Positions 1 through 64,000 of a stretch of 64,000 nucleotides of DNA are shown in pieces. This DNA is from an uncultured Halanaerobiaceae bacterium. GTDB lineage: Bacteria; Bacillota; Halanaerobiia; Halanaerobiales; Halarsenatibacteraceae. Each line of letters starts with the position of its first letter. Position 1 is the stretch's first letter. Position numbers and translations under genes: made by a program. The notes beneath the pieces were generated by a model. That model ran no database searches and was not told the DNA's origin. It saw only the letters and a program-made list of their open reading frames with translations. The stretch covers positions 1,647-65,646 of the forward strand of contig CAYXAK010000001.1 in the NCBI GenBank assembly GCA_964462585.1, in the 5' to 3' direction.

Positions 1-1
1 G

Positions 2-460
2 GTGATTGCTGTTCTCTTATTTCTGGCAGCTGCCGTAACCGATAAGATTGATGGTTATGTGGCCCGGAAGTACGATCAGATAACAAAATTCGGCAAGATA
101 ATGGATCCGGTCGCCGATAAACTTCTCATCGCTGCAGTTTTTATTTCGCTTGTCGATCTTCACCCTTCCGTAACCGCCTGGCCGGTAATAATTATCATGG
201 CCAGAGAGTTTTTGATAAGTGCCCTGAGAATGATCGCGGCCAGCGAGGGAATCGTCATTTCAGCCAATATCTGGGGCAAGGTAAAGACGAATATCCAGGT
301 GTTTGTTGCCTTTCTTTTGATTCTGCATCCGGGTATTATCTCTCTGCCGGCCTTTTTGCCGCGTCTTTTGATCTGGACCACGGCTATTTTCACAATCTAT
401 TCCGGCCTGGTCTATTTCTGGGAGTCAGAACTGGAGTTCTTCGCGGCTCCCGATAACTAA
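2..460 (+). CDS. pgsA: CDP-diacylglycerol--glycerol-3-phosphate 3-phosphatidyltransferase (5' truncated by window edge)
   Basis: CDP-alcohol phosphotransferase motif TDKIDGYVARKYDQITKFGKIMDPVADKLL; conserved position upstream of cinA-recA. Confidence 0.93.
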   Translation: MIAVLLFLAAAVTDKIDGYVARKYDQITKFGKIMDPVADKLLIAAVFISLVDLHPSVTAWPVIIIMAREFLISALRMIAASEGIVISANIWGKVKTNIQVFVAFLLILHPGIISLPAFLPRLLIWTTAIFTIYSGLVYFWESELEFFAAPDN

Positions 461-505
461 AAGCTCTTTTATCCATTCAGGCAAAGAAGGTGATCATTTA
501 AACAT

Positions 506-952
506 ATGGACTGGCAGGATATCAATCGTTTTTTAGCCACAGTTTTTGGACTTGGAAATATATCTCAGGCTCCGGGCACCATAGCGGCAATCGGGGCGGG
601 TCTGGCTTATTATTTATTTCCAGTGCTCTCACATCCCTTTATAATAACAGTAGTATTTGTGACCGGAGTTATCTCCTGTGAAATTGAGGGCAGAAGGTCA
701 GGGCTAAAAGATGATTCAACACTGGTCATAGATGAGATAGTGGGTATGTGGCTGACGTTCATGTTCATAGATGAACCTTCACTGGCATTAATTCTGCTGG
801 GATTCTGCCTTTTTCGTCTCTTCGATATCTGGAAACCATTATTTATAGGAACAAGTCAAAGATTGCCGGGTGGAATAGGGGTTATGCTTGATGATGTGCT
901 GGCTGCAGTGCCGGCCAATCTAATACTGCAGCTGCTGCTTTATATCCTGTGA
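506..952 (+). CDS. pgpA: Phosphatidylglycerophosphatase A
   Basis: Motifs APGT, VIDEIVG, FRLFDIWKP, GGIGVMLDDVLA; follows pgsA. Confidence 0.9.
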   Translation: MDWQDINRFLATVFGLGNISQAPGTIAAIGAGLAYYLFPVLSHPFIITVVFVTGVISCEIEGRRSGLKDDSTLVIDEIVGMWLTFMFIDEPSLALILLGFCLFRLFDIWKPLFIGTSQRLPGGIGVMLDDVLAAVPANLILQLLLYIL

Positions 953-982
953 GCAGTGATCTGAAAGTATGAGGTGTGGTAT

Positions 983-2221
983 ATGGCAGAGTTTGCCCTT
1001 TTAACAATAGGTGATGAGCTTATACGGGGAGAGATCACCAATAAAAATGCTGAGATCATATCCAAAATATTAAGAGGATTTGGCCACAGTCTGCAGAAGA
1101 TAACTGTTATAGGTGATGACCGGGAGGAGATAGCATCCAGTCTAAGAGGCCTGTGTGGCAGATATGAGCGCGTTATTATAACCGGAGGGTTAGGACCCAC
1201 AGGTGACGATATAACCCGTGAGGCCGTTGCCAGGGCCTGTCAGAGGGATCTTGTCTATATGGAGAAAGCTGCAGAAGATATCTCTTCCTATTTCGAAGAG
1301 ATGGGCAGGGAGATGACCTCCAATAATCTGAGACAGGCTTATTTTCCTGAGGGAGCAGAGATAATAGAAAATAACAGGGGTACGGCCCCCGGCTTTATGC
1401 TGGAGCTTAAGGGGACTGCAATATATACACTTCCCGGTGTTACCGATGAGATGGCCGAGATGCTGAAAGGAATACTTAGCAAGGCCGGTGATGGCCATGC
1501 TGATGATATCCCCGAAGAGCATCTTCTCAAAGTTGCAGGTGTGGGAGAATCCACGCTGGAGGACAGGCTCTCTGAAATTATAGACAGCTCAAATTTCAGC
1601 TATAGATTTTTACCCCACGGCGGTGAGATTGAGATCAGGATAAGTGACGGAGCAGCAGCGGGCAGCTGTGATCAGGAGCTGGAAGAAGAAGTTGAAAAAG
1701 TCAGAAAAGAACTGGGCTGCAGAGTATTTGCCTGTGACAGGAATATCGATCTGGCCGGAGCTGTACAGGAGGTTGCCCGTAAAAAAGGTATAACCATTTC
1801 CCTGGCAGAGTCGTGTACCGGAGGCCTTATATGCAAGCGAATAACGGATATTCCTGGTTCCTCTCAATATTTTCTGGGTGGGGCAGTTGCTTACAGCAAC
1901 GACCTGAAGATGAGCATGCTCGATGTTTCAGAGAAAACTCTCCTGGAAAGAGGCGCTGTGAGTATAGAAACGGCTGAAGAGATGGCTTCTGGTGTTCAGA
2001 AGCTGACAGGTTCTGAGCTGGCGGCCGCGGTCACCGGCATAGCTGGACCCGGTGGTGGCAGTGATGATAAGCCTGTGGGCCTTGTATATTTTGCTCTCTG
2101 TCATGATGACAGCATTATATCCAGAGAGTGGCATTTTAACGGTGACAGAAGCAGGGTGCGCTGGTTCACCTCTCAGAGAGCTTTAGATTTTATCAGATTA
2201 TCCATGTTAGAGGAGCTGTGA
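983..2221 (+). CDS. cinA: Competence/damage-inducible protein CinA (MoCF-like domain plus NMN deamidase domain)
   Basis: IGDELIRG, TGGLGPTGDDIT, AESCTGG, GAVS, TGIAGPGGG; ATG at 983 after GAGGTG RBS. Confidence 0.93.
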   Translation: MAEFALLTIGDELIRGEITNKNAEIISKILRGFGHSLQKITVIGDDREEIASSLRGLCGRYERVIITGGLGPTGDDITREAVARACQRDLVYMEKAAEDISSYFEEMGREMTSNNLRQAYFPEGAEIIENNRGTAPGFMLELKGTAIYTLPGVTDEMAEMLKGILSKAGDGHADDIPEEHLLKVAGVGESTLEDRLSEIIDSSNFSYRFLPHGGEIEIRISDGAAAGSCDQELEEEVEKVRKELGCRVFACDRNIDLAGAVQEVARKKGITISLAESCTGGLICKRITDIPGSSQYFLGGAVAYSNDLKMSMLDVSEKTLLERGAVSIETAEEMASGVQKLTGSELAAAVTGIAGPGGGSDDKPVGLVYFALCHDDSIISREWHFNGDRSRVRWFTSQRALDFIRLSMLEEL

Positions 2222-2226
2222 TTATC

Positions 2227-3414
2227 ATGAAAAGGCTGACGGTTCTATCAGGTATTTTCTTATTTATATTTGTTATCTCTGGAATGTCATTCCTGCAGGC
2301 TGAAGAGATGGCTGACTGGCAGAGGGCAGCTCTGGAATTCTATGAAGGAAATTTTGCGGAGACAGCCGATATTCTTGAGGATTATGAGGACGAAGATATT
2401 GTGAGTGAAGCTGATTATAAAGCCCTGGAATATCTGGTAAAAGCTAAGATCAATTTATCCCATCTGGGCAGGGCTGAAGATCTGCTGATGAGGCTGAAAG
2501 AATTCAATTATGTTCAACCCGAGCTGCACTGGCTTCTGGGCAGAGAATATCTCAGCTATGCTGATGGGGATGAGGAGGACAGTTTTAGTGAGGCTATAGA
2601 ACATCTGGAAATTGCCAGAGATTACGGTTTCTTCGGAATTCCTCAAAAGAGGAAGCTGGGCCATGCTTATATCGGTGTGGAGAAATTTTCCGAAGCGCTT
2701 GAGCTTCTAGAAGATGTCAGAGCGGCCGATCCCGGCACTGAGGATTTTTCTGCACTGGCCCGGGCCTACAGTGAGACAGATCAGAAAGGTGAAGCAGTCA
2801 ATGCCTATGAGAGATTGATTGTGCTGTCACCTCAGGATTATGAGGCCTATATGGCTTTGGGCAGTCTTTACAGAGATCTGGATAACCCCCGGGAAGCAGT
2901 CGAGGTTTATGAACAGGGTCTGGATTATAATCCTGATAATATTGAACTACAAAAAGCTCTGGTTGAGGTATATTACGAGCTGGAGGAGTATGAAGAAGCA
3001 GAGAGTCTATTGCAAAGTATAATTGCTGAGGAGCCCGATATGTACGAAATTCATTACGATCTGGGACGTATTTATCAAAAACAGGGAGAATGGGAAGATG
3101 CCGAGGAGAGTTATGAAATAGTTCTGGAATATAACTCCGAACATCTGAGGGCACATCTTGCTCTGGGTGAGCTATATCTTGAGAGAAATAATCATTATAG
3201 AGCATTATCAAAATTCAGCGATGCCGTGGACAGAGACCCCGATTTTGCCCCCGGTTATTATCATCTGGCCAGAACCTATTATGAGCTTGAGATGTATGAT
3301 TCTGCCCTGTCGGAAGTGAGCACCGCTCTCAGGAAAAATCCAGGTCTAACAGAGGCCCGTGAACTGCGGGAGGATATATTTGCCAGGATGCTGGAAGAAG
3401 AAAACCAGGATTGA
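2227..3414 (+). CDS. Exported tetratricopeptide-repeat protein
   Basis: N-terminal signal peptide (MKRLTVLSGIFLFIFVISG...) and several TPR-like repeats (AYMALGSLY, IHYDLGRIY, AHLALGELY, GYYHLARTY); start uncertain (2218 or 2227). Confidence 0.8.
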   Translation: MKRLTVLSGIFLFIFVISGMSFLQAEEMADWQRAALEFYEGNFAETADILEDYEDEDIVSEADYKALEYLVKAKINLSHLGRAEDLLMRLKEFNYVQPELHWLLGREYLSYADGDEEDSFSEAIEHLEIARDYGFFGIPQKRKLGHAYIGVEKFSEALELLEDVRAADPGTEDFSALARAYSETDQKGEAVNAYERLIVLSPQDYEAYMALGSLYRDLDNPREAVEVYEQGLDYNPDNIELQKALVEVYYELEEYEEAESLLQSIIAEEPDMYEIHYDLGRIYQKQGEWEDAEESYEIVLEYNSEHLRAHLALGELYLERNNHYRALSKFSDAVDRDPDFAPGYYHLARTYYELEMYDSALSEVSTALRKNPGLTEARELREDIFARMLEEENQD

Positions 3415-3455
3415 ACAGCAGTCCTTAAATTCACACAAAAGAGGAGGGATCTGCG

Positions 3456-4022
3456 GTGAGATTATTCTTTGCCTGTTTTACGAATGCCAGAGCCAGAGAA
3501 CTGCTGGCCAGAAAGACAAGATGGTTACAGCAGCAGCTTCCAGGTGGCATCAAATGGGTGGAACCGGACAATTTTCATATAACGCTTAAATTTTTGGGTG
3601 AAGTTGGAGAAGATGAGGCGGCAGAATTGAGAGAAAAAATTGAGAAAGAAGAACTCGATCTTGAGGACTTCTCCTATAAATATCAGGGCCTTGAAGCCTT
3701 TCCCCATGTTGACAATCCCCGTGTGATTGTAACTCCTGTAGAACTGGGAGGGGAAAAGATTAAAGAGGTGCACAATTTCATAGAAAAAATCTGTACCGGG
3801 ATGGGCTTTGAGGCTGAAACTCGAAACTTCAAACCTCATTTGACTCTGGGCAGAGTAAAAGATGATGATTTAAAAGATGAAGTTTCCAGCTTCTTCTCCG
3901 AACTGGAAGACCCCTATCTGGTGAATGTTCTGGATCATATGGAGAAATTTTCCCTGGTGGAGAGCAATTTAACACCGGATGGCCCAGAATATATGGAAGT
4001 TTTTTCAAAAAAATTACAATAA
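3456..4022 (+). CDS. thpR: RNA 2',3'-cyclic phosphodiesterase (2H phosphoesterase, LigT/ThpR family)
   Basis: MRLFFA start and two HxT motifs (FHITLKFLG, FKPHLTLGR). Confidence 0.9.
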   Translation: MRLFFACFTNARARELLARKTRWLQQQLPGGIKWVEPDNFHITLKFLGEVGEDEAAELREKIEKEELDLEDFSYKYQGLEAFPHVDNPRVIVTPVELGGEKIKEVHNFIEKICTGMGFEAETRNFKPHLTLGRVKDDDLKDEVSSFFSELEDPYLVNVLDHMEKFSLVESNLTPDGPEYMEVFSKKLQ

Positions 4023-4026
4023 TGGG

Positions 4027-4055
4027 TTGATTATTTTAAACGGATGTTCTATAAT
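4027..4055 (+). promoter_or_regulatory. SigA-type recA promoter with SOS (LexA) box in the spacer
   Basis: TTGATT(4027-4032)-17 nt-TATAAT(4050-4055); AAAC-ggat-GTTC at 4038-4049 is one mismatch from the Firmicute GAAC-N4-GTTC box. Confidence 0.75.
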
Positions 4056-4101
4056 GTAAACAGGTCTATACAAATGAGATGCGGGAAAGGTGGGGTTAAA
4101 A

Positions 4102-5130
4102 TTGGCAGAGGAAGAAAAGGAAAAAGCGCTGGATCAGGCTGTGAAAAATATTGAAAAACAGTTTGGCAATGGTGCCATAATGAAGCTGGGGGAATCCAAA
4201 TCCCTGGATGTTGAGAGCATTCCGACCGGAGCTCTCCCCCTGGATATAGCTCTCGGTGTTGGCGGCATTCCCCGGGGCAGAATAACCGAGCTTTACGGCA
4301 ATGAGTCCTCCGGTAAAACCACTCTCGGTCTTCATATTATCGCCGAGGCGCAGAAGCAGGATGGTATAGCGGCTTTTATAGATGCTGAACATGCACTCGA
4401 TCCCCGCTATGCAGAAAATCTGGGGGTTGAAATCGATGATCTTCTCATCTCCCAGCCTGATAATGGTGAAGAAGCTCTGGAAATAGCCGAAGCACTTGTT
4501 CGCAGCAATGCAATAGATGTCATTGTACTTGACTCCGTTGCTGCCCTGGTGCCACAGGCTGAGCTGGAAGGAGAGATGGGAGATTCTCATGTGGGTTTAC
4601 AGGCCCGCCTGATGTCCCAGGCTCTGCGAAAACTGTCCGGAGCGGTCAGCAAATCCAAGACTGCCATAGTATTTATCAATCAGATAAGGGAGAAGATCGG
4701 TGTTATGTTCGGCAACCCGGAGACCACTCCCGGAGGCAGGGCACTTAAGTTTTATTCTTCGGTGAGAATAGAGATAAGAAGATCTCAGACCATAAAAGAG
4801 GACAGCGAGATAATCGGCTCCCATGCTCGTGTAAAAGTTGTTAAGAATAAAGTTGCGGCTCCATTTAGAGAGGCTGAATTTGATATTATGTATGGTGAGG
4901 GTATCTCCCGGGAAGGCTGTGTGCTGGATATGGGAGTGGATATGGATATAATAGAAAGAGCAGGGGCCTGGTATTCCTATGGTGAGGTGCGTCTGGGACA
5001 GGGTCGGGAGAATTCCAAACAGTTTCTCAGTGAAAATCCGGAGGTCATGAGCGAGATCGAGGAAAAGATAAAGATGAAATCAGGCCTTAAGGAGAACGAG
5101 CTGGAAGCTGAAGAGGATGAAGAGAAGTAA
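4102..5130 (+). CDS. recA: Recombinase RecA
   Basis: GNESSGKTT Walker [35 protein letters not shown]; likely TTG start at 4102 (ORF track opens at 4090). Confidence 0.99.
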
Positions 5131-5131
5131 G

Positions 5132-5587
5132 ATGAGTGAAAAAGAGATAAAAGATAAGGCACTCAAACTTCTCTCACGCCGAGAACATTCCCGATTGGAG
5201 CTCAGGCAGAAATTGCTCCGTCGGGATTTTAATTTTTCCGAAATTGAACCCGTTCTGGATGAGCTTGCTGAGAAGGGATATATAGATGATGAGAGGTTTG
5301 CAGAAGAATGGATTCACAGCAGAAAAAACAGCAAACCCAGAGGCAGGTTTCTGTTAAGGGCGGAGCTGAAGGAAAAAGGTGTAAGTTCTGAGATAATAGA
5401 TGACAAACTTAACTCCATGATATCCCGCTCTGAAGAAGAGGAGATGGCTGTCGAACTTGCCCGCAAATGGTTAAGAGGAAAAGACAGAGATCAAATAAAT
5501 ATTGAAAATAAGTTATCCAGATATCTATATCGAAAAGGCTTCAGCAGGGACATTATCAGAGATGTAATCTCAAATCTTTCTTTATAA
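5132..5587 (+). CDS. recX: Regulatory protein RecX
   Basis: ALKLLSRREHSRLEL, GYIDDERFA, LYRKGFS; directly after recA. Confidence 0.92.
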   Translation: MSEKEIKDKALKLLSRREHSRLELRQKLLRRDFNFSEIEPVLDELAEKGYIDDERFAEEWIHSRKNSKPRGRFLLRAELKEKGVSSEIIDDKLNSMISRSEEEEMAVELARKWLRGKDRDQINIENKLSRYLYRKGFSRDIIRDVISNLSL

Positions 5588-5598
5588 TCTTCCCTGTC

Positions 5599-5627
5599 TT
5601 GACACTTGCGGGGAAAAGAGATAAAAT
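5599..5627 (+). promoter_or_regulatory. SigA-type promoter of rny
   Basis: TTGACA(5599-5604)-17 nt-TAAAAT(5622-5627). Confidence 0.7.
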
Positions 5628-5702
5628 GTTAACAGGCTCAAATGTGCAATGCACTGGTTTAATCCGATTTGAAGCATATATAATACGGACACAAAACTGG
5701 AG

Positions 5703-7268
5703 GTGGATAAAATTTATGAACTGCTGATCTGGGGAGTTTTTCGTTTTCTCCCTGTGATAGGATTAATAGTCGGTGTTATTGGCGGCTATTTTGTCCGAAA
5801 ATATATTGCAGAGGCAAGAATTGAATCGGCAGAAAAAGAAGCGGAGAAGATCAAACAGGATGCCAAACGTGAAGCTGAATCAACGAAAAAAGAAATCGTA
5901 TTAGAGGCGAAAGAAGAAGCACACACACTGAAAGAACAGGCCAATGAGGAGATACAGGAGAGGCGGGCTGAACTTCAGAAGATGGAAAACCGCCTCGTAA
6001 AAAAAGAGGATACTCTGGAGAAAAAAGAAGAAGAGCTGCAGACCAAAGAAAATAATCTGGAACAGTGGGAAAGACAGCTCACTCAGGAAGAAGAAGAGAT
6101 AGACTCGATAAAAAAAGAGCAGAAGAGGAAACTAGAAGAGATAGCCGGAATGAATCAGGAAGAAGCGCGAAATTATCTCCTCTCCAAAAAAGAAGAGGAG
6201 CTGGAACATGAATATGCCAAGAAGATAAATGAGAAAGAGGCTGAGCTGAGGGAAAAAGCTAATAAGAAGGCCCGCGAGATAATCTCCATGGCCATTCAGC
6301 GCTGTGCTGCTGATCATGTTTCAGAGAACACCGTCTCTGTGGTCGATCTGCCCAGCGATGAGATGAAAGGCAGAATAATCGGCCGGGAAGGAAGAAACAT
6401 CAGAGCATTTGAGAGCCTGACCGGTGTCGATCTGATCATCGACGATACACCTGAAGCTGTTGTCATCTCAGGCTTTGATCCCATGAGACGGGAAGTGGCC
6501 AGAATAGCTCTGGAAAAACTGATTGTGGATGGTCGTATCCATCCCGCCCGTATAGAAGAGATGGTGGAAAAAGCTGAAGAGGAACTGGACAGCCATATCA
6601 AAGAGATCGGTGAAGAAGCAACCTTTGATACCGGTGTTCATGGACTTCATGCTGAGCTGATAAAATATCTGGGTCGGCTCAAATTCAGAACCAGCTACGG
6701 TCAGAATGTTCTCCAGCACGCTCTGGAGGTTTCTCAGCTGGCCGGGATCATGGCTTCTGAGCTGGAAGCTGATGTAAATGTAGCCAAAAGAGCCGGGCTG
6801 CTCCATGATATAGGAAAGGCGATAGATCATGAAGTTGATGGTCCACATGTGGATATTGGGCTGGATATGCTTGAAAAATATGGCGAAAATAATGAAAAAG
6901 TTCTCCATGCGGTAGAAGCCCATCATGGTGACGCTGAATTTAAATCTGTGGAGGCCGTGCTGGTCGCCGCCGCTGATGCCATATCTGCCGCCAGGCCTGG
7001 AGCCAGGAAGGAGACGCTGGAATCCTATATTCAGCGTCTGGAGGAACTTGAGGATCTGGGCAGATCCTTCAAAGGCGTTAAAAATTCCTATGCTATACAG
7101 GCCGGCCGGGAGATCAGAGTTATAGTAGAATCAGATCAGATAGATGATGCTAAAGCAAGCAAGATATCCAGGGATCTATCACAGAAGATAGAGTCGAACC
7201 TGGACTATCCCGGACAGATCAAGGTAGTTGTAATAAGGGAACGCAGAGCTGTCGAATACGCCAATTAA
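5703..7268 (+). CDS. rny: Ribonuclease Y
   Basis: N-terminal TM helix, coiled coil, KH motif [16 protein letters not shown] motif LLHDIGK; true start may be ATT at 5712. Confidence 0.97.
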
Positions 7269-7287
7269 TCGTTCCGGATCGATAGTT

Positions 7288-7321
7288 AAAGGGGTTCTAT
7301 GCCAGAGCCCCTTTCTTTTTT
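7288..7321 (+). terminator. Intrinsic terminator after rny
   Basis: Stem AAAGGGGTTCT / AGAGCCCCTTT followed by a T-run. Confidence 0.75.
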
Positions 7322-7352
7322 ATTTAATTAAATATATCAGGGTGGTCATAAA

Positions 7353-8141
7353 ATGAATTTTCTTTTACTCGGTGATATTGTCGGAAGAGCAGGCCGAAGA
7401 GCCGTGAGAAAGTATCTTGCTGACCTCATAGATAAATATGATATAGATTTTGTTATTGCCAACGGGGAAAATGCTGCGGGAGGCTTTGGCATAACTGAAG
7501 ATGTCTCTGAAGAGCTTTTTGAGTATGGTATAGACTGCCTCACGATGGGCAATCATACCTGGAAAAATAAAAATATATATAAGTTTATAGATGACGAGCC
7601 CAGGCTGATCAGACCTCTTAATTTTGCTCCTGGAATACCCGGACGAGGTGTAAGCTCTTTTCTTAAAAATGGACGCCGGGTGGTTGTTGTGAATTTAATA
7701 GGTCAGGTTTTTATGCAGGCCCATGATTCACCCTTCAGGGTTATTGAGAAAAACATAAAATCCATGCGCATGGAAGCTGACGCACTTCTGATTGATTTTC
7801 ATGCCGAGGCCACCGGTGAAAAACTGGCAATGGCCAGATTTTTGGATGGCAGAGCTGACTGCATTTTTGGCACTCATACACATGTACAGACCAGCGATGA
7901 TCAAATATTACCGGAGGGTACTGCTTATATCAGCGACCTGGGACTTACAGGTGCTGTTGATTCTATACTGGGCATGAAGCCCAAAGAGATCATAAAGAAA
8001 CATCTAACAGGACTGCCGACTAAATTTAAGGTCGGTACCGGGGCAGTGAAAATTGAAGGTGCTGTATACAGGCAGAGGGAAGACGAAATATTTTCTTTCA
8101 GAGTCTGCGAAGATCCTGAAACAGAAACGTCAGAGGTTTAA
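7353..8141 (+). CDS. ymdB: YmdB-family metallophosphoesterase
   Basis: GDIVG, NGENAAGG, TMGNHTW, DFHAEAT, GTHTHVQT; conserved position after rny. Confidence 0.93.
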   Translation: MNFLLLGDIVGRAGRRAVRKYLADLIDKYDIDFVIANGENAAGGFGITEDVSEELFEYGIDCLTMGNHTWKNKNIYKFIDDEPRLIRPLNFAPGIPGRGVSSFLKNGRRVVVVNLIGQVFMQAHDSPFRVIEKNIKSMRMEADALLIDFHAEATGEKLAMARFLDGRADCIFGTHTHVQTSDDQILPEGTAYISDLGLTGAVDSILGMKPKEIIKKHLTGLPTKFKVGTGAVKIEGAVYRQREDEIFSFRVCEDPETETSEV

Positions 8142-8144
8142 AAG

Positions 8145-8960
8145 ATGTCAGCTGATCTTCATATTCATACCAGAGCTTCCGACGGCAGGTTCACTGCCGC
8201 GGAGGTCGTAAAGAAGGCTCAGAAAAAAGGGCTCACAATCATATCTGTCACCGACCATGATACAGTTTCAGGTATGGAATCCGCACTGAACTCTGCCCGG
8301 TCTGAAGAAATAGAGGTTATACCCGGGGTTGAGATTAATACAGAGTTCATGGGTGAAGATGTCCATATTTTAGGCTATTTTATCGATATTCAAAGTAAGA
8401 TTCTGCTCAGAACTCTGACAGGAATAGTTGAAAGCAGAAAGGAAAGAGCGAAGAAGATTATTCAAAATATGCAGCAGGACGGTATCGAGGTTGAATTTGG
8501 AGAACTGCAGGATATAGTAACCGGAGACATATACAGCCGGTCACATATTGCTGAGCTGCTCAACAAAAAGAACATAGTAAGCGATTATGAAGCGGCCTTT
8601 GACAGGTATATACATAAAGACTCACCCTACTATGTGGGCAGATATTATATCTCCGTGGAGAAAGCAATATCTGTCATTAAAGAAGCGGGAGGATTGACCG
8701 TTCTTGCTCATCCAGGTAAAATAGTCAATCGTAATGATGTGATCCTGAGGTTGATCGAAATGGGAGTTGATGGTCTGGAAGTTTATTATCCAGAGCATTC
8801 CAGCAGTGTGACTGCGGAACTAAAATCACTGGCGCAAAAAAATGACCTTCTGATTACAGGTGGTTCGGATTATCATGGTCTGGATAAGAGAGAAAAAAAT
8901 AAACTGGGCAGTGTGAAACTCAGAGATAAGCATATATCAGAGATGAGAAATAGATTATAA
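8145..8960 (+). CDS. PHP-domain phosphoesterase (TrpH/YciV-like)
   Basis: DLHIHTRASDG, TDHDT, HILGY, LAHP, TGGSDYHG. Confidence 0.9.
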   Translation: MSADLHIHTRASDGRFTAAEVVKKAQKKGLTIISVTDHDTVSGMESALNSARSEEIEVIPGVEINTEFMGEDVHILGYFIDIQSKILLRTLTGIVESRKERAKKIIQNMQQDGIEVEFGELQDIVTGDIYSRSHIAELLNKKNIVSDYEAAFDRYIHKDSPYYVGRYYISVEKAISVIKEAGGLTVLAHPGKIVNRNDVILRLIEMGVDGLEVYYPEHSSSVTAELKSLAQKNDLLITGGSDYHGLDKREKNKLGSVKLRDKHISEMRNRL

Positions 8961-9012
8961 ACAGCAGATTTATAAACTCTGTTCAGTCTGAATTTGGCGG
9001 TTATCACTATGC

Positions 9013-9041
9013 TTGACATGAAAATTGTTGTCTGTTAAACT
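9013..9041 (+). promoter_or_regulatory. SigA-type promoter of the rnf-like operon
   Basis: TTGACA(9013-9018)-17 nt-TAAACT(9036-9041) with TG extended -10; implies a leader of about 150 nt. Confidence 0.65.
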
Positions 9042-9201
9042 GATTTCTAGAAGTTTATATTTAGTGTATGAGATTAATTTTACCAGGCTGTGTTACAAAT
9101 ATAACGATATATGGACGCGGTGGTTTTTAGCCTGTTTTTTTGTCTGAAAAGTTAATTATAAGAATCACATTATATTTATTTTTCGGAGGTGTGGCAATAA
9201 A

Positions 9202-10515
9202 GTGGAAGATCTGAAAAAGTTTCCTATTGGAGGAGTGCATCTGCCTGAAGAAAAACACCTGACAACGGATTCCCCCATAGAAGATATGGCACTTCCAGCT
9301 CAGGTAACAATTCCTCTGCAGATGCATATTGGTGCCCCCTGTAATCCCGTTGTATCTGAGGGAGATGAGGTCAAAAGGGGTCAGCTGATTGCCAGCAATG
9401 AAGAGGCCCTCTCTGCCCGAATTCATGCTAGTATATCGGGAGTTTATCGGGGAATAGTTTCGCGTCCTGGACCTGATGGTTCCATGATAGATTGCATGTT
9501 GATCGAGAACGAAGGCCAGGATAATGAGGAGAAACTTCTGGAGCCTTCTTACGCAAAAGCGGAACTCGATGCGGATAAGATTGTTGAGCGGGTGAGAGAA
9601 GCCGGGATTGTAGGGCTGGGAGGAGCCTGTTTTCCCACACATGTGAAGCTATCTCCTCCGGAGGATAAACCGATTGATACGGTAATTATTAACGGAGCAG
9701 AATGTGAGCCCTATCTGACGGTCGATGACAGACTGATGCGGGAGAAGACAAAACTGCTCTTTGAAGGTCTTAATATGATCATGAAAGCAAGTGGAGCAGA
9801 AAAAGGCATTGTATCGAGTGAGATAAACAAGCCCAAAGCCGTGGAGGCGATCAGAGAGGAAGCTGAAAACTGGGATAACTTAAGCGGTGTACCTCTCGAT
9901 ACAAGATACCCCCACGGTGCAGAAAAACATCTGATAAAAGCTGTTTTGAACAGGGAGGTTCCCAGACGTGGTCTGCCGATGGATGTAGGTGTAATTGTGA
10001 ACAACGTTCAGACCACCACCAAAATTGCTGAAGCACTTTACAGGGGACGAACCCTAATAGATAGAGTTATAACAGTCAGTGGAAGAGCTTTAAAAGAGCA
10101 GAAAAATCTGCTGGTACCGATAGGAGCCTCTATAGGTGATGCTATTGACTTCTGCGGCGGTATAGACCGGGAGGAGTATTATACAATTATGGGAGGTCCT
10201 ATGACAGGCAAAAGAGTTGATAATCTGGACGTCCCGGTGGGAAAAGGTACTTCGGGTGTGGTGCTGCTCTCGGAAGAAGAATACAGTGATCCCGAAACGA
10301 GGGTCTGCATAAAATGCGGCAAGTGCGTTGATGTCTGCCCCATGTATCTGCCGCCCAACAGGATTACAGCTTTTGTAAACAATGATATGTATGAAGAAGC
10401 TGAGATTGCGGGTTTGGATGACTGTATTGAATGCGGAGCCTGTGCTTTTGTCTGTCCATCTAAAAGACCACTCCTGCGCTGGATCCAGCAGGGGAAGGCT
10501 GCTGCAGATAGTTAA
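9202..10515 (+). CDS. rnfC: Rnf complex subunit C (NADH/FMN-binding, two [4Fe-4S])
   Basis: HIGAP, GIVGLGGACFPTHVK, NGAECEPY, GGPMTG, CIKCGKCVDVCP and CIECGACAFVCP. Confidence 0.95.
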   Translation: MEDLKKFPIGGVHLPEEKHLTTDSPIEDMALPAQVTIPLQMHIGAPCNPVVSEGDEVKRGQLIASNEEALSARIHASISGVYRGIVSRPGPDGSMIDCMLIENEGQDNEEKLLEPSYAKAELDADKIVERVREAGIVGLGGACFPTHVKLSPPEDKPIDTVIINGAECEPYLTVDDRLMREKTKLLFEGLNMIMKASGAEKGIVSSEINKPKAVEAIREEAENWDNLSGVPLDTRYPHGAEKHLIKAVLNREVPRRGLPMDVGVIVNNVQTTTKIAEALYRGRTLIDRVITVSGRALKEQKNLLVPIGASIGDAIDFCGGIDREEYYTIMGGPMTGKRVDNLDVPVGKGTSGVVLLSEEEYSDPETRVCIKCGKCVDVCPMYLPPNRITAFVNNDMYEEAEIAGLDDCIECGACAFVCPSKRPLLRWIQQGKAAADS

Positions 10516-10579
10516 ACATTTTTTAAAATAAGAATTATACACTGGTATCTTTAGGTTAAAATTTCGGAGGTGAAATGTT

Positions 10580-13500
10580 TTGTCAAACTCTTTTGAGATG
10601 TCAGGTCCACACATTAGACAGCTCGATTCTATAGAAAAAACGATGTGGAATGTGGTCCTGGCATTAATTCCAGCTATATTTATGGCTGTGTATCTATTTG
10701 GCACTTATGCACTATATCTCGTTGCTGCCACCATGATCACCTGTATGCTGGTAGAGATTCCTTTCAATAAAGATTTGAGCGGTCGACAGAGATTTTTGGG
10801 GGATGGAAGTGCTGCAGTTACAGGTGTTATACTGGGACTTTCGCTTCCTCCCATAGCACCCTGGTGGGTGCCGATAGTTGGTGGAGCAGCTGCTATTCTC
10901 GTGGGCAAACAGCTATTTGGCGGTCTGGGGAATAATATCTTCAATCCCGCCCTGGTGGGAAGAGCAATACTTTCTATCTCCTGGACTGTTTACATGACAC
11001 AGTGGGTTACCCCTTTTGACGGTGTCAGCACCAGCACCCCTCTGGCCACACCCGGAGCTGATACTCCTCTCTGGGATCTATTTGTCGGTACAGTTCCCGG
11101 CAGCATAGGTGAAACATCTGCTCTGGCGTTATTGATAGGGGCAGCATATCTATATTATAAAGGCTATCTTGACCTGAGAATTTCTATACCCTATGTGGTC
11201 GCTGCCGCAGTGACTGCCTTTGTTCTTGGAATTAATCCTATATATTCTATACTGGCCGGTTCACTCATAATTGGTGCTTTCTTCATTGCCACTGATATGG
11301 TTTCATCTCCGGCCACGAGAAGCGGCAGGATCGTTTATGGAATTGGCTGTGGAGTTTTGACCATAGCTATCCGTTCCTTTACCGGGTTTCCGGAAGGTGT
11401 CACATTTGCCATACTGCTGATGAACGGTTTTTCTCATCTTTTTGATACACTTTTTGAGGGATATATATTTGGCCAGATCCATATGAAGAAGCGAAGAATT
11501 ATGCAGGTAGGTGTGGTTCTGCTCTCCACACTCATCTTTGCCGCTGTCGCTTTCGGAGGATTTCAGTTGACTGAAAGAGAATTCCTCCAGCCCCAGCATC
11601 GTGTGTTTAATCAGCACATGCATGAGTTTTTCCCCCATGCTGATGGATTTAACATGCTGGAAGAACTGCATCGTGATAGAATGCTCGCCGAGGTGAGACA
11701 GGGGGACCGCAGAGTTGGTTTTCTGGCCTATACCCATAGAATCGGTTATGATGGCAAGATAGAGAATATGGTTGCCATAAATCCTGATGGTGAAGTTATC
11801 GGCAGCAAAATAATAGATCACAATGAAAGCGCGACACTGGGAGCTCAGATCGAAAGGGAGGATTTCCTGGCCCAGTTTGTCGGCCTGAGATACGAGGATA
11901 TGAATCCTTCCTTTGGAGCAGGGGATTTTAATCTGGATACAATTACAAATGCCACGCTCTCTTCTATAGCCGTAGCTCAGACTGTTGAAACTTCACTTGA
12001 GCTTGTCAACAGACAGCTTCACGGCAACCGCTTTGATTACTTTAATCTGCCCACCGGAAGATATCGAGGGTCCGGTACGGGCTGGGGCGGCGAGATGGAA
12101 GCAGAGGTGGTCGTTGAAGATGGATTTTTGATGGATATAAGAGTTTTGAAACATAATGAGACTCCTCACAAGGCCAGAAGCGCCTTTGAAAGGCTGAAAT
12201 CCAAGATCATCAGCGCTCAGAGCACTGATGTAGATGTGATATCAGGATCTACACTGAGCAGCAACGGTCTGCTGGAAGCCATTGATGATGCTCTTGCTTC
12301 CAGAAGGCTGGAAATTATGGAGACCGATTTCTCACAGCTTGAAGATGGCCGATATACGGGAACAGCTCCCGGATATATAGGAGATATTGAAGTCGAAATT
12401 GAAATTCTCGACGGTGAGATTGTAGATATCGATGTGCTCCGTCACCGGGAGACCACCTATCTTGCTGAGCCCGCTCTGGAAAGATTGAAAAACCGGGTTA
12501 TCTCAGAACAGAGCGTTGATGTTGAAATGGTATCTGGCGCTACACTGACCAGCCGGGGTTTTCTGGCAGCTGTTTCTGATGCCGGTACTGTAGAAGAACC
12601 ATTTGCAGTTCCTGATGAAGATGGAACCTATACAGGTACAGCTGAGGGCTATCAGGGTGATATTGTACTCGATGTGGTCGTAGAAAATGGCGAAATCGTT
12701 GATATAATTGTAATTGATCATGCTGAGACAGATGATATTGCTGAACCGGCTTTCGAAGATCTGAAAGAACGCGTGCTGGAACAGCAATCTATTGATGTTG
12801 ATATAGTAACAGGTGCTACCTTCTCCAGTGAAGGCTATCTGCAGGCGATTGAAAATGCTTTTGCAGAGGTGACACCAGAATATGAAGATGGCGTCTATAC
12901 TGCCACTGGCCAGGGATATCAGAGTGATATCGAAATCGAAGTTACCATAAGTGAAGGTGAGATATCCTCAATAGAAGTTCTCTCACATGGGGAAACAGCT
13001 GAAATTGCCGATCCAGCTTTCGAGGATCTGGAAGAAGCCGTAATTGAAGCTCAAAGTGCTGATGTTGATACCGTAAGCGGTGCGACCGGCACAAGTGAAG
13101 GCTATCTGGAAGCACTGGCCCAGATACTGGATGAAGCCAGTCCTGATGAACCCGATGAAATAGAAGAAGTTGAAGAAGAACTGCAGGATGGAGAATATAT
13201 CGGTACAGGAGAAGGATACAATGATGATATAGAGGTCGAGATAACGGTTGAAGATGGAGAAATTGTAGCTGTGGAGGTGCTCAGTCACGCCGAAACCGAA
13301 GATATAGCAGAGCCTGCCTTTGAAGACCTGGAGCAGGCCGTGATAGACTCCCAGAGCACAGATGTTGATACAGTATCCGGTGCCACAGGTTCAAGTGAGG
13401 GCTATCTGGCAGCAGTGGATGAAGCACTGGACAAAGCGGGAGATGTTCCCGAAGATCCTGAAGAGCCGGAGGAAACTGAATTAATCTATGAAGATGGAAC

Positions 13501-16141
13501 CTATGTCGGCCTCGGTGAAGGATATAACGATGATATTGAGATTGAACTGACCGTCGAGGAAGGTGGAATCACAGCAATAGAGGTGCTCAGTCACGAAGAG
13601 ACCGAAGATATAGCCGAACCTGCTTTTGAAGATCTGGAGCAGGCTGTGATAGATTCCCAGAGCACAGATGTTGATACAGTATCCGGTGCCACAGGTTCCA
13701 GCGAAGGCTATCTGGCTGCAGTAGATGAAGCACTGGCCGCAGCCGAAACTACTGAAGATATTGAAGAGGAGTTTCCTGAAATTCCAGAACCTGAAATCGA
13801 ACTTGCTGATGGTAGATTTTCAGGTGAAGCAGCTGGATATAATGAAGAAATAGTAGTTGAGGTTGTTATTGAAAATGGTCTGATTGTGGGCATTGATGTA
13901 ATAGAACATGATGAAACCCCTGATATTGCCGAACCTGCCTTTGAAGAGATGAAAGATCGGGTTGTTGCTGCTCAGAACACCGAAGTTGACACAGTTACAG
14001 AAGCTACTGGTTCCAGTCAGGGTTTTTTACGGGCAGTGAATGTGGCTATAACCAGCTCAAATGAACAGGCTGAAAAAGAGCCAGCAGCAATTTACGAATC
14101 TGGAACTTACACGGCCTCTGCAGAAGGTTACAATGATATGATTGAGGTAGAGATTACTGTGGATGAACAGGAAATTACCTCAATAGAAGTCCTAAGCCAT
14201 GAGGATACTGAAGATATAGCCGAGCCTGCCTTCGAGGACCTGGAGCAGTCTGTGATAGATTCTCAGAGTACAGATGTAGATACGATATCCGGTGCCACAG
14301 GTTCCAGTGAGGGTTATCTGGCCGCTGTGGAGGCTGCTTTAAAGGAAGCTAAAATTGATGAAGATGTCGATGATGAGCCTGAAGCAGAAACCTTCACAGG
14401 CACTGGTGAAGGCTATAATGATGATATTGAGGTGCAGATTTCAGTCGAAGACGGAGATATCGTCGGGATAGAAGTCCTCAGCCATGGCGATACTGAAGAT
14501 ATAGCCGAGCCTGCCTTCGAGGACCTGGAGCAGGCTGTGATTGAAGCTCAGAGTACAGATGTTGACACAGTCTCAGGCGCTACGGCCTCAAGTGAGGGTT
14601 ATCTGGCCGCTGTGGAAGCTGCCATGGAAACAGCCGGCCTCATTGAAGAAGAACCCGAAGAAGAGCCAGCAGCAATTTACAAACCTGGAACTTACACAGC
14701 CTCTGCAGAAGGTTACAATGATATGATCAAGGTAGAGATTACTGTGGATGGACAGGAAATTACCGCAATAGAAGTATTAAGCCATGAGGAGACAGATAAT
14801 ATAGCAGAATCTGCCTTCGAGGATCTGGAGCAGGCTGTGATAGATTCTCAGAGCATCGATGTAGATACGATATCCGGTGCCACAGGTACCAGTGAGGGTT
14901 ATCTGGCCGCTGTGGAGGTTGCTTTAGAGGAAGCTAAAATTGATGAAGATATAAATGATGAGCTCGAAGAACCTTTAGAGGAGCCTGAAGCAGAAACCTT
15001 CACAGGTACTGGTGAAGGCTATAGAGGTGAAATTGAGATCGAAATAACTTTTGCAGATGATGAGATCACAGCAATAGAGGTTTTAAGCCACGAGGATTCA
15101 GAGGACATAGCTGAACCAGCCTTTTCAGACCTGGAAGAAGCAATAATAGAAATCCAGAGCACAGACGTCGATACAATTTCGGGAGCTACCGGATCATCTC
15201 AGGGATATCTTGAAGCAGCAAGAGATGCAATTGAGAAAGCCGGTCTGGAAGAGAAATTTATTTCAGCACCTGAAGATGAAGATGAAATTGAATTATTTGA
15301 TGGCAAATACAGAGGTGTTGGCGAGGGTTACAGTGGTGATGTAGAGGTAGAAATTACGGTGGAAGATAGCACCATAACCTCTATAGAGGTTTTGGATCAT
15401 GAAGATTCTGAAGATATAGCGGAACCTGCTTTTCAGGATCTAAAACAGGCTGTACTAGAAGTTCAAAACAGTAATGTAGATACTGTTTCCGGTGCTACCG
15501 GTTCCAGTGAGGGTTATCTTGAGGCCGTGGAAGAGGCAGTGGAAAAAGCTGGACAGCATCGGGATGAATCTGATGTTTATCTGGAGGATGGTTTATTTAC
15601 AGGTACAGGCCAGGGATATAGCGGTGCTATAGAGCTGGAGTTAACTGTTGAAGCCAGTGAGATCAGAGCAATAAAAGTTCTCAGCCATGAAGATTCAGAG
15701 GATATAGCTGAACCTGCTTTTGCAGACCTGGAGCAGGCTATTATTGAAGCCCAGAGATCGAATGTTGAAGCTGTGTCTGGAGCCACAGGTTCTTCACGGG
15801 GATATCTGGAAGCTGTATATGAAGCTTTATCGAAATCTGAAGTGGAAATACCTGAAGAAGAACCGGAGGTAAGTTTGGTTGACGGAACATTTGCCGGCGT
15901 AGGTGAAGGATACAGCGATGATATTGAAATAGAGCTGGTAATAACAGAAGGCAAAATCTCCTCAATAGAAGTTTTGAAACACGAAGATTCTCCCGATATA
16001 GCTGAACCTGCTTTTGAAGATTTAACAGAAAATATTATCCGTCATCAATCTTCAGATGTGGATGTTATTACAGGTGCAACAGGTTCCAGCCAGGGATTTT
16101 TGGCAGCAGTACAAAATGCTATAGAGAAAGCTGAAAACTAA
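10580..16141 (+). CDS. RnfD-RnfG fusion extended by 14 tandem extracytoplasmic FMN-binding domains (15 FMN-binding domains in total)
   Basis: Residues 1-~300 are RnfD (KQLFGGLGNNIFNPALVGR, DGVSTSTPL, GSIGETS, GAFFIATD, EGVTFAILLMN). Then a TM helix and RnfG-type domain (GYDGKI...HNESATLGA...DTITNATLSS). Then 14 repeats of G.Y.G.G.GY...I.V.....G.I..I.VL.H.ET..IAEPAF..L...V...QS.DVD.VSGAT.SS.GYL.A. Confidence 0.92.
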   Translation: MSNSFEMSGPHIRQLDSIEKTMWNVVLALIPAIFMAVYLFGTYALYLVAATMITCMLVEIPFNKDLSGRQRFLGDGSAAVTGVILGLSLPPIAPWWVPIVGGAAAILVGKQLFGGLGNNIFNPALVGRAILSISWTVYMTQWVTPFDGVSTSTPLATPGADTPLWDLFVGTVPGSIGETSALALLIGAAYLYYKGYLDLRISIPYVVAAAVTAFVLGINPIYSILAGSLIIGAFFIATDMVSSPATRSGRIVYGIGCGVLTIAIRSFTGFPEGVTFAILLMNGFSHLFDTLFEGYIFGQIHMKKRRIMQVGVVLLSTLIFAAVAFGGFQLTEREFLQPQHRVFNQHMHEFFPHADGFNMLEELHRDRMLAEVRQGDRRVGFLAYTHRIGYDGKIENMVAINPDGEVIGSKIIDHNESATLGAQIEREDFLAQFVGLRYEDMNPSFGAGDFNLDTITNATLSSIAVAQTVETSLELVNRQLHGNRFDYFNLPTGRYRGSGTGWGGEMEAEVVVEDGFLMDIRVLKHNETPHKARSAFERLKSKIISAQSTDVDVISGSTLSSNGLLEAIDDALASRRLEIMETDFSQLEDGRYTGTAPGYIGDIEVEIEILDGEIVDIDVLRHRETTYLAEPALERLKNRVISEQSVDVEMVSGATLTSRGFLAAVSDAGTVEEPFAVPDEDGTYTGTAEGYQGDIVLDVVVENGEIVDIIVIDHAETDDIAEPAFEDLKERVLEQQSIDVDIVTGATFSSEGYLQAIENAFAEVTPEYEDGVYTATGQGYQSDIEIEVTISEGEISSIEVLSHGETAEIADPAFEDLEEAVIEAQSADVDTVSGATGTSEGYLEALAQILDEASPDEPDEIEEVEEELQDGEYIGTGEGYNDDIEVEITVEDGEIVAVEVLSHAETEDIAEPAFEDLEQAVIDSQSTDVDTVSGATGSSEGYLAAVDEALDKAGDVPEDPEEPEETELIYEDGTYVGLGEGYNDDIEIELTVEEGGITAIEVLSHEETEDIAEPAFEDLEQAVIDSQSTDVDTVSGATGSSEGYLAAVDEALAAAETTEDIEEEFPEIPEPEIELADGRFSGEAAGYNEEIVVEVVIENGLIVGIDVIEHDETPDIAEPAFEEMKDRVVAAQNTEVDTVTEATGSSQGFLRAVNVAITSSNEQAEKEPAAIYESGTYTASAEGYNDMIEVEITVDEQEITSIEVLSHEDTEDIAEPAFEDLEQSVIDSQSTDVDTISGATGSSEGYLAAVEAALKEAKIDEDVDDEPEAETFTGTGEGYNDDIEVQISVEDGDIVGIEVLSHGDTEDIAEPAFEDLEQAVIEAQSTDVDTVSGATASSEGYLAAVEAAMETAGLIEEEPEEEPAAIYKPGTYTASAEGYNDMIKVEITVDGQEITAIEVLSHEETDNIAESAFEDLEQAVIDSQSIDVDTISGATGTSEGYLAAVEVALEEAKIDEDINDELEEPLEEPEAETFTGTGEGYRGEIEIEITFADDEITAIEVLSHEDSEDIAEPAFSDLEEAIIEIQSTDVDTISGATGSSQGYLEAARDAIEKAGLEEKFISAPEDEDEIELFDGKYRGVGEGYSGDVEVEITVEDSTITSIEVLDHEDSEDIAEPAFQDLKQAVLEVQNSNVDTVSGATGSSEGYLEAVEEAVEKAGQHRDESDVYLEDGLFTGTGQGYSGAIELELTVEASEIRAIKVLSHEDSEDIAEPAFADLEQAIIEAQRSNVEAVSGATGSSRGYLEAVYEALSKSEVEIPEEEPEVSLVDGTFAGVGEGYSDDIEIELVITEGKISSIEVLKHEDSPDIAEPAFEDLTENIIRHQSSDVDVITGATGSSQGFLAAVQNAIEKAEN
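12050..16138 (+). repeat. Intragenic tandem array of 14 FMN-binding domain repeats (about 250-320 nt each)
   Basis: Recurrent nucleotide motifs such as GAACCTGC(C/T)TT(T/C)GAAGA and TCCGGTGCCACAGGT; near-identical blocks begin at 14078 and 14663. Confidence 0.9.
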
Positions 16142-16170
16142 CAGGTTATGAGAGAGGGTGATGAAAAAAC

Positions 16171-16764
16171 ATGGAAAAATTCAATAACATGTTCGAACAG
16201 GTAGTCCTGCTGGGAATTATCCCTATACTGGGAGGCAGCAGAAATCTAACCACAGCTGTTATTACAACTGTAATACTGGTTTTAACTGCCATTATCTTAA
16301 GATTGGTATCCAGACTTTTAAATCAGGATAGTCTGGCAGGAGCGCACTGGGTTTTATTCCTGGCAGTAGGAATATCTCTATCATATGTTGCATATCTTTT
16401 TTCCGCTTTTCTGTATCCTCAGGTCTATCAGCATTCGGGTATATATTTGCTTTTGATAGGAGTTTCTCCCCTGACCTATTATGGCTGTAAGCTAAATGTT
16501 TCTTTTTCTGATCTCTGGAAGAGATTTAATATCTTCTTTTTGACGATTATTGTTGTGAGTTTTTTCAGGGAACTCATCGGCTTTGGTTCAATACTGGGCA
16601 GGTCATTTTTTGAAGTTGGTTTTGCGCCGCTCAGTTCTTTTCAGGGGGCACCTGGAGCTTTTATAATCCTGGGCACCATCTGGTTGATTTTTCGCTGGAT
16701 AATATCTGCCAATTTGCTGGATGAAGGCATGCTAAAGATAGAGGAGGGGACTGAAATTGAGTGA
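16171..16764 (+). CDS. Divergent RnfE-like membrane subunit lacking the conserved Fe-S cysteines
   Basis: Operon position, several TM helices, FRELIGFGSILG and APGAFIILG motifs; LGIIP replaces LGxCP and IGVSP replaces IVVNC. Confidence 0.8.
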   Translation: MEKFNNMFEQVVLLGIIPILGGSRNLTTAVITTVILVLTAIILRLVSRLLNQDSLAGAHWVLFLAVGISLSYVAYLFSAFLYPQVYQHSGIYLLLIGVSPLTYYGCKLNVSFSDLWKRFNIFFLTIIVVSFFRELIGFGSILGRSFFEVGFAPLSSFQGAPGAFIILGTIWLIFRWIISANLLDEGMLKIEEGTEIE

Positions 16765-17311
16765 ATTAATGGGTATCTTCCTGGAAAATATCGCATCACA
16801 GAATATGGTTTTGATTTATTTTCTCGGAGTGCTTATATCTATCGCCGAGACCGGAGGTGTGAGAACATCACTTCTTAAAGGAGTTAAATATTCCCTGGGC
16901 TTATTCTTTGCTGTAATAATAGGTGTAATTGTGGCCGATTCCCTTCCTCTGGCTCTGGAATTCATACATCCCTGGATTTTTCTTCTGACAGCCCTGGGAG
17001 CAGTTTTTATCTTTCAACTCATGGGGGATCTAAAGGGCGATTTTTATGGAATACCCAGACTTTTTCTGCCCCTGATACCTATTGTGGGCCTGCAATATCT
17101 GCTGGTGGATAGAGGACTCAGTTTTGATGTGATGGTAATTTCTGCTCTGGCCAATTCTATAGGGTTTTATATGGGCTTTATCCTTATAGGGACCATAAAG
17201 GAACAGATAATGATCTCGGAAACTGATGATATATATAAATTTGCCCCGGCACTCTTAATCAGCCTGGGTGTTTTGAGCATGGCAGTTAAGGGGTTTGCCT
17301 TTCTGTACTGA
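16757..17311 (+). CDS. Divergent RnfA-like membrane subunit with no cysteines
   Basis: Overlaps the rnfE-like stop; NMVLIYFLG, FLPLI, IGFYMGFILIGTIKEQI, APALLISLGVLSMAVKGF resemble RnfA; the translation contains no Cys. Confidence 0.78.
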   Translation: MSELMGIFLENIASQNMVLIYFLGVLISIAETGGVRTSLLKGVKYSLGLFFAVIIGVIVADSLPLALEFIHPWIFLLTALGAVFIFQLMGDLKGDFYGIPRLFLPLIPIVGLQYLLVDRGLSFDVMVISALANSIGFYMGFILIGTIKEQIMISETDDIYKFAPALLISLGVLSMAVKGFAFLY

Positions 17312-17391
17312 TCATTTAAACGATTTAGATCAATGGAGGGGTCGGATAATTCTCAGACTTTGGTCACGAATAAAAAGGAATCTGATGTTTT

Positions 17392-17420
17392 TTGTAGAAG
17401 ATAAATTAATGTGATATAGT
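17392..17420 (+). promoter_or_regulatory. Putative SigA-type promoter of the exbB-exbD-tonB operon
   Basis: TTGTAG(17392-17397)-17 nt-TATAGT(17415-17420) with TG extended -10. Confidence 0.55.
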
Positions 17421-17470
17421 AAGAAGAAAGTGCAGGTTTTATAAAGCTTAAGGAAGAGGAGTGGTGAAGT

Positions 17471-18121
17471 TTGCAGCAAATCTGGAATATTATTTCACTT
17501 GGCGGTCCTACGGCAATTCCACTGTTGATTGCATCTATTTTCAGTCTGGCGGTAATTATTGAGAAAACGATATTCTTTGCCCGCAACAAGCAGAATAATC
17601 GAAATCTGATCAAGAAGGTTGAAATGGTGCTGGATGAAGACGACACTATGTCGGCCTACAGTCAATTAAAGGGTGAAAAAGGTCCAAATGTAAAGCTCCT
17701 GTCTACGGCTCTTTCAAATCTGGATGAAGACCCGGAGAGGATTAGAGAAGCACTTCAGGTCACAGGGAAAAATGAAATCAGGAAGATGGAAAAACATCTG
17801 CAAATTCTGGATGTTATTGCCATGATTGCTCCACTGCTCGGTCTTTTAGGAACAGTGCTGGGAATTATTAGCAGCTTCAATATCCTGGGAGCAACTGCCG
17901 GTGTTGGAGATCCCACTCAGATAAGTGCTGGTATTGCAGCAGCTTTGATAAGCACTGCTATTGGCCTTATCATAGCTATTCCCACAGCTATATTTTATTC
18001 CTATTTTTCCAATATAGTGGAGAGAAGAGCGCATCAGTTAAACGAGAGTATCGTGGAGATTATGGATATTGTTAATGGCAGAGGTGAAGAGTATGAAGAA
18101 AATGTTAAACACATCTCTTGA
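17471..18121 (+). CDS. exbB: MotA/TolQ/ExbB proton channel protein
   Basis: APLLGLLGTVLGII, ISAGIAAALISTAIGLIIAIP. Confidence 0.9.
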   Translation: MQQIWNIISLGGPTAIPLLIASIFSLAVIIEKTIFFARNKQNNRNLIKKVEMVLDEDDTMSAYSQLKGEKGPNVKLLSTALSNLDEDPERIREALQVTGKNEIRKMEKHLQILDVIAMIAPLLGLLGTVLGIISSFNILGATAGVGDPTQISAGIAAALISTAIGLIIAIPTAIFYSYFSNIVERRAHQLNESIVEIMDIVNGRGEEYEENVKHIS

Positions 18122-18503
18122 CAAAAAGAGCAAGATTAACATACTGCCACTTGTCGATGTTATCTTTTTCCTGCTCGTATTTTTTATGCTATTCACCTCT
18201 TTTCGTGCTGCTCCTGAAGGCCTGGATTTACAGCTTCCTGCTGCAGAGACGGCTACTGAACAGCAGGAAGAGAATGTTGTGATCAATATAGATGAGAATG
18301 GGGAATATTCTATGGATGGGGATATACTTTCACTGGATGAGATCAGAGTTGAGGTGCGGAATATCGATCAGGAGCAGGAAAATCTCGTGGTAATTATCAA
18401 TGCTGATCAGAATGCTCGCTATCAGCATGTTGTTCAGGTCATGGACGGTTTACGACAGGAGGGAATCTATAACTTAGCTTTAGCAGCTGAGAGAGAATCT
18501 TAA
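18093..18503 (+). CDS. exbD: ExbD/TolR family protein
   Basis: INILPLVDVIFFLLVFFM (conserved Asp), VIINADQNARYQHVVQVMD. Confidence 0.92.
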   Translation: MKKMLNTSLDKKSKINILPLVDVIFFLLVFFMLFTSFRAAPEGLDLQLPAAETATEQQEENVVINIDENGEYSMDGDILSLDEIRVEVRNIDQEQENLVVIINADQNARYQHVVQVMDGLRQEGIYNLALAAERES

Positions 18504-18518
18504 TGCGGAGAGATTGGC

Positions 18519-19406
18519 ATGAATAATAATCAAAAGGATAGATTAATATTTTATATCATAGTCTCCTTGGTTATACACCTGGGTTTATTTTATTTTGTGC
18601 CCTGGGGAGGTTTTGCCACTGGATTAAATCCAGAAGGGAGAACTATGGCTGATTTTGAGTTCATTCAGGTCGTGGATTTTGAGGAACTGCCTGAGGAAGG
18701 TATAGAAGTCGAGGAGGAGACCGTAGAACACGAGCCTGCAGAACCCGAAGAAGAGGAGATAGTTGAGGATACAGAGCCTGATCCTGAACCCGAGCCTGAA
18801 ACTGAAGTTGATGAACCAGAACCTGAACCGGAAGAAGAAGTTGTAGAGGAAGTAGAGGAAGAAGAAATAGAAGAGGAAGTGGATGAAGAGCCTGAAACTG
18901 AGGAAGAAGTTATAACAGCGGAAGAATCTGAATCTGAAATAGAAGCTCCTGAAGAGATTGAAGAGGAAGAAGCGGAAGAAACTTCACCGGAAGAAGAAAG
19001 GGAGGCTGCAAGAGCTGAAGAAGAAGCCGAAGAGATAGAGGAGGCTGAGGATGAAGCTCAGGCTGCTGCTGGTGACGAAGCAGAGGAAGCCCCTCCTTCT
19101 GCCGGAGAGATGGTTTTGAGTTCACAGCTTCCTGTTTACCCTAAATATTCAGTTGGTCCAGAAGAGACGGGAGAAGTTGTAATATCTGCCCGTGTAGATG
19201 TAAATGGCGAGATCATGGAAGTGAATGTTATTGATAGTTCCGGTGTAGAAGCCATGGACAGAAATGCACAGAATACGATTGAACATGGCTGGGATTTCAA
19301 TTCCTATTCAAGCCCCTATACAATGGAGATTATGGTCAGTTATAATCTCGATGAGAGGGGAGATCCTGTGATCGATTATGAACTGATACAGCTTGTACTT
19401 GATTAA
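18519..19406 (+). CDS. TonB/TolA-like energy transducer with a long Glu/Pro-rich linker
   Basis: TM anchor with SxxxH (SLVIH), about 140-aa E/P-rich linker, TonB C-terminal-like domain PVYP...GEV...VDVNG...SSG..AMDRNA...WDF. Confidence 0.82.
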   Translation: MNNNQKDRLIFYIIVSLVIHLGLFYFVPWGGFATGLNPEGRTMADFEFIQVVDFEELPEEGIEVEEETVEHEPAEPEEEEIVEDTEPDPEPEPETEVDEPEPEPEEEVVEEVEEEEIEEEVDEEPETEEEVITAEESESEIEAPEEIEEEEAEETSPEEEREAARAEEEAEEIEEAEDEAQAAAGDEAEEAPPSAGEMVLSSQLPVYPKYSVGPEETGEVVISARVDVNGEIMEVNVIDSSGVEAMDRNAQNTIEHGWDFNSYSSPYTMEIMVSYNLDERGDPVIDYELIQLVLD

Positions 19407-19428
19407 TTTTGAAAGAGGTGGTCGGTTA

Positions 19429-21447
19429 ATGTCTGTCAAGAGAAATAATGTAATTTCTGCGGTTATTTTTCCCTTTTTTATTTTAATAACGGTTTTCTTA
19501 TTTTCCTTCGGAGCAGCTGGCTCTGAACTGCAAGAGACTATAGATGATCATGGCAATCTGAGGCTTTTAAATGAGTATATAGCTATCGTTGTCAATACAG
19601 AAGATAATGCCAGAAGCAGATTTGCTGTTGAGACAACAGGTGGTGATCCGGGCAGAGAAGAGGATGAAAATATGCCCCTTATCTACGGCCGACCAATCCC
19701 CTGGACCTCCTATACTACTTTCAGAATTGATGGAGAAAATTACGTCTTTGGTGGCGAAACTGATAGAAGAGCAGGTGGAGGGGCGAGTTATGGTGAAGAG
19801 CTTAGAGAACCGGAGGTCCAGGATGGAACTATAGTCTCAGAATATGAACTCAACGAGCTGCAAATAGAACAGAATTTAGAAATTGTACAGAGCATCACCA
19901 CTGGACTGTATGATACAGCCAGAATTGAATACATTGTAACTAATACCGGTGATGAGCCTAAAGAGACCGGCACCAGAATAATGCTTGATACCATGCTGGG
20001 GGAGGTAGATGGGTCTCCTTTTAGAGTGGAAGAAGAAGCAATCACTACAGATACCAGGATGACCAGGGATGAACTGCCAAATTTTTACCAGTCTTTTGAT
20101 AAGCTCACCGATCCCCAGATTACATCACAGGGTGGTTTTATAGGTGAAAATATCCATACTCCCGATAGAGTATATATGTCAAACTGGGGAAGTCTGGCAG
20201 ATGGTCCCTGGGATTTTAATTTTGAACCCGGCAGAGAATTTTTAAGAGAAGGTGAGTTTGAAACTGACAGCGCTATCGCCCTTTACTGGGATCCTGATAC
20301 CATAGAGCCTGGTGAAACTGTAACTTATGCCACAACATACGGTCTCGGTGGTATATCTATGGTGCCGGGAATGCTTTCACTCGGTATTAGTGCTCCCACT
20401 GAATTTTCTTTTTCACCTACAACCCCGGAACTGCCCGTGGTGGCTTATATTGAAAACACCACGGAAATCACCGCGGAGAATGTCACTGTTTCCATAGATC
20501 TACCGGATTACCTGGAAGCCGAAGAGCCGGCACGTGAAATCGGTAATCTGGAGGCAGGGGAAGTAGCTCAGATCAACTATTATGCCAGAGCTTTAACCGA
20601 AGATCTGCCCGGCAGAACAACCTTTGAAATCAGCGCTGAAGCTGACAATACCGATACCAATATTGCGGACAGGCAGATAGATCTCATTGCACCCGCTCAG
20701 CTGGAAACCGATCTTTCCCTGGTGGAAGAGCTTTCTTTTGAAGATGGCAGGCTATCACCGCTTCCATTTCAAATGAGACTGGAAATTGAAAATGTGGGTG
20801 AAAGACCATTTGAGGATTTTGAGAGTGAATTGATTATTCCACCTGGAATCGATCTGGCCAGCTACGAAAGGGCGGAAAAGATGAGCTCCAGAATTGGACC
20901 CGGGGAGAGTATTAATATTGATTGGAGGCTTATTCCCCATGATGTAGAGGGAACTTTCCCTTTTGCCGTACAGATAAGCGGCCGTGGAGGTTATTCTGAA
21001 ACGAAGAGGGAATCGATCGAGATTCCTCCTACCTCTCCTTCGATATATTATGAAGTTAAACGTTCCAGTTCTGAGAGCAATATACTGACAGTAGATGTAA
21101 AGGCTGCTAATCTGGATGATAGCATTGAAAGAGTCGAGTTTAAATTCGGCTACAATGAAGAGATTCTAAACCATGTATTTTCCAGCAGAGGAACTTATTT
21201 TGTCAGAGATGAGAGGTTGATGGCCTGGAATGGACCTCAGGAGATAACTGATGAAACTATCAGTTTTGAGGAACAGCTACCTGATGGCCTTAACCAGGGT
21301 GGACTGGCCAGAATGAGGTTTAAAATAGAGGTAGATGGAACTGAAGAGATGGAAGAACTGGAGAATTTGGTTGATGAATTCGAAATACTTGAAGCCAGTA
21401 TATTTGATGAAGACGGAACAGAAGATGATGCTTTACTGATCAACTAA
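19429..21447 (+). CDS. Large exported protein with an uncharacterised N-terminal domain, Ig/CARDB-like repeats and a C-terminal cohesin-like domain
   Basis: Signal peptide; TTGGDP...PWTSYTT and RIMLDTMLG..DGSPF motifs; two ..IEN..G... beta-sandwich-like units; C-terminal TVDV...FKFGYNEEIL...GGLARMRFK pattern. Confidence 0.6.
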   Translation: MSVKRNNVISAVIFPFFILITVFLFSFGAAGSELQETIDDHGNLRLLNEYIAIVVNTEDNARSRFAVETTGGDPGREEDENMPLIYGRPIPWTSYTTFRIDGENYVFGGETDRRAGGGASYGEELREPEVQDGTIVSEYELNELQIEQNLEIVQSITTGLYDTARIEYIVTNTGDEPKETGTRIMLDTMLGEVDGSPFRVEEEAITTDTRMTRDELPNFYQSFDKLTDPQITSQGGFIGENIHTPDRVYMSNWGSLADGPWDFNFEPGREFLREGEFETDSAIALYWDPDTIEPGETVTYATTYGLGGISMVPGMLSLGISAPTEFSFSPTTPELPVVAYIENTTEITAENVTVSIDLPDYLEAEEPAREIGNLEAGEVAQINYYARALTEDLPGRTTFEISAEADNTDTNIADRQIDLIAPAQLETDLSLVEELSFEDGRLSPLPFQMRLEIENVGERPFEDFESELIIPPGIDLASYERAEKMSSRIGPGESINIDWRLIPHDVEGTFPFAVQISGRGGYSETKRESIEIPPTSPSIYYEVKRSSSESNILTVDVKAANLDDSIERVEFKFGYNEEILNHVFSSRGTYFVRDERLMAWNGPQEITDETISFEEQLPDGLNQGGLARMRFKIEVDGTEEMEELENLVDEFEILEASIFDEDGTEDDALLIN

Positions 21448-21500
21448 AAATAAAGCAGAGCAAATTTAATTAATAATTTATTTAGGGGGATGGATGACAA

Positions 21501-22271
21501 GTGAAGAGATTTCTATTGATATTTACACTGGTAGCCTTTGTCATTACCACAAGTTTTGCACCGGCAGGTGCTCTTGAGATCGAGGATGTACCCGAGGACC
21601 ACTGGGCTTATGAGAGTGTATCTAAGCTGGTGGATAGAGGTTACATGACTCTATATGATGATGATACATTTGCCGGAACTAACAGGGTTTCACGCTTTGA
21701 GCTGGCAGAAACTCTGGCCAATATGCTCGAAGATCTGGAAGAGGGTCAGCTGGAGATGGAAGAAGAAGATCTTGACCTGCTGCGGGAACTGTCAGTAGAA
21801 TTTAGAGATGAACTGGTAGAACTGGCCGGTGACATGGATTTATTCCAGGAACGCATCGAAGAACTGGAAGAAGAAAGCCTGGTTTACGGTGAAGATATGG
21901 CAGAGATGTATGAGGATATGTCAGATATGGAAAGAGAGATAAATGAAATAATCGATGAGATTGCGGAAATGAGAGCACAATCTGAAAGACTGGATGAATT
22001 TGAAGAGAGAATTGAGGTTCTGCAGGAAGATATGGATGTTTCTGAGGAAAGACTGGATGAAATGGATGACAGATTAGAAGAAGATCCGGAAATAGAGGAT
22101 ATTGAGATGTTTGACGAACGAATGGACGATTTTGATGATAGGCTCTCAATGCTGGAGGAACAGCATGCAGAAAATCAGGAGGAGATCGAGGAACTGAACA
22201 GACAGAGAAGCAATCATCTTCTCTATATAGGGGCCATCGGTCTCATATCGATGATATCACTTATACAATAA
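21501..22271 (+). CDS. SLH-domain, coiled-coil, C-terminally anchored envelope protein (Omp-alpha-like architecture)
   Basis: Signal peptide, SLH motif DVPEDHWAYESV..LVDRGYM..Y.D.TF.G...VSRFELA, long acidic heptad region, hydrophobic C-terminus. Confidence 0.8.
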   Translation: MKRFLLIFTLVAFVITTSFAPAGALEIEDVPEDHWAYESVSKLVDRGYMTLYDDDTFAGTNRVSRFELAETLANMLEDLEEGQLEMEEEDLDLLRELSVEFRDELVELAGDMDLFQERIEELEEESLVYGEDMAEMYEDMSDMEREINEIIDEIAEMRAQSERLDEFEERIEVLQEDMDVSEERLDEMDDRLEEDPEIEDIEMFDERMDDFDDRLSMLEEQHAENQEEIEELNRQRSNHLLYIGAIGLISMISLIQ

Positions 22272-22304
22272 GAGATTGAGATGAATATGGAGGGGATAAC
22301 CGTT

Positions 22305-23057
22305 ATGAAGCTCAATGGTGTATCAGGTTTAAAAATCATAATATGTCTGCTTTCCTTTCTATTAATTGTCAGTTTAATCGGTTACTCCCCTCAGCATTTC
22401 TCCATTTCTTTAAATAATTCTGCTCAGGCCTCCAGTTTTGAAGGGGAAGATGTCTTAAAGGGGGTCGGTATAGCAGTGGCAGTTATAGCAGCTGCACAGC
22501 TAATTTTAGGCGAAAGACCGGGTGATGAAGCAGAGGTACCGGAAGATAGCCTGAAAGTAGAAGATGAGAGCACCGAAAGATTTGAAGAGGCCCTTTCCGG
22601 AGATCGATTGAAGGAAAAAGAAAATATTTTTGAGCTAATACAGGATGACAAAAGAAAAGAAAATATGAAGGAAATCATAGACAGAAAGAACATAGATGAA
22701 GCTGAAATAGATATGCTTGCCCATTTGATACACGGAGAAGCCAGGGGCGAACCTTTCGAAGGCCAGGTTGCTGTTGCCGGGGTTGTATTGAACAGGAAGG
22801 ACTCATCTCAATTTCCGAATTCTATAACCGGAGTTATCTATCAGGCTGAACAGTTTACGGCTCTTGAGGATGGCCAGTTTTATAAAACTCCTGATAGAAC
22901 TTCTTATGATGCTGCTTTTAAAGCTCTGGAAGGAGAAGATCCCAGTAAGGGAGCTCATTACTTTTTCAATCCATTGACTGCAGATAATCTGGACTGGTTT
23001 CGAACACTGGAGGAGGTAAATAGGATAGGGAATCATATATTTGCCGTAAAACCATGA
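22305..23057 (+). CDS. Cell wall hydrolase, SleB/CwlJ (Hydrolase_2) family
   Basis: LAHLIHGEARGEPFEGQVAVAGVVLNR, FPNSITGVIYQ, DPSKGAHYFFNP, IGNHIF. Confidence 0.9.
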   Translation: MKLNGVSGLKIIICLLSFLLIVSLIGYSPQHFSISLNNSAQASSFEGEDVLKGVGIAVAVIAAAQLILGERPGDEAEVPEDSLKVEDESTERFEEALSGDRLKEKENIFELIQDDKRKENMKEIIDRKNIDEAEIDMLAHLIHGEARGEPFEGQVAVAGVVLNRKDSSQFPNSITGVIYQAEQFTALEDGQFYKTPDRTSYDAAFKALEGEDPSKGAHYFFNPLTADNLDWFRTLEEVNRIGNHIFAVKP

Positions 23058-23114
23058 ATTTTTACATACAGTAGGTGAATAAGCCGGCCAGAAAAATTTA
23101 TTTCTCTTTAATTA

Positions 23115-23142
23115 ATTGCGTAAAATATAAATTTTACGCAAT
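23115..23142. other. Perfect 28-bp palindrome, candidate dif (chromosome dimer resolution) site
   Basis: ATTGCGTAAAA-TATAAA-TTTTACGCAAT, 11-6-11 architecture, under 1 kb from the + to - gene-orientation switch. Confidence 0.55.
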
Positions 23143-23201
23143 AACCTTGAGATCAGAGATATGATTAGAGAAAAGAAATCATGAGGTAATTTAGTCGTGA
23201 A

Positions 23202-23240
23202 GAACTCCTGTTTGTCCAATTTAATTCTTTGTGCTATAAT
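23202..23240 (+). promoter_or_regulatory. lexA promoter with overlapping SOS box
   Basis: GAAC-tcct-GTTT (23202-23213) overlaps TTGTCC(23212-23217)-17 nt-TATAAT(23235-23240) with TG extended -10. Confidence 0.7.
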
Positions 23241-23323
23241 GATAGAGAATCGAAATCTAAATTTTGAATTTTGAATAGTGAACTGAGAAATAATTTTTCT
23301 GTATCTCAGGGGAGGGAATTATA

Positions 23324-23968
23324 TTGGAAGATCTTACTGACAGGCAGAAAAGCATCTTTCTTTATATCAAGGAAGAAATCGCCGCCAAAGGCTATCCACC
23401 TTCAGTGCGAGAGATTGGTGAAGCTGTGGGCCTGAAATCTCCCGCCTCTGTTCACAGCCATCTTAAAACCCTGGAAAATAAAGGTTATCTGCGCAGAGAT
23501 CCGGAAAAGCCCCGGGCTATAGAAGTGCTCAAGTTTAAAGATAGTGAAATTTCATCAGCTCCCGGAAATGAAAATAACAGCCGGGAAATCATCGAGGTTC
23601 CCATTCTGGGCAGAGTGACTGCGGGTGTTCCCATACTCTCCGAGGAAAATATCGAGGATTTCTTCCCTCTACCACTGGATTACTTCAACCCGGGTAATAG
23701 AGATATTTTCATGCTTGAGGTCAAGGGAAATAGCATGATAAATGCAGGTATTAACAGTGGAGATTATGTAGTTGCCGTTCAGCAGGAAGTAGCTGAAAAT
23801 GGCGATATCGTCATAGCTCTTCTGGAAAATGAAACCACCGTCAAAAGATATTTTGAAGGACATAATCAAATTCGTCTCGAGCCGGAAAACCCCTCATATG
23901 ATGTCATTACAGGGCAGGACATATCGATACTGGGTAAGGTTATCGGGCTTTTCAGGCATATCAATTAA
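23324..23968 (+). CDS. lexA: SOS repressor LexA
   Basis: GYPPSVREIGEAVGLKSPASVHSHL HTH, VTAG cleavage site, GNSM serine, TVKR lysine. Confidence 0.97.
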   Translation: MEDLTDRQKSIFLYIKEEIAAKGYPPSVREIGEAVGLKSPASVHSHLKTLENKGYLRRDPEKPRAIEVLKFKDSEISSAPGNENNSREIIEVPILGRVTAGVPILSEENIEDFFPLPLDYFNPGNRDIFMLEVKGNSMINAGINSGDYVVAVQQEVAENGDIVIALLENETTVKRYFEGHNQIRLEPENPSYDVITGQDISILGKVIGLFRHIN

Positions 23969-24599
23969 AGGAAAAATTGCAGTCATAGAGCTGCGAGAGC
24001 CTCTGAGAGGCTTTTCTCAGAACCTTAAAATCCCTTCTTACGTCATCTTCTGCATTGCGATTGCGGAATATATAGGCAGGGTGAAATGTGGGCAGGAAAT
24101 ATAGCTCTCCCCTCTCAATCCATTCTCCTCTATTTCTGGTTATAGAAAGGTTGCTGTCCACCAGATAATTCAATGCGGTAGAGCCCATTGGTACGATTAC
24201 TTTGGGTGAGATAAGTTCTATTTCAGCTTTGAGGATAGGTGCACAGGCATCCATCTCATCCGTTTTGGGCGCTCTATTATCGGGAGGCCTGCATTTGACA
24301 ATATTGCTTATATAGAGATCCTGTCTTCTTAATCCGGAATCTTCCATTATTTCATCCAGAAGCTTTCCTGCTCTTCCCACAAAGGGTCTTCCCTGCTCAT
24401 CCTCATCCGCACCTGGACCTTCTCCTATCAACATCAGCCTGTTTTCGACATTGCCCTCTCCCATGACCACCTGTTTACAGCCCTCTCTGAGATGGCATCT
24501 TTCACATTTAACCGCCTCTTTTTTTAATTTTTTATAGTCATCATTGGGATAGGATATCAGCTGGTTTTTGTTGATTTTGCCGTTATCAGTGAAGAACAT
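23961..24599 (-). CDS. Uracil-DNA glycosylase family 4 (Fe-S)
   Basis: CERCHL, IGEGPGADED, PFVGRAG, NIVKCRPP, TFHPAY. Confidence 0.93.
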   Translation of the reverse strand: MFFTDNGKINKNQLISYPNDDYKKLKKEAVKCERCHLREGCKQVVMGEGNVENRLMLIGEGPGADEDEQGRPFVGRAGKLLDEIMEDSGLRRQDLYISNIVKCRPPDNRAPKTDEMDACAPILKAEIELISPKVIVPMGSTALNYLVDSNLSITRNRGEWIERGELYFLPTFHPAYIFRNRNAEDDVRRDFKVLRKASQRLSQLYDCNFSFN

Positions 24600-24657
24600 G
24601 ATATATTTTCACCTCACCTCTTTGATTATTGATAACAGGATAATACATATTTAGCGA

Positions 24658-25401
24658 TTATTCGATAATCTCCAGCAGATGATCAATTTCTTCGAAGTTC
24701 TCTCCCACTCTCTTTGGTATATGAGCATCTGACCCCAGAACTAAATCGACATCTTTATATATTGCCAGTTTTATGATATCTACAGCCGGATATATCTCTT
24801 TTACCGGTTTATTGAGCCCGTTTGTATTTATCTCCAGGGCGGTACCCGTTGATTTCAAAGATTTTAAAACGGGTTCGACAAGATCCAGCACAAAGCTGCG
24901 ATCCTCTATGATATGGCCAAATATCTTAATCAGATCGAGGTGTCCAATTATGTCAAAAAGACAGGAGTCAACTGCTCTTTTCACAAGTGTGAAATACTCT
25001 CTGTACAGCTCTTTTAGCTCCTCTTCCCCCTTATATTCAGCAAATTTTTCCCTGTATTTGGGGTTGTCAAAGTTCCAGTCATCTATATGGTGAACTGACC
25101 CGATACAGTATTCCAGGGGATATCTATCAAGTATATCTTTTATGGCCCCCTCTCTTCCCGGCTTATAATCAAATTCTATGCCGATTTTAACAGAAAGAGA
25201 GGTTTTGTCCTTTAAGCTGTAAAGGTTATCGAAATTAAAGGAATCCAGGTAGTATTCATGATCGGAAAAGCCCAACCCCTCCAGTCCCTTCTCAGATGCT
25301 TTCTCTGTATATTTTTTTAACAGAGGGAAGTTATGGCAGGGTTCGTATTCTTTTTCTCCATGGGCAAAGGGATGTGTATGCCAGTCTATCTGAGAGATAA
25401 T
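24658..25401 (-). CDS. Histidinol-phosphatase HisJ family (PHP) protein
   Basis: GFSDH, GIEFD, IGSVH, IIGHLDLIK, LEINTNG, LGSDAH. The frame stays open upstream of the track start (25275) through the essential DWHTH motif to an ATT at 25401 preceded by GAGGGTG. Confidence 0.85.
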   Translation of the reverse strand: MISQIDWHTHPFAHGEKEYEPCHNFPLLKKYTEKASEKGLEGLGFSDHEYYLDSFNFDNLYSLKDKTSLSVKIGIEFDYKPGREGAIKDILDRYPLEYCIGSVHHIDDWNFDNPKYREKFAEYKGEEELKELYREYFTLVKRAVDSCLFDIIGHLDLIKIFGHIIEDRSFVLDLVEPVLKSLKSTGTALEINTNGLNKPVKEIYPAVDIIKLAIYKDVDLVLGSDAHIPKRVGENFEEIDHLLEIIE

Positions 25402-25429
25402 TTACAATCACCCTCTCAATTATATATTT

Positions 25430-26611
25430 TTACAGCTGATTTGACTTCAATCTCTCCAGCGCTTCTTTTATTCTTTCTTTTTTCACTGTAAGAGCCATGC
25501 GGACAAAACGTCTGCCCTGTTCACCATATCCCATACCGGGCGTAAAGAATACACCTGTTTTTTCGAATATATGCCGGGAAAATTCCTGGCTGTCCTCGTA
25601 TTTTTCGGGGATCCGGGCCCAGACGTAATATGTTGCAGGATTTGCCTCCACATTCCAGCCCAGCTCATTTAGCCCCTGAACGAGCAGATCTCTTCGCTCT
25701 TTAAATATTTTTGAAGCTTCTTCTACACAATCCCTGCTCTGTTCGAGAGCTGTTATACCGGCTCTCTGGATAGCCTTAAATACTCCTGAATCAATATTTG
25801 TTTTGAGTGTGCCCAGGGTTTCAACTATTTCAGAATTTCCTGCTGTCCAGCCCAGTCTCCAGCCGGTCATATTGAATGTTTTGGAGAGAGAACCAAATTC
25901 GATACCCACTTCACGGGCGCCAGCAGCCTGCAGCAGGCTGGGAGGTTTATTCTCCTCGAAATAAATCTCACTGTAGGCGGAATCGTGAATGACTATGAAT
26001 TCATATTCTCTGGCCAGATCAACAACCTCCTGGAAAAAACCGAGATCGGCCGTAGCGCCTGTGGGATTATTGGGATAGTTGAGATATATCAGTCTGGCAC
26101 TTCTCAGTGTTTCTTCATCTAATTCGGCCAGATCTGGCAAAAAGTCATTCTCAGCTTTTAGCGGCAGTGTGATGGGCTCTCCACCTGCCATTACCACTGA
26201 TGTTTTGTAGACCGGATAGGCCGGATCAGGCACCAGAGCAATATCTCCAGGGTTTAAGTAACAGAAGGGAATATGTGCCAGACCCTCTTTGGATCCTATA
26301 AGGGAGATTATCTCTTTTCCTGGGTCCAGATCTACATTGAATCTATCGCTGTAGAAATTTCCCACCGCTGTCCGAAATTCTTCCATTCCTTCATAGGAAG
26401 GGTAGCCATGTGTGGAAGGATCATCCACAGCTTTTTTCATGGCCCTGACAATATGATCGGGAGTGGGAAGATCCGGATCCCCCACACCGAAATCTATAAC
26501 ATCGACACCCTCATCTCTGGCCTTCTCAATCATCCGATCTATTTCGGCAAATAGATATGGTGGAAGATTCTTCATGCGTTTCGATTTTTCAAAACTCAGA
26601 CCTTTTTCCAT
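25430..26611 (-). CDS. dapL: LL-diaminopimelate aminotransferase (class I/II PLP aminotransferase)
   Basis: LPPYLFAEID, GVGDPD, IGSKEG, NYPNNPTG, SLSKTFNMTGWR; adjacent to dapF. Confidence 0.85.
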   Translation of the reverse strand: MEKGLSFEKSKRMKNLPPYLFAEIDRMIEKARDEGVDVIDFGVGDPDLPTPDHIVRAMKKAVDDPSTHGYPSYEGMEEFRTAVGNFYSDRFNVDLDPGKEIISLIGSKEGLAHIPFCYLNPGDIALVPDPAYPVYKTSVVMAGGEPITLPLKAENDFLPDLAELDEETLRSARLIYLNYPNNPTGATADLGFFQEVVDLAREYEFIVIHDSAYSEIYFEENKPPSLLQAAGAREVGIEFGSLSKTFNMTGWRLGWTAGNSEIVETLGTLKTNIDSGVFKAIQRAGITALEQSRDCVEEASKIFKERRDLLVQGLNELGWNVEANPATYYVWARIPEKYEDSQEFSRHIFEKTGVFFTPGMGYGEQGRRFVRMALTVKKERIKEALERLKSNQL

Positions 26612-26638
26612 TACATTCATCCTTTCCTTTTGTGTTTT

Positions 26639-27565
26639 TTACAGGTTCATCTCCAGAATCCCCCGGAAAACCCTGCGGGAGGGCCCTAAAATATTAATAT
26701 CCTCCCCGCTGTATTCTACCACGAGGGTACCACCCGGGAGTTCTATTTCTATCTCCTCTGCACAGTAACCATTATTTATGGCTGCTGCCCCCACAGCAGC
26801 AGCTCCTGTACCGCAGGCCAGAGTTATTCCACTTCCCCTCTCCCACACTCTCACTTCAATCTTCTCCTCATTCACTATTCTGGCAAACTCCACATTTGTA
26901 TTTTCCGGGAAGAGATCATGATTTTCTATTCTCGGACCCCAGTCCTCAAGGGGTATATATTCCGGGCTATTCTCCAGAAAAAATATCACATGGGGATTGC
27001 CCATGGAGACAAAATTGGCAGTAAAACCGGCAAACTCACCTTCCTCGATAAAATCATATTTAGCCTTAAACAGCCTGTTTTTTTCGTCATGGATAAACTG
27101 CTCGCTATTTTTGCGAAGATATTCTCCTCTGACAGGCAGGTCCTCAGGAGAAAATCTGGGAACACCCATATTGACCTTTACTACGGCCTTAGATTCTGCC
27201 GGCAGGTAATCTATCAGCTCCGGTCTTATTATACCCGCACCCGTTTTGAGCACCACTCTATCTTTTATCAGATCTCTATCACGGAGATAATGAGTGATAC
27301 ATCTGACACCATTGCCGCACATCTCCGCTCTGCTTCCATCACTGTTGTAGATTGTGAGATAATAACCCGGTTGATGAGAGTTCGAAAGTTTTCCTTCCTC
27401 ACTTACTAGCAGAACTCCATCTGCCCCCACACCAAAATTTCGATCACATATCTTCTTAACCTTCTCCTCTGTGAGCATGAGATCCTTAATTTCTTCAGGT
27501 CCCATAATCACAAAATCATTGCCCAGACCATGGAATTTGGTAAAACTTACACCGTTATTATTCAT
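26639..27565 (-). CDS. dapF: Diaminopimelate epimerase
   Basis: KFHGLGNDF, GVGADG, NSDGSRAEMCGNG, SMGNPH, WERGSGITLACGTGA. Confidence 0.96.
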   Translation of the reverse strand: MNNNGVSFTKFHGLGNDFVIMGPEEIKDLMLTEEKVKKICDRNFGVGADGVLLVSEEGKLSNSHQPGYYLTIYNSDGSRAEMCGNGVRCITHYLRDRDLIKDRVVLKTGAGIIRPELIDYLPAESKAVVKVNMGVPRFSPEDLPVRGEYLRKNSEQFIHDEKNRLFKAKYDFIEEGEFAGFTANFVSMGNPHVIFFLENSPEYIPLEDWGPRIENHDLFPENTNVEFARIVNEEKIEVRVWERGSGITLACGTGAAAVGAAAINNGYCAEEIEIELPGGTLVVEYSGEDINILGPSRRVFRGILEMNL

Positions 27566-27770
27566 CCTGATCAAATTCACCCGGGACAATTGTGGAAATG
27601 GCGTGTTTGTAGATCATCTTTTCACTCTCATCTTCTCTCATGATGATCGTGAAATTGTCAAAACCTGCTATCTCTCCTGTCAGCTGGTAGCCATTGGTGA
27701 GAAAAACAGTCACTTCTGATCCCTGTCCAGAAATTTCTTCCAGCAGGTCATCCTGCAGATCATCTTCCAT
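27558..27770 (-). CDS. hfq: RNA chaperone Hfq (acidic variant)
   Basis: LQD, VFLTNG..L.G.I.GFDNF, MIYKHAISTI; downstream of miaA. Confidence 0.93.
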   Translation of the reverse strand: MEDDLQDDLLEEISGQGSEVTVFLTNGYQLTGEIAGFDNFTIIMREDESEKMIYKHAISTIVPGEFDQDE

Positions 27771-27822
27771 AACGAACCCTCCATAGTAAGTATTAATGAG
27801 ATTTTGCAAATTACTTATACTC

Positions 27823-28803
27823 TTATATTCCTCTGAAATCGAGATTAAGCGCGGAATCCAGCGTCAAAAAATTATTCTGCAATATGCGGCCAAGCTCAAC
27901 AGAAAGCTGAAGATTATCACGGTGGTCGGGATTGACCCAGATGATATCGCTGTCCCGCTTGAAAAAAGTCAGCTGCTTTTTGGCCAGGTTTCTGGTTCTC
28001 TTTTTAATCAATCTTTTGGCTTCCTCAAGGCTTATCTCATCCTCCAGATATCCAAATAGCTCCTTATATCCAAGAGCCTGCCTGGCCGTAAGGCTCAGAT
28101 CATAATTTTCGCATAAATATTCCACCTCTTCCAGCAGACCTCTTTCGAACATCTCCTCAACTCGATCTTCAATTCTGCTGTAGAGCCGGGATCTCTCTCG
28201 CCAGACTCCGATTTTTACCATCCTGTATCTGGGCGGTTTTCTCCTCTGCAGAAACTCATAGAAGGTCCGGGTTCTGCCTGTCATATAATATATCTCCAGA
28301 GCCCTGCTGACCCTCTTTAGATCATTGGGATGAATTCTCGCTGCATACTCAGGATCGATATATTCCAGATGGGAGTGCAGTCTCTTCCTTCCCCATTTAT
28401 CTGCATACTTATAAAATGCTTCTCTTATACCGCCTGCAGGCATATCGGGGATGAGATAATCTTCTATGACTGAATTAATATAGAGCCCCGTTCCTCCCAC
28501 CATAACAGGCAGATTGCCCCGCCCGCTGATCCGGGAAATTTTTTCTCTGGCCAGCTCTTTATATCGAGCCACGGAGAATTCTTCTTCAGGTGAGATAATA
28601 TCTATAAGATGGTGGGGCGGATCATCTCTAAGAGGGCGGGGTATTTTATCTGTGCCAATATCCATCTCCCTGTAAATCTGCATGGAATCTGCTGATATTA
28701 TCTCACAATCTATAAATTTGCTCAGGCTCAGTGAGAGAGAGGTCTTGCCGCCGGCTGTGGGGCCTAAAATAATTGCCAGCTCTGCCCGGGGTCTTTCCAT
28801 CAC
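27823..28803 (-). CDS. miaA: tRNA dimethylallyltransferase
   Basis: GPTAGGKT, ISADSMQIY, DIGTDK, VGGTGLY, QALGYKE. Confidence 0.96.
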   Translation of the reverse strand: MMERPRAELAIILGPTAGGKTSLSLSLSKFIDCEIISADSMQIYREMDIGTDKIPRPLRDDPPHHLIDIISPEEEFSVARYKELAREKISRISGRGNLPVMVGGTGLYINSVIEDYLIPDMPAGGIREAFYKYADKWGRKRLHSHLEYIDPEYAARIHPNDLKRVSRALEIYYMTGRTRTFYEFLQRRKPPRYRMVKIGVWRERSRLYSRIEDRVEEMFERGLLEEVEYLCENYDLSLTARQALGYKELFGYLEDEISLEEAKRLIKKRTRNLAKKQLTFFKRDSDIIWVNPDHRDNLQLSVELGRILQNNFLTLDSALNLDFRGI

Positions 28804-30608
28804 CTTTCCACCCTCTTCTTAAGCTCTTCCAGACCCAGACTGATCACGATCGGCCTCTTATGGGGGCAGTGATAGGGGTTTGAAGTCTGAAATAGCTTTT
28901 CACATATACTCTTCATCTCCTCAAACTCCAGATGCTCACCTTCTGTCACTGCTTTCTGGCAGGAGACATTCTTTAGCATCTCCTCCTGCAGCTCCTCCGC
29001 TTCCGGACTTTTATAATCATCCATAATCTGATAGATCAGATCTTCGGCCGCTTCTGTATCATCTCCCGCGAGAAAGGAGGGAACGGCGGTGAGAGCATAA
29101 CTTGACGGGCCAAATTCCTCTATGATAAAGCCCTGGGATCGGAGATCATCCCTTATATCATTGAGAAGCTCTCTTTCCCGGGGCGGCAGTTCCAGGTTGA
29201 TCGGTGTGAGCAGCATGCTGCTCTCCACCTCATCGTCTTTTAGCTTCTCCTTCAATTTATCATAAATTACCCTCTCGTGGGCATTATGCTGATCTATGAT
29301 ATAAAGGCGGTCTTCGCCCTGATAGAGTATGAAGAGGTTGTGCAGCTGACCTATAACCCCGGGCTGAAAACTGGTTGGGCTCTCAGATGCTTCAGTTTCA
29401 GTCTCAGCCTCTTTTTCTTCTGCCTCCCGGCTCCGATCTGATTGAGACCTTTCCGCTCTCTCCGGGACCAGCTCTCTTTGTTTTCCTATATTCTCACTGA
29501 CTTCACCATTAAAGGCAAATGATTGTCTGCTGTAGCTACTGGAAGAGGAAGCACTCTCACTTTCTTTACAGGCCTTGCCGCCGGCAGAAGAAGTTTTTTC
29601 CAGCCGCTGGGAGCTGTCGGCATCTTTCAGCACCTCGCCGATCTCTTCGGCCAGAAATTTTTCTATCTCCTGTCCGCGGCTGAATTTAATTCTCTTTTTG
29701 CTGGGATGAACATTGACATCGACCATGATGGGATTTATCTCCAGACTCAAAAATATCAGAGGATACCTGCTGTCGGGCAGAAATTTGCTGTAGGACTTTT
29801 CCACGCCCCTGTGCAGATGCTGATTTTTCACGGGACGCTGATTTACGAAGAAAAATTCATGCTGGCGCGATGAGCGGCTTATAAGAGGGCTGCCAATAAA
29901 GCCTTTTAATCTGAGATATTCTCTGCTGGTATCTATCGGCAGCAGATTATCATGGATCTTTTCCCCATAGAGGCTGTAAATGGTCGATTTAAGGCTGCCG
30001 TTACCGGGGGTATTGAGGCTTTGATTATCATTGTGTAATAGGGAGAAGCTGATCCGGGGCCGGGCCAGTGCTGCAGAGGTCACCAGTTTACTGACCATGG
30101 CCGCTTCTGTGGAGGCTTTTTTCATATGTTTATAGCGGGCAGGCGTGTTAAAGAAGATCTCCTCCACGGTGATCTCCGCTCCAGGGGGCAGTCCGGCCGT
30201 CTTTTTTTCCATTATCTCTCCGCCCTCAATCCTCAGGACACTGCCCTTATTTTCATCTTTATGGCGGGATTTAACCGTCAATTTTGAGACTGCCGCAATG
30301 CTGGCCAGAGCCTCGCCGCGAAACCCCAGTGTGGTAACAGAGTAGATATCCTCCACACTCTCTATTTTGCTGGTGGTATAGCGGTGAAAAGCCTTTTCTA
30401 TCTGGCTGGAGGGAAATCCCCTGCCATCATCCTTTACCCTGATTAAATCCCTGCCTCCGGCTTTTAACTCTATCTCTATATTTTCGGCGCCGGCATCTAC
30501 AGAATTTTCCACCAGTTCTTTCACAGCCGATGCAGGTCTCTCGATAACTTCACCGGCTGAAATCTGGTTGCAGACTTTTTTGGAAAGCTTTTTTATTTCT
30601 CCATTCAC
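28800..30608 (-). CDS. mutL: DNA mismatch repair endonuclease MutL
   Basis: AGEVIERPAS, GFRGEALASI, DVNVHPSK, DQHNAHER, CPHKRP. Confidence 0.97.
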   Translation of the reverse strand: MNGEIKKLSKKVCNQISAGEVIERPASAVKELVENSVDAGAENIEIELKAGGRDLIRVKDDGRGFPSSQIEKAFHRYTTSKIESVEDIYSVTTLGFRGEALASIAAVSKLTVKSRHKDENKGSVLRIEGGEIMEKKTAGLPPGAEITVEEIFFNTPARYKHMKKASTEAAMVSKLVTSAALARPRISFSLLHNDNQSLNTPGNGSLKSTIYSLYGEKIHDNLLPIDTSREYLRLKGFIGSPLISRSSRQHEFFFVNQRPVKNQHLHRGVEKSYSKFLPDSRYPLIFLSLEINPIMVDVNVHPSKKRIKFSRGQEIEKFLAEEIGEVLKDADSSQRLEKTSSAGGKACKESESASSSSSYSRQSFAFNGEVSENIGKQRELVPERAERSQSDRSREAEEKEAETETEASESPTSFQPGVIGQLHNLFILYQGEDRLYIIDQHNAHERVIYDKLKEKLKDDEVESSMLLTPINLELPPRERELLNDIRDDLRSQGFIIEEFGPSSYALTAVPSFLAGDDTEAAEDLIYQIMDDYKSPEAEELQEEMLKNVSCQKAVTEGEHLEFEEMKSICEKLFQTSNPYHCPHKRPIVISLGLEELKKRVER

Positions 30609-30625
30609 CCGACTTCCCTCCCCAT

Positions 30626-33262
30626 CTATCTATCACCGAGCACTTCCTGTTTTAGATTGTGTAAAATTTCCAGGGCCTTTAGTGGTGTGGTATCGTTGAT
30701 ATCTATAGTTTCTATCCTGTTGATGATCTCCTCATAATCATTATTATCATCAGCTCCATCCAGTGAGAAAAACTGCATCTGGGGAGCCTGAGCCTCATCT
30801 TCCTCATCTCCATTTCTGAAGCTGCTCATGGAAACAGAGGAGTATTCCTGCTTCTGTTCCAGCCTTGTGAGCATATTCCTGGCTTCAGAGATAATATCCT
30901 GAGGCAGTCCGGCCAGCTTTGCCACCTCTATCCCATAGCTCTCCTCGGCCGAACCGGGTTCGATCTGATAGAGAAAATCTATATCATTTTCCTTTTCCTC
31001 TACAACAACATTCAGATTTTTCACACCTTCTTCATTTCTGGCCAGCTCTGTCAATTCGTGATAATGAGTGGCAAAGAGCGTGCGGGCTCCGATCCTGTCC
31101 GGATCATTGATATATTTGCTCACAGCCCAGGCTATGCTTAAACCATCATAGGTGCTTGTGCCCCTGCCAACTTCATCCAGTATTATGAGACTTCTATCTG
31201 TGGCATTGTTAACTATATTGCTGACCTCATTCATCTCCACCATGAAAGTGCTCTGACCGGTGGATAGATCGTCACTGGCCCCCACTCTGGTGAAAATTCT
31301 ATCCACAATTCCTATCCTGGCGGCATCTGCCGGCACAAAGGAGCCTATCTGAGCCATGAGCGTGATCAAAGCCACCTGGCGCAGATATGTCGATTTACCC
31401 GACATATTGGGACCGGTTATGATCAAAAATCTGTTGTTCTCGCGATCCAGTGTGGTGTGGTTGGGGACAAAATCCACATCGACCATCTCCTCCACCACCG
31501 GATGACGGCCCCGGGTGATGGAGATGAGATCATCGTTTTTGATCTCAGGGCGGCAGTAATCGTTTTCGATGGCCACCATTGCCAGCGATAACAGGCTATC
31601 CAGGCGTGCCACCTGCCTGGCCGTTTTCTTCAGTTCATTTAAATTGCGGCGGGCTGCTTCCCTCAGCTCACAGAATATTTCATATTCCAGGTCATTTATC
31701 TTCTCTTCTGCGCCCAGAACAGCCGCTTCTTTTTCCTTCAATTCAGGAATTATATATCTCTCGCTGTTGCTGAGCGTCTGCTTTCTCGTATAATCTTCCG
31801 GGACTTTGTCCAGGTTGGCGTTGGTAACCTCAATATAATAGCCGAAGACCTTGTTAAATCCCACCTTAAGTGAATCTATGCCGGTTCTCTTTCTCTCCTG
31901 GGGCTGCAGGCGGGCAATCCAGTCTTTTGCCTCCTGGCGATTCTGTCTGAGCTCATCGAGCTCCTCGTTAAAACCTTCCTTGATAAGCCCGCCCTCTTTG
32001 GGAGAATGTGGCGGTTCTTCTACAAGGGCTTCCTCCAGTTTATCCTTCAAACCTTCCATATTGTCCATATTCTCCTGGAGTGAGCTTAAGTATCTGCAGT
32101 TATATTTATCAAGAGCTTCTCTTATACGGGGAATGAGCTTAAGCGAGGTCCTTAAAGCTCCCATATCCCGGGGGTTTATTGATTCGTAGCTGATCTTACT
32201 CTGCAGCCTCTCCAGATCATATACCTGGCTCAATAGGTCTCTGAGCTTATCAGAGCCCACATAATCATCGAGCAGTTCATCTACAGCCTCATGTCTTTTT
32301 CTTATCTCCTCTACATCCAGAAGGGGCTGATTAATCCACCTGCGCAGACACCTGGCCCCCATAGAAGTGACGGTCTGATCCAGCACCGACATAAGTGACC
32401 CGGATTTCTTTTTATCCCTGATGGTCTCTGTCAGCTCTAAATTTCTGCGCGTGGCAGCATCGAGCACCATATAATCGTGAACATAATAGGGAGAAAGAGA
32501 GGTTATATGATCGAGAGCTTTTTTCTGGGTTTCTCTGGCATAACTTATGACCTCGGCCGCAGCTTCAAGACCAGCCTTTAAATCCTCACAGCCGTAAGCC
32601 TGGAGGGAGTTTATTTCGAAAAATTCTTTCAGACTGGCCTCAGCCTCATCAGCGGAAAATGATTCGGGAGAGGAGTAGTGAAAATCCCTGTTCTTGGCAA
32701 ACTTCTCCCACCTGTCACACACTCTCATCTTTTCGGGCATTATGAGCTCACTGGGCTGTAATCTGTCTATCTCGTCGAATATTGTGGCGAAATTATCGAC
32801 TTCGGTAACGGCAAATTCCCCTGTGGATATATCCAGAAAGGAAAATCCAAAGCTTTTGTCCTTCTCTATGATAGCAGCCAGATAATTATTCTTGTGATCC
32901 GGCAGCATTTCATCCTCTATTACGGTTCCGGGAGTGATTACTCTGATAACCTCTCTATCGACCAGGCCGGAAGTTTCGGAGGCATCCTCCATCTGTTCAC
33001 AGATGGCAACTTTATGGCCTTTTTCAATAAGAGTAGCGATATAGGAGGCGGCAGAGTGGGCCGGAACTCCTGCCATCGGTATATCCCTGTCTCCCCCCTT
33101 GTTGCGTGAGGTCAGGGCTATATCTAAAAGCCTGGCTGCAGTTTTGGCATCATCTTCAAATACCTCGTAAAAATCTCCAAGCCGGAAAAAAAGAATGCAT
33201 TCTTCATATCTGTTTTTCATCGTCTTATACTGTTTCATCATGGGGGTTAGCTCTTCTGACAT
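30626..33262 (-). CDS. mutS: DNA mismatch repair protein MutS
   Basis: TPMMKQY, FFRLGDFYE, TGPNMSGKST, STFMVEM, DEVGRGTST, FATHYHEL. Confidence 0.98.
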   Translation of the reverse strand: MSEELTPMMKQYKTMKNRYEECILFFRLGDFYEVFEDDAKTAARLLDIALTSRNKGGDRDIPMAGVPAHSAASYIATLIEKGHKVAICEQMEDASETSGLVDREVIRVITPGTVIEDEMLPDHKNNYLAAIIEKDKSFGFSFLDISTGEFAVTEVDNFATIFDEIDRLQPSELIMPEKMRVCDRWEKFAKNRDFHYSSPESFSADEAEASLKEFFEINSLQAYGCEDLKAGLEAAAEVISYARETQKKALDHITSLSPYYVHDYMVLDAATRRNLELTETIRDKKKSGSLMSVLDQTVTSMGARCLRRWINQPLLDVEEIRKRHEAVDELLDDYVGSDKLRDLLSQVYDLERLQSKISYESINPRDMGALRTSLKLIPRIREALDKYNCRYLSSLQENMDNMEGLKDKLEEALVEEPPHSPKEGGLIKEGFNEELDELRQNRQEAKDWIARLQPQERKRTGIDSLKVGFNKVFGYYIEVTNANLDKVPEDYTRKQTLSNSERYIIPELKEKEAAVLGAEEKINDLEYEIFCELREAARRNLNELKKTARQVARLDSLLSLAMVAIENDYCRPEIKNDDLISITRGRHPVVEEMVDVDFVPNHTTLDRENNRFLIITGPNMSGKSTYLRQVALITLMAQIGSFVPADAARIGIVDRIFTRVGASDDLSTGQSTFMVEMNEVSNIVNNATDRSLIILDEVGRGTSTYDGLSIAWAVSKYINDPDRIGARTLFATHYHELTELARNEEGVKNLNVVVEEKENDIDFLYQIEPGSAEESYGIEVAKLAGLPQDIISEARNMLTRLEQKQEYSSVSMSSFRNGDEEDEAQAPQMQFFSLDGADDNNDYEEIINRIETIDINDTTPLKALEILHNLKQEVLGDR

Positions 33263-33273
33263 AACTGCCCTCC

Positions 33274-34602
33274 TCAGTCCAGCAGTTCACCGTATAATGT
33301 CCAGCTGCCTGCCTCGGTTATCTTCACCGGCACGATTTTCCCCTGCAGTTCAGGCCGGGCAGGTATGATTACCAGCTTATTTGTGGCGGTGTAACCGCTG
33401 AATGTATCAGGATTGTTTTTGCTCTCTCCCTCCACCAGCACTTCCACTACCTCATCTATAAGCTTTTCATTCTGTTCTCTGCTTATCTCATTCTGGACAT
33501 CCATAAGTCTCTGCAGCCTCTCATTCTTGATCTCAGAATCAACTTTGTCTTCCATCTTTTCAGCGGCTGTACCGGGCCTTGTGGAGTAAGAAAAGGTAAA
33601 AGCCATATCGAATCTGCATCTTCGCACAAGATCGAGTGTCTGCTGAAAATCCTCCTCAGTCTCACCGGGAAAACCGACGATGATATCGGAAGTTATAGCT
33701 GCCTTCTCGTCATCGGCGCGGATTTTTTCTACGAGCTTCAGGTATTCATCGCGGGTATAGCCCCTGTTCATCCTCTGCAGGATTTTGGTGCTGCCTGATT
33801 GAACCGGCAGATGATAATGGGAGCAGATGCTGTCATTATCCCTCACAACATCGATTATGCCCTGGTGAAAATCCCGGGGATGAGATGTCATAAATCTAAT
33901 TCTCTTTAGATCTTTTATTCCTGCCAGTTTTTCCAGCAGGCCGGCAAATGAAGTGCTGCTGTTCAGATCCTGTCCATAAGCATTCACATTCTGACCCAGC
34001 AGTGTGATCTCCTTAACTCCATCTTTGACAAGGTTTTCAACCTCAGAAATAATATCAGCCTCGCTTCTGCTGCGTTCGGGGCCTCTCACATGTGGTACCA
34101 CACAGTAGCTGCAGTAATTATCGCAGCCCCTGACTATGGTAACCCAGGCCTGAAAATTATTTTTTCTCTTAACAGGTGTGTCGGGATCGGGTTCCTGCGG
34201 TTCATCCCAGACCTCTACGATCTGCTCCCTGCCGCTTTTTATCTCTTCGATCAGGGCTGGAATTCTGTGGCGGTTATGAGTGCCAAATATTATATCTACC
34301 TGGGGGTGTTTTTCATAGAGACGGTCTGCGGGCTCATCCTTCTGCATCATGCAGCCGCCCACAGCCAGAATCATATCCGGGTTATTCTCTTTAAGCTTCT
34401 TCAAAGCTCCAACTTTTCCATATACTGTAAGCTCAGCATTTTCCCGGACCAGACATGTATTTATAACCACTATATCAGCATTCTCTGCTTCTTCAGTCGG
34501 TTCATAGCCCATATCCTGCAGCTGACCTGATATTTTTTCCGAATCATGCTCATTCATCTGACAGCCGTAGGTTATGATATGATATTTCTCACTGGCCTCC
34601 AT
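33274..34602 (-). CDS. miaB: tRNA-2-methylthio-N6-dimethylallyladenosine synthase
   Basis: TYGCQMNEHDSE, GCDNYCSYCVVP, DIIVGFPGET, C-terminal TRAM domain. Confidence 0.96.
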   Translation of the reverse strand: MEASEKYHIITYGCQMNEHDSEKISGQLQDMGYEPTEEAENADIVVINTCLVRENAELTVYGKVGALKKLKENNPDMILAVGGCMMQKDEPADRLYEKHPQVDIIFGTHNRHRIPALIEEIKSGREQIVEVWDEPQEPDPDTPVKRKNNFQAWVTIVRGCDNYCSYCVVPHVRGPERSRSEADIISEVENLVKDGVKEITLLGQNVNAYGQDLNSSTSFAGLLEKLAGIKDLKRIRFMTSHPRDFHQGIIDVVRDNDSICSHYHLPVQSGSTKILQRMNRGYTRDEYLKLVEKIRADDEKAAITSDIIVGFPGETEEDFQQTLDLVRRCRFDMAFTFSYSTRPGTAAEKMEDKVDSEIKNERLQRLMDVQNEISREQNEKLIDEVVEVLVEGESKNNPDTFSGYTATNKLVIIPARPELQGKIVPVKITEAGSWTLYGELLD

Positions 34603-34675
34603 CGGCTAAATCACCTCAAAAATGTCCCTGTCTATTTCTAACATTGTATTATATTCTGGTCATAAAATCAATTGA

Positions 34676-34698
34676 GCCAGGGCCGAAAAGGCCCTGGC
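34676..34698. terminator. GC-rich hairpin downstream of rubredoxin, probable terminator
   Basis: GCCAGGGCC-gaaaa-GGCCCTGGC perfect 9-bp stem; weak U-tract. Confidence 0.55.
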
Positions 34699-34747
34699 CG
34701 CAAATCAGTCAGAGAATAACACTCACTTTTAAGTAATTTAGGAGATA

Positions 34748-34918
34748 TTAATAGGGTTCAAAGAGATCTTTGCCCACTCCGCATTCGGGACAGACCCACT
34801 GCTCCGGTACATCTTCAAAAGGAGTGCCAGGCTCTACTTCAACACCACCGCCACCTTCCGGATCACCTTCTTCAGGATCATAGATATACATGCAGACAGT
34901 GCACTGATACTTTTGCAA
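34748..34918 (-). CDS. Rubredoxin (56 aa, absent from the ORF track)
   Basis: Manual translation [59 protein letters not shown] start after AAAGGAGG. Confidence 0.95.
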
Positions 34919-35020
34919 AACTGATTCCTCCTTTCCTCATTGTGTGGAAATTTTGCTGGCCTTTCTATTTATGAATCAATTATATCACACTGGTAAAATT
35001 CTTCCAACTCAAATCCACCC

Positions 35021-36934
35021 TTAAACATCGAGTTCATCGACTCTATCAGCATTATTGAGTATGAATTCACGCCTGAGCGATGTATCTCTACCCATGAGCC
35101 GGGTGAAGAGCTTATCGGCTTCGAAAGCATCCTCGATTTCTACCCGCATCAGACGCCTGTTGTCGGGATTCATGGTTGTACTCCAGAGCTGTTCCGGATT
35201 CATCTCTCCCAGGCCTTTGTATCTCTGCAGCGAGAAATTGGTCTCACCATTATTTTCTCTGTACTGCTGCAGCTCCCTGTCATCATAGAGATATTCTTTT
35301 TTGGGGCCGGCTTTGGCCTGGTAGAGCGGAGGCCGGGCCAGATAAACATGGCCTCTTTCCACGATCTTTCTCATATAGCGGTAAAAGAGTGTGAGGATGA
35401 GTGTTTCGATATGGGCTCCATCCACATCGGCATCTGTCATGATTATTATCTTATGATAGCGCAGATTGGAGATATCGAACTCCTCTCCTATACCTGTGCC
35501 CAGCGATTTGATTATGGCCACAACCTCATCATTGCTGAGTATCTTCTCCATGCGGGCCCGCTCAACATTTAATATTTTACCTTTCAGGGGCAGTATGGCC
35601 TGAAATTCACGGTTTCTGCCCTGTTTTGCCGAACCTCCGGCAGAATCGCCCTCCACCAGAAAAAGCTCGCTCTTCTCCGGTGTCCTGCTGGAACAGTCAG
35701 CCAGCTTGACAGGCAGATTCTGACTGCCCACAGCTTCCTTCTTTTTATTGAGCTCTCTTGCCTTTTTAGAGGCCTGGCGGGCTCTCACGGCAGCCAGAGC
35801 TTTATCTACAATCTTTTTTCCAATCTCGTATTGATAGGATAATAATTCCGTCATATATTCATAGACGGCGGATTCAATCTGGCTTTTTATGTTGCTGTTG
35901 CCAAGTTTGTTTTTGGTCTGGCCTTCGAACTGCGGTTCGGCCAGTCTGACGCTGATTACAGCGGTAAGCCCCTCCCTGATATCCCCGCCCTTGAGAGAGG
36001 GATCGCTTTTGTTCAGGAGGTTATTCTCCTCTGCAAAATTATTTACAGCTCTGGTCAGAGCTGTCTTGAAGCCGGTTACGTGATATCCGCCCTCATCTGT
36101 CTTGATATTATTTGCATAGCTGTAGATGCGGGTGGCATATGTATCATTGTACTGCAGAGCCATCTCCAGCGAACAGTCCTCAAGCTCCTCCTCAAAATAT
36201 ATAATATCCTGATGAAGTTCATCATGGTGCTGATTTAAAAACTCGACGAACTGCTTCAATCCACCTGCGGCTGAGAATTCATCCTCTTTTTTCTCCTCTT
36301 CTCGCAGATCGCGGAGATGAAGTGTTAGATCGCTGTTCAGATAGGCTGATTCCTTCAGCCTGCTGGCCAGAGTCTCATATCGAAACTCGGTGGTGGTAAA
36401 GATCTCATCATCGGGCATAAATGTTATATCTGTTCCTGTCTGTTCACAGCTCTCTATCTCCTCAACCTCGCTCACAGCTTCACCCCGTTCATAGCGCTGC
36501 CGGTATCTATTTCCCTGCCAGCAGGTTTCAATCAAAAGCCAGGCGGAAAGAGCGTTAACGACGGATACACCCACTCCGTGCAGGCCGCCGGAGAAAGTAT
36601 AGCTCTGATTGTTGAATTTGCCTCCGGCATGGAGATTGGTCATGATTACCTCCAGTGCCGGCCGATCCGTATCGCGATAATCATCGACGGGAATGCCGCG
36701 GCCGCTGTCGCTGACAGTAACACTGCCATCCTCATTTATAGTCACTTCAACCTCACTGCCAAAACCGGCAAGGTGCTCGTCTATACTGTTATCGACTACT
36801 TCCCAGACCAGATGATGTAGACCTTTTGTGCCGGTGCTGCCGATATACATACCCGGCCTCTTTCTGACCGCAGATAGACCTTCCAGCACTTCTATGTTAT
36901 CAGAATTGTAATCTGTTTTTATCTGACTGCTCAT
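35021..36934 (-). CDS. Type IIA topoisomerase subunit B (GyrB/ParE family, probably topoisomerase IV)
   Basis: VLEGLSAVRKRPGMYIG, LHAGGKF, EGDSAGG, PLKGK, MTDADVDGAHI, RYKGLGEMNP. Confidence 0.93.
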   Translation of the reverse strand: MSSQIKTDYNSDNIEVLEGLSAVRKRPGMYIGSTGTKGLHHLVWEVVDNSIDEHLAGFGSEVEVTINEDGSVTVSDSGRGIPVDDYRDTDRPALEVIMTNLHAGGKFNNQSYTFSGGLHGVGVSVVNALSAWLLIETCWQGNRYRQRYERGEAVSEVEEIESCEQTGTDITFMPDDEIFTTTEFRYETLASRLKESAYLNSDLTLHLRDLREEEKKEDEFSAAGGLKQFVEFLNQHHDELHQDIIYFEEELEDCSLEMALQYNDTYATRIYSYANNIKTDEGGYHVTGFKTALTRAVNNFAEENNLLNKSDPSLKGGDIREGLTAVISVRLAEPQFEGQTKNKLGNSNIKSQIESAVYEYMTELLSYQYEIGKKIVDKALAAVRARQASKKARELNKKKEAVGSQNLPVKLADCSSRTPEKSELFLVEGDSAGGSAKQGRNREFQAILPLKGKILNVERARMEKILSNDEVVAIIKSLGTGIGEEFDISNLRYHKIIIMTDADVDGAHIETLILTLFYRYMRKIVERGHVYLARPPLYQAKAGPKKEYLYDDRELQQYRENNGETNFSLQRYKGLGEMNPEQLWSTTMNPDNRRLMRVEIEDAFEADKLFTRLMGRDTSLRREFILNNADRVDELDV

Positions 36935-37022
36935 ATATTTCACCTGTCCTTTCTTGCTATCACTGCTGATATTTCTGCAGATTTTATTCCGTATCCGGCT
37001 GTGAGCCTAATATCCACATAAC

Positions 37023-37084
37023 AGTATATCAAATATACATAAGTTTGGCCAATCTTGCATTGGAGCTGGAGAGTATAGTATAAT
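37023..37084. promoter_or_regulatory. Back-to-back divergent SigA-like promoters for the topoisomerase B and A genes
   Basis: - strand: TTGGCC(37052-37047)-18 nt-TATACT with TG extended -10; + strand: TTGCAT(37055-37060)-18 nt-TATAAT(37079-37084). Confidence 0.5.
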
Positions 37085-37143
37085 GAGGAATGTTGAGCAT
37101 TGATAGGATCATACATATCACAAGAGGTGAGGAGCCAAAAATC

Positions 37144-39534
37144 ATGAGCGAAAAGATAAAACCAATTTCCATTGAAGATAAAATGAAAGACGCCTATCTC
37201 AGCTATTCACTCAGCGTCATTGTGAGCAGGGCACTGCCGGATGTTAGAGATGGTTTAAAACCCGTTCACCGCCGTATTCTTTACGGCTGTGATCAGCTGG
37301 GGCTGAGTTCTGATAGGCCTCACAAAAAATCAGCCCGTCTGGTCGGTGAGGTGCTGGGCAAATTTCACCCTCACGGTGATAATGCCCTCTATAAGACACT
37401 GGTGAGAATGGCTCAGCCTTTTTCCCAGCGATATCAGCTTATTGACGGTCATGGCAACTTTGGTTCTATAGATGGAGATAATGCTGCAGCCATGCGTTAT
37501 ACTGAGGCCCGTCTGACTCCCCTATCAGAGGAGATGCTGGAAGATCTGGATAAAGATACCGTGCCTTTTTCCGATAATTTCGATGGCACACTTACAGAGC
37601 CCGATGTTCTGCCCGCCGCTTTTCCCAATCTGCTCATTAACGGCTCCAGCGGCATTGCAGTGGGTATGAGCACAGATATACCGCCTCATAATCTCAGAGA
37701 GGTTATAGAGGGCACTAAGGCCCTTATGAAGGATTCTGACCTGGAGGTCGAGGACCTGCGGGAGTATATCCCCGGCCCTGACTTTCCCACCGGAGGAAAG
37801 ATAATCGGGGGAGAAAAAATCAGAAAAGCCTATCATACGGGCAGCGGCTCCGTCGTCAACAGGGGCAGCGTACATATTGAACGAAGAAATAATGGCAGAC
37901 AGCTGGTGATAACGGAAATTCCCTATCAGATAAACAAATCCAAGCTGGTGGAGGAGATTACCAAAGAGGTTAAAAAGGACAATCTGGACAAGATCTCCAC
38001 TGTCAGGGATGAGTCCGATCAGGAAGGACTCAGAGTGGTGCTGGAGCTCAAGTATGATGCCGAACCGGAGATAGTTGAGAACAGACTCTATAAATATACA
38101 TCACTGCAGAAAAGACAGCGAATAAATATGCTGGCTTTAAAAGATGAACAGCCTGAGGTCATGGATCTCAAGGAAATTCTAAAAAATTTCGTGACTTTTC
38201 GCCGGGAAGTTGTCAGAAACCGCATAGAAAATCTTCTCAAGGATGAAGAAGAAAAGCTGGAGGTATTAAAAGGTCTCAGGGCAGCCCTGGATGATCTGGA
38301 TCTAATCATTTCACTGATAAGAAACTCACGATCCCGCCAGGAAGCTTCCCGGGCTCTGCAGAAGGAGTTCGATATAACGGAAAATCAGGCTGATGCCATT
38401 CTCTCCATGCGTCTTGAGAGGCTGGTCAGGATGGAGAGGGACAATATCCAGGAAAATCTCCAGAAGACAGAAGCAAAGATTGATCGCTATCGTGAACTGC
38501 TCTCCAGTCAGGAAAAGCTGGATGAACTCATCATATCGGAGCTGGACGAAATAAAGGATAAGTATGGAGATAAGCGCAGAACTGAGATAATAAGTGATGA
38601 GGAGCAGGCGGAGATCGATAAACAGGACCTCATAAAGAGCCGCTCGGTGGTCATGAGTATCTCCGCCCGTGGCAGGATAAAGAAAACTGACAGCCGCAAA
38701 AATATAAGGGCTGCTAAAAATGACCATGTAACACAAATTATGGAGATGAACTCCCTTGACAGCCTGCTCTTTTTCACCAGAGGAGGTTACTGCTATAATT
38801 TGCCGGTTCACGAAGTTGCCGATCACCACGGTCTCTCCACAGGTGATCCCCTGACAAAATTTCTGGAAACAGCTCCCGAAGAAGAGATCATCGGCAAAAT
38901 GTCACTAAACGAGGAGGTCAGGGAAAATTACATCGCCACCTGTACAGATCAGGGCCGCGTTAAAATCACAGCAGGAAGCGAATATGAAACCTCGGTCAGC
39001 AGAATCAAAGCTATCAATCTGTCGGGGGGAGACGGGGTTGTAAGTGCCTTTCCCCTGAAAACGTCCTCTGATCTTATCCTGATCTCCAGCAGAGGCCGAA
39101 TAATTCGCTTTTCTGCAGAGGAGATATCTATTTCCGGCCGCAACACAATGGGCAGCTGGGGCATAAAATTGGAGAGCGATGATAGTCTTCAGAGAGCTTT
39201 AAGCCTGGAGGATGAGAATAATCTGGTGGTTTCAACCCCCCGGGGGCGTATGGGCAGGTTGAAGGTTGCCGGTTTAAAACGACAGAACAGATATGGCAAG
39301 GGCGGATATCTTCTGCCCCAAAAATATTCCGTCCAGGATGCGGTGCTCTGCGGTGAAGACGACACAATTGTATTGGTCGATAAAGGTGAGGAATTATATA
39401 CCGTCAAAGCCGGAGAACTGCCGGAATTTAAAAATATCCCCATCAACCGCACCAGGTCACCGCTTGAATCCCTTAAACCTCCTGTGAAGAAGCTTTTCAT
39501 TAAAAAAGAGACTTCGGGTGAAGATGAGGAGTGA
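37144..39534 (+). CDS. Type IIA topoisomerase subunit A (GyrA/ParC family, probably ParC)
   Basis: [29 protein letters not shown] catalytic Tyr; no canonical GyrA-box in the first C-terminal blade; ATG 37144 after GAGGTGAGGAG. Confidence 0.93.
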
Positions 39535-39561
39535 GTCTGCCGTCAGACAAAGAAAACTTAT

Positions 39562-39597
39562 AGAGCGGAGCCGGGATATAACTTCCAGCTCCGCTCT
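39562..39597. terminator. Hairpin between convergent genes, probable bidirectional terminator
   Basis: AGAGCGGAGCCGGGA...TTCCAGCTCCGCTCT long stem. Confidence 0.7.
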
Positions 39598-39603
39598 GAT
39601 ATC

Positions 39604-40203
39604 TCAGTTTATTATTATCTCTTCCAGACCTCGTTTGGGGACATGATGTAATCCCTCTTCATCCCGCCAGTAATCATAATCATCATCTTCCAACTCTTCC
39701 AGAATTATTTCCTCTGCTTTTTCTGCAGGTGTGCCTAAAGCCAGGACGTTAAGGATTTTAAATCTTTCTGCCAGATTTAAAGAATCTCTCAGGCTTTCTC
39801 TGTCTATAGCTGCAAATATGCAGCTGGCTCTGCCTTTAACCCGGGCTCCCAGCATCATGGTCTGCAGAACAATACCGGGATCAGAGTAGTAGTTTTCGGA
39901 TATTGACCTATCTCCCAGCACTATAATATAACCCCCCGGTCTTTCTCCCTCTTCAGGACCATCCCAGTCTTTCAAAGCTCCAGCCCAGGAGAGTGTGGAA
40001 AATATCTTTTCATTCTCCTCCGGGCGATGTGAGAGATAATATTTAAGAGGCTGGCGGTTGGAAGCAGAAGCTGTAGTTCGGGCCAGCTCCACAAGATCTT
40101 CAAGCTCTTCTCTCTTCATATTCTCTTCCTGCACAAATCGGCGGCAGGAGCGGTTTTCTTTGATCAGTGTTTCCAGCTGCTGCCAGGAAATATCTTCAGA
40201 CAT
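39604..40203 (-). CDS. Nitroreductase family protein
   Basis: NRSCRRF, ASASNRQPLKY, HHVPKR. Confidence 0.9.
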   Translation of the reverse strand: MSEDISWQQLETLIKENRSCRRFVQEENMKREELEDLVELARTTASASNRQPLKYYLSHRPEENEKIFSTLSWAGALKDWDGPEEGERPGGYIIVLGDRSISENYYSDPGIVLQTMMLGARVKGRASCIFAAIDRESLRDSLNLAERFKILNVLALGTPAEKAEEIILEELEDDDYDYWRDEEGLHHVPKRGLEEIIIN

Positions 40204-40223
40204 ATACTATCCCCTTTCGATAA

Positions 40224-40724
40224 TTAATTTTTATAAACTCCCTTTATCTCCCCATAATATATGGTGTGATAATCAGAATCAGGATAATTATTTTCTTTGA
40301 TCTCTTCTTTGAGATCAGATCTGTTCATCTTCTGGCTGTAGACTATATCACATTCATAAAATATATCGCACCCTGAGATAAATGGAGTATTAAGCTTCTG
40401 ACCTGGAGAAGTTTCGAGGTCAAGCTCCTTAAATTTATCGACATCTCTTCCGCTTCTGCTGCCGCAGTAAGATAGCTCTTCCTCTAACTGATTTTGCAGG
40501 GGTACACTTACCGTGAACTCGTCTGCTCTGTTGATCAGTTTATATGTATGGCGTGACTCCCGCACCAAAACCTCGAAGATGGGAAGATTCCAGACGTAGC
40601 CTATATTACCCCAGCCGATGGTCATGGTGTTCTTCTCCGTGCCGTCATCAACGGTCAGAAATGCTCCCCGGGGAAGCTGCTCAAGTACAGACTCCAGCCC
40701 GGCAAAGTATTTGATTTCCTGCAT
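40224..40724 (-). CDS. Flavin reductase / flavoredoxin family protein
   Basis: NTMTIGWG, VRESRHT, CGSRSGRDVDK, YHTIYYGEI; ATG 40724 after GGGAGGGG. Confidence 0.88.
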   Translation of the reverse strand: MQEIKYFAGLESVLEQLPRGAFLTVDDGTEKNTMTIGWGNIGYVWNLPIFEVLVRESRHTYKLINRADEFTVSVPLQNQLEEELSYCGSRSGRDVDKFKELDLETSPGQKLNTPFISGCDIFYECDIVYSQKMNRSDLKEEIKENNYPDSDYHTIYYGEIKGVYKN

Positions 40725-40764
40725 TTTATTTTTCCCCTCCCGCTTTTTATCGCCAATAAATAGC

Positions 40765-40791
40765 AAAAGCCCCGGTTGCAATAACCGGGGC
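40765..40791 (-). terminator. Intrinsic terminator after the cold-shock gene
   Basis: GCCCCGGTT / AACCGGGGC stem followed by TTTT on the - strand. Confidence 0.7.
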
Positions 40792-40812
40792 AGTCAGTCG
40801 TCTCGGGTTTAA

Positions 40813-41019
40813 TTAAACCTTAACGACATTTTCGGCCTGTGGGCCACGATCGGTTTCAACTATCTCGAATTCGACTTCCTGACCGTCTTCGAGATTTTTA
40901 AAACCTTCTTCCTGAATGGCTGAAAAGTGCACAAAAACGTCTTCCTCTTCACCTTCACGTTCGATAAAGCCAAAACCTTTCTTCGTGTCAAACCACTTAA
41001 CCTTACCAGTATAAATCAT
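40813..41019 (-). CDS. Cold-shock protein (CspA family)
   Basis: [28 protein letters not shown]. Confidence 0.96.
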
Positions 41020-41132
41020 TAAACACATTCCTCCTAAATCTTGTTCTTTATTTTGCTATAATATACAATAACACAAAGTCTGTGATTTATCAAGGAAAGA
41101 AGCGAATTAAATTGAGTTACTCGCCAGATATT

Positions 41133-41375
41133 TCAATCAACCATATTCTCCTTGAGCCAGTCCACTATGTCATCAGACTCATAGAGTGGTTCACCGTCGA
41201 TAAAAAGACAGGGCACCTGATCCTTGCCGCCGACTTCCTTGAGGGTCTCTTTGGCCTCGGAATCAGTTGAGGTGTTGATCAGCTCGATCTCTTCTATATT
41301 TTTTTCTTTCATAAATCTCAAAACCTTTTTGCAGTAAGGGCACATCGGCATATAATAGAGTTTGAGATCAGGCAT
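41133..41375 (-). CDS. Glutaredoxin-like protein
   Basis: CPYC active site, QVPCLFIDG, YESDDI. Confidence 0.9.
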   Translation of the reverse strand: MPDLKLYYMPMCPYCKKVLRFMKEKNIEEIELINTSTDSEAKETLKEVGGKDQVPCLFIDGEPLYESDDIVDWLKENMVD

Positions 41376-41502
41376 ATTAATCAGCTCCTTCATATTTAAA
41401 GTTTTTGGCCGGTTGATCCCTTCCTCATAGTCCTTTCAAGGTATTATGGAGTATTGAAAAACATGCAGTTCTATTGATTCAAAAAGACCGAAAGAACTAA
41501 AT

Positions 41503-42126
41503 CTACTCTTCTTCATTCTGACAGGCGTTTCTAAGTGAAGGCAGATAGGGTTTTAAAAACAGAGTTACATCATAATCATTTTTGTTCTCTGCCTCCTGAT
41601 CATTGTATTTGTTGATGAGATCTCTCAGCTCTTGGTTAAAATCATCGAGCTGATCCTCGCTCAGATGCAGCTTTCTGATCAGAAAATCAAGTGATTTATC
41701 ACCGGGATATCCGGCCTTATCAAAACCCTCTGTGAGGTTTTTGGATTCCTGCAGAAGATTTAACATATCTCTGAAATCACCCTTTAGATGCTGAATAATG
41801 CCGAATATCCAGTGGTCATCCACGGGATCGGGGAGGTCGGGAAACATCTTGCCCACCGAATAGAAAACGGCCTTTTTGCGGTATTTTTCAACCTCATCAA
41901 CCGCTTTTTTTTCCAGCATGCCATTATCATACATATTGCTCAGATAATCTTCCAGAAGTTCTTTGTTCTCTCCCAGTTCTTCTGAAAGCTCACGGGGGCT
42001 TATCCATTTATCTCTTTCCATAGCCACCAGTATGGGCAGACCCAGTGGATCGGTGAGAAGCTCTACCTGATCTCGATTCTGAACATTGTAGACACAGTAT
42101 CGATCATCTTCCTGGTTCTCTGACAA
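41503..42126 (-). CDS. Hypothetical protein with an N-terminal winged-helix (ArsR-like) domain
   Basis: LLTDPLGLPIL...ISPRELSEELGE...YLSNMYDNGML pattern and C-terminal LSEDQLDDF..EL segment; TTG start after GGAGGTG. Confidence 0.55.
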   Translation of the reverse strand: MSENQEDDRYCVYNVQNRDQVELLTDPLGLPILVAMERDKWISPRELSEELGENKELLEDYLSNMYDNGMLEKKAVDEVEKYRKKAVFYSVGKMFPDLPDPVDDHWIFGIIQHLKGDFRDMLNLLQESKNLTEGFDKAGYPGDKSLDFLIRKLHLSEDQLDDFNQELRDLINKYNDQEAENKNDYDVTLFLKPYLPSLRNACQNEEE

Positions 42127-42223
42127 TTTATTCACCTCCGGTGTAATTGAATTGTTATTATGATAATTTCTCTCCGGCTGCAGGAGAACTCATTGTGATC
42201 ATGAATAATAATTTAAGTCCGTT

Positions 42224-42251
42224 TTTACACAAAAGTAGACTTTTATGCAGA
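42224..42251. other. Imperfect 11-6-11 palindrome upstream of the xer gene, related to the 23115 site
   Basis: TTTACACAAAA-GTAGAC-TTTTATGCAGA; arms match the 23115-23142 arms at 7/11 and 8/11 positions. Confidence 0.45.
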
Positions 42252-42265
42252 AGGGGGCTCCAAAT

Positions 42266-43195
42266 ATGAAAGAAATCACCTACAGAGATGCCATCTACCG
42301 GTTTAGAAGGCATCTTTTGGTCGAGAAAGGATATTCTGGCGGCACTGTCAGGGAATATGCCAGTGATCTCGCTCTATTTCATGATTATCTGCGGGAAAAC
42401 TATGATTATCCCCGGGATTTTTCGGTAAAAAAGATCAAAACCCACGAAGTGGCAGAGTTTCTGGGAGATATTATAATCGAAAAGGACAACTCTCCGGTAA
42501 CCCGCAATAGAAAACTCTTCTCCCTGCGCTCCTTTTTTAAGTTTCTGGTGAAAAAAAACTATCTGGAGAGGGATCCCACAGAGAATATTGAAACGAGCAA
42601 AACAGAAAACAGAGCAGAACCCATATATATGAAGATGAATCAGGCCAGAAAATATCTGCGCACGATCAAAAACTCAGATTCCCGCCATAAAATTCGAGAT
42701 CTGGCCATTGTCAAGATCTTTCTCTACGGCGGGCTGAGAGTCTCGGAGCTGGTGGAGCTGGATCTCGATAATATCGATTTCGATGACGAGACACTCATGT
42801 TCTTCGGCAAGGGAAATAAAGAAAGATACGTTCCCCTCCATGAAGATGTTATAACCGCAATTCTCGATTATCTGCCGGAAAGAGAAAAGATTGATATCAA
42901 GGAAGAAGAGGATGAAAATGCCCTCTTCTTATCCTCCCGGGGCAGGAGAATAAGTGTGCGCACTGTCCAGCATATGGTGAAAAAATATGCCAAAATGGCC
43001 GGCCTCAGAAATGCCAGCAAGATAACCCCCCACAAACTGAGGCATACTTTCGCCTCCACTCTCTATCAGGAGACCAAAGATCTCAATGTTGTCAAAGATC
43101 TGCTGGGCCATTCCAGCATATCCTCAACCCAGATATATACCCATACAGATGCCGAGCAGAAGCGAAATGCTATTGATGAATTTCCGGATATTTAA
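42266..43195 (+). CDS. Xer-family tyrosine recombinase
   Basis: TRNRKLFSLRSFFKFL, GGLRVSEL, GKGNKER, TPHKLRHTFAS, LLGHSSISSTQIYTH (R-K-H-R-H-Y intact). Confidence 0.93.
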   Translation: MKEITYRDAIYRFRRHLLVEKGYSGGTVREYASDLALFHDYLRENYDYPRDFSVKKIKTHEVAEFLGDIIIEKDNSPVTRNRKLFSLRSFFKFLVKKNYLERDPTENIETSKTENRAEPIYMKMNQARKYLRTIKNSDSRHKIRDLAIVKIFLYGGLRVSELVELDLDNIDFDDETLMFFGKGNKERYVPLHEDVITAILDYLPEREKIDIKEEEDENALFLSSRGRRISVRTVQHMVKKYAKMAGLRNASKITPHKLRHTFASTLYQETKDLNVVKDLLGHSSISSTQIYTHTDAEQKRNAIDEFPDI

Positions 43196-43219
43196 AATCA
43201 ACAGTATAAGCTATAGGAG

Positions 43220-44020
43220 CTAATTAACATAATAAACCGAGGGTCTGCCTTTTCCGGGCTGGGGATAAAGCTCCATCAGCTCGTAGATCATACCGGGCAG
43301 ATCTGTATGGTGATCGATATTTAACTCCTGCAGGACCTCACAGGTGAGGGGAAAATCATGGGTGAATTTTCCCCGGGATAGATTGGCAATAATTTTGTCT
43401 ATCTCCCCGGTCTCAAATTTATCGTCTAAAATTTTTCTGAGAAAATTGTCGAGCTGGACGGTGGCTTTATGAGCTACATCCTCCAGGATCAGCGTCTCGT
43501 CATCTATTTCATCAATATCTTTTCTCCGGACAACATTCTTAATGGAAACAGCCGGATATCCGCGCACCTGGGGATCAACCGGCCCCAGCACCGCATTCTG
43601 GTCCATAACTATCTTATCCGCGGCCAGCGCTATCAGTGTCCCTCCGGACATGGCATAATGAGGTACCAGAACTCTCACCTGAGAGGGATGTTTGTTGATA
43701 GCCATGGCTATCTGCTCTGCAGCCAGAACGAGTCCGCCGGGAGTGTGGAGGATAAAATCAATCGGTCTGTCATCGGGTGTGCGGCGTATTGCTCTGAGAA
43801 CCTCCTCTGAATCCTCGATATTGATAAATCTGGTGAAGGGAATACCGATAAAGCTCAGTATTTCCTGCCTGTGGATCAGAGTTATTACCCTGCTATCCCT
43901 CTCCTCTTCTATGCTCTTCATCTTTTTGACTCTCTTGTAGCTGACTATTTTATTTTTGATGACAGGTATGATGATAAAAAACAGCAGAACAAGTATAAAT
44001 ATTATCCAGCCCAAAGACAT
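43220..44020 (-). CDS. SDH family Clp-fold serine protease (membrane anchored)
   Basis: N-terminal TM helix, LIHRQE, LHTPGGLVLAA, PHYAMSGGTLIALAAD, LGPVDPQ, THDFPL. Confidence 0.9.
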   Translation of the reverse strand: MSLGWIIFILVLLFFIIIPVIKNKIVSYKRVKKMKSIEEERDSRVITLIHRQEILSFIGIPFTRFINIEDSEEVLRAIRRTPDDRPIDFILHTPGGLVLAAEQIAMAINKHPSQVRVLVPHYAMSGGTLIALAADKIVMDQNAVLGPVDPQVRGYPAVSIKNVVRRKDIDEIDDETLILEDVAHKATVQLDNFLRKILDDKFETGEIDKIIANLSRGKFTHDFPLTCEVLQELNIDHHTDLPGMIYELMELYPQPGKGRPSVYYVN

Positions 44021-44033
44021 ATTATCATCTCCC

Positions 44034-44756
44034 CTAAAACACCTTAATTTTACCCGGAAGTTTCCTGGCAATAGACTGCAGTCTTTTCTTCGTCATCCCT
44101 GCAGCGTTACTTTCGACAGGGGGCCTGTCGACACTGTTAAGGTCGATCCTATCCGGATCAATCTGATGTATTATTCTTTTAAAACCTTCTATCTCCCGGG
44201 GAGAATCATTGATACCTGGCATCAATAGAATTTCCAGAAATATCTTCCCGTAAAACTCTTCGGAGAGAAGCTTTATCCCCTTTTCGATATCCTCCAGATA
44301 TATGCCTCCAGCCGGCCGGCAGACCTCTTGAAAGGTGCTTTCTCTGGAGGCATCCAGAGAGGGGACAATAAGATCGGCTTTCATCAGCTCCCCTCTGACA
44401 CCAGCACACTTTAGGAGTGTGCTGTTGGTCAGCACTGCTATCCGGTAGGAGGGAAATTCTGTGGTGATAAAATCTATGATCTCGCCGATATCTTCGTGCA
44501 GTGTCGGCTCTCCTCTGCCGGAAAAAGTGATATAATCGCAGGCCGGCTGCTGTGAGAGCTTTTCCTCCAGTTCAGCTATGACCTTCTCCGTCTGCACATA
44601 TTCTTTTCTCTCTGCTGTCAGCACTTCAGTGGGACCACATTCACAGTAGATGCAATTTTCGCTGCAAATATTGCGGGGGAGAAGATCTATCCCCAGTGAG
44701 GAACCGAGCCGGCGTGATTTTATAGGACCTTTGAGAAACTTATAGGCTGCTGACAT
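44034..44756 (-). CDS. Radical SAM protein of unknown function
   Basis: GPIKSRRLGSSLGID, CSENCIYCEC (CxxxCxxC), TFSGRGEPTL. Confidence 0.88.
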   Translation of the reverse strand: MSAAYKFLKGPIKSRRLGSSLGIDLLPRNICSENCIYCECGPTEVLTAERKEYVQTEKVIAELEEKLSQQPACDYITFSGRGEPTLHEDIGEIIDFITTEFPSYRIAVLTNSTLLKCAGVRGELMKADLIVPSLDASRESTFQEVCRPAGGIYLEDIEKGIKLLSEEFYGKIFLEILLMPGINDSPREIEGFKRIIHQIDPDRIDLNSVDRPPVESNAAGMTKKRLQSIARKLPGKIKVF

Positions 44757-44771
44757 CGATATCTGCTCCTA

Positions 44772-45857
44772 TCAGGGAAGATGATGGAGTGGATCTATAT
44801 GTTCTCCCTCTTCGATAATCTCAAAGTGAAGATGGGGACCTGAGCTTGTGCCGGAATTGCCGGAATAGGCTATGATCTCTCCTTTATTCACCCTTTCCCC
44901 CTCATTCACATTGAGCTGGGAGTTATGGGCATAGAGTGTCTCGATGCCGTCACCATGATCAATTATTATTGTATGTCCATATCCGCCCTGCCATCCGGAA
45001 AAGCTGATCCTGCCGGATTCCGCGGCATAGATCGGTGTACCGTATGAGACAGCAATATCTATGCCTGTGTGAAAATCGCTCTCTCCTGTGAGAGGGTGGG
45101 TGCGATGTCCAAAATCAGAGGTTATTCGCCCGTTGGTGGGCCAGCGGAAATTTAATCGCTCCAGGGCTGAGATATGTCTTCGCTGTTCAGAACCGGGAAT
45201 TTCCAGCTCCTGACCGGCCACTATCTGGCTGTCTCCGAGATTATTCAGGCTCTGAATCGTCGATACGTCGACATCAAAGCGGGCGGAAATTGATATTAAG
45301 GTATCTCCGGGTTGAACTGTATAGGAAAATGTCTGCTCTTCCGCACTGGAATGTGTTTGCTCTCTATCTTCGATTCGAAAATTTTCCCCACCCCTTCCTA
45401 CCGAGATATCGTCATCCTGATCGGAAACCGGAACTTCCAGCTCTCTGCCGGGCCTTATAGAAGTATTGTCGAGCTGATTTAAGATCATTATCTTCTCCAG
45501 GCTGGTATTCTGACTTTCTGCTATGCTGGATAGAGTGTCTCCCTGTTCGACAGTGTATTCTTTGGTGTCAAGCAGATTGACAAGCTCTGTGGAAAGAGCC
45601 TCCCGGGTTTCATAACCGTATATGCCGTCCACGGATATTCCCATTTCCTTTTGAAAGTCTTCAATTATATCCTCTGTTTCTCCATCATAAACGCTGTCAT
45701 CCTCAACTTCATACCCGATCAATGTCAGTGCTCTCTGCAGCTCCTCTACTCTTGGGCCTATGTCGCCTCTCCTGAGCGTTCCAGCTTCTGCGCCCGAACT
45801 GAAGACAATAACCAGCAGCATCAGAATTGATACCGCTGTGGACCAGGTTTTGAACAT
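44772..45857 (-). CDS. M23 peptidoglycan endopeptidase with a PG-binding domain and two LysM domains
   Basis: Signal peptide, LRRGDIG...VDGIYG PG-binding domain, YTVEQGDTL and YTVQPGDTL LysM, HTGID and GPHLHFE; start 45857 or 45872. Confidence 0.92.
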   Translation of the reverse strand: MFKTWSTAVSILMLLVIVFSSGAEAGTLRRGDIGPRVEELQRALTLIGYEVEDDSVYDGETEDIIEDFQKEMGISVDGIYGYETREALSTELVNLLDTKEYTVEQGDTLSSIAESQNTSLEKIMILNQLDNTSIRPGRELEVPVSDQDDDISVGRGGENFRIEDREQTHSSAEEQTFSYTVQPGDTLISISARFDVDVSTIQSLNNLGDSQIVAGQELEIPGSEQRRHISALERLNFRWPTNGRITSDFGHRTHPLTGESDFHTGIDIAVSYGTPIYAAESGRISFSGWQGGYGHTIIIDHGDGIETLYAHNSQLNVNEGERVNKGEIIAYSGNSGTSSGPHLHFEIIEEGEHIDPLHHLP

Positions 45858-45915
45858 ATTGTCTCCGACCATGATAATTTTCCTACCCCCAGCTATTCTT
45901 CTTTTTATATATCTT

Positions 45916-46917
45916 TTATATCTCACTGACCTCTTCACAGCTGACAAATTCCTCCAGCAATTCGATGGTGCTTGCCAGATCATTTCCATCTATCATCTCA
46001 TGTGGTGTATGTATATAGCGGCAGGGAATGGAAAGAGTACCACTGGGCACTCCTCCCCTGGTGAGCTGCATGGAATGGGCATCTGTAGCTCCAAATTCCA
46101 GCACCTCAAATTGATATTCTATCCCGGCATCGGTGGCCAGTTTCTCCAGAAGGTTCTTGATCTGAGGATGTGATATGCTGCCTCTATCCATAACTTTGAT
46201 TGCCGCTCCCTCACCCAGAGCCATCTCTCTGGGCCTGGATTCAGGAGTATCACCAGTGGCGGTGACATCGACTGCCAGAGCAATATCGGGATTGATATCA
46301 TAGGCTGCTGTTTTAGCACCCCGGCAGCCCACCTCTTCCTGAACTGTAAATACACAGTAGAGATCATGAGGTGATTCTTTCAGTCCCTGCATCAGCTTGA
46401 CCAGTGCAGCACATCCCGCTCTATCATCAAGGCTGTTGGCTATAATCCTGCCTCCGGCGTTGACAAAGTTTCGGGCGTAGACAGCAGTATCTCCAACCGA
46501 GACCAGCTTTTCCGCTTCTTCTTTATCCTCTGCTCCGATATCCATATACATCTTCTCAAACTTCAATTTATCATTATCCTCGAGATCTTCAACTCCAACT
46601 GTACCTTTAATCCCATCTGAAAATACGAAGCTCTTATGGGGAACGTTCTTTTTCTTCACACCACCCACAGGTGTAAAGCGCAGAAAACCTTCCTCTTCAA
46701 TATGGGTTATCATCAAACCTATTTCATCTATATGTGCTGCCAGCATAATCTTCAGCTCAGAATTACCACCCCGGCGGTGGATGACCAGATTGCCCAGCTT
46801 ATCCTCCCATATCTCATCACAGTGTTCTTCCAGCTCAGATTTTACAATTTCTTTTACTATATTCTCCTCACCGGCAGGACCAAAGCCACCAGTTAATTTC
46901 TCCAGTATCTCAATCAT
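45916..46917 (-). CDS. M42 family aminopeptidase (copy 3)
   Basis: AAHIDEIG, LDDRAG, QEEVG, AVDVT, RYIHT. Confidence 0.93.
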   Translation of the reverse strand: MIEILEKLTGGFGPAGEENIVKEIVKSELEEHCDEIWEDKLGNLVIHRRGGNSELKIMLAAHIDEIGLMITHIEEEGFLRFTPVGGVKKKNVPHKSFVFSDGIKGTVGVEDLEDNDKLKFEKMYMDIGAEDKEEAEKLVSVGDTAVYARNFVNAGGRIIANSLDDRAGCAALVKLMQGLKESPHDLYCVFTVQEEVGCRGAKTAAYDINPDIALAVDVTATGDTPESRPREMALGEGAAIKVMDRGSISHPQIKNLLEKLATDAGIEYQFEVLEFGATDAHSMQLTRGGVPSGTLSIPCRYIHTPHEMIDGNDLASTIELLEEFVSCEEVSEI

Positions 46918-47942
46918 TTATTCAACTTCCCTTCCTCTATGGTTTCTGAGATGAATTTTTTGAGCAGATCAGAAGATGAGTTATAATCATCCAGATCCAT
47001 CATCGCTACAGGGGAATGAATATATCTGCAGGGAACAGAGATAACCGCTGAGGGTATTCCCTCTCTGGTCAGATGTATAACACCGGCATCATTTCCTCCG
47101 GCGGTAGTGCGGCGGAACTGATAGGGAATATTCCCGCTCTCAGCCGTCTCTATCAGCAGCTGCAGAAGAGGTCTGCTGCTGATTAGACTTCTATCCCTGA
47201 TGGTCAGAGCCGGTCCTTCTCCTACAGAAGTTGAATATCTATGTTCTTCGTTATCCGGCACATCGGCGGCTGTAGTTCCCTCCACAACAACTGATATATC
47301 CGGGTCTATGCTGTAAGCTGCCTGTCTGGCTCCCCTCAGGCCAACTTCTTCCTGTACCGTGAAGACAAAATATGTGGGGACCCGGGGCTCGATTTTTGCC
47401 GCTTCGGTCAGCAGAGCACAGCCGGTCCTATCGTCAAAGGCCTTGCCCAGCACCATATCATTATCCAGCTTTTCAAAGCTGGATTCAAAGACAGCTGCAT
47501 CCCCGGCATTTACAAGTTTTTTGGCCTCCGCTCTGCTGGTAGCACCGATATCGATATAGAGATTATCGATATCGATAGGCTTTTTTCTCTCCGACTTTTT
47601 TTGCAGATGTATAGCTTTAGACCCTATAACACCTCTGATACCATCAGAGCCTATATTAACGACTTTTGAGACCAGAATTCTCTTATCTATTCCGCCCACT
47701 TTCATAAAATCCAGCAGGCCATCTTTTCTTATATTGGTGATCATCAGACCCACTTCATCCATATGTGCTGTCAGCATCGTAACCGGGCCTGACTTTTCTC
47801 TGCCCCGGCAGGCTATGAGATTTCCCATTACATCAGTATATATATCCTCAACATGATCGGAGATATCATCTCTGATGATCTCCCGGACCTCATCCTCCCG
47901 GCTGGCCACACCTGAAGCCTCACTTAATTTTTCTAAAAGCAT
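46914..47942 (-). CDS. M42 family aminopeptidase (copy 2)
   Basis: TAHMDEVG, FDDRTG, QEEVG, VVEGT, RYIHS. Confidence 0.93.
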   Translation of the reverse strand: MLLEKLSEASGVASREDEVREIIRDDISDHVEDIYTDVMGNLIACRGREKSGPVTMLTAHMDEVGLMITNIRKDGLLDFMKVGGIDKRILVSKVVNIGSDGIRGVIGSKAIHLQKKSERKKPIDIDNLYIDIGATSRAEAKKLVNAGDAAVFESSFEKLDNDMVLGKAFDDRTGCALLTEAAKIEPRVPTYFVFTVQEEVGLRGARQAAYSIDPDISVVVEGTTAADVPDNEEHRYSTSVGEGPALTIRDRSLISSRPLLQLLIETAESGNIPYQFRRTTAGGNDAGVIHLTREGIPSAVISVPCRYIHSPVAMMDLDDYNSSSDLLKKFISETIEEGKLNK

Positions 47943-48982
47943 GTCAATCCCTCCACAAACTCATCGTCTACGTTATTTATAACCCTGGCAAGCAGAATGG
48001 CACCTTCCTTTATGTTCTTCAGTGAGAGCATCTCCACCGAGGTATGCATATAACGCTGGGGGATGCTCAAAAGCGCTGTGGCAACTCCAGACCGTGCCAC
48101 CTGAATGCCGGCAGCATCAGTTCCATAGGGTGAAGGGGTGGGCTGAATCTGGCAGGGAATGCTGCGATCATCAGCGGTTTTCTTCATAAGCTCAAAGAGG
48201 TCTGGATGGACATGAGGGCCGAAGGAAATCACCGGGCCCTTTTCCATCTCCACCGCCTTGTTTTTGTCCACACCGGGCATCAGACCATGTGTTACATCGA
48301 TGGCTATTCCAATCTGAGGATCTAGATTGTAGGCGGAGGTTATACCTCCTTTGACACCAACTTCTTCCTGGCTGGTTGCCACAAAAGAGACCTCTGCCCG
48401 GTGATTGTAATCAGCCAGCTCTTTAGCACATTCATACATGAGGAGAATTCCTGCCCTGTCATCAAGGGCCTTTCCACTCACGTATTCATTTTCAAGCTCC
48501 TTTAGATCTCTTCTTATGGAGATGATATCTCCCACACTTACCAGCTTTTCAATTTCCTCTCTGTCATAGCCGGTATCAACATATAGATTTTTTAATTTAT
48601 GGGCCTTATTTCGCTGCTTCTTATCCAGAAGATGGGGAGGCATCGCTCCTATGACACCTTCGAGTTTATCCCGGCCGTGCACACAGACTCTCTGGCCGGG
48701 CAGTGTTCGGGGATCTATTCCCCCTACAGCAGAAATTCGCAGAAAGCCATCCTCATCAATCTTCTTTACCATCAGCCCTATTTCATCCATATGGGCAGCT
48801 ATCATAATGCTGATACCACAATCTTTACCCTTTTTTCTGGCTATAAAATTGCCCAGCTCATCTCTCCGACAGTCATCTGCTAGAGGCTGAAAATGATCTT
48901 TGAGTATATCCTGCATCTCCTTTTCATAACCGGATACTGCAGGCAGTTCACACATTTCTTTCAGCAAGTCCACATTTACCAT
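47933..48982 (-). CDS. M42 family aminopeptidase (copy 1)
   Basis: AAHMDEIG, LDDRAG, QEEVG, AIDVT, RYMHT; ATG 48982 after AGGAGG. Confidence 0.93.
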   Translation of the reverse strand: MVNVDLLKEMCELPAVSGYEKEMQDILKDHFQPLADDCRRDELGNFIARKKGKDCGISIMIAAHMDEIGLMVKKIDEDGFLRISAVGGIDPRTLPGQRVCVHGRDKLEGVIGAMPPHLLDKKQRNKAHKLKNLYVDTGYDREEIEKLVSVGDIISIRRDLKELENEYVSGKALDDRAGILLMYECAKELADYNHRAEVSFVATSQEEVGVKGGITSAYNLDPQIGIAIDVTHGLMPGVDKNKAVEMEKGPVISFGPHVHPDLFELMKKTADDRSIPCQIQPTPSPYGTDAAGIQVARSGVATALLSIPQRYMHTSVEMLSLKNIKEGAILLARVINNVDDEFVEGLTCF

Positions 48983-49013
48983 CTTGTATTCCTCCTGCAT
49001 ATGTATATATCCT

Positions 49014-49502
49014 TTAAAATTCTTTGAGGAAATCTCCTTTACGGTTAAAACCGGGGAAATCCAGCTGTCTGTAAGCTTCATAGAGGACTATTGCTACGGA
49101 ATTGGCCAGGTTCAGGGATCTGGCCCAGTCCTGCATCGGAATTCTCAGGCTGTGCAGAAAATTTTCACTGACAAAATCCTCATCGAGACCATCTGTTTCC
49201 TGGCCGAAGAGTAGATATTCATCACCTTCATACTCTATCTCATGGTAACAGCTATTAGCTCTGGTTGTAAAGAGATACATCCTCTCCCGGGGACAGCACT
49301 GCAGGAATTCATCGAGATCATCATAAATCTGTATATCCAGCTGATCCCAGTAATCCAGACCCGCTCTCTTCAGATACCTATCATCCAGGGAAAAGCCCAG
49401 AGGTCGGATGAGATGTAATGTGCTGCCGGTCACCGAGCAGGTTCGGGCTATATTGCCCGTGTTCTGGGGGATCTGTGGATTTACTAGAACTATATTCATC
49501 AT
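49014..49502 (-). CDS. trmL: tRNA (cytidine/uridine(34)-2'-O)-methyltransferase
   Basis: PQIPQNTGNIAR, KRAGLDYW, FGQETDGL, RSLNLANS. Confidence 0.94.
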   Translation of the reverse strand: MMNIVLVNPQIPQNTGNIARTCSVTGSTLHLIRPLGFSLDDRYLKRAGLDYWDQLDIQIYDDLDEFLQCCPRERMYLFTTRANSCYHEIEYEGDEYLLFGQETDGLDEDFVSENFLHSLRIPMQDWARSLNLANSVAIVLYEAYRQLDFPGFNRKGDFLKEF

Positions 49503-50263
49503 TACAGCTCCAGTTTAAGGCCATCAAATGCCAGATTGATATGTTCGGGGAGCTCTCTGTTTGTGCTTTTATGTTCCAGCTTATGTGACATATGCACAAA
49601 ATAAACTGCTGGCACATCGAGTTCATCGACCAGCTCTATAGCCTCCCGCAGGGAAAGATGGGTAGGATGTTTTTCCCGTCGCAATACCCCTAATATCAAT
49701 AATTCTATACCGGCGAGCATATTCCTTGTTTTCGAAGGGATTTCACTCACATCCGTTATGTAAGCCGCGGGGCCAATCCTGTAACCCAGCACCTCAGATT
49801 TTCCGTGCAGGACATTCAGGGGCTCTATAAAGCTATTATAAGGTGGAGGCAGATCATCAATTTCGTGCAGATCCGCCCGGGGGAGACCACCGCTGGCCCT
49901 GCAGCTGGAGGAAAACATATAGGAAAATATCTTCTCGATTCTCTCTTTTGTTCTGCGGTTAGAGTAGCAGTCAATGTGTCCGTTCTTCCTCCAGTTCAGT
50001 GTTCTGATATCATCAAAACCCATTATATGGTCGGCATGTTCATGTGTAAAAAGTATTATATCCGGAGTAACCGGACCGTATTCAATCATCTGCAGCCTGT
50101 GTTCAGGTGGGGTGTCTATCAGCATGCAACAGCCCTCATATTTGACATAGAGGGAGGTTCGGTATCTGGTGTTGCGGGGATCATCAGATGTGCAGGTATC
50201 GCATTTACATCCCGGCACAGGTACACCATGAGAGGTCCCCGTGCCCAAAAATTTAATCATCAT
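49502..50263 (-). CDS. Metallo-beta-lactamase fold phosphodiesterase (PhnP-like)
   Basis: FLGTGTSHGVP..GCKC..C, THEHADHIMG, YITD, HMSH; start 50260-50281 uncertain. Confidence 0.88.
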   Translation of the reverse strand: MMIKFLGTGTSHGVPVPGCKCDTCTSDDPRNTRYRTSLYVKYEGCCMLIDTPPEHRLQMIEYGPVTPDIILFTHEHADHIMGFDDIRTLNWRKNGHIDCYSNRRTKERIEKIFSYMFSSSCRASGGLPRADLHEIDDLPPPYNSFIEPLNVLHGKSEVLGYRIGPAAYITDVSEIPSKTRNMLAGIELLILGVLRREKHPTHLSLREAIELVDELDVPAVYFVHMSHKLEHKSTNRELPEHINLAFDGLKLEL

Positions 50264-50281
50264 CTTTAATACACCACTCAT

Positions 50282-52363
50282 TCAATAAATTTTTTCTATA
50301 TCTATATCGTGATAAAAATTGGTAAATATCTCTCTGTAGCCCAGCCCTGCAGCGGCCATATTGGCAGCTGCAGTCTGATCCATGCCAACTCCATGTCCCC
50401 AGCCGGCACCATGCAATATTACGCTGACAAAATTCCCTTCAGAATCAAGCTCTCTGTGCAGGAAAAACTTATTGCTTCTCAACCCGCCCAGTGAGCTGCG
50501 TATCGTATCACCGGACAGAATAATATTATCTGCACCACCTCTTATCTTCAGGGAGTTGATATAGCCGGCGGGAGTTCTGCTCTCAACTATGATGTCCTCT
50601 ATCTCTGCCAGATCAAACTGCCGCCTGAGAAATTCGGCATCAACTTCTCTAATCCAGCGATAGGCCTCTGCACTTGTATAACCTCCGGGGCCGGAAAATG
50701 TCCGCACATCTTTCAGATGCCAGTCCTGTAGATCCCCGGGCAGAAGTGGGAACTCATATTCTGCTTCCAGCTGGAGATTCTCACCGGTCAGATAGGAGAG
50801 CTCTCCCCCCCATATTTCCTCGCTGGCCCCGGTATGGCCGCCGCTGTTACTGCTGTATACTGCCGTAATTATCTCATCCTCATATATTCCAACTTCTCCT
50901 GCGGTCTGCTGGACCGCGCTGCTGCTGGTTTCAGCTTCAGAATTTACGCCCTCATAGACCTGACAGTGAACGGTATCACACAGGTCATATTCAGAACCGC
51001 TGTGGCGGTTTTCCAGATTGCTGAGAGCATAACTTCTCACCGCCAGAGCCTGAGCTTTGAGAGCTTCTTCAGGCCAGTAAGATGGCATCTCAGCCGGAAC
51101 AACAGAAAGAAGATATTCTTCCAGGTTGAGTTCGTTTATCATTATGAATTTACCCTCATCTTTTTGAGGTGAGAGAATCAGCTTACCTCTGTACTGTCTG
51201 TCCTCACTTCCAGCCCAATAATAATCCTGACCATAGGCTACGTTCTGGATCATAAAGGAAGAGCTTTCTTGGCTGGATTCAATGGTAAGATATTCATCTG
51301 CGGGAAAGATTGCCCGCTTTTCCGGTGAATCCTCCTTCTGCAGAAGAAAATCACCCTCCTGCATTGAAATTCGCCATATATCCTCTTCCTCACCGCTTAT
51401 CAGCCTGTTATTATTTTCCGTTCTGACTGTAAAATTGCTGTCAAAGGCGATTAAAGCCTTATGGCGGCTTTCACCCAGTCTGACCCTGACACGGGGTATA
51501 TCAGAAAATTCGGGGACTTCTCTCACCTCACTCCATTCAGGCTGCCACGGCACCTCAACTTCAGGGGGATGATCCTCTCTTTCTTCAGGAACGGGGGCGG
51601 GAAGCATATTTTCAATGCGTTCTATATTCTCCTCTGCTTCCTCCGGCAGTATGCCTGTTCTTAGGCTTTTCTGCCAGTAATTTAGAGCATGCCGATATTC
51701 TTCTTTTTCCTCGTATATCTCAGCTTTTCTGGGATAGAGATAGTTAAGTGAACCATCCTCATCAAGAGCTTTTTCATAGTATGTTAGTGCCGGTTCTTTC
51801 TCCCCACTCTGCTCTTTTAGCTCTCCCAGAGCCACGTAAAACTGAGGGCTTTTCTGCCGGGACAGACCCTCCAGCCAGCTGGAACGGGCCTTATTTAACT
51901 TTCCCCGCGCCAGTGCATTTTTGCCCTGATAAAAATATGCTCTTTTGATCTCTGTCTTATCCAGATCATCTGCCCTTCCATCTTCCAGGGCTATTATAAG
52001 CTCATCGAAGAGAATTGAAGCCTCTTCTCTCTTGGCGGTCTGATAGAGAGCAACTGCCGTCTCCAGCTTCAATCCCTCATCATCCGGCTTTAACTCCATA
52101 GCTTTTTGCATTCTATCGGCATAATCCGACATCTCTCCTTTCTCCTTAAAGAGAAATGCCTGATGGCGGAAAAGGTCGGCTTTCTCCTCATCACCAGCAT
52201 TTTCCTCTATAAAAACCTGCAGATGATCTATGGCTTTTTCGTATTCACCGGAGTGATAGAGCTCAGCAGTTCTCTCAAGTGCTGTTAATTCAGCTGAGCC
52301 CAACGGTATTATCAGGACAATGATAGATATTATGAGAAAGTATTTTGAGTATGGCACCGGCAA
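50282..52363 (-). CDS. Exported TPR-repeat protein with a C-terminal SpoIID/LytB domain
   Basis: Signal peptide, TPR-like helices, EEYLLSVVPAEM...EALKAQALAVRSY, CDTVHCQVY, GWGHGVGMDQ. Confidence 0.9.
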   Translation of the reverse strand: MPVPYSKYFLIISIIVLIIPLGSAELTALERTAELYHSGEYEKAIDHLQVFIEENAGDEEKADLFRHQAFLFKEKGEMSDYADRMQKAMELKPDDEGLKLETAVALYQTAKREEASILFDELIIALEDGRADDLDKTEIKRAYFYQGKNALARGKLNKARSSWLEGLSRQKSPQFYVALGELKEQSGEKEPALTYYEKALDEDGSLNYLYPRKAEIYEEKEEYRHALNYWQKSLRTGILPEEAEENIERIENMLPAPVPEEREDHPPEVEVPWQPEWSEVREVPEFSDIPRVRVRLGESRHKALIAFDSNFTVRTENNNRLISGEEEDIWRISMQEGDFLLQKEDSPEKRAIFPADEYLTIESSQESSSFMIQNVAYGQDYYWAGSEDRQYRGKLILSPQKDEGKFIMINELNLEEYLLSVVPAEMPSYWPEEALKAQALAVRSYALSNLENRHSGSEYDLCDTVHCQVYEGVNSEAETSSSAVQQTAGEVGIYEDEIITAVYSSNSGGHTGASEEIWGGELSYLTGENLQLEAEYEFPLLPGDLQDWHLKDVRTFSGPGGYTSAEAYRWIREVDAEFLRRQFDLAEIEDIIVESRTPAGYINSLKIRGGADNIILSGDTIRSSLGGLRSNKFFLHRELDSEGNFVSVILHGAGWGHGVGMDQTAAANMAAAGLGYREIFTNFYHDIDIEKIY

Positions 52364-52395
52364 ACTCTCTCCTCTCCAGCATAATTTATCCGAAA

Positions 52396-52848
52396 TCAGA
52401 AGTTCCAGAGTGTAAGACCCGAGCGGGGATCCTCTCTGCGAAACTGAGGCTCACCCTTATATTCCTGAATTATTGTCTCGGCCACGAAAACCTCTGTTCC
52501 CCGGGCCAGGTGTCCGCCGAAAGCCCGGCTCTCTTCGTCACCGAGAACGATATGGGCGTGGATAACAGGGCTTTCATCCTGGAGTGAGATATTGCCCATA
52601 CAGTGCAGTATTTCCAGGGGTTTATCGAACTCATGATATTCATATTCCATCTTCTCCTGATCAAAATAACCGAGCCTGGCACTTCTTACCGCCCCCAGCA
52701 CCTGCACAAATCCAGAACTGATACCCAGCTTTTTCACCGTCTCTTCCAGGCCCAGCAGCAGATCCTCTCCTCGGGAGATGTTTCCCTGCCAGCTCTGTCC
52801 AACCTGAAAGCTTTTGAACCCTTCCAATCTTTTTTCTTCAGAATTCAT
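52396..52848 (-). CDS. PPC / DUF296 domain protein
   Basis: GEDLL, LGAV, EILHCMGNIS, HAHIVLG, FGGHL. Confidence 0.88.
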   Translation of the reverse strand: MNSEEKRLEGFKSFQVGQSWQGNISRGEDLLLGLEETVKKLGISSGFVQVLGAVRSARLGYFDQEKMEYEYHEFDKPLEILHCMGNISLQDESPVIHAHIVLGDEESRAFGGHLARGTEVFVAETIIQEYKGEPQFRREDPRSGLTLWNF

Positions 52849-53494
52849 CCATATCACCCTCTCTCTTTAAATTTGAATAGTAATCACAGTATTTTCGGAG
52901 AGAACACTTCTCACAGCGGGGATTTCTGGCCTTACAGGTTTCCCGGCCGTGATATATCAGCCGCAGATGCATATCTCCCCACTCATCCTCGGGGATTTTA
53001 TCTCTCAGCTGTCTCTCCACCTCGTCTCGATTATCACTATCAGCCAGGCCCAGACGGTTTGAGACCCTGAAAACATGGGTATCGACAGGAAATGCCGGTC
53101 TGGAAAAAGCGGCGTACATGACAACACTTGCTGTCTTGCGGCCCACACCGGGAAGCTCCAGCAGCTTATCAAAATCTGCCGGCACTTTTCCGGAAAAATC
53201 TTCTATGATCCTGCGGCTGGCTTCGATTATAAATCTGCTCTTATTTCTGAACAGGCCGATCGAGCGGATCTCTTCTTCCAGTGTTTCCCTGTTCAGGCTG
53301 GCAAATTCCTCCGGTGAGGAATATCTGTCAAAAAGGTCAGATGTCACCTTGTTCACCTGTGAATCGGTGGACTGAGCGGAGAGTATGGTTGCCACCAGCA
53401 GCTGAAAAGGTGTGTCAAATTTGAGAGCCGTGCTGGGCAGCGGGTATTTTTCCGCCAGGATTTCTCTTATCCTTTTTGTATTTTCCTGCTGCAA
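52838..53494 (-). CDS. nth: Endonuclease III
   Basis: LVATILSAQSTD, LPGVGRKTA HhH, VDTHVFRV, CKARNPRCEKC...C. Confidence 0.96.
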   Translation of the reverse strand: MQQENTKRIREILAEKYPLPSTALKFDTPFQLLVATILSAQSTDSQVNKVTSDLFDRYSSPEEFASLNRETLEEEIRSIGLFRNKSRFIIEASRRIIEDFSGKVPADFDKLLELPGVGRKTASVVMYAAFSRPAFPVDTHVFRVSNRLGLADSDNRDEVERQLRDKIPEDEWGDMHLRLIYHGRETCKARNPRCEKCSLRKYCDYYSNLKREGDMDEF

Positions 53495-53585
53495 TTTCTA
53501 TCTCCTTTCCACTATTTAAGATGTTGTGCTGGATATCCATAGATGATAAGATTATATTGAAATAAAAAAACAGGAGGAATAAAAT

Positions 53586-54161
53586 ATGGTCAAAAGGTTC
53601 GGCTTCGATATAGATGGCGTTCTGACAGCAGAAGGCCGGGGTGATGAAAATATCTGGACCAGATATCTGGCCAGATACCTCGATGATAGGGTTGAAATTA
53701 AAGAAAACAGCTATGACTTCTGCCGGGCCTATGATATCTCACGTTCCACGCTGGAGGATTTTTTGCAGAAATATTTAACTGATATCTATGCCTCAGTACC
53801 TCCAGCTCCCGCAGCAGATGCTGTTTTAAAGGAGCTCAAAGAAAACAACAGCAGGATAATTCTGATAACAGCCAGAGATTCCCGGCACAGAAAAACAACC
53901 GAAAACTGGCTGGAAAAACACGGCATAGAGTATGACCGACTTATACACGACAGTGATAAGGCCCGGCGGGCAGAACAGATGAATTTAGAGCTTTTTGTCG
54001 ATGACAAAAAGGAGAATGTGATCAGTTTAAATGAAATCGGTGTGCCGGTGCTGTTATTTGACCGCCATCACAATCAGGATCTGGATGAAAGCCACTATCT
54101 GGCCCGTGTTGACAGCTGGTCCGAGATAAAGAATATAATCGAGGAGCGCTTTTATCTGTAG
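53586..54161 (+). CDS. HAD-superfamily 5'(3')-nucleotidase-like protein
   Basis: FDIDGVL, LITAR, K...FVDD motifs. Confidence 0.82.
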   Translation: MVKRFGFDIDGVLTAEGRGDENIWTRYLARYLDDRVEIKENSYDFCRAYDISRSTLEDFLQKYLTDIYASVPPAPAADAVLKELKENNSRIILITARDSRHRKTTENWLEKHGIEYDRLIHDSDKARRAEQMNLELFVDDKKENVISLNEIGVPVLLFDRHHNQDLDESHYLARVDSWSEIKNIIEERFYL

Positions 54162-55798
54162 GCGCTCTTCCCTATAAATTCTCTCAGAATGGAAGTCTGG
54201 GGTACGGCCAGATCAGGCATGGGGGTCACATAGGAGAGAACTTCTCTTAACCTCCTGGCCTCATGGTAGATAGGGCTGGAGCGATCTACTCTCTTCAGCA
54301 GAGGCAGCAGGTACTTTTTTATGACTGCCAGTTCATATATAAGAGCGGAGTTGAACATGACATCGGCATTTTCCTGGAAGGGAAAAATGTTCTCCTCCTC
54401 TCCGCTTCTAACCTGAGGCCACCAATCTATTGTGGTCTCAATATCATGCCCCCGGTATTTATAATCCCTGATTATCCTCCTCATAAGCCGGGTGTCCGAA
54501 GTGGGCATTCTGTTATGTTGATCAATGTTGAGCTGGGTCAGTGCGCTGACATAAATCTTGAACTTCTGATTTTTGGGTATTACAGGTGTGAGATTCTCAT
54601 TTAAACCGTGGATTCCCTCCACAAGCACCGGCTGATCCTCTTCTATCTGCAGCTTCTCTCCGCTCATCTCCCTCTCGCCGGTTTCAAAGTTGAATTCGGG
54701 CAGCTCTATCTCCTCTCCCTGGATCAATTTGAGAAGATGCTCGTTGAAGAGATCAAGATCGATGGCCTCCAGGGCCTCGAAATCCTTATTTCCTTCCTCA
54801 TCCACCGGTGTCTCCTCCCGATCGACAAAATAGTCATCTGTGGAGATGGCCACGGGTTTGAGACCATCTGCCCTGAGATGTGTGGCCAGCCGGTGGGTGA
54901 AGGTGGTTTTGCCCGAAGATGTGGGACCGGCTATGAGTATGATCTTTCTGTTCTCAATTTCTTCATAGATTTGATCGGCAATTTTGGCAATTTTTCTCTC
55001 ATGGAGAGCCTCGGAAATCCTCACCAGCTCCTGATGTTCATCATCTGCAATGATCTGGTTGAGATCTGATACGTGTTCCACACCCAGGATTTCCCCCAGC
55101 CTTTCGTATTCCAGAAACATATTCGCCAGCTTGGGCTGATCGACAAATTCCGGAACCCTCTCCGAATTCTGGGTGTGGGGAAAGAGCAGGACAAAACCAG
55201 GCATACAGTAATGCAGATTAAACTTTTCCAGGTAACCGGTGGAGGGAAGAAGTGGATAATAGAAATAATCATAGTAATCTTCCAGCCTGTAAGCCTTAAA
55301 ATCATCACAGTCATCACATCTCTTCAGAAGTTCGATTTTATCCTCATGCCCTTCCTCCCGGTAAACCTCTATGAGCTCATTTTTGCTGAATCTTTCCTCG
55401 ATCAGGGGAATGTTATCCTCCTTCAGATCGTTCATCTTTATCTTTATTCTCTTAAGGTCATGGCGTGTAAGGGGAGAATCCTTCAGCAGTTCACAGTATA
55501 CACCGTTGCTGAGGGAATGCTCAATTTTAAGATCGGCATCAGGGTAGAGATCATATACAGCTTTGCATAAGAGCATAAAAAGACTGCGCCTGTATACTCT
55601 ATTGCCCAGCTCCTCCCCCCTGTTTACGGTCTTTACACTGCAATTTGTATCGGGACTGTAGTTCAGGCGGTGGATATCATTATCGATAATAGCCGCCACT
55701 ATTCTGTTGCTGGAAAGAGAGCTGGCCTCAAACATCTCCGCCAGTGTTAATCCCCGCTGAAAACTATGATCTTCTCCGTCGATGGTAATCTCTAACAT
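54152..55798 (-). CDS. Nucleoside (uridine) kinase-like protein with an N-terminal ThrRS-like domain
   Basis: N-terminal TGS/ThrRS-like region (YRRSL, HSLSNGVY), IAGPTSSGKTT, STDDYF, EGIHGLN. Confidence 0.87.
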   Translation of the reverse strand: MLEITIDGEDHSFQRGLTLAEMFEASSLSSNRIVAAIIDNDIHRLNYSPDTNCSVKTVNRGEELGNRVYRRSLFMLLCKAVYDLYPDADLKIEHSLSNGVYCELLKDSPLTRHDLKRIKIKMNDLKEDNIPLIEERFSKNELIEVYREEGHEDKIELLKRCDDCDDFKAYRLEDYYDYFYYPLLPSTGYLEKFNLHYCMPGFVLLFPHTQNSERVPEFVDQPKLANMFLEYERLGEILGVEHVSDLNQIIADDEHQELVRISEALHERKIAKIADQIYEEIENRKIILIAGPTSSGKTTFTHRLATHLRADGLKPVAISTDDYFVDREETPVDEEGNKDFEALEAIDLDLFNEHLLKLIQGEEIELPEFNFETGEREMSGEKLQIEEDQPVLVEGIHGLNENLTPVIPKNQKFKIYVSALTQLNIDQHNRMPTSDTRLMRRIIRDYKYRGHDIETTIDWWPQVRSGEEENIFPFQENADVMFNSALIYELAVIKKYLLPLLKRVDRSSPIYHEARRLREVLSYVTPMPDLAVPQTSILREFIGKSAYR

Positions 55799-56906
55799 TG
55801 CTGAATTCCTCCTCACCTCTGCAGTGCTCTTTCAGTTCAGTTTTGTTCAGGTTATCCTCTTCAGATTCGAGCTGTGAACGCAGGAAATTAACTGCCCTCT
55901 CCTTATCTCTGCTCCAGTACCATCTGTAAAGACAGTAATAGGCGTGATATCTGAGCACAGATGATCTGGATCGGGTAATCTCCTTTACCAGGTTTTCATG
56001 TGTGGGCTTTTTATTATTGCCCAGCACGATGAGCATATTTCGGACCAATATACGCGCTCCCCTCCAGCTGAAGGCATATCTTGCAAAGGAATGCGGCAGC
56101 TTGTTTCTGTCAAATCTGAGTATCTCCTCCACCGAGAGATTATCGACTTCCGTCCAGTCTGAGATATGATCGGACTGAAAACTATCATCTTTTTGGTTAT
56201 AGGGACACACATCCTGGCAGATATCACATCCCCAGAAATTATTCCCCATCCCGGCCAGAACCGGCCAGGGCATTCGCCCTGTCTCCTGGGTGAGGGCGCT
56301 GATACAGCTATCTCTATCCAGAGCCGGCCCATCTTTTAGGGCAGAGGTGGGACAGCTCTGCTGGCAGAGTCTACAGTCAGCACAGAAGTATTCAGTTCCC
56401 TTCTCTGCCGCTGTAACAGGCCTGTGAGAGCTTATATCGAGCGGGGTGGCCACAACCCCCAGAAAGGCAAAGGAGCCGTATCTGGGCGATATGAGCAGCG
56501 TGTTCCGCCCCTGAAAGCCTATCCCAGCCTTGACGGCAATCTGCTTTTCCGGCAGAGGATGGCTGTCAATACCGCACCAGCTGTGATTGGCCCCGCTTCT
56601 GCGCGAGAGTTCAGCAACAATATTTTCCAGTTTTCTTCCCAGAACATCATGATAATCCTGCAGTCGGGCGAATTTTGCTATATCTATCTCGATGCTGTCG
56701 TCCTTTATATCATCGAACCGTACCGATTCTGTCCGGGGATAGGGATGAAGAAAAACCAGAATGTTCAGCGTATCCGGGGGCAGAATATCCATCTTTTCCA
56801 TACCGGCCTCTTCCAGCCGGGAAACAGAAACAGACCCGGCAGATCTGAAACCATGCTGCCGGGCCAGTTCCTCAATCTCTTCGATATGCATTTTATTCTG
56901 CTGCAA
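55764..56906 (-). CDS. queG: Epoxyqueuosine reductase QueG-like Fe-S protein
   Basis: DYHDVL, EKQIAVKAGIGFQGRNTLLI, YGSF.FLG, CADCRLCQQSCPT, WGCDICQDVCPYN. Confidence 0.8.
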   Translation of the reverse strand: MQQNKMHIEEIEELARQHGFRSAGSVSVSRLEEAGMEKMDILPPDTLNILVFLHPYPRTESVRFDDIKDDSIEIDIAKFARLQDYHDVLGRKLENIVAELSRRSGANHSWCGIDSHPLPEKQIAVKAGIGFQGRNTLLISPRYGSFAFLGVVATPLDISSHRPVTAAEKGTEYFCADCRLCQQSCPTSALKDGPALDRDSCISALTQETGRMPWPVLAGMGNNFWGCDICQDVCPYNQKDDSFQSDHISDWTEVDNLSVEEILRFDRNKLPHSFARYAFSWRGARILVRNMLIVLGNNKKPTHENLVKEITRSRSSVLRYHAYYCLYRWYWSRDKERAVNFLRSQLESEEDNLNKTELKEHCRGEEEFSNVRDYHRRRRS

Positions 56907-56932
56907 AAAGCCGCCTCCTCACAATCTATCCC

Positions 56933-59815
56933 TTAATTTTCTGCTTCCAGCCGTTCCAGCAGATTTTCCAGTCTCTGCATGCTCTGACCGTACTCGGCCC
57001 AGTCACCCTGCTGCATGGCCTGCTGGGCTTGACGATAGGCACGGGAGATATCGGCTATGATATCCTCTGCTTCTTCCGGCAGAGCTTCAATATCGATCTC
57101 CTCTTCCACTTCCGGCTCCACTGCAGGCGGGTCAAGAGGTTCTTCGGGATCCTCTTCCGGCAGTTCAGCCTCCAGATCCGGCTCGGGCATATCTATATCA
57201 TCTTCCATTCCTTCCAGCTCTTCTGCTTCAACATCCTCTATATCATGTGTGGGGTCTCTTTCTCCAAAGACAACTTCCAGGCCTCTTTCCAGATTATCCT
57301 CCATGGCTATTCTATCGCCATAGGCAACTATGACCTGGCGCAGTTCGGGCAGAGCTCCCCTTTCCGCCTGCAGATAAACCGGTTCGATATATACGATCGA
57401 ATTTTCCACGGGCAGCACCAGCAGATTACCCCTTATAACCTGTGAACCGACCTGATCCCACAGGCTCAGCATCTGGGATATATAACCGTGCTGATCTATC
57501 CGGGATTCGATCTGTGAGGGTCCGTAGACCAGCTCACCCCGGGGGAAGCTGTAGAGTTTGAGTTCACCGTAATTATCACCGTCAGATCTGGCACCGAGCC
57601 AGGCCACCATGTTGTTTCTCTGAGCGGGTGTAAAGGGCATCATCAGCGTAAACTCAACCTCATCCTCTCCGGGCAGAACGGTGGAGATATAATAGGGTTC
57701 AACCGGTATCTCCTGGCCGGCATAATTTTCCCGGGGGATCTCCCAGACATCCTCGCGGTTGTAGAAAATATTGGGATCTGTCATATGATATATTCTGTAA
57801 ATATCGGTCTGAATGGAGAATAGATCCCGGGGATAGCGGATATGAGGCCTCAGGCCCTCCGGCATCTCCTCCAGTGAATGGAACATGTCGGGGAATATAC
57901 TGGCATAGGTGTTAACTATGGGATCATCCTCTTCAGCTATATAGAAATTCATATCTCCCTCATAGGCATCTACGACGACTTTGACCGAATTTCTCACATA
58001 GTTCATATTCTGGTTGTAGGGTTCAGAATAGGGATAGCGGTTTGATAGCGTGTAGGCATCCTGTATCCAGTGAATTCTGCCATCTGCCAGCACCGGATAG
58101 GGATCATCGTCATACTGCAGGAAGGGAGCGACCTTATTCACCCTTTCCTGTATATTCCTGTCGAACATAATTCTCGACTCATCTCTGATGGTATCGGCCA
58201 GCATAATCTGAATATCCTGATACCTCAAAGAAAATAATGCCCTGCGGAAAAGTCCTCTCATCTCCACACCGCCGCTGCCTTCATACTGAGTATAGACATT
58301 CTCTCCGTTGACGGGATAGTGAAATTCACCCTCTTCATTGTTGGTTATTACATATTCGTTGGTGTTTTCGCCGTAGTAGATCGACTGCTCTTTTATCTCC
58401 AGATCTGTATCGGTTCTGGGCGGTATATCCTGAATGAGAAACCGGGGCAGCCCTTCTTCGGTCGCCTCGCTGACTCCTGTCATAACCGTGCCATAACCGT
58501 GAGTATATTGAAGGTGGCGGTTGACCCATGTCTGAGCATGTGAGGGTAGATTGTCCTTATCCAGCTCACGCAGGGAAAGCATTACCTGGCGGTATTCACC
58601 ATTTATCTGATAGCGATCGACATCGACATCTCTAAAGGAATAATACTGTCTCAGTTCCTGCAGCTGGCTGAATGTGGTCTGCAGCGGCCTCTCATCCCAT
58701 AATCTCACATTTTCAAATATTCCCGGATTGTTATCGATATTCTCCCGGGAGAGATTGTAATCGAGCTGAAAGCTCTCCTCCTCCACCTCGTCGAGGTCGT
58801 AGGCGGCCAGCGTCATCTCAATATTGTTCTCAATATAGGGCCTTTCCCGGGCGAGTTCATTGGGTTCCACCCTGAATCTCTGCACAAACTGAGGATAAGC
58901 CGCACCGAAAAATACTGCGGCCACAAGCCAGACACCTATCACACCGAGTATCAGCTTGTATTTCTTTCTGTAGAGAGAGAATAGTACAAGTCCTGTCAGT
59001 ATCACGACCAGCACCAGCAGAATCCTAAGGCCCGGCAGTGTGGCATGAATATCCGTAAAGCTGGCCCCGAAGGCCACACCCCTATCGGAATAGAGAAGTT
59101 GATACATCGAAAGCCGGTAGTCTACAATCTTGGTTACGAGATATAGGGCCAGAAGTATTGTCAGGTGTTTCTTGGCTCTGGCCGATAGATTGAAGTCCAT
59201 CTTCTCTCCGGGATTTGAGCCCACACCGCTGAGAAAACCGGAGGTGAACAGATAGATAAAGCCGACCAGTATTGCGGTCAGCACAACTAAAAGCACGGCA
59301 ATCTCCCGTGCGAATTCCCAGACGGGAAGGCTGAATAGATAAAATGATATATCATTGCCAAAGATAGGATCTGTGATTCCTGCGGGCTGCTGGTTGAGAA
59401 ATTTCAGCACAGGTTCCCAGATGCCTGAACCAATAGTGCTGAATATCAGTGCCATAAACAGGCTGAAGCCGAGATATAGTATTTTTATCCGCCCGGCTGT
59501 AAGCCAGTCCAGAACCGGCATCTGTCTGTCCTGGAATATCGAGCTGACCTGATCATCATCGTAAACATTGATAGAGAGCATGACCTCTTTTTTGGTGTAG
59601 CGCAGGTTGAAATAGAAAAATAAAAAGGCTATGACCCCAATTAAGACCCTAAGTCCAATTTCCGTCAGAATTCTGGTCAGATATGCGTCCAGAAAACCCA
59701 CTTCGCTGAACCAGAGAATATCTGTAAAAAACCTGCTGCCGCTCACCAGAATGACAATTCCCAGGATAATAACTCCCAGAAGGGTGAGCAGGATAGACTT
59801 CATTTTGCCGTCCAT
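56933..59815 (-). CDS. UPF0182 family membrane protein
   Basis: TDILWF, DPIFGNDISFY, PNELARERPYI, NVRLWD, DVDRY, YTHGYG, NYVRNSVK. Confidence 0.93.
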   Translation of the reverse strand: MDGKMKSILLTLLGVIILGIVILVSGSRFFTDILWFSEVGFLDAYLTRILTEIGLRVLIGVIAFLFFYFNLRYTKKEVMLSINVYDDDQVSSIFQDRQMPVLDWLTAGRIKILYLGFSLFMALIFSTIGSGIWEPVLKFLNQQPAGITDPIFGNDISFYLFSLPVWEFAREIAVLLVVLTAILVGFIYLFTSGFLSGVGSNPGEKMDFNLSARAKKHLTILLALYLVTKIVDYRLSMYQLLYSDRGVAFGASFTDIHATLPGLRILLVLVVILTGLVLFSLYRKKYKLILGVIGVWLVAAVFFGAAYPQFVQRFRVEPNELARERPYIENNIEMTLAAYDLDEVEEESFQLDYNLSRENIDNNPGIFENVRLWDERPLQTTFSQLQELRQYYSFRDVDVDRYQINGEYRQVMLSLRELDKDNLPSHAQTWVNRHLQYTHGYGTVMTGVSEATEEGLPRFLIQDIPPRTDTDLEIKEQSIYYGENTNEYVITNNEEGEFHYPVNGENVYTQYEGSGGVEMRGLFRRALFSLRYQDIQIMLADTIRDESRIMFDRNIQERVNKVAPFLQYDDDPYPVLADGRIHWIQDAYTLSNRYPYSEPYNQNMNYVRNSVKVVVDAYEGDMNFYIAEEDDPIVNTYASIFPDMFHSLEEMPEGLRPHIRYPRDLFSIQTDIYRIYHMTDPNIFYNREDVWEIPRENYAGQEIPVEPYYISTVLPGEDEVEFTLMMPFTPAQRNNMVAWLGARSDGDNYGELKLYSFPRGELVYGPSQIESRIDQHGYISQMLSLWDQVGSQVIRGNLLVLPVENSIVYIEPVYLQAERGALPELRQVIVAYGDRIAMEDNLERGLEVVFGERDPTHDIEDVEAEELEGMEDDIDMPEPDLEAELPEEDPEEPLDPPAVEPEVEEEIDIEALPEEAEDIIADISRAYRQAQQAMQQGDWAEYGQSMQRLENLLERLEAEN

Positions 59816-59840
59816 TTTATTACCTCCTGCTGCCTCATTT

Positions 59841-60578
59841 CTAAATCAGATTTAAGCTGCGATAGCTGTAAAAACCATCCCCGGAAAATACCAGCTTATC
59901 TTTGAAGGGGATGCCGAGAATCTTCCCGGCCTTTATCAGCCTTTTCACTGCTATAACCTGCTGCTGGTTGGGCTTTTCCTCAAAGTTTGTCTGGAGGTTA
60001 TCGACAAGATATACCATCGTCTTGCAGTCAAACTTAAGGGCCTGGCCGAAGATATTGCGGGGTTCAAAATCAATCTTCCGACCTGTGCCAGCTCCCATCA
60101 TTTCCCAGCCCTTGAGGTATCTATCCTCATTCAGTGTCACTATCATCGCCCTCTTCTGTCTATTTCCGGCAATTTTTTCGAAGAGCTCTATTATATCCTC
60201 ATTGCGGTTGAAGGGTCGATGAAGAATATCTGATTTGAGATCATCATCCTCACTGCATCTGGCCAGAAAATTCTCCATGGAATTAATATCCCGCATCTTC
60301 CTGTGAAAATTAATAACCTGATTGAGATCTATTCGCCCCGGAGGTAAGAAATCTTTCATCTGAAAAGAAGTATTTGAGCTCTCTTCACCCATATTGAGGA
60401 TTTCATGGTCGATATTCAATATCTGATACCTGATCTTCCCGCAGCTTTCACAGTTAAAGGCCACAAAACCCTTGCCGGTGAGCCTGCCGATATTATGGGT
60501 AAATTCTCCCACACCCAGGATTCTGTCCTGAGGTATTTCATCTCCGCACTGCCAGCAGTGGACTGCAGGCTTCTTCAT
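59841..60578 (-). CDS. Zn-ribbon protein fused to a degenerate RadC-like JAB domain
   Basis: CWQC...CESC at the N-terminus; C-terminal KRLIKAGKILGIPFKDKLVF.GDGFYSY resembles RadC but has no HNHPSG. Confidence 0.62.
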   Translation of the reverse strand: MKKPAVHCWQCGDEIPQDRILGVGEFTHNIGRLTGKGFVAFNCESCGKIRYQILNIDHEILNMGEESSNTSFQMKDFLPPGRIDLNQVINFHRKMRDINSMENFLARCSEDDDLKSDILHRPFNRNEDIIELFEKIAGNRQKRAMIVTLNEDRYLKGWEMMGAGTGRKIDFEPRNIFGQALKFDCKTMVYLVDNLQTNFEEKPNQQQVIAVKRLIKAGKILGIPFKDKLVFSGDGFYSYRSLNLI

Positions 60579-60606
60579 AATTATCAGCTCCTCACCTTCA
60601 TGAAGA

Positions 60607-61911
60607 TTAAGAGTTCATCCTCTCAGCCCGCCGGGTGACCTCCTCGTAAATTTCTCTCTCATCGAGGGTCTGAATCTCTCCTTTGCTAACTATCTCCCTC
60701 CCCCCGACGAACAGGTATTCCACCCGGGGAGAATTTACGGCATAGAACAGGTTGGAGAGGCTGTTATATTCCGGATAAAATTCAGGACTGGATGTTTTAT
60801 CTATGAGAATGAGATCGGCACAGTAACCGGGTTCGATCCTGCCAACTTTTTCAAGTCCCAGAGCCTCTGCTCCATTCTCTGTTATCATGGCCATCAAATC
60901 TGAAATATCAAGCAGTGTGGGATCATCATTTGTCACCTTATGCAGATAAGAAGCCCATCTTGCTTCAGTGATGAGATCGAGATTATTATTGCTGGCTGCG
61001 CTATCTGTGCCCAGACTGATATTAATTTCATATCCTTTCATATCCTTTACGGGGGCTACACCGCTGGCCAGTTTTGTATTGCTGCTCGGGTTATGAGAAA
61101 CGGAGACTTCTCTATCTGCTAGTATTTCGATATCCCCATCGTCCAGATGCACACAGTGAACTGCTATCACCGGTCTGGTGAAAAGCCCCAGATCATCCAG
61201 GTATTTTACAGGGCTTAGATCACGGCTGTCGACAAAGTTCTCAACCTCAGCAGCTGTTTCTGCAATATGGGTATGAATTCTAACATCATATTTTTCGGAA
61301 AGATCTACAATCTTCTTCAGATAATCGCCACTGCAGGTATAGGGAGCATGTGGGGCTATATTGCAGGTTATTCTTCCCCCGGCAGTATTGTGATAGGAGT
61401 CGATAAACTCTTCCGTATGCTCCAGCCCCTCTTCTCCATCTTTCTCTTCGATGAGACCATAGCCGAGCTGGGCCCTGATCCCGGAGTTTTTAACCGCCTC
61501 TGCAATTCTCTCCACGGCAAAATACATGTCATTAAAGGTGGTGATACCGTTTTTGAGCATCTCCACGATTGCCAGACGGCTTCCCCAGAGAATATCCTCA
61601 TCGCTCATTCTGCCCTCTGCCGGCCAGATTTTTTCCTCCAGCCAGGTCATGAGATCCATGTCATCGGCAAAACCCCTCAGCATACTCATCCCGGTGTGGG
61701 TATGGGTGTTGATAAATCCGGGCAGGGCCATCATTCCCCGGCCGGATATTCTCCTGATATCATCTTCTTCAACCAGCTCTTCATACCTCTCATCTTCCAT
61801 ACTGCCCAGGTCAGAAACTTCTCCTCCTTCTATGAGAATAAAACCGGATTCGATCTTCTCTTCACCTGCAGCAGGATAGATTTCGGAGATGTTTTTTATT
61901 AAAATAATAAT
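60607..61911 (-). CDS. mtaD: Amidohydrolase, 5'-methylthioadenosine/S-adenosylhomocysteine deaminase family
   Basis: PGFINTHTH, LRGFADD, WLEEKIWP, APHAPYTC, HTHIAET, VHCVH, KLASG, LGTD. The frame extends upstream of the track start (61800) to ATT codons at 61905-61911, giving the expected ILIKN N-terminus. Confidence 0.85.
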   Translation of the reverse strand: MIILIKNISEIYPAAGEEKIESGFILIEGGEVSDLGSMEDERYEELVEEDDIRRISGRGMMALPGFINTHTHTGMSMLRGFADDMDLMTWLEEKIWPAEGRMSDEDILWGSRLAIVEMLKNGITTFNDMYFAVERIAEAVKNSGIRAQLGYGLIEEKDGEEGLEHTEEFIDSYHNTAGGRITCNIAPHAPYTCSGDYLKKIVDLSEKYDVRIHTHIAETAAEVENFVDSRDLSPVKYLDDLGLFTRPVIAVHCVHLDDGDIEILADREVSVSHNPSSNTKLASGVAPVKDMKGYEINISLGTDSAASNNNLDLITEARWASYLHKVTNDDPTLLDISDLMAMITENGAEALGLEKVGRIEPGYCADLILIDKTSSPEFYPEYNSLSNLFYAVNSPRVEYLFVGGREIVSKGEIQTLDEREIYEEVTRRAERMNS

Positions 61912-61950
61912 ATATTCCCCCCGCTGTCAGTGGAATTTATCGATTTAACT

Positions 61951-62274
61951 TTATTCCAGACTGGATTCTTCTATTTCATCTTCAGCAAAAACCCTGCCAC
62001 CTTCAGCTTTTCTATCGATTATATCATATTTTCCATCGAAGAACACCTCGATATCCACTTTGTTATAGCAGTTATTGCAGACGACTATCTTCTTCAAGCG
62101 ATAATCGCCGGGCAGCTCGTCCTCATATATTCTGTGCAGATCATAGCTTTTTATTGCCCTCACTTCCATCACGTTTCCACAGCTATCATCCCTGACATGA
62201 AGGAGGATATGGTCATCATTATCACCTTTATTCCCTGTCAATTTTTGCAGAATTTTCCTGAAAAATTTAAACAT
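61951..62274 (-). CDS. Hypothetical protein with a possible metal-binding ribbon
   Basis: ATG 62274 after AAAGGGTGG; DDSCG and CNNC motifs. Confidence 0.65.
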   Translation of the reverse strand: MFKFFRKILQKLTGNKGDNDDHILLHVRDDSCGNVMEVRAIKSYDLHRIYEDELPGDYRLKKIVVCNNCYNKVDIEVFFDGKYDIIDRKAEGGRVFAEDEIEESSLE

Positions 62275-62378
62275 AGATCCACCCTTTCTGTATCGGCACC
62301 GGTGATGATAAAAGATAACCTCATCCATCCTCGTATAGGACAATTATACCTGATAAATGGAGTTCATTCAAGCAGGAA

Positions 62379-62403
62379 GGCGGGCTGTGTTCTGCAGCCC
62401 GCC
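62379..62403 (-). terminator. Hairpin downstream of ferritin
   Basis: GGCGGGCTG / CAGCCCGCC stem; weak U-tract. Confidence 0.6.
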
Positions 62404-62448
62404 CCGGTGTGATCACCGATAAAGCAATCTGGAAAAAATCAGCAGCAA

Positions 62449-62931
62449 TTACTGACCTCTCTGGCCCAGCTCCTTATCGAGGATGTAGAGACCTTCCCTG
62501 CCTGCTTTTTCCAGTTTGTCCACTATAGCTCCCACCGAATCCTCTTCCTCCACCTGCTCATCCACAAACCACTGCAGAAAGGATTCTGTGGCATAATCTT
62601 CTTCACTGCGGGCCATAGAAACAATCTCATTGATTGACGCTGTCACTTTCTTTTCGTGTTTCAGAGCATCTTCAAAAGCAGCGGAGACTGAATCCCAGGC
62701 AAATGGAGGTTTTTCTATCTCCATAAGTTCGACTCTGCCGCCTCTCTCATCGATATAATCATAGATTCTGCGGGCATGATCCATTTCCTCCTGGGCCTGA
62801 GCATCCATCCAGGCCGAAAAACCCTCCCAGCCTTCGCTGGCAAAATGAGCTCCCATCGCCTGATAGATATAAGCAGAATAGAGTTCCAGATTGAGCTGAT
62901 CGTTTAAAGCTTTGAGAATTTTTTCTTTCAT
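62449..62931 (-). CDS. ftnA: Non-heme ferritin
   Basis: LNDQLNLELYSAYIY, QAQEEMDHA, HEKKVT, FLQWFVDEQVEEE. Confidence 0.95.
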   Translation of the reverse strand: MKEKILKALNDQLNLELYSAYIYQAMGAHFASEGWEGFSAWMDAQAQEEMDHARRIYDYIDERGGRVELMEIEKPPFAWDSVSAAFEDALKHEKKVTASINEIVSMARSEEDYATESFLQWFVDEQVEEEDSVGAIVDKLEKAGREGLYILDKELGQRGQ

Positions 62932-63087
62932 GATTCATTCCTCCTGTTATAGGGCTGAATTTTTCTCCTGGTAATTATTATTATTCTATGTTATAAATAT
63001 TTTTCCTTCTAATATTCAATTATAATGAAGGTTTTTTTCATATTTTATGCAATATCTATTATAGAAAGATAGAAAGGAGATGAAATT

Positions 63088-64000
63088 ATGTCTGCTGGAG
63101 AGATAATAGAAAAAGAACTGAAAGAGGAAGGCTTTTCCCGCCATGATTATGAACTGCTAAATGACGGAGAGCTGCAGGATGAAGGGGATTTCATACTCTA
63201 CTGGATGCAGTCAGCACAGCGTTACAGGGATAATAAAGCCCTGGCAGCAGCAGCTCATTTGGCCCGGGTTCTCGATAAACCTCTGGTTGTGGGCTTTGTA
63301 TTCATGCCGGATTATCCGGAAGGTAATTTTCGCCATTACTCCTTTATGTATGACGGTATAAGTGAGCTGAGTGATATATTCGCCGATAATGATATCGGCT
63401 TCATCGTAAGAAAAGGAAGTCCCGTGGAGGAGCTGGAGAAACTGGCAGAAAATGCTTTTATGGTCATCTGTGACACTGGTTATCTCAAGCCAGCCCGCAG
63501 CTGGAGGGATGAACTCTCTCAAAGATTAAATGTGGCTTTACTGGAAATATCGACAAATGTAATAGTTCCGGTCAGAGCTGTTTCCGATAAAGAGGAATAT
63601 GCCGCTTATACCCTGAGAAAAAAACTAACCCCCATGATAGAAGAGCACCTGAAACTCTGGGAGATACAAGGAGATTTCCCTCCCGGAACCTCCTTTACTG
63701 ATATGCCGGCTAACTTTGCCGAAAAAGAGGAGTTTCTGCAGGAGTTAGAATTATTCTCTGAAACTCCCGAACTGACCGGCATTAGTGGGGGTAGCAGTCA
63801 GGCCAGGAAAATATTGAAAGATTTTATCGAGGTGAAGCTTCCCAATTATCATCAAGATAGAAACGATCCCGATTGTAACTGCCAGTCTGAGCTGAGCCCC
63901 TATCTTCACTTCGGCCAGATCTCTCCCCGGGAGATAGCTATAAAAGCAGAGGAGGCGGAAGGAAAAATCGCTGAAACCGCCCTGGAGGAGTTTCGGGAAG
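63088..64000 (+). CDS. Class II CPD photolyase (3' truncated; absent from the ORF track)
   Basis: Manual translation from ATG 63088 (RBS AAAGGAG): ILYWMQSAQRYRDNKAL, NFRHYSFMYDG, VIVPVRAVSDKEEYAAYTLRKK, DRNDP, SELSPYLHFGQIS. Confidence 0.9.
   Translation, partial: MSAGEIIEKELKEEGFSRHDYELLNDGELQDEGDFILYWMQSAQRYRDNKALAAAAHLARVLDKPLVVGFVFMPDYPEGNFRHYSFMYDGISELSDIFADNDIGFIVRKGSPVEELEKLAENAFMVICDTGYLKPARSWRDELSQRLNVALLEISTNVIVPVRAVSDKEEYAAYTLRKKLTPMIEEHLKLWEIQGDFPPGTSFTDMPANFAEKEEFLQELELFSETPELTGISGGSSQARKILKDFIEVKLPNYHQDRNDPDCNCQSELSPYLHFGQISPREIAIKAEEAEGKIAETALEEFRE

Follow-up and report, generated by a model that had tools for sequence, protein, structure and literature searches.

The 64,000-nucleotide stretch of DNA analysed here (the window) contains on its forward strand an Rnf-type operon in the order rnfC, rnfD-rnfG fusion, rnfE*, rnfA* (the half-Rnf operon), which, judged by its sequence, very probably encodes a one-way flavin conduit between NAD(H) and the periplasm. 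For the direction of this conduit, flow outward from NADH is moderately favoured, and the preferred overall reading, held with restrained confidence, is a predicted one-way NADH:periplasmic-flavin oxidoreductase under Rex control, working beside canonical Rnf. Since the ferredoxin side is lost, and the NADH side is present together with a chain of 15 flavin domains, heme-free electron transfer from NADH to the periplasm is likely.

All four ORFs lie exactly where the first-pass annotation had placed them. RnfC (9202..10515, + strand, 437 aa), which had been called intact, is so by profile and by cofactor-site checks: it scored 498.6 bits against TIGR01945 (cut-off 246), carries the FMN/NAD(H) domain and two [4Fe-4S] motifs, and retains 102 of the 122 columns conserved in canonical RnfC, and the sites checked were also present in 14/14 fusion-type sequences of the order. 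The second ORF (10580..16141, + strand, 1853 aa) is, as had been read, RnfD fused to RnfG and 14 more FMN-binding domains, with PF03116 at residues 8-295 and 15 PF04205 stretches. Its RnfD domain (10601..11473, + strand) retains 77/95 canonical columns and contains the FMN acceptor Thr153, in the motif STST that departs from [ST]GA[ST], and the riboflavin residues Asn122 and Asp239; these cofactor residues (riboflavin Asn and Asp, FMN Thr) were found in all 15 fusion-type sequences of the order. In a fold search the modelled RnfD domain matched 9eri_D (E 1e-18), the single-chain model of the fusion (pLDDT 70, pTM 0.54) being used for fold confirmation only.

The RnfG part (11477..12010, + strand) comprises the anchor helix (aa 300-330) and the RnfG FMN domain, with acceptor Thr459 in the motif TNAT, and is followed by the 14 additional acidic FMN-binding domains (12056..16135, + strand), each with an acceptor Thr. 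The extra domains are joined by acidic and proline-containing linkers of 5-21 aa, and a C-terminal anchor is absent. Acceptor Thr residues are spaced by 89-105 aa, three of the 15 acceptor motifs (TNAT, SGST, TEAT) depart from [ST]GA[ST], and the outer part of the fusion is 25% D+E and 4% K+R. An assembly artefact was ruled out by the differing repeats (at most 86% alike in amino acids and 91% in nucleotides), by arrays of 9-15 motifs in relatives, and by matching contigs: those from two runs, possibly the window's own source, showed zero differences from the window in the array letters, no single contig spans the array, and one contig is without one repeat. With 15 acceptor-Thr domains, and with ApbE encoded in the genome (contig C33), the fusion has the sequence features of a predicted multi-flavinylated protein.

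The number of FMN domains varies, from about 3-4 in most carriers to 9-15 in the window's own family, and RnfG and all FMN domains are missing from five operons of the lineage, in a form that is itself conserved; the chain is therefore not essential in every lineage. Because of this form, and because the chain end has neither an anchor nor a porin partner, the earlier term "extracellular" is too strong. One protein of the RnfG-less form (P0083) is named from Halanaerobium saccharolyticum, a single anecdote; sulfur reduction has been reported for H. saccharolyticum subsp. saccharolyticum (PMC10536098). Free variation in domain number, together with the contig short of one repeat, would suit a store or scavenger in which NADH charges up to 15 flavins and O2 or intermittent acceptors discharge them, as would the O2 reactivity of reduced SaFMN3 and the lack of directionality of its flavins at one shared potential (PMC10339131). 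Such a role is improbable as the main function, however, given that operons devoid of outer FMN domains persist as a conserved form and that the neighbourhoods examined showed no gene for peroxide defence, and it would in any case be a sub-case of outward flow with the same wiring.

RnfE* (16171..16764, + strand) and RnfA* (16757..17311, + strand) are homologues without the Cys motifs, as first described: all four cluster cysteines are replaced, by I and P in RnfE* and by L and I in RnfA*. RnfA* has zero Cys and RnfE* a single one, residue 106, which is not a cluster position. Matches to PF02508 were 32 and 28 bits, respectively, far under the TIGR01948/TIGR01943 cut-offs, and canonical columns were retained at 17/61 (RnfE*) and 19/61 (RnfA*). 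Throughout this lineage the four cluster Cys were found in 0/32 RnfE and 0/29 RnfA sequences, versus 84/84 and 86/86 in the canonical subunits, and no His or Cys position that might supply a replacement ligand for heme or another metal was shared by over half of the RnfE*/RnfA* sequences. In A. woodii, removal of the four Cys abolished the cluster and all ferredoxin:NAD+ activity (10.1101/2024.06.21.599731). The residues of the Na+ path, in A. woodii numbering R67 and E115 of RnfE and E88, T110, T111 and N112 of RnfA (10.1101/2024.06.21.599731), correspond in the window to H, K, Q, L, P and L, with an alignment that is gappy near E115 and T110-N112; the gate Leu103 is retained. The suggestion that RnfA/E were kept as ion-path subunits is thereby disfavoured.

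The half-Rnf is a conserved paralogue beside canonical Rnf, not a product of decay, as follows from its spread, its occurrence in a second class, a dN/dS of about 0.1, and the canonical copy in most carriers. The lineage was detected in 29/102 genomes of the class and the same layout at 24 loci in another class, wider occurrence having been surveyed in a sample of 401 genomes of the phylum and by a profile search; 26 of the 29 carriers also hold a Cys-intact rnfA and rnfB. Named proteins place it in the cultured organisms Halonatronomonas betaini, Natronospora cellulosivora and Halanaerobium saccharolyticum, and its genes are currently annotated as ordinary Rnf subunits or hypothetical proteins. 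The organism of the window is a soda-lake bacterium. A single origin of all Cys-less types was not adopted: it received 98/99 in the E+A tree, in which the Cys columns were left in and branches are long, and 62/91 or no resolution in C+D trees. Values of dN were 0.22-0.26 for RnfE* (dS 1.9-3.3) and 0.19-0.20 for RnfA* (dS 2.1 to saturated), which corresponds to purifying selection. The rate of change in both (dN 0.19-0.26) is severalfold that of canonical E/A (dN 0.04-0.08). A pseudogene was ruled out on the dN/dS ratios.

The strong divergence of RnfE* and RnfA*, and the presence of a canonical RnfB in the genome, could be taken to mean a decaying duplicate, or a paralogue that borrows RnfB and works as ordinary Rnf. 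Both are extremely improbable, as the frames are open, dN/dS stays near 0.1 across species with saturated synonymous sites, two classes share the layout, and no conserved His or Cys substitutes for the four lost Cys, without which RnfB has no electron recipient.

Several of the checks proposed in the first-pass annotation were run. ApbE was found in the search for an ApbE/Ftp flavin transferase, RnfA/E aligned to canonical subunits lack the cluster Cys, and a second, canonical rnf operon with rnfB lies on contig C22. This is the sole rnfB locus found; no orphan rnfB was detected with TIGR01944 and a local profile in the assembly, which is 92% complete. The genome also holds a second Cys-less rnf operon. 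Across the loci compared, rnfB was found at 0/63 Cys-less loci versus 78/86 Cys-intact loci. The central claim, of a dismantled ferredoxin half, an intact NAD half and electron exchange with the outside through covalent flavins, is strongly supported by residue conservation, by the strict co-occurrence of the loss of the cysteines and the loss of rnfB, by purifying selection, and by the presence of ApbE in the genome. On the direction of the exchange, the Rex-like operator and the fdhAB-rnfCD operon described below point opposite ways.

Downstream of rnfA*, rnfB is absent and exbB follows after 159 bp. The gap contains no start-bearing ORF that might be an rnfB remnant. Of the "new promoter and exbB" read in place of rnfB, exbB thus stands and the promoter does so in part only: the promoter scan called no site between rnfA* and exbB, and an extended -10-like box, TGATATAGT, is visible by eye at 17412-17420. 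The genes exbB-exbD-tonB were ruled out as a component of the half-Rnf because relatives have other genes in between. In none of the operons examined was an acceptor gene or an outer-membrane part found.

Upstream of rnfC, a sigma-70-like promoter (9013..9041, + strand; TTGACA, 17 nt, TG-n-TAAACT; 10/12 match) was identified, with TTGACAT and TGTTA invariant in 4/4 aligned upstream regions of the window's own family. About 50 bp past the -10 box lies a predicted Rex-like operator (9090..9107, + strand; core TGTTA-N6-TAAC), with one mismatch to the consensus TTGTTANNNNNNTAACNN (PMC5886521) and conserved in the same four upstream regions. It is the sole match in the window, and 13 of 100 shuffles also have one. 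Genome-wide, the core precedes 11 of 2007 predicted genes, two of which are the first genes of both Cys-less rnf loci, and Rex is encoded in the genome. The box is clear in the own family only, with 1-3 mismatches in other fusion-type upstream regions; a site with one mismatch also occurs in 7/38 canonical rnf upstream regions. A looser pattern that was also applied had been chosen with the sites already in view. Outward direction is favoured because this operator is conserved at the promoter and Rex control fits an NADH sink.

The reverse direction would have a periplasmic dehydrogenase, the Tat-exported selenocysteine FdhAB, reduce the chain, and RnfD and RnfC reduce NAD+, in a redox loop that builds membrane potential without pumping. 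The genome does encode FdhA, with a Tat signal and selenocysteine, and FdhB, with no adjoining cytochrome b subunit, as in 8/8 genomes of the order that carry FdhAB, and none of the 2151 predicted ORFs encodes more than a single CxxCH; no multiheme cytochrome was found. Moreover, fdhE-fdhA-fdhB-rnfC-rnfD operons with the Tat-type formate dehydrogenase occur in two genomes (G515 and G517), with a third cut by a contig end; they fit inward flow and show that a half-complex of this kind can be connected to a donor enzyme in the periplasm. In one genus (g3) rnfA* is followed by mobA and tatC. Inward flow is nevertheless unlikely: FdhA is present in only 8/72 genomes of the order and 7/95 of the other class, and in 0/27 of a family (f102) that often carries the fusion operon, the fdh-linked RnfCD clusters (98/98) with the second Cys-less operon of the genome and not with that of the window, and Rex-type control fits an NADH sink. 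Periplasmic FdhAB as a general partner was ruled out by this distribution.

Energy might still be conserved through an Mrp-type antiporter module or through ion transport by RnfD, with RnfE* and RnfA* as a docking face. In 8/32 operons of the lineage, mnhE-F-G-(MbhD,E)-B-C-D-D/A follows rnfA*, with a gap of 14-24 bp in six, and pumping by RnfD/NqrB is one debated model (PMC12174285). We regard this coupling as very improbable, since the window genome and most carriers have no linked mrp; identity between the two mrp sets of the window genome and the linked sets is just 26-48%, so relocation of the linked module elsewhere in this genome is unsupported. Furthermore, mrp also follows a canonical rnfB-moaC (G152, G191), so the link predates the Cys loss, and A. 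woodii RnfD mutants were unaffected in growth (10.1101/2024.06.21.599731).

In the preferred outward reading, electrons would pass from NADH to RnfC (FMN and two [4Fe-4S]), to RnfD (riboflavin and covalent FMN), through the membrane to the FMN of the fused RnfG, and on to up to 14 ApbE-attached FMNs on flexible acidic linkers, with RnfE* and RnfA* as cofactor-free scaffold subunits. The potential of NADH is -320 mV. Against this, a three-FMN protein with flexible linkers and O2 reactivity lies at -184 mV (PMC10339131), so transfer from NADH to FMN would be downhill. The end acceptor might be a compound entering the periplasm, such as polysulfide or sulfur, a soluble quinone or flavin, a chelated metal or trace O2, or it might be a periplasmic enzyme. 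Pumping of Na+ by the RnfA/E route would not occur, as the cluster that gates the RnfA/E switch is absent, and energy conservation would be left to canonical Rnf. Because each outward electron costs membrane potential, the benefit would be NAD+ regeneration. It is also possible, though we offer it tentatively, that a heme-free periplasmic flavin bus joins the NAD(H) and formate pools. Its conduits would be the window operon, the second Cys-less operon, two RnfD-formate dehydrogenase fusions and an orphan RnfD; its carriers would be the 15-domain chain and two secreted two-FMN proteins, alongside the anchorless periplasmic formate dehydrogenase. Energy would be conserved or spent solely by the direction in which electrons cross, and the role would be that of the cytochrome c3 pool in sulfate reducers.

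The half-Rnf is a natural dissection of Rnf, found in two classes, with the ferredoxin arm, membrane cluster and Na+ path gone and the NAD arm kept, and therefore makes the dispute over RnfD versus RnfA/E as the ion pump testable on a native complex. Multi-flavinylated proteins, whose role has been called enigmatic (PMC12052999), gain a defined electron source, and the arrangement points to a way in which fermenters and acetogens with few cytochromes, living in salt and soda habitats, swap electrons with the outside.

In the openly accessible literature searched, no account was found of an Rnf that lacks both the cluster Cys and RnfB; Supplementary File 1 of PMC8238504 may list such clusters. 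The closest published systems are the two-subunit NQR/RNF-like systems and multi-flavinylated RnfG. Compared with the RnfCDGEAB complexes of A. woodii (9ERI), C. tetanomorphum (7ZC6) and A. vinelandii (8AHX), the half-Rnf has homologous C, D, G, E and A in the order CDGEA, retains the cofactor sites of RnfC and RnfD, and has D and G folds confirmed in the model and by a fold search. Features of RnfC, RnfD and RnfG thus agree with Rnf, whereas the cluster Cys (0/4, hence no [2Fe-2S] ligands in RnfA/E), the Na+-path residues and RnfB are lacking, D is fused to G, and 14 FMN domains are added. Multi-flavinylated RnfG proteins (Meheust et al. 2021, PMC8238504, Fig. 6H) share the tandem FMN-binding extension, for which a branch to extracytosolic acceptors was proposed; these clusters were defined by RnfB and interpreted as a branch off an intact Rnf, whereas in the half-Rnf the branch is the sole remaining path, and any one protein of the survey has up to 13 sites, versus 15 here.

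The two-subunit NQR/RNF-like systems (PMC8238504, PMC10979944) likewise cross the membrane once through an RnfD/NqrB-like subunit, and transfer from NAD(P)H to an extracytosolic FMN domain was proposed for them; a one-way RnfD-like subunit has thus already been suggested (PMC8238504), and a single membrane-crossing electron path is also what appears to be left in the half-Rnf. In the former, RnfD is fused to an NqrF-like NAD-binding domain, PF00175 (PMC8238504), which the half-Rnf fusion lacks, and is without the flavinylation site, whereas the half-Rnf has RnfC, the RnfD FMN Thr and degenerate A/E. Listeria flavin-based EET (PplA/FmnB) and the Rnf of Desulfovibrio and Methanosarcina with multiheme cytochromes also link a cytoplasmic electron pool to the envelope by flavinylated or multi-cofactor carriers, but the half-Rnf operon has neither an Ndh2/quinone step nor a cytochrome. 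The origin model of Na+-NQR (Reyes-Prieto et al. 2014, PMC4014512) similarly starts from a duplicated rnfCDGEA minus rnfB; the window operon is not an NQR, its RnfC being intact, NqrF absent and the Cys lost. In NQR the D/E cluster was retained, whereas the RnfC sites disappeared and NqrF was acquired (PMC4014512); the half-Rnf made the mirror choice.

The half-Rnf operon is a real, conserved variant of Rnf, and its four ORFs (window 9202..17311, forward strand) were present as described in the first-pass annotation: rnfC, an rnfD-G fusion, and genes for RnfE and RnfA homologues (RnfE*, RnfA*) in which all four [2Fe-2S] cluster Cys are replaced, with spacings of 64 bp and 29 bp followed by an 8-bp overlap. 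RnfC gave 498.6 bits against TIGR01945 and retains eight Fe-S Cys. In the 1853-aa fusion, an RnfD domain (aa 8-298) and an extra membrane helix (aa 300-330) precede the RnfG domain, after which come 14 additional FMN-binding domains, making 15 PF04205 stretches in total. The acceptor Thr is present in each FMN-binding domain; 12 motifs fit [ST]GA[ST], and three (TNAT, SGST, TEAT) depart from it. The outer part of the fusion is 25% acidic, has linkers of 5-21 aa, and terminates in the last FMN-binding domain with no anchor. Family profiles of the last two gene products matched solved RnfE and RnfA chains (E-values 5e-11 and 2e-12, respectively).

The exbB gene, starting 159 bp after rnfA*, was rejected as an operon member because an mrp set or mobA-tatC separates it from rnfA* in relatives. 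The block at window 17471-23057 (exbB-exbD-tonB, then genes for a secreted-looking protein of 684 aa and for an SLH protein) is conserved across the family. Of the 11 runs containing the stretch, 9 were soda-lake metagenomes, and these runs may be its own source. One contig from run X10, otherwise identical, skips 285 bases at window 14203-14489, i.e. one whole FMN repeat, and repeat copy number possibly varies within the population.

Three rnf loci were found in the genome (G000). A second, canonical operon, rnfCDGEAB with all Cys present, is on contig C22; the studied operon has no rnfB, and the C22 copy is the only rnfB found in this 92% complete genome. The ApbE that had been proposed as a search target is encoded on C33, and Wood-Ljungdahl genes were recognised by eye on C35 and C23. 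Among 2151 predicted ORFs of G000, no protein had more than one CxxCH. Another Cys-less, rnfB-less operon, in the order D-G-E*-A*-C, is located at C3:27573-32585 (L024), preceded by a Rex-like box and a gene for a 290-aa secreted-looking protein without Pfam match; this C3 type occurred in 10/102 genomes of the class Halanaerobiia.

Additional loci of G000 include an orphan RnfD of 288 aa that carries the FMN Thr motif and lies near no other rnf gene (C71:4585-5451), and two secreted-looking two-FMN proteins (L026, C58:4777-5493; L027, C59:7363-8007). L026 follows a NuoE/NuoF/FdhF gene set at a distance of 5 bp, and a MenA-like prenyltransferase is encoded on the same contig. Two RnfD-FdhF fusions (L267, C77:4527-7907; L268, C41:8007-11720), in which a molybdopterin formate dehydrogenase of FdhF type is joined to an RnfD/NqrB-like membrane domain (PF03116) lacking the FMN Thr motif, possibly form a formate-linked one-way conduit. 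Tat-signal selenocysteine FdhA and FdhB without an adjacent cytochrome b subunit (L266, C31:18394-22218) represent a layout common to 8 genomes of the family.

RnfA/E were aligned, as had been suggested, using Acetobacterium woodii positions named in 10.1101/2024.06.21.599731, and both cluster Cys and Na+-path residues were lost. None of the four Cys was kept in Cys-less sequences versus 84/84 and 86/86 canonical ones, and none of R67, E115, E88, T110, T111 and N112 in the fusion/RnfG-less lineage of the order Halanaerobiales, against the same canonical 84/84 and 86/86; some Na+-path residues were retained in a second class of the phylum and in the C3 type. All aligned Cys-less sequences retained, in RnfD, the FMN Thr and both riboflavin residues (Asn, Asp) and, in RnfC, the Gly-rich loop and those four cluster Cys that were checked. 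Canonical columns kept by the window were 102/122 in RnfC, 77/95 in RnfD, 17/61 in RnfE and 19/61 in RnfA.

Across the 149 loci with E and A aligned, all four Cys were missing from 63 and present in 86; rnfB was present in 0/63 (three with <600 bp of room) versus 78/86. Twelve locus ids, mostly duplicates but including the non-duplicate L127 (Cys-intact, with rnfB), were dropped before this count, and the partly Cys-less L213 and L214 failed the length filter. Since the loci were picked by similarity and are related, the pairing of the two losses may reflect one or two events. Purifying selection acts on RnfE*/RnfA* (dN 0.19-0.26 and dS from 1.9 to saturation, in three species pairs for each subunit), more loosely than on canonical E/A (dN 0.04-0.08, one pair).

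Electrons in canonical Rnf make two membrane crossings, outwards via the RnfA/E [2Fe-2S] and back via RnfD (PMC12174285), and A. woodii without the four RnfA/E Cys is reported to lose two irons and all ferredoxin:NAD+ activity (10.1101/2024.06.21.599731). With the former crossing lost and the latter intact, the remaining path very probably connects the outer flavins with NAD(H), a well-supported wiring. RnfE* and RnfA*, conserved without ligands, would act as scaffold. The route had also been proposed for extracellular electron transfer; periplasmic is safer, because no operon gene product crosses the outer membrane.

The RnfE* profile retrieved 32 operons from 29/102 genomes of the class, all within the order; 5 were RnfG-less and 27 of fusion type, several of the latter truncated at contig ends, so that the fusion gene is not visible in all. 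The RnfG-less form C-D-E*-A* (L084-L088) retains the RnfG anchor helix on RnfD, and in four mapped loci directly follows mnmH (tRNA 2-selenouridine synthase). FMN motifs numbered ca. 3-4 in most carriers and 9-15 in the window's own family, by a count that misses degenerate motifs. Cys-intact rnfA and rnfB were also present in 26/29 carriers; for G002, G048 and G049 (89, 90 and 69% complete), no canonical hit reached the threshold. Starting from a 401-genome phylum sample, the rnfB-less layout C / D-G-(FMN)n / E* / A* was found at 4 loci of the second class, and then at 20/20 further loci picked from a 95-genome search. The two fusion lineages formed one clade in the last RnfC+RnfD tree (99/96) and in another (85/71).

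A Mrp/Mbh-type antiporter set follows rnfA* in eight operons (L063-L065, L067, L068, L071, L072, L083; distance 14-24 bp in six), and canonical rnfB-moaC in two other genomes (L219, L220). L205 and L206 are a mirror-image variant, rnfCDGEA without rnfB, with A/E Cys intact and RnfC without the Gly-rich FMN/NAD motif, and L092-L094 are second Cys-intact rnfCDGEA copies with no adjacent rnfB. In the rnfB-less rnfCDGEA of L213 and L214, RnfC+RnfD cluster with a canonical copy (97/99), and the partial A/E Cys loss is therefore probably a separate event.

Electron direction is less sure than the path. A Rex-like site behind the rnfC promoter fits the consensus given in PMC5886521 and is kept in 4/4 aligned upstreams. 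Its core lies upstream of only 11/2007 G000 genes, including the first genes of both Cys-less rnf loci. A looser pattern, chosen after the sites had been seen, matched 9/13 fusion-type upstreams of the order (shuffle mean 3.4) and 11/16 of the second class (1.5), with no enrichment in canonical upstreams (12/38; 9.4). Rex, encoded on C27 of G000, lets go of its targets at high NADH. The putative site was counted for outward flow, as was the potential of a three-FMN protein, -184 mV (PMC10339131), downhill from NADH. Less probable is inward flow, from a periplasmic donor through RnfD/RnfC to NAD+, and since an outward electron would spend membrane potential and an inward one build it, the two readings differ in energetics. 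The operon fdhE-fdhA-fdhB-rnfC-rnfD of G515 and G517, without G, E, A and B, shows by its gene content that the C/D half could be coupled to formate dehydrogenase in the periplasm, but this RnfC-RnfD pair clusters with the C3 type (98/98), and FdhA of the G000 type occurs in only 8/72 genomes of the order. These operons (L288:2275-9471 in G515; L289:1216-8348 in G517; L285 in G516, cut) have a Tat-type fdhA with an in-frame stop at the Sec position, and their RnfD retains the FMN Thr.

The half-Rnf is apparently undescribed so far: no description of an Rnf lacking both the cluster Cys and RnfB turned up in literature searches, and three small supplements of PMC8238504, apart from its main table, held no Halanaerobi- or Limnochord- entries. 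The operon is derived from Rnf, yet it is without the RnfB, cluster Cys and Na+ path that define the canonical complex. In mode of action it would resemble the two-subunit NQR/RNF-like systems, for which a role as one-way conduits is proposed (10.1101/2021.01.07.425746; PMC10979944), but differs from them as there described in having no PF00175 domain and in carrying the RnfD flavinylation site. Multi-flavinylated RnfGs are described in RnfB-containing clusters, in a survey reporting at most 13 flavinylation sites (10.1101/2021.01.07.425746), whereas the studied operon has no RnfB. One model traces NQR back to a duplicated rnfCDGEA from which rnfB had disappeared (PMC4014512); compared with that model, the studied lineage retained the opposite half of Rnf.

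Follow-up and report, generated by a model that had tools for sequence, protein, structure and literature searches.

A four-gene operon in an uncultured Halanaerobiaceae bacterium encodes what appears to be half of an Rnf complex. The operon lies in a window of 64,000 nucleotides (GCA_964462585.1 CAYXAK010000001.1:1647-65646) and consists of rnfC, a single gene joining rnfD, rnfG and 14 short FMN_bind repeats, and divergent versions of rnfE and rnfA, here called rnfE' and rnfA', followed by exbB, exbD and tonB. The gene content, the fusion, the cofactor residues kept in RnfC, RnfD and RnfG, the ligands lost from RnfE' and RnfA' and the conservation of all of these are read from sequence, and the function proposed here is a prediction from them. 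We consider it somewhat more likely than not that the operon specifies a one-way, non-pumping electron wire: cytoplasmic NADH would be the source, RnfC and RnfD the route across the membrane, and a predicted periplasmic chain of 15 flavin-binding domains the receiving end. The features of the region are as follows, with positions counted from the first letter of the window.

9013..9041, plus strand: promoter-like site upstream of rnfC (consensus match TTGACA-17-TAAACT with TG, 10/12)
9202..10515, plus strand: rnfC, NADH/FMN domain intact, two [4Fe-4S] motifs (TIGR01945, 498.6 bits against a cut-off of 246)
10580..16141, plus strand: fused rnfD:rnfG:(FMN_bind)14 gene, 1853 aa (ORF, Pfam, NCBIfam)
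10601..11464, plus strand: RnfD membrane domain, aa 8-295 (Pfam; alignment to 7ZC6_D and 9ERI_D)
within 10601..11464, plus strand: RnfD riboflavin-site residues N122 and D239 (alignment to 7ZC6_D and 9ERI_D)
codon 11036-11038, plus strand: RnfD FMN acceptor T153 (alignment; DGVSTST site)
11492..11566, plus strand: RnfG-derived membrane helix, aa 305-329, with KKRR just before it (hydropathy peak 2.35; helix in a low-confidence model)
11594..12022, plus strand: RnfG domain, acceptor T459 in DTITNAT (TIGR01947; 7ZC6_G match, E 6.7e-11)
12047..16138, plus strand: 14 short FMN_bind repeats (motif, repeat alignment, structure match)
16171..16764, plus strand: rnfE', divergent (Pfam Rnf-Nqr, E 1.5e-7; TIGR01948, 21 bits against a cut-off of 213)
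16757..17311, plus strand: rnfA', divergent, overlapping rnfE' by 8 nt (Pfam Rnf-Nqr, E 2.2e-6; TIGR01943, 40 bits against a cut-off of 229)

The fusion gene begins with a TTG start codon, and the window contains no N. Pfam assigns NQR2_RnfD_RnfE to residues 8-295 of the product (E 6e-99) and finds 15 FMN_bind stretches, comprising one RnfG domain, for which the best TIGR01947 stretch is 339-477, and the 14 short repeats. An earlier note made from the sequence alone had described a single 1853-residue polypeptide with RnfD, an RnfG-type domain, 14 repeats and 16 candidate threonines; this description holds, and the family scan returns the domain count given there. Threonine ends all 16 candidate sites, and within the repeats the acceptors are residues 558, 655, 747, 836, 936, 1038 and 1143 (repeats 1-7) and 1240, 1335, 1435, 1537, 1640, 1736 and 1834 (repeats 8-14). 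The motif [ST]GA[ST] is found in 12 of the 14 repeats with SGST in repeat 1 and TEAT in repeat 7, as previously counted, but the full D-x-x-[ST]-G-A-[ST] motif is present in only 10, repeats 2 and 13 beginning with E. Outside the repeats, the sites are TNAT in RnfG (DTITNAT) and STST in RnfD (DGVSTST). The RnfD variant is not alarming since TTAT stands at the flavinylation site in the RnfD structures from C. tetanomorphum and A. woodii.

Several observations support multi-flavinylation of the fusion by ApbE, a prediction that is well founded in homology. T153, N122 and D239 of RnfD, T459 of RnfG and the threonine of repeat 1 are the same in every one of the 16 fusions aligned, and the three RnfD residues correspond to T156, N123 and D249 of A. 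woodii (PMC11889175). The short repeats are spaced by 89-105 residues and share 38-85% protein identity; a structure match for repeat 5 gives 8P2B (E 1.5e-12) and 8P2A, both of them flavinylated domains. A model of residues 1-680 is weak (mean pLDDT 62, pTM 0.40) and bears on folds only, which match RnfD, RnfG and 8P2B, with an rmsd of 1.5 A between the modelled repeat and 8P2B. The genome encodes one ApbE (contig C33, E 1.6e-85), unlinked to the operon. Because substitution of the Gly or Ala of the motif about halves flavinylation, while loss of the Asp matters little (PMC12052999, section 8), the 16 sites earlier proposed are best read as an upper bound on FMN content, with partial loading conceivable at four to six of them, the variant ones.

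The array is predicted to lie outside the cytoplasm, based on the KKRR preceding the RnfG helix and the known topology of a ten-helix RnfD and a periplasmic RnfG (PMC11889175). Its linkers had been described as acidic, and the array is indeed acidic (D+E fraction 0.28), but the linkers are short (6-22 aa, mean 15, total 197 residues) and acidity is a trait of the host, the neighboring TonB and an SLH protein standing at 0.34 and 0.32 and three Limnochordia arrays at 0.15-0.16. Acidic linkers were rejected as a functional trait since host halophily explains the acidity.

The earlier concern that the fusion or its repeat number could be an assembly artefact was addressed with contigs from 4 of 13 listed sequencing runs. 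In three soda-lake runs from three studies, which may themselves be the source of the window DNA, the long contig pieces listed have 0 other letters and depth is roughly flat over the array. Single contigs cover 10300-13378 or 11163-13378 and so cross the RnfD-RnfG-repeat junction, although among the contig pieces listed none covers the whole gene. An artefact, or a decaying duplicate, would fit with the breaks or gaps that the array causes in several assemblies and with the fourth run, in which a form 285 nt shorter has one repeat fewer. Against it are 15 further proteins with the RnfD:G:repeat layout (1054-1877 aa), which came out of 7998 candidates scored. Two of them are from Limnochordia, and one, a partial sequence named Halarsenatibacter silvermanii, is 85% identical over residues 1-480. 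Two other species of the genus share the count of 14 repeats and the positions of both variants, SGST in the first and TEAT in the seventh. Together with the junction contigs and the purifying selection on RnfE' and RnfA' described below, these make an artefact or decaying duplicate a negligible prospect. The RnfD:G:repeat fusion is real and its repeat number is variable, ranging from 2 to 14 across relatives and mostly from 2 to 5 outside the window's family, bearing in mind that counts from draft genomes can be too low where gaps fall in the array. A seemingly extra catalytic domain in a relative of 1288 aa was rejected as it proved to be an assembly gap. In two second-class genomes (L234, L243) the array is divided into two ORFs by a frameshift, an assembly error or a real split.

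The real oddity, absent from the earlier note, is the set of partner genes, which has no rnfB and a cysteine-less rnfE and rnfA. The gaps between rnfC and the fusion, the fusion and rnfE', and rnfE' and rnfA' are 64, 29 and -8 nt. Promoter-like sites in the region number 22 against 16.2 in shuffles and are hence weak; the promoter and terminator scan as a whole gave little above shuffles. RnfC retains the cysteines of both [4Fe-4S] motifs (369/372/375/379 and 408/411/414/418). By a Pfam scan of the window's genes, rnfB is absent from the operon, and exbB comes after rnfA'. TonB/ExbBD, with its role in iron uptake, was rejected as a conserved partner: it directly follows rnfA' in this genus only (4/4 loci), stands after an mrp block in the sister genus g2 and is absent in the remaining loci. 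After tonB, window positions 19393-21447 encode an acidic, exported-looking protein of 684 aa with no Pfam match and 57-63% identity within the genus at the same place.

In Rnf, four cysteines of RnfA and RnfE ligate a membrane [2Fe-2S] cluster that carries electrons across the two subunits (PMC11889175) and is described as the only way across them (PMC12174285, section 13). Judged from alignment to the ordinary subunits encoded in this genome and to subunits of known structure, RnfE' and RnfA' have none of the four: RnfE' has Ile and Pro at these positions, and RnfA' has Leu and a gap. RnfA' is without any cysteine, and its TTNC stretch is not alignable. The Na+ site residues of A. woodii likewise seem to be missing, with N107 changed to S, E115 to K and R67 not kept in RnfE, and the T110 region gapped in RnfA, in a reading made by eye against PMC11889175 from alignments of about 20-25% identity and uncertain register. 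Among three species of the genus, the dN of RnfE' and RnfA' is 0.19-0.26, about two to three times that of RnfC and RnfD, and dS is 1.9-2.3 or saturated; by these rates both genes are relaxed yet under purifying selection.

By gene content and alignment, the cysteine-less, RnfB-less four-gene operon is found again in other Halanaerobiales and also in a second class, the one that includes Limnochordia; both are described as double-membraned lineages (PMC11456536). With RnfA' as the query, 30 of 72 genomes of the order (its own included) match at E 3.4e-12 or better, and ordinary RnfA scores 2.7e-8 or worse in the same search. Twenty regions were taken from 19 of the 29 other matching genomes. 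Twelve have the order C - D:G:repeats - E' - A', four are cut by contig ends, and four have an RnfD that retains the RnfG helix only, with no outside domain. Loci of this last form (L064, L068, L069 and L070, from the Halanaerobium-level genus g16) read rnfC - rnfD (334 aa with the helix) - E' - A', and their RnfDs fall in the same RnfD group as the fusions. No rnfB follows rnfA' in any of the 20 regions, one of which ends 13 nt past that gene; weak RnfB matches in three regions are ferredoxin-type ORFs lying upstream on the opposite strand. The cluster cysteines are absent in 16/16 RnfE' and 17/17 RnfA' aligned, and in all 57 proteins that a profile search yielded, each with Pro at the second position, a figure that is partly circular as the profile was built from cysteine-less sequences. 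Carriers include genomes labelled as strains of Halanaerobium saccharolyticum.

The four-gene arrangement is also present on a digester contig 97% identical to a protein that NCBI labels as Limnochordia, and the name given here to the second class depends on that label. A search of 95 genomes of the class with the RnfE' of this operon gives 36 genomes with a match at E 8.3e-38 or better, and 34 of the 36 have a second rnfE match. Among the 20 carrier regions examined out of these 36, the ligands are absent in 20/20 RnfE' and 19/19 RnfA', comEA follows rnfA' in 19/19, and the fusion is present in 18/20. As a control, 27 of 28 other rnfE loci in a 401-genome phylum sample have an adjacent rnfB and the RnfA cysteines, the 28th being a cysteine-less operon; this sample was limited to at most 8 candidates per genome, and its Halanaerobiales-built profile missed second-class RnfE' copies found later. 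In RnfD trees, operons of both classes fall on one side of a branch against 8 (support 98/94) and 13 (support 96) ordinary RnfDs. These trees are unrooted and hold few ordinary RnfDs, among them copies from the same genomes, and one long lone RnfD was excluded from the second.

In the outward wire that we prefer, ApbE would load FMN on the array threonines. RnfC would oxidize NADH and pass single electrons via its [4Fe-4S] clusters to the riboflavin of RnfD, from which they would move to the RnfD FMN and the RnfG FMN, the known reverse path of Rnf. From RnfG they would enter the array and hop by collision along its flexible beads to a final acceptor, either periplasmic or located at the outer membrane. 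RnfE' and RnfA' would persist as a cofactor-free scaffold. With neither RnfB nor an A/E cluster the U-shaped path of Rnf would be halved, and without a cluster in RnfE' and RnfA' electrons could not go back to ferredoxin. The genome speaks for this arrangement in having three rnfC and only one rnfB, whose sole N-terminus match sits in the ordinary operon. Outward flow is favored because the potential of a homologous flavinylated domain, -184 mV (PMC10339131; another protein, at pH 7), lies downhill from NADH and because there is a precedent in the one-way NAD(P)H export proposed for two-subunit Nqr/Rnf-like systems (PMC8238504, PMC11334425). Such flow would be expected to spend membrane potential. 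It could serve NADH disposal or the supply of reductant outside the cell, beside an ordinary energy-conserving Rnf, and repeat number could tune reach or capacity. Several observations count against the wire: no terminal reductase was identified in the genome, partial ligand loss also occurs in complete Rnf, as 5 of the 27 ordinary control operons (L176, L177, L179, L186 and L200) have an RnfE without the second 'NC' cysteine motif, and 4 of the 20 Halanaerobiales loci have the helix-only RnfD with no outside domain.

No pumping is predicted for this wire because RnfE' and RnfA' seem to be without the Na+ site residues and RnfD, according to the A. woodii paper (PMC11889175, section 10), carries electrons only. 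Whether Na+ crosses via RnfD or via RnfA/E is disputed, and other authors put the pump in RnfD (PMC12174285, section 18). The A/E model implies that a half-Rnf should not pump, whereas under the RnfD model it might.

A periplasm is some 15-30 nm wide, and the stretched array would measure about 110 nm (0.36 nm per residue, an assumed 3 nm per domain and the 197 linker residues). The earlier suggestion that the array could cross the periplasm is possible for this genome, which has one Omp85, but most relatives have 2-5 repeats and the short ones could not span it, so that spanning is not the conserved job. Arrays of this beads-on-a-string kind have no fixed flavin spacing (PMC11334425).

The direction of flow is the point on which the main competing explanation differs. 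The flavin chain could replace RnfB and the A/E pair as an entry, bringing electrons from a low-potential donor, periplasmic or external (formate or H2 enzymes, another cell or a mineral), to NAD+ and charging the membrane like half of a redox loop; we regard this as unlikely. The order RnfG > RnfD > RnfC > NAD+ is the direction in which Rnf normally runs (PMC12174285), and a Tat-type FdnG formate dehydrogenase is encoded in this genome (TIGR01553, 925 bits), and 4 of the 5 other genomes in its genus, where arrays are longest, have FdnG-like genes too. However, such genes were found in only 8/72 genomes of the order and 7/95 of the second class, and not in the 6 genomes of sister genus g2 or in the two main second-class carrier families (0/9 and 0/27). 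FdnG was therefore rejected as a general partner, as it is not found in most carriers. A flavin at -184 mV would also be a sink above NAD+ (PMC10339131).

An array with no protein partner at all, acting at the cell surface as an NADH-fed scavenger of oxygen or other oxidants or as an electron store, seems improbable. It would agree with the reaction of reduced SaFMN3 with O2 and with flavins of one potential and no directionality (PMC10339131), with the free variation in repeat number and with the finding that no reductase gene travels with the operon in either class. A scavenger would, however, make peroxide; its retention as a four-gene operon in two classes seems costly, and repeats 1-3 and 7 are conserved by position across species, hinting at specific contacts. 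We give as little weight to a branched complete Rnf, in which the fusion and RnfC would join the ordinary RnfA, RnfE and RnfB, or RnfE' and RnfA' would use a cysteine-free route, possibly with an Mrp antiporter, and the array would be a side exit of an ion pump. The ordinary rnfCDGEAB operon of this genome, the second rnfE match in nearly all second-class carriers and the published proposal of branching by multi-flavinylated RnfG (PMC8238504) are in its favor. So is an mrp-type antiporter block after rnfA' in genus g2 and in one further genome (G013), but no such block follows rnfA' in the window, in Halanaerobium or in the second class. The dedicated RnfE' and RnfA', kept under selection without ligands and, by alignment, without the A. 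woodii Na+ site residues, also argue against it. The full mrp-type block is seen in L060:1-5478 (with a 14 nt gap), L061:12913-18001, L074 and L075, and two more distant mrp clusters of the window's genome lie on contig C25.

Among known systems, Rnf itself (RnfABCDGE; 7ZC6, 9ERI, 8AHX) is alike in the cofactor residues of RnfC, RnfD and RnfG, in having RnfE and RnfA homologues and in the order C-D-G-E-A. It differs in that the present operon has no rnfB and no A/E cluster ligands, fuses D to G, adds 14 FMN_bind domains and encodes RnfE' and RnfA' far below the family cut-offs. The Nqr/Rnf-like one-way complexes share the feature that only the RnfD leg crosses the membrane, with NAD(P)H-to-outside flow proposed; as portrayed in PMC8238504 and PMC11334425, they are two-subunit systems in which RnfD is fused to a PF00175 NAD-binding domain and has no flavinylation Thr. 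Here, in contrast, the input is a true RnfC, Pfam finds no PF00175 in the fusion ORF or its neighbors, T153 and RnfE'/RnfA' are retained, and the acceptor domains, in many copies, belong to the RnfD chain itself. RNF clusters with a multi-flavinylated RnfG likewise have it extended by further FMN_bind domains, but there it is interpreted as giving a complete, branched RNF a second exit (PMC8238504). Passages on the subject in that paper make no mention of an RnfD fusion, a missing RnfB or a missing cluster, though its supplementary file 1 may list such clusters. CbFMN4 and SaFMN3 (8P2B, 8P2A) share the short domain, motif and flexible linkers but have 3-4 domains and no known electron source as presented in PMC10339131, whereas 14-15 domains are here hard-wired to a membrane conduit.

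The copy number that had been thought unusual is real, but it barely exceeds the maximum of 13 flavinylation sites in one protein given in PMC8238504; with such proteins and multi-flavinylated RnfG already published, the count of repeats alone is incremental. For a D:G:array fusion within a cluster-less, RnfB-less operon, no description was found in a search of the open literature. Several RnfE' proteins carry the annotation "hypothetical", and this may be why the operon has been overlooked so far. The core of Rnf, including its intramembrane [2Fe-2S] cluster, is regarded as strictly conserved, and here a lineage keeps RnfA and RnfE but has lost the cluster ligands and RnfB. Multi-flavinylated proteins, for which the electron source is mostly unknown, would gain a built-in donor. 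Going by record names, the cultured carriers include Halarsenatibacter silvermanii and Halanaerobium saccharolyticum. Digester Limnochordia have been suggested to take part in electron transfer (PMC11456536), and the half-Rnf is a concrete candidate for that role. More tentatively, and with less confidence than we place in the wire itself, the operon could represent an overlooked ancient sister of Rnf, confined to NADH-to-surface conduction without pumping, in Firmicutes with two membranes. Its flavin string, tunable in length and with up to 16 covalent FMN per chain, would be the haem-free counterpart of multi-haem wires, serving mineral reduction by soda-lake Halanaerobiales and supplying the conduit still lacking for the direct interspecies electron transfer that has been proposed for digester Limnochordia. 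It would also amount to a natural knock-out of the A/E cluster and thereby a test of where Rnf pumps sodium.

The genome, which is 92% complete, carries its ordinary rnfCDGEAB on contig C22. No terminal reductase was identified in it and no ORF has more than one CxxCH, the mark sought for multi-haem cytochromes; four Mo-bisPGD enzymes resemble formate dehydrogenases. A third Rnf-like operon (L257, G000:C3:27573-32585) has the order D G E A C after a 290-aa protein, with a separate single RnfG, no rnfB and an E/A pair without any cysteine, and its RnfD branches apart from the fusion group in the RnfD trees. At two further loci (L258, G000:C41:8007-11720; L259, G000:C77:4527-7907), a divergent RnfD-like membrane domain is fused to a formate-dehydrogenase-like Mo-bisPGD enzyme and Fe-S domains in proteins of 1237 and 1126 aa, which by their domain content could possibly form another one-way conduit. 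Exported-looking proteins with two FMN_bind domains each are encoded at G000:C58:4777-5493, with a formate dehydrogenase cluster on one side and a ferritin-like gene on the other, and at G000:C59:7363-8007; both are possible soluble partners, going by their domains. A lone rnfD at G000:C71:4585-5451 has an intact DMTTAAT site and no other rnf gene close by.
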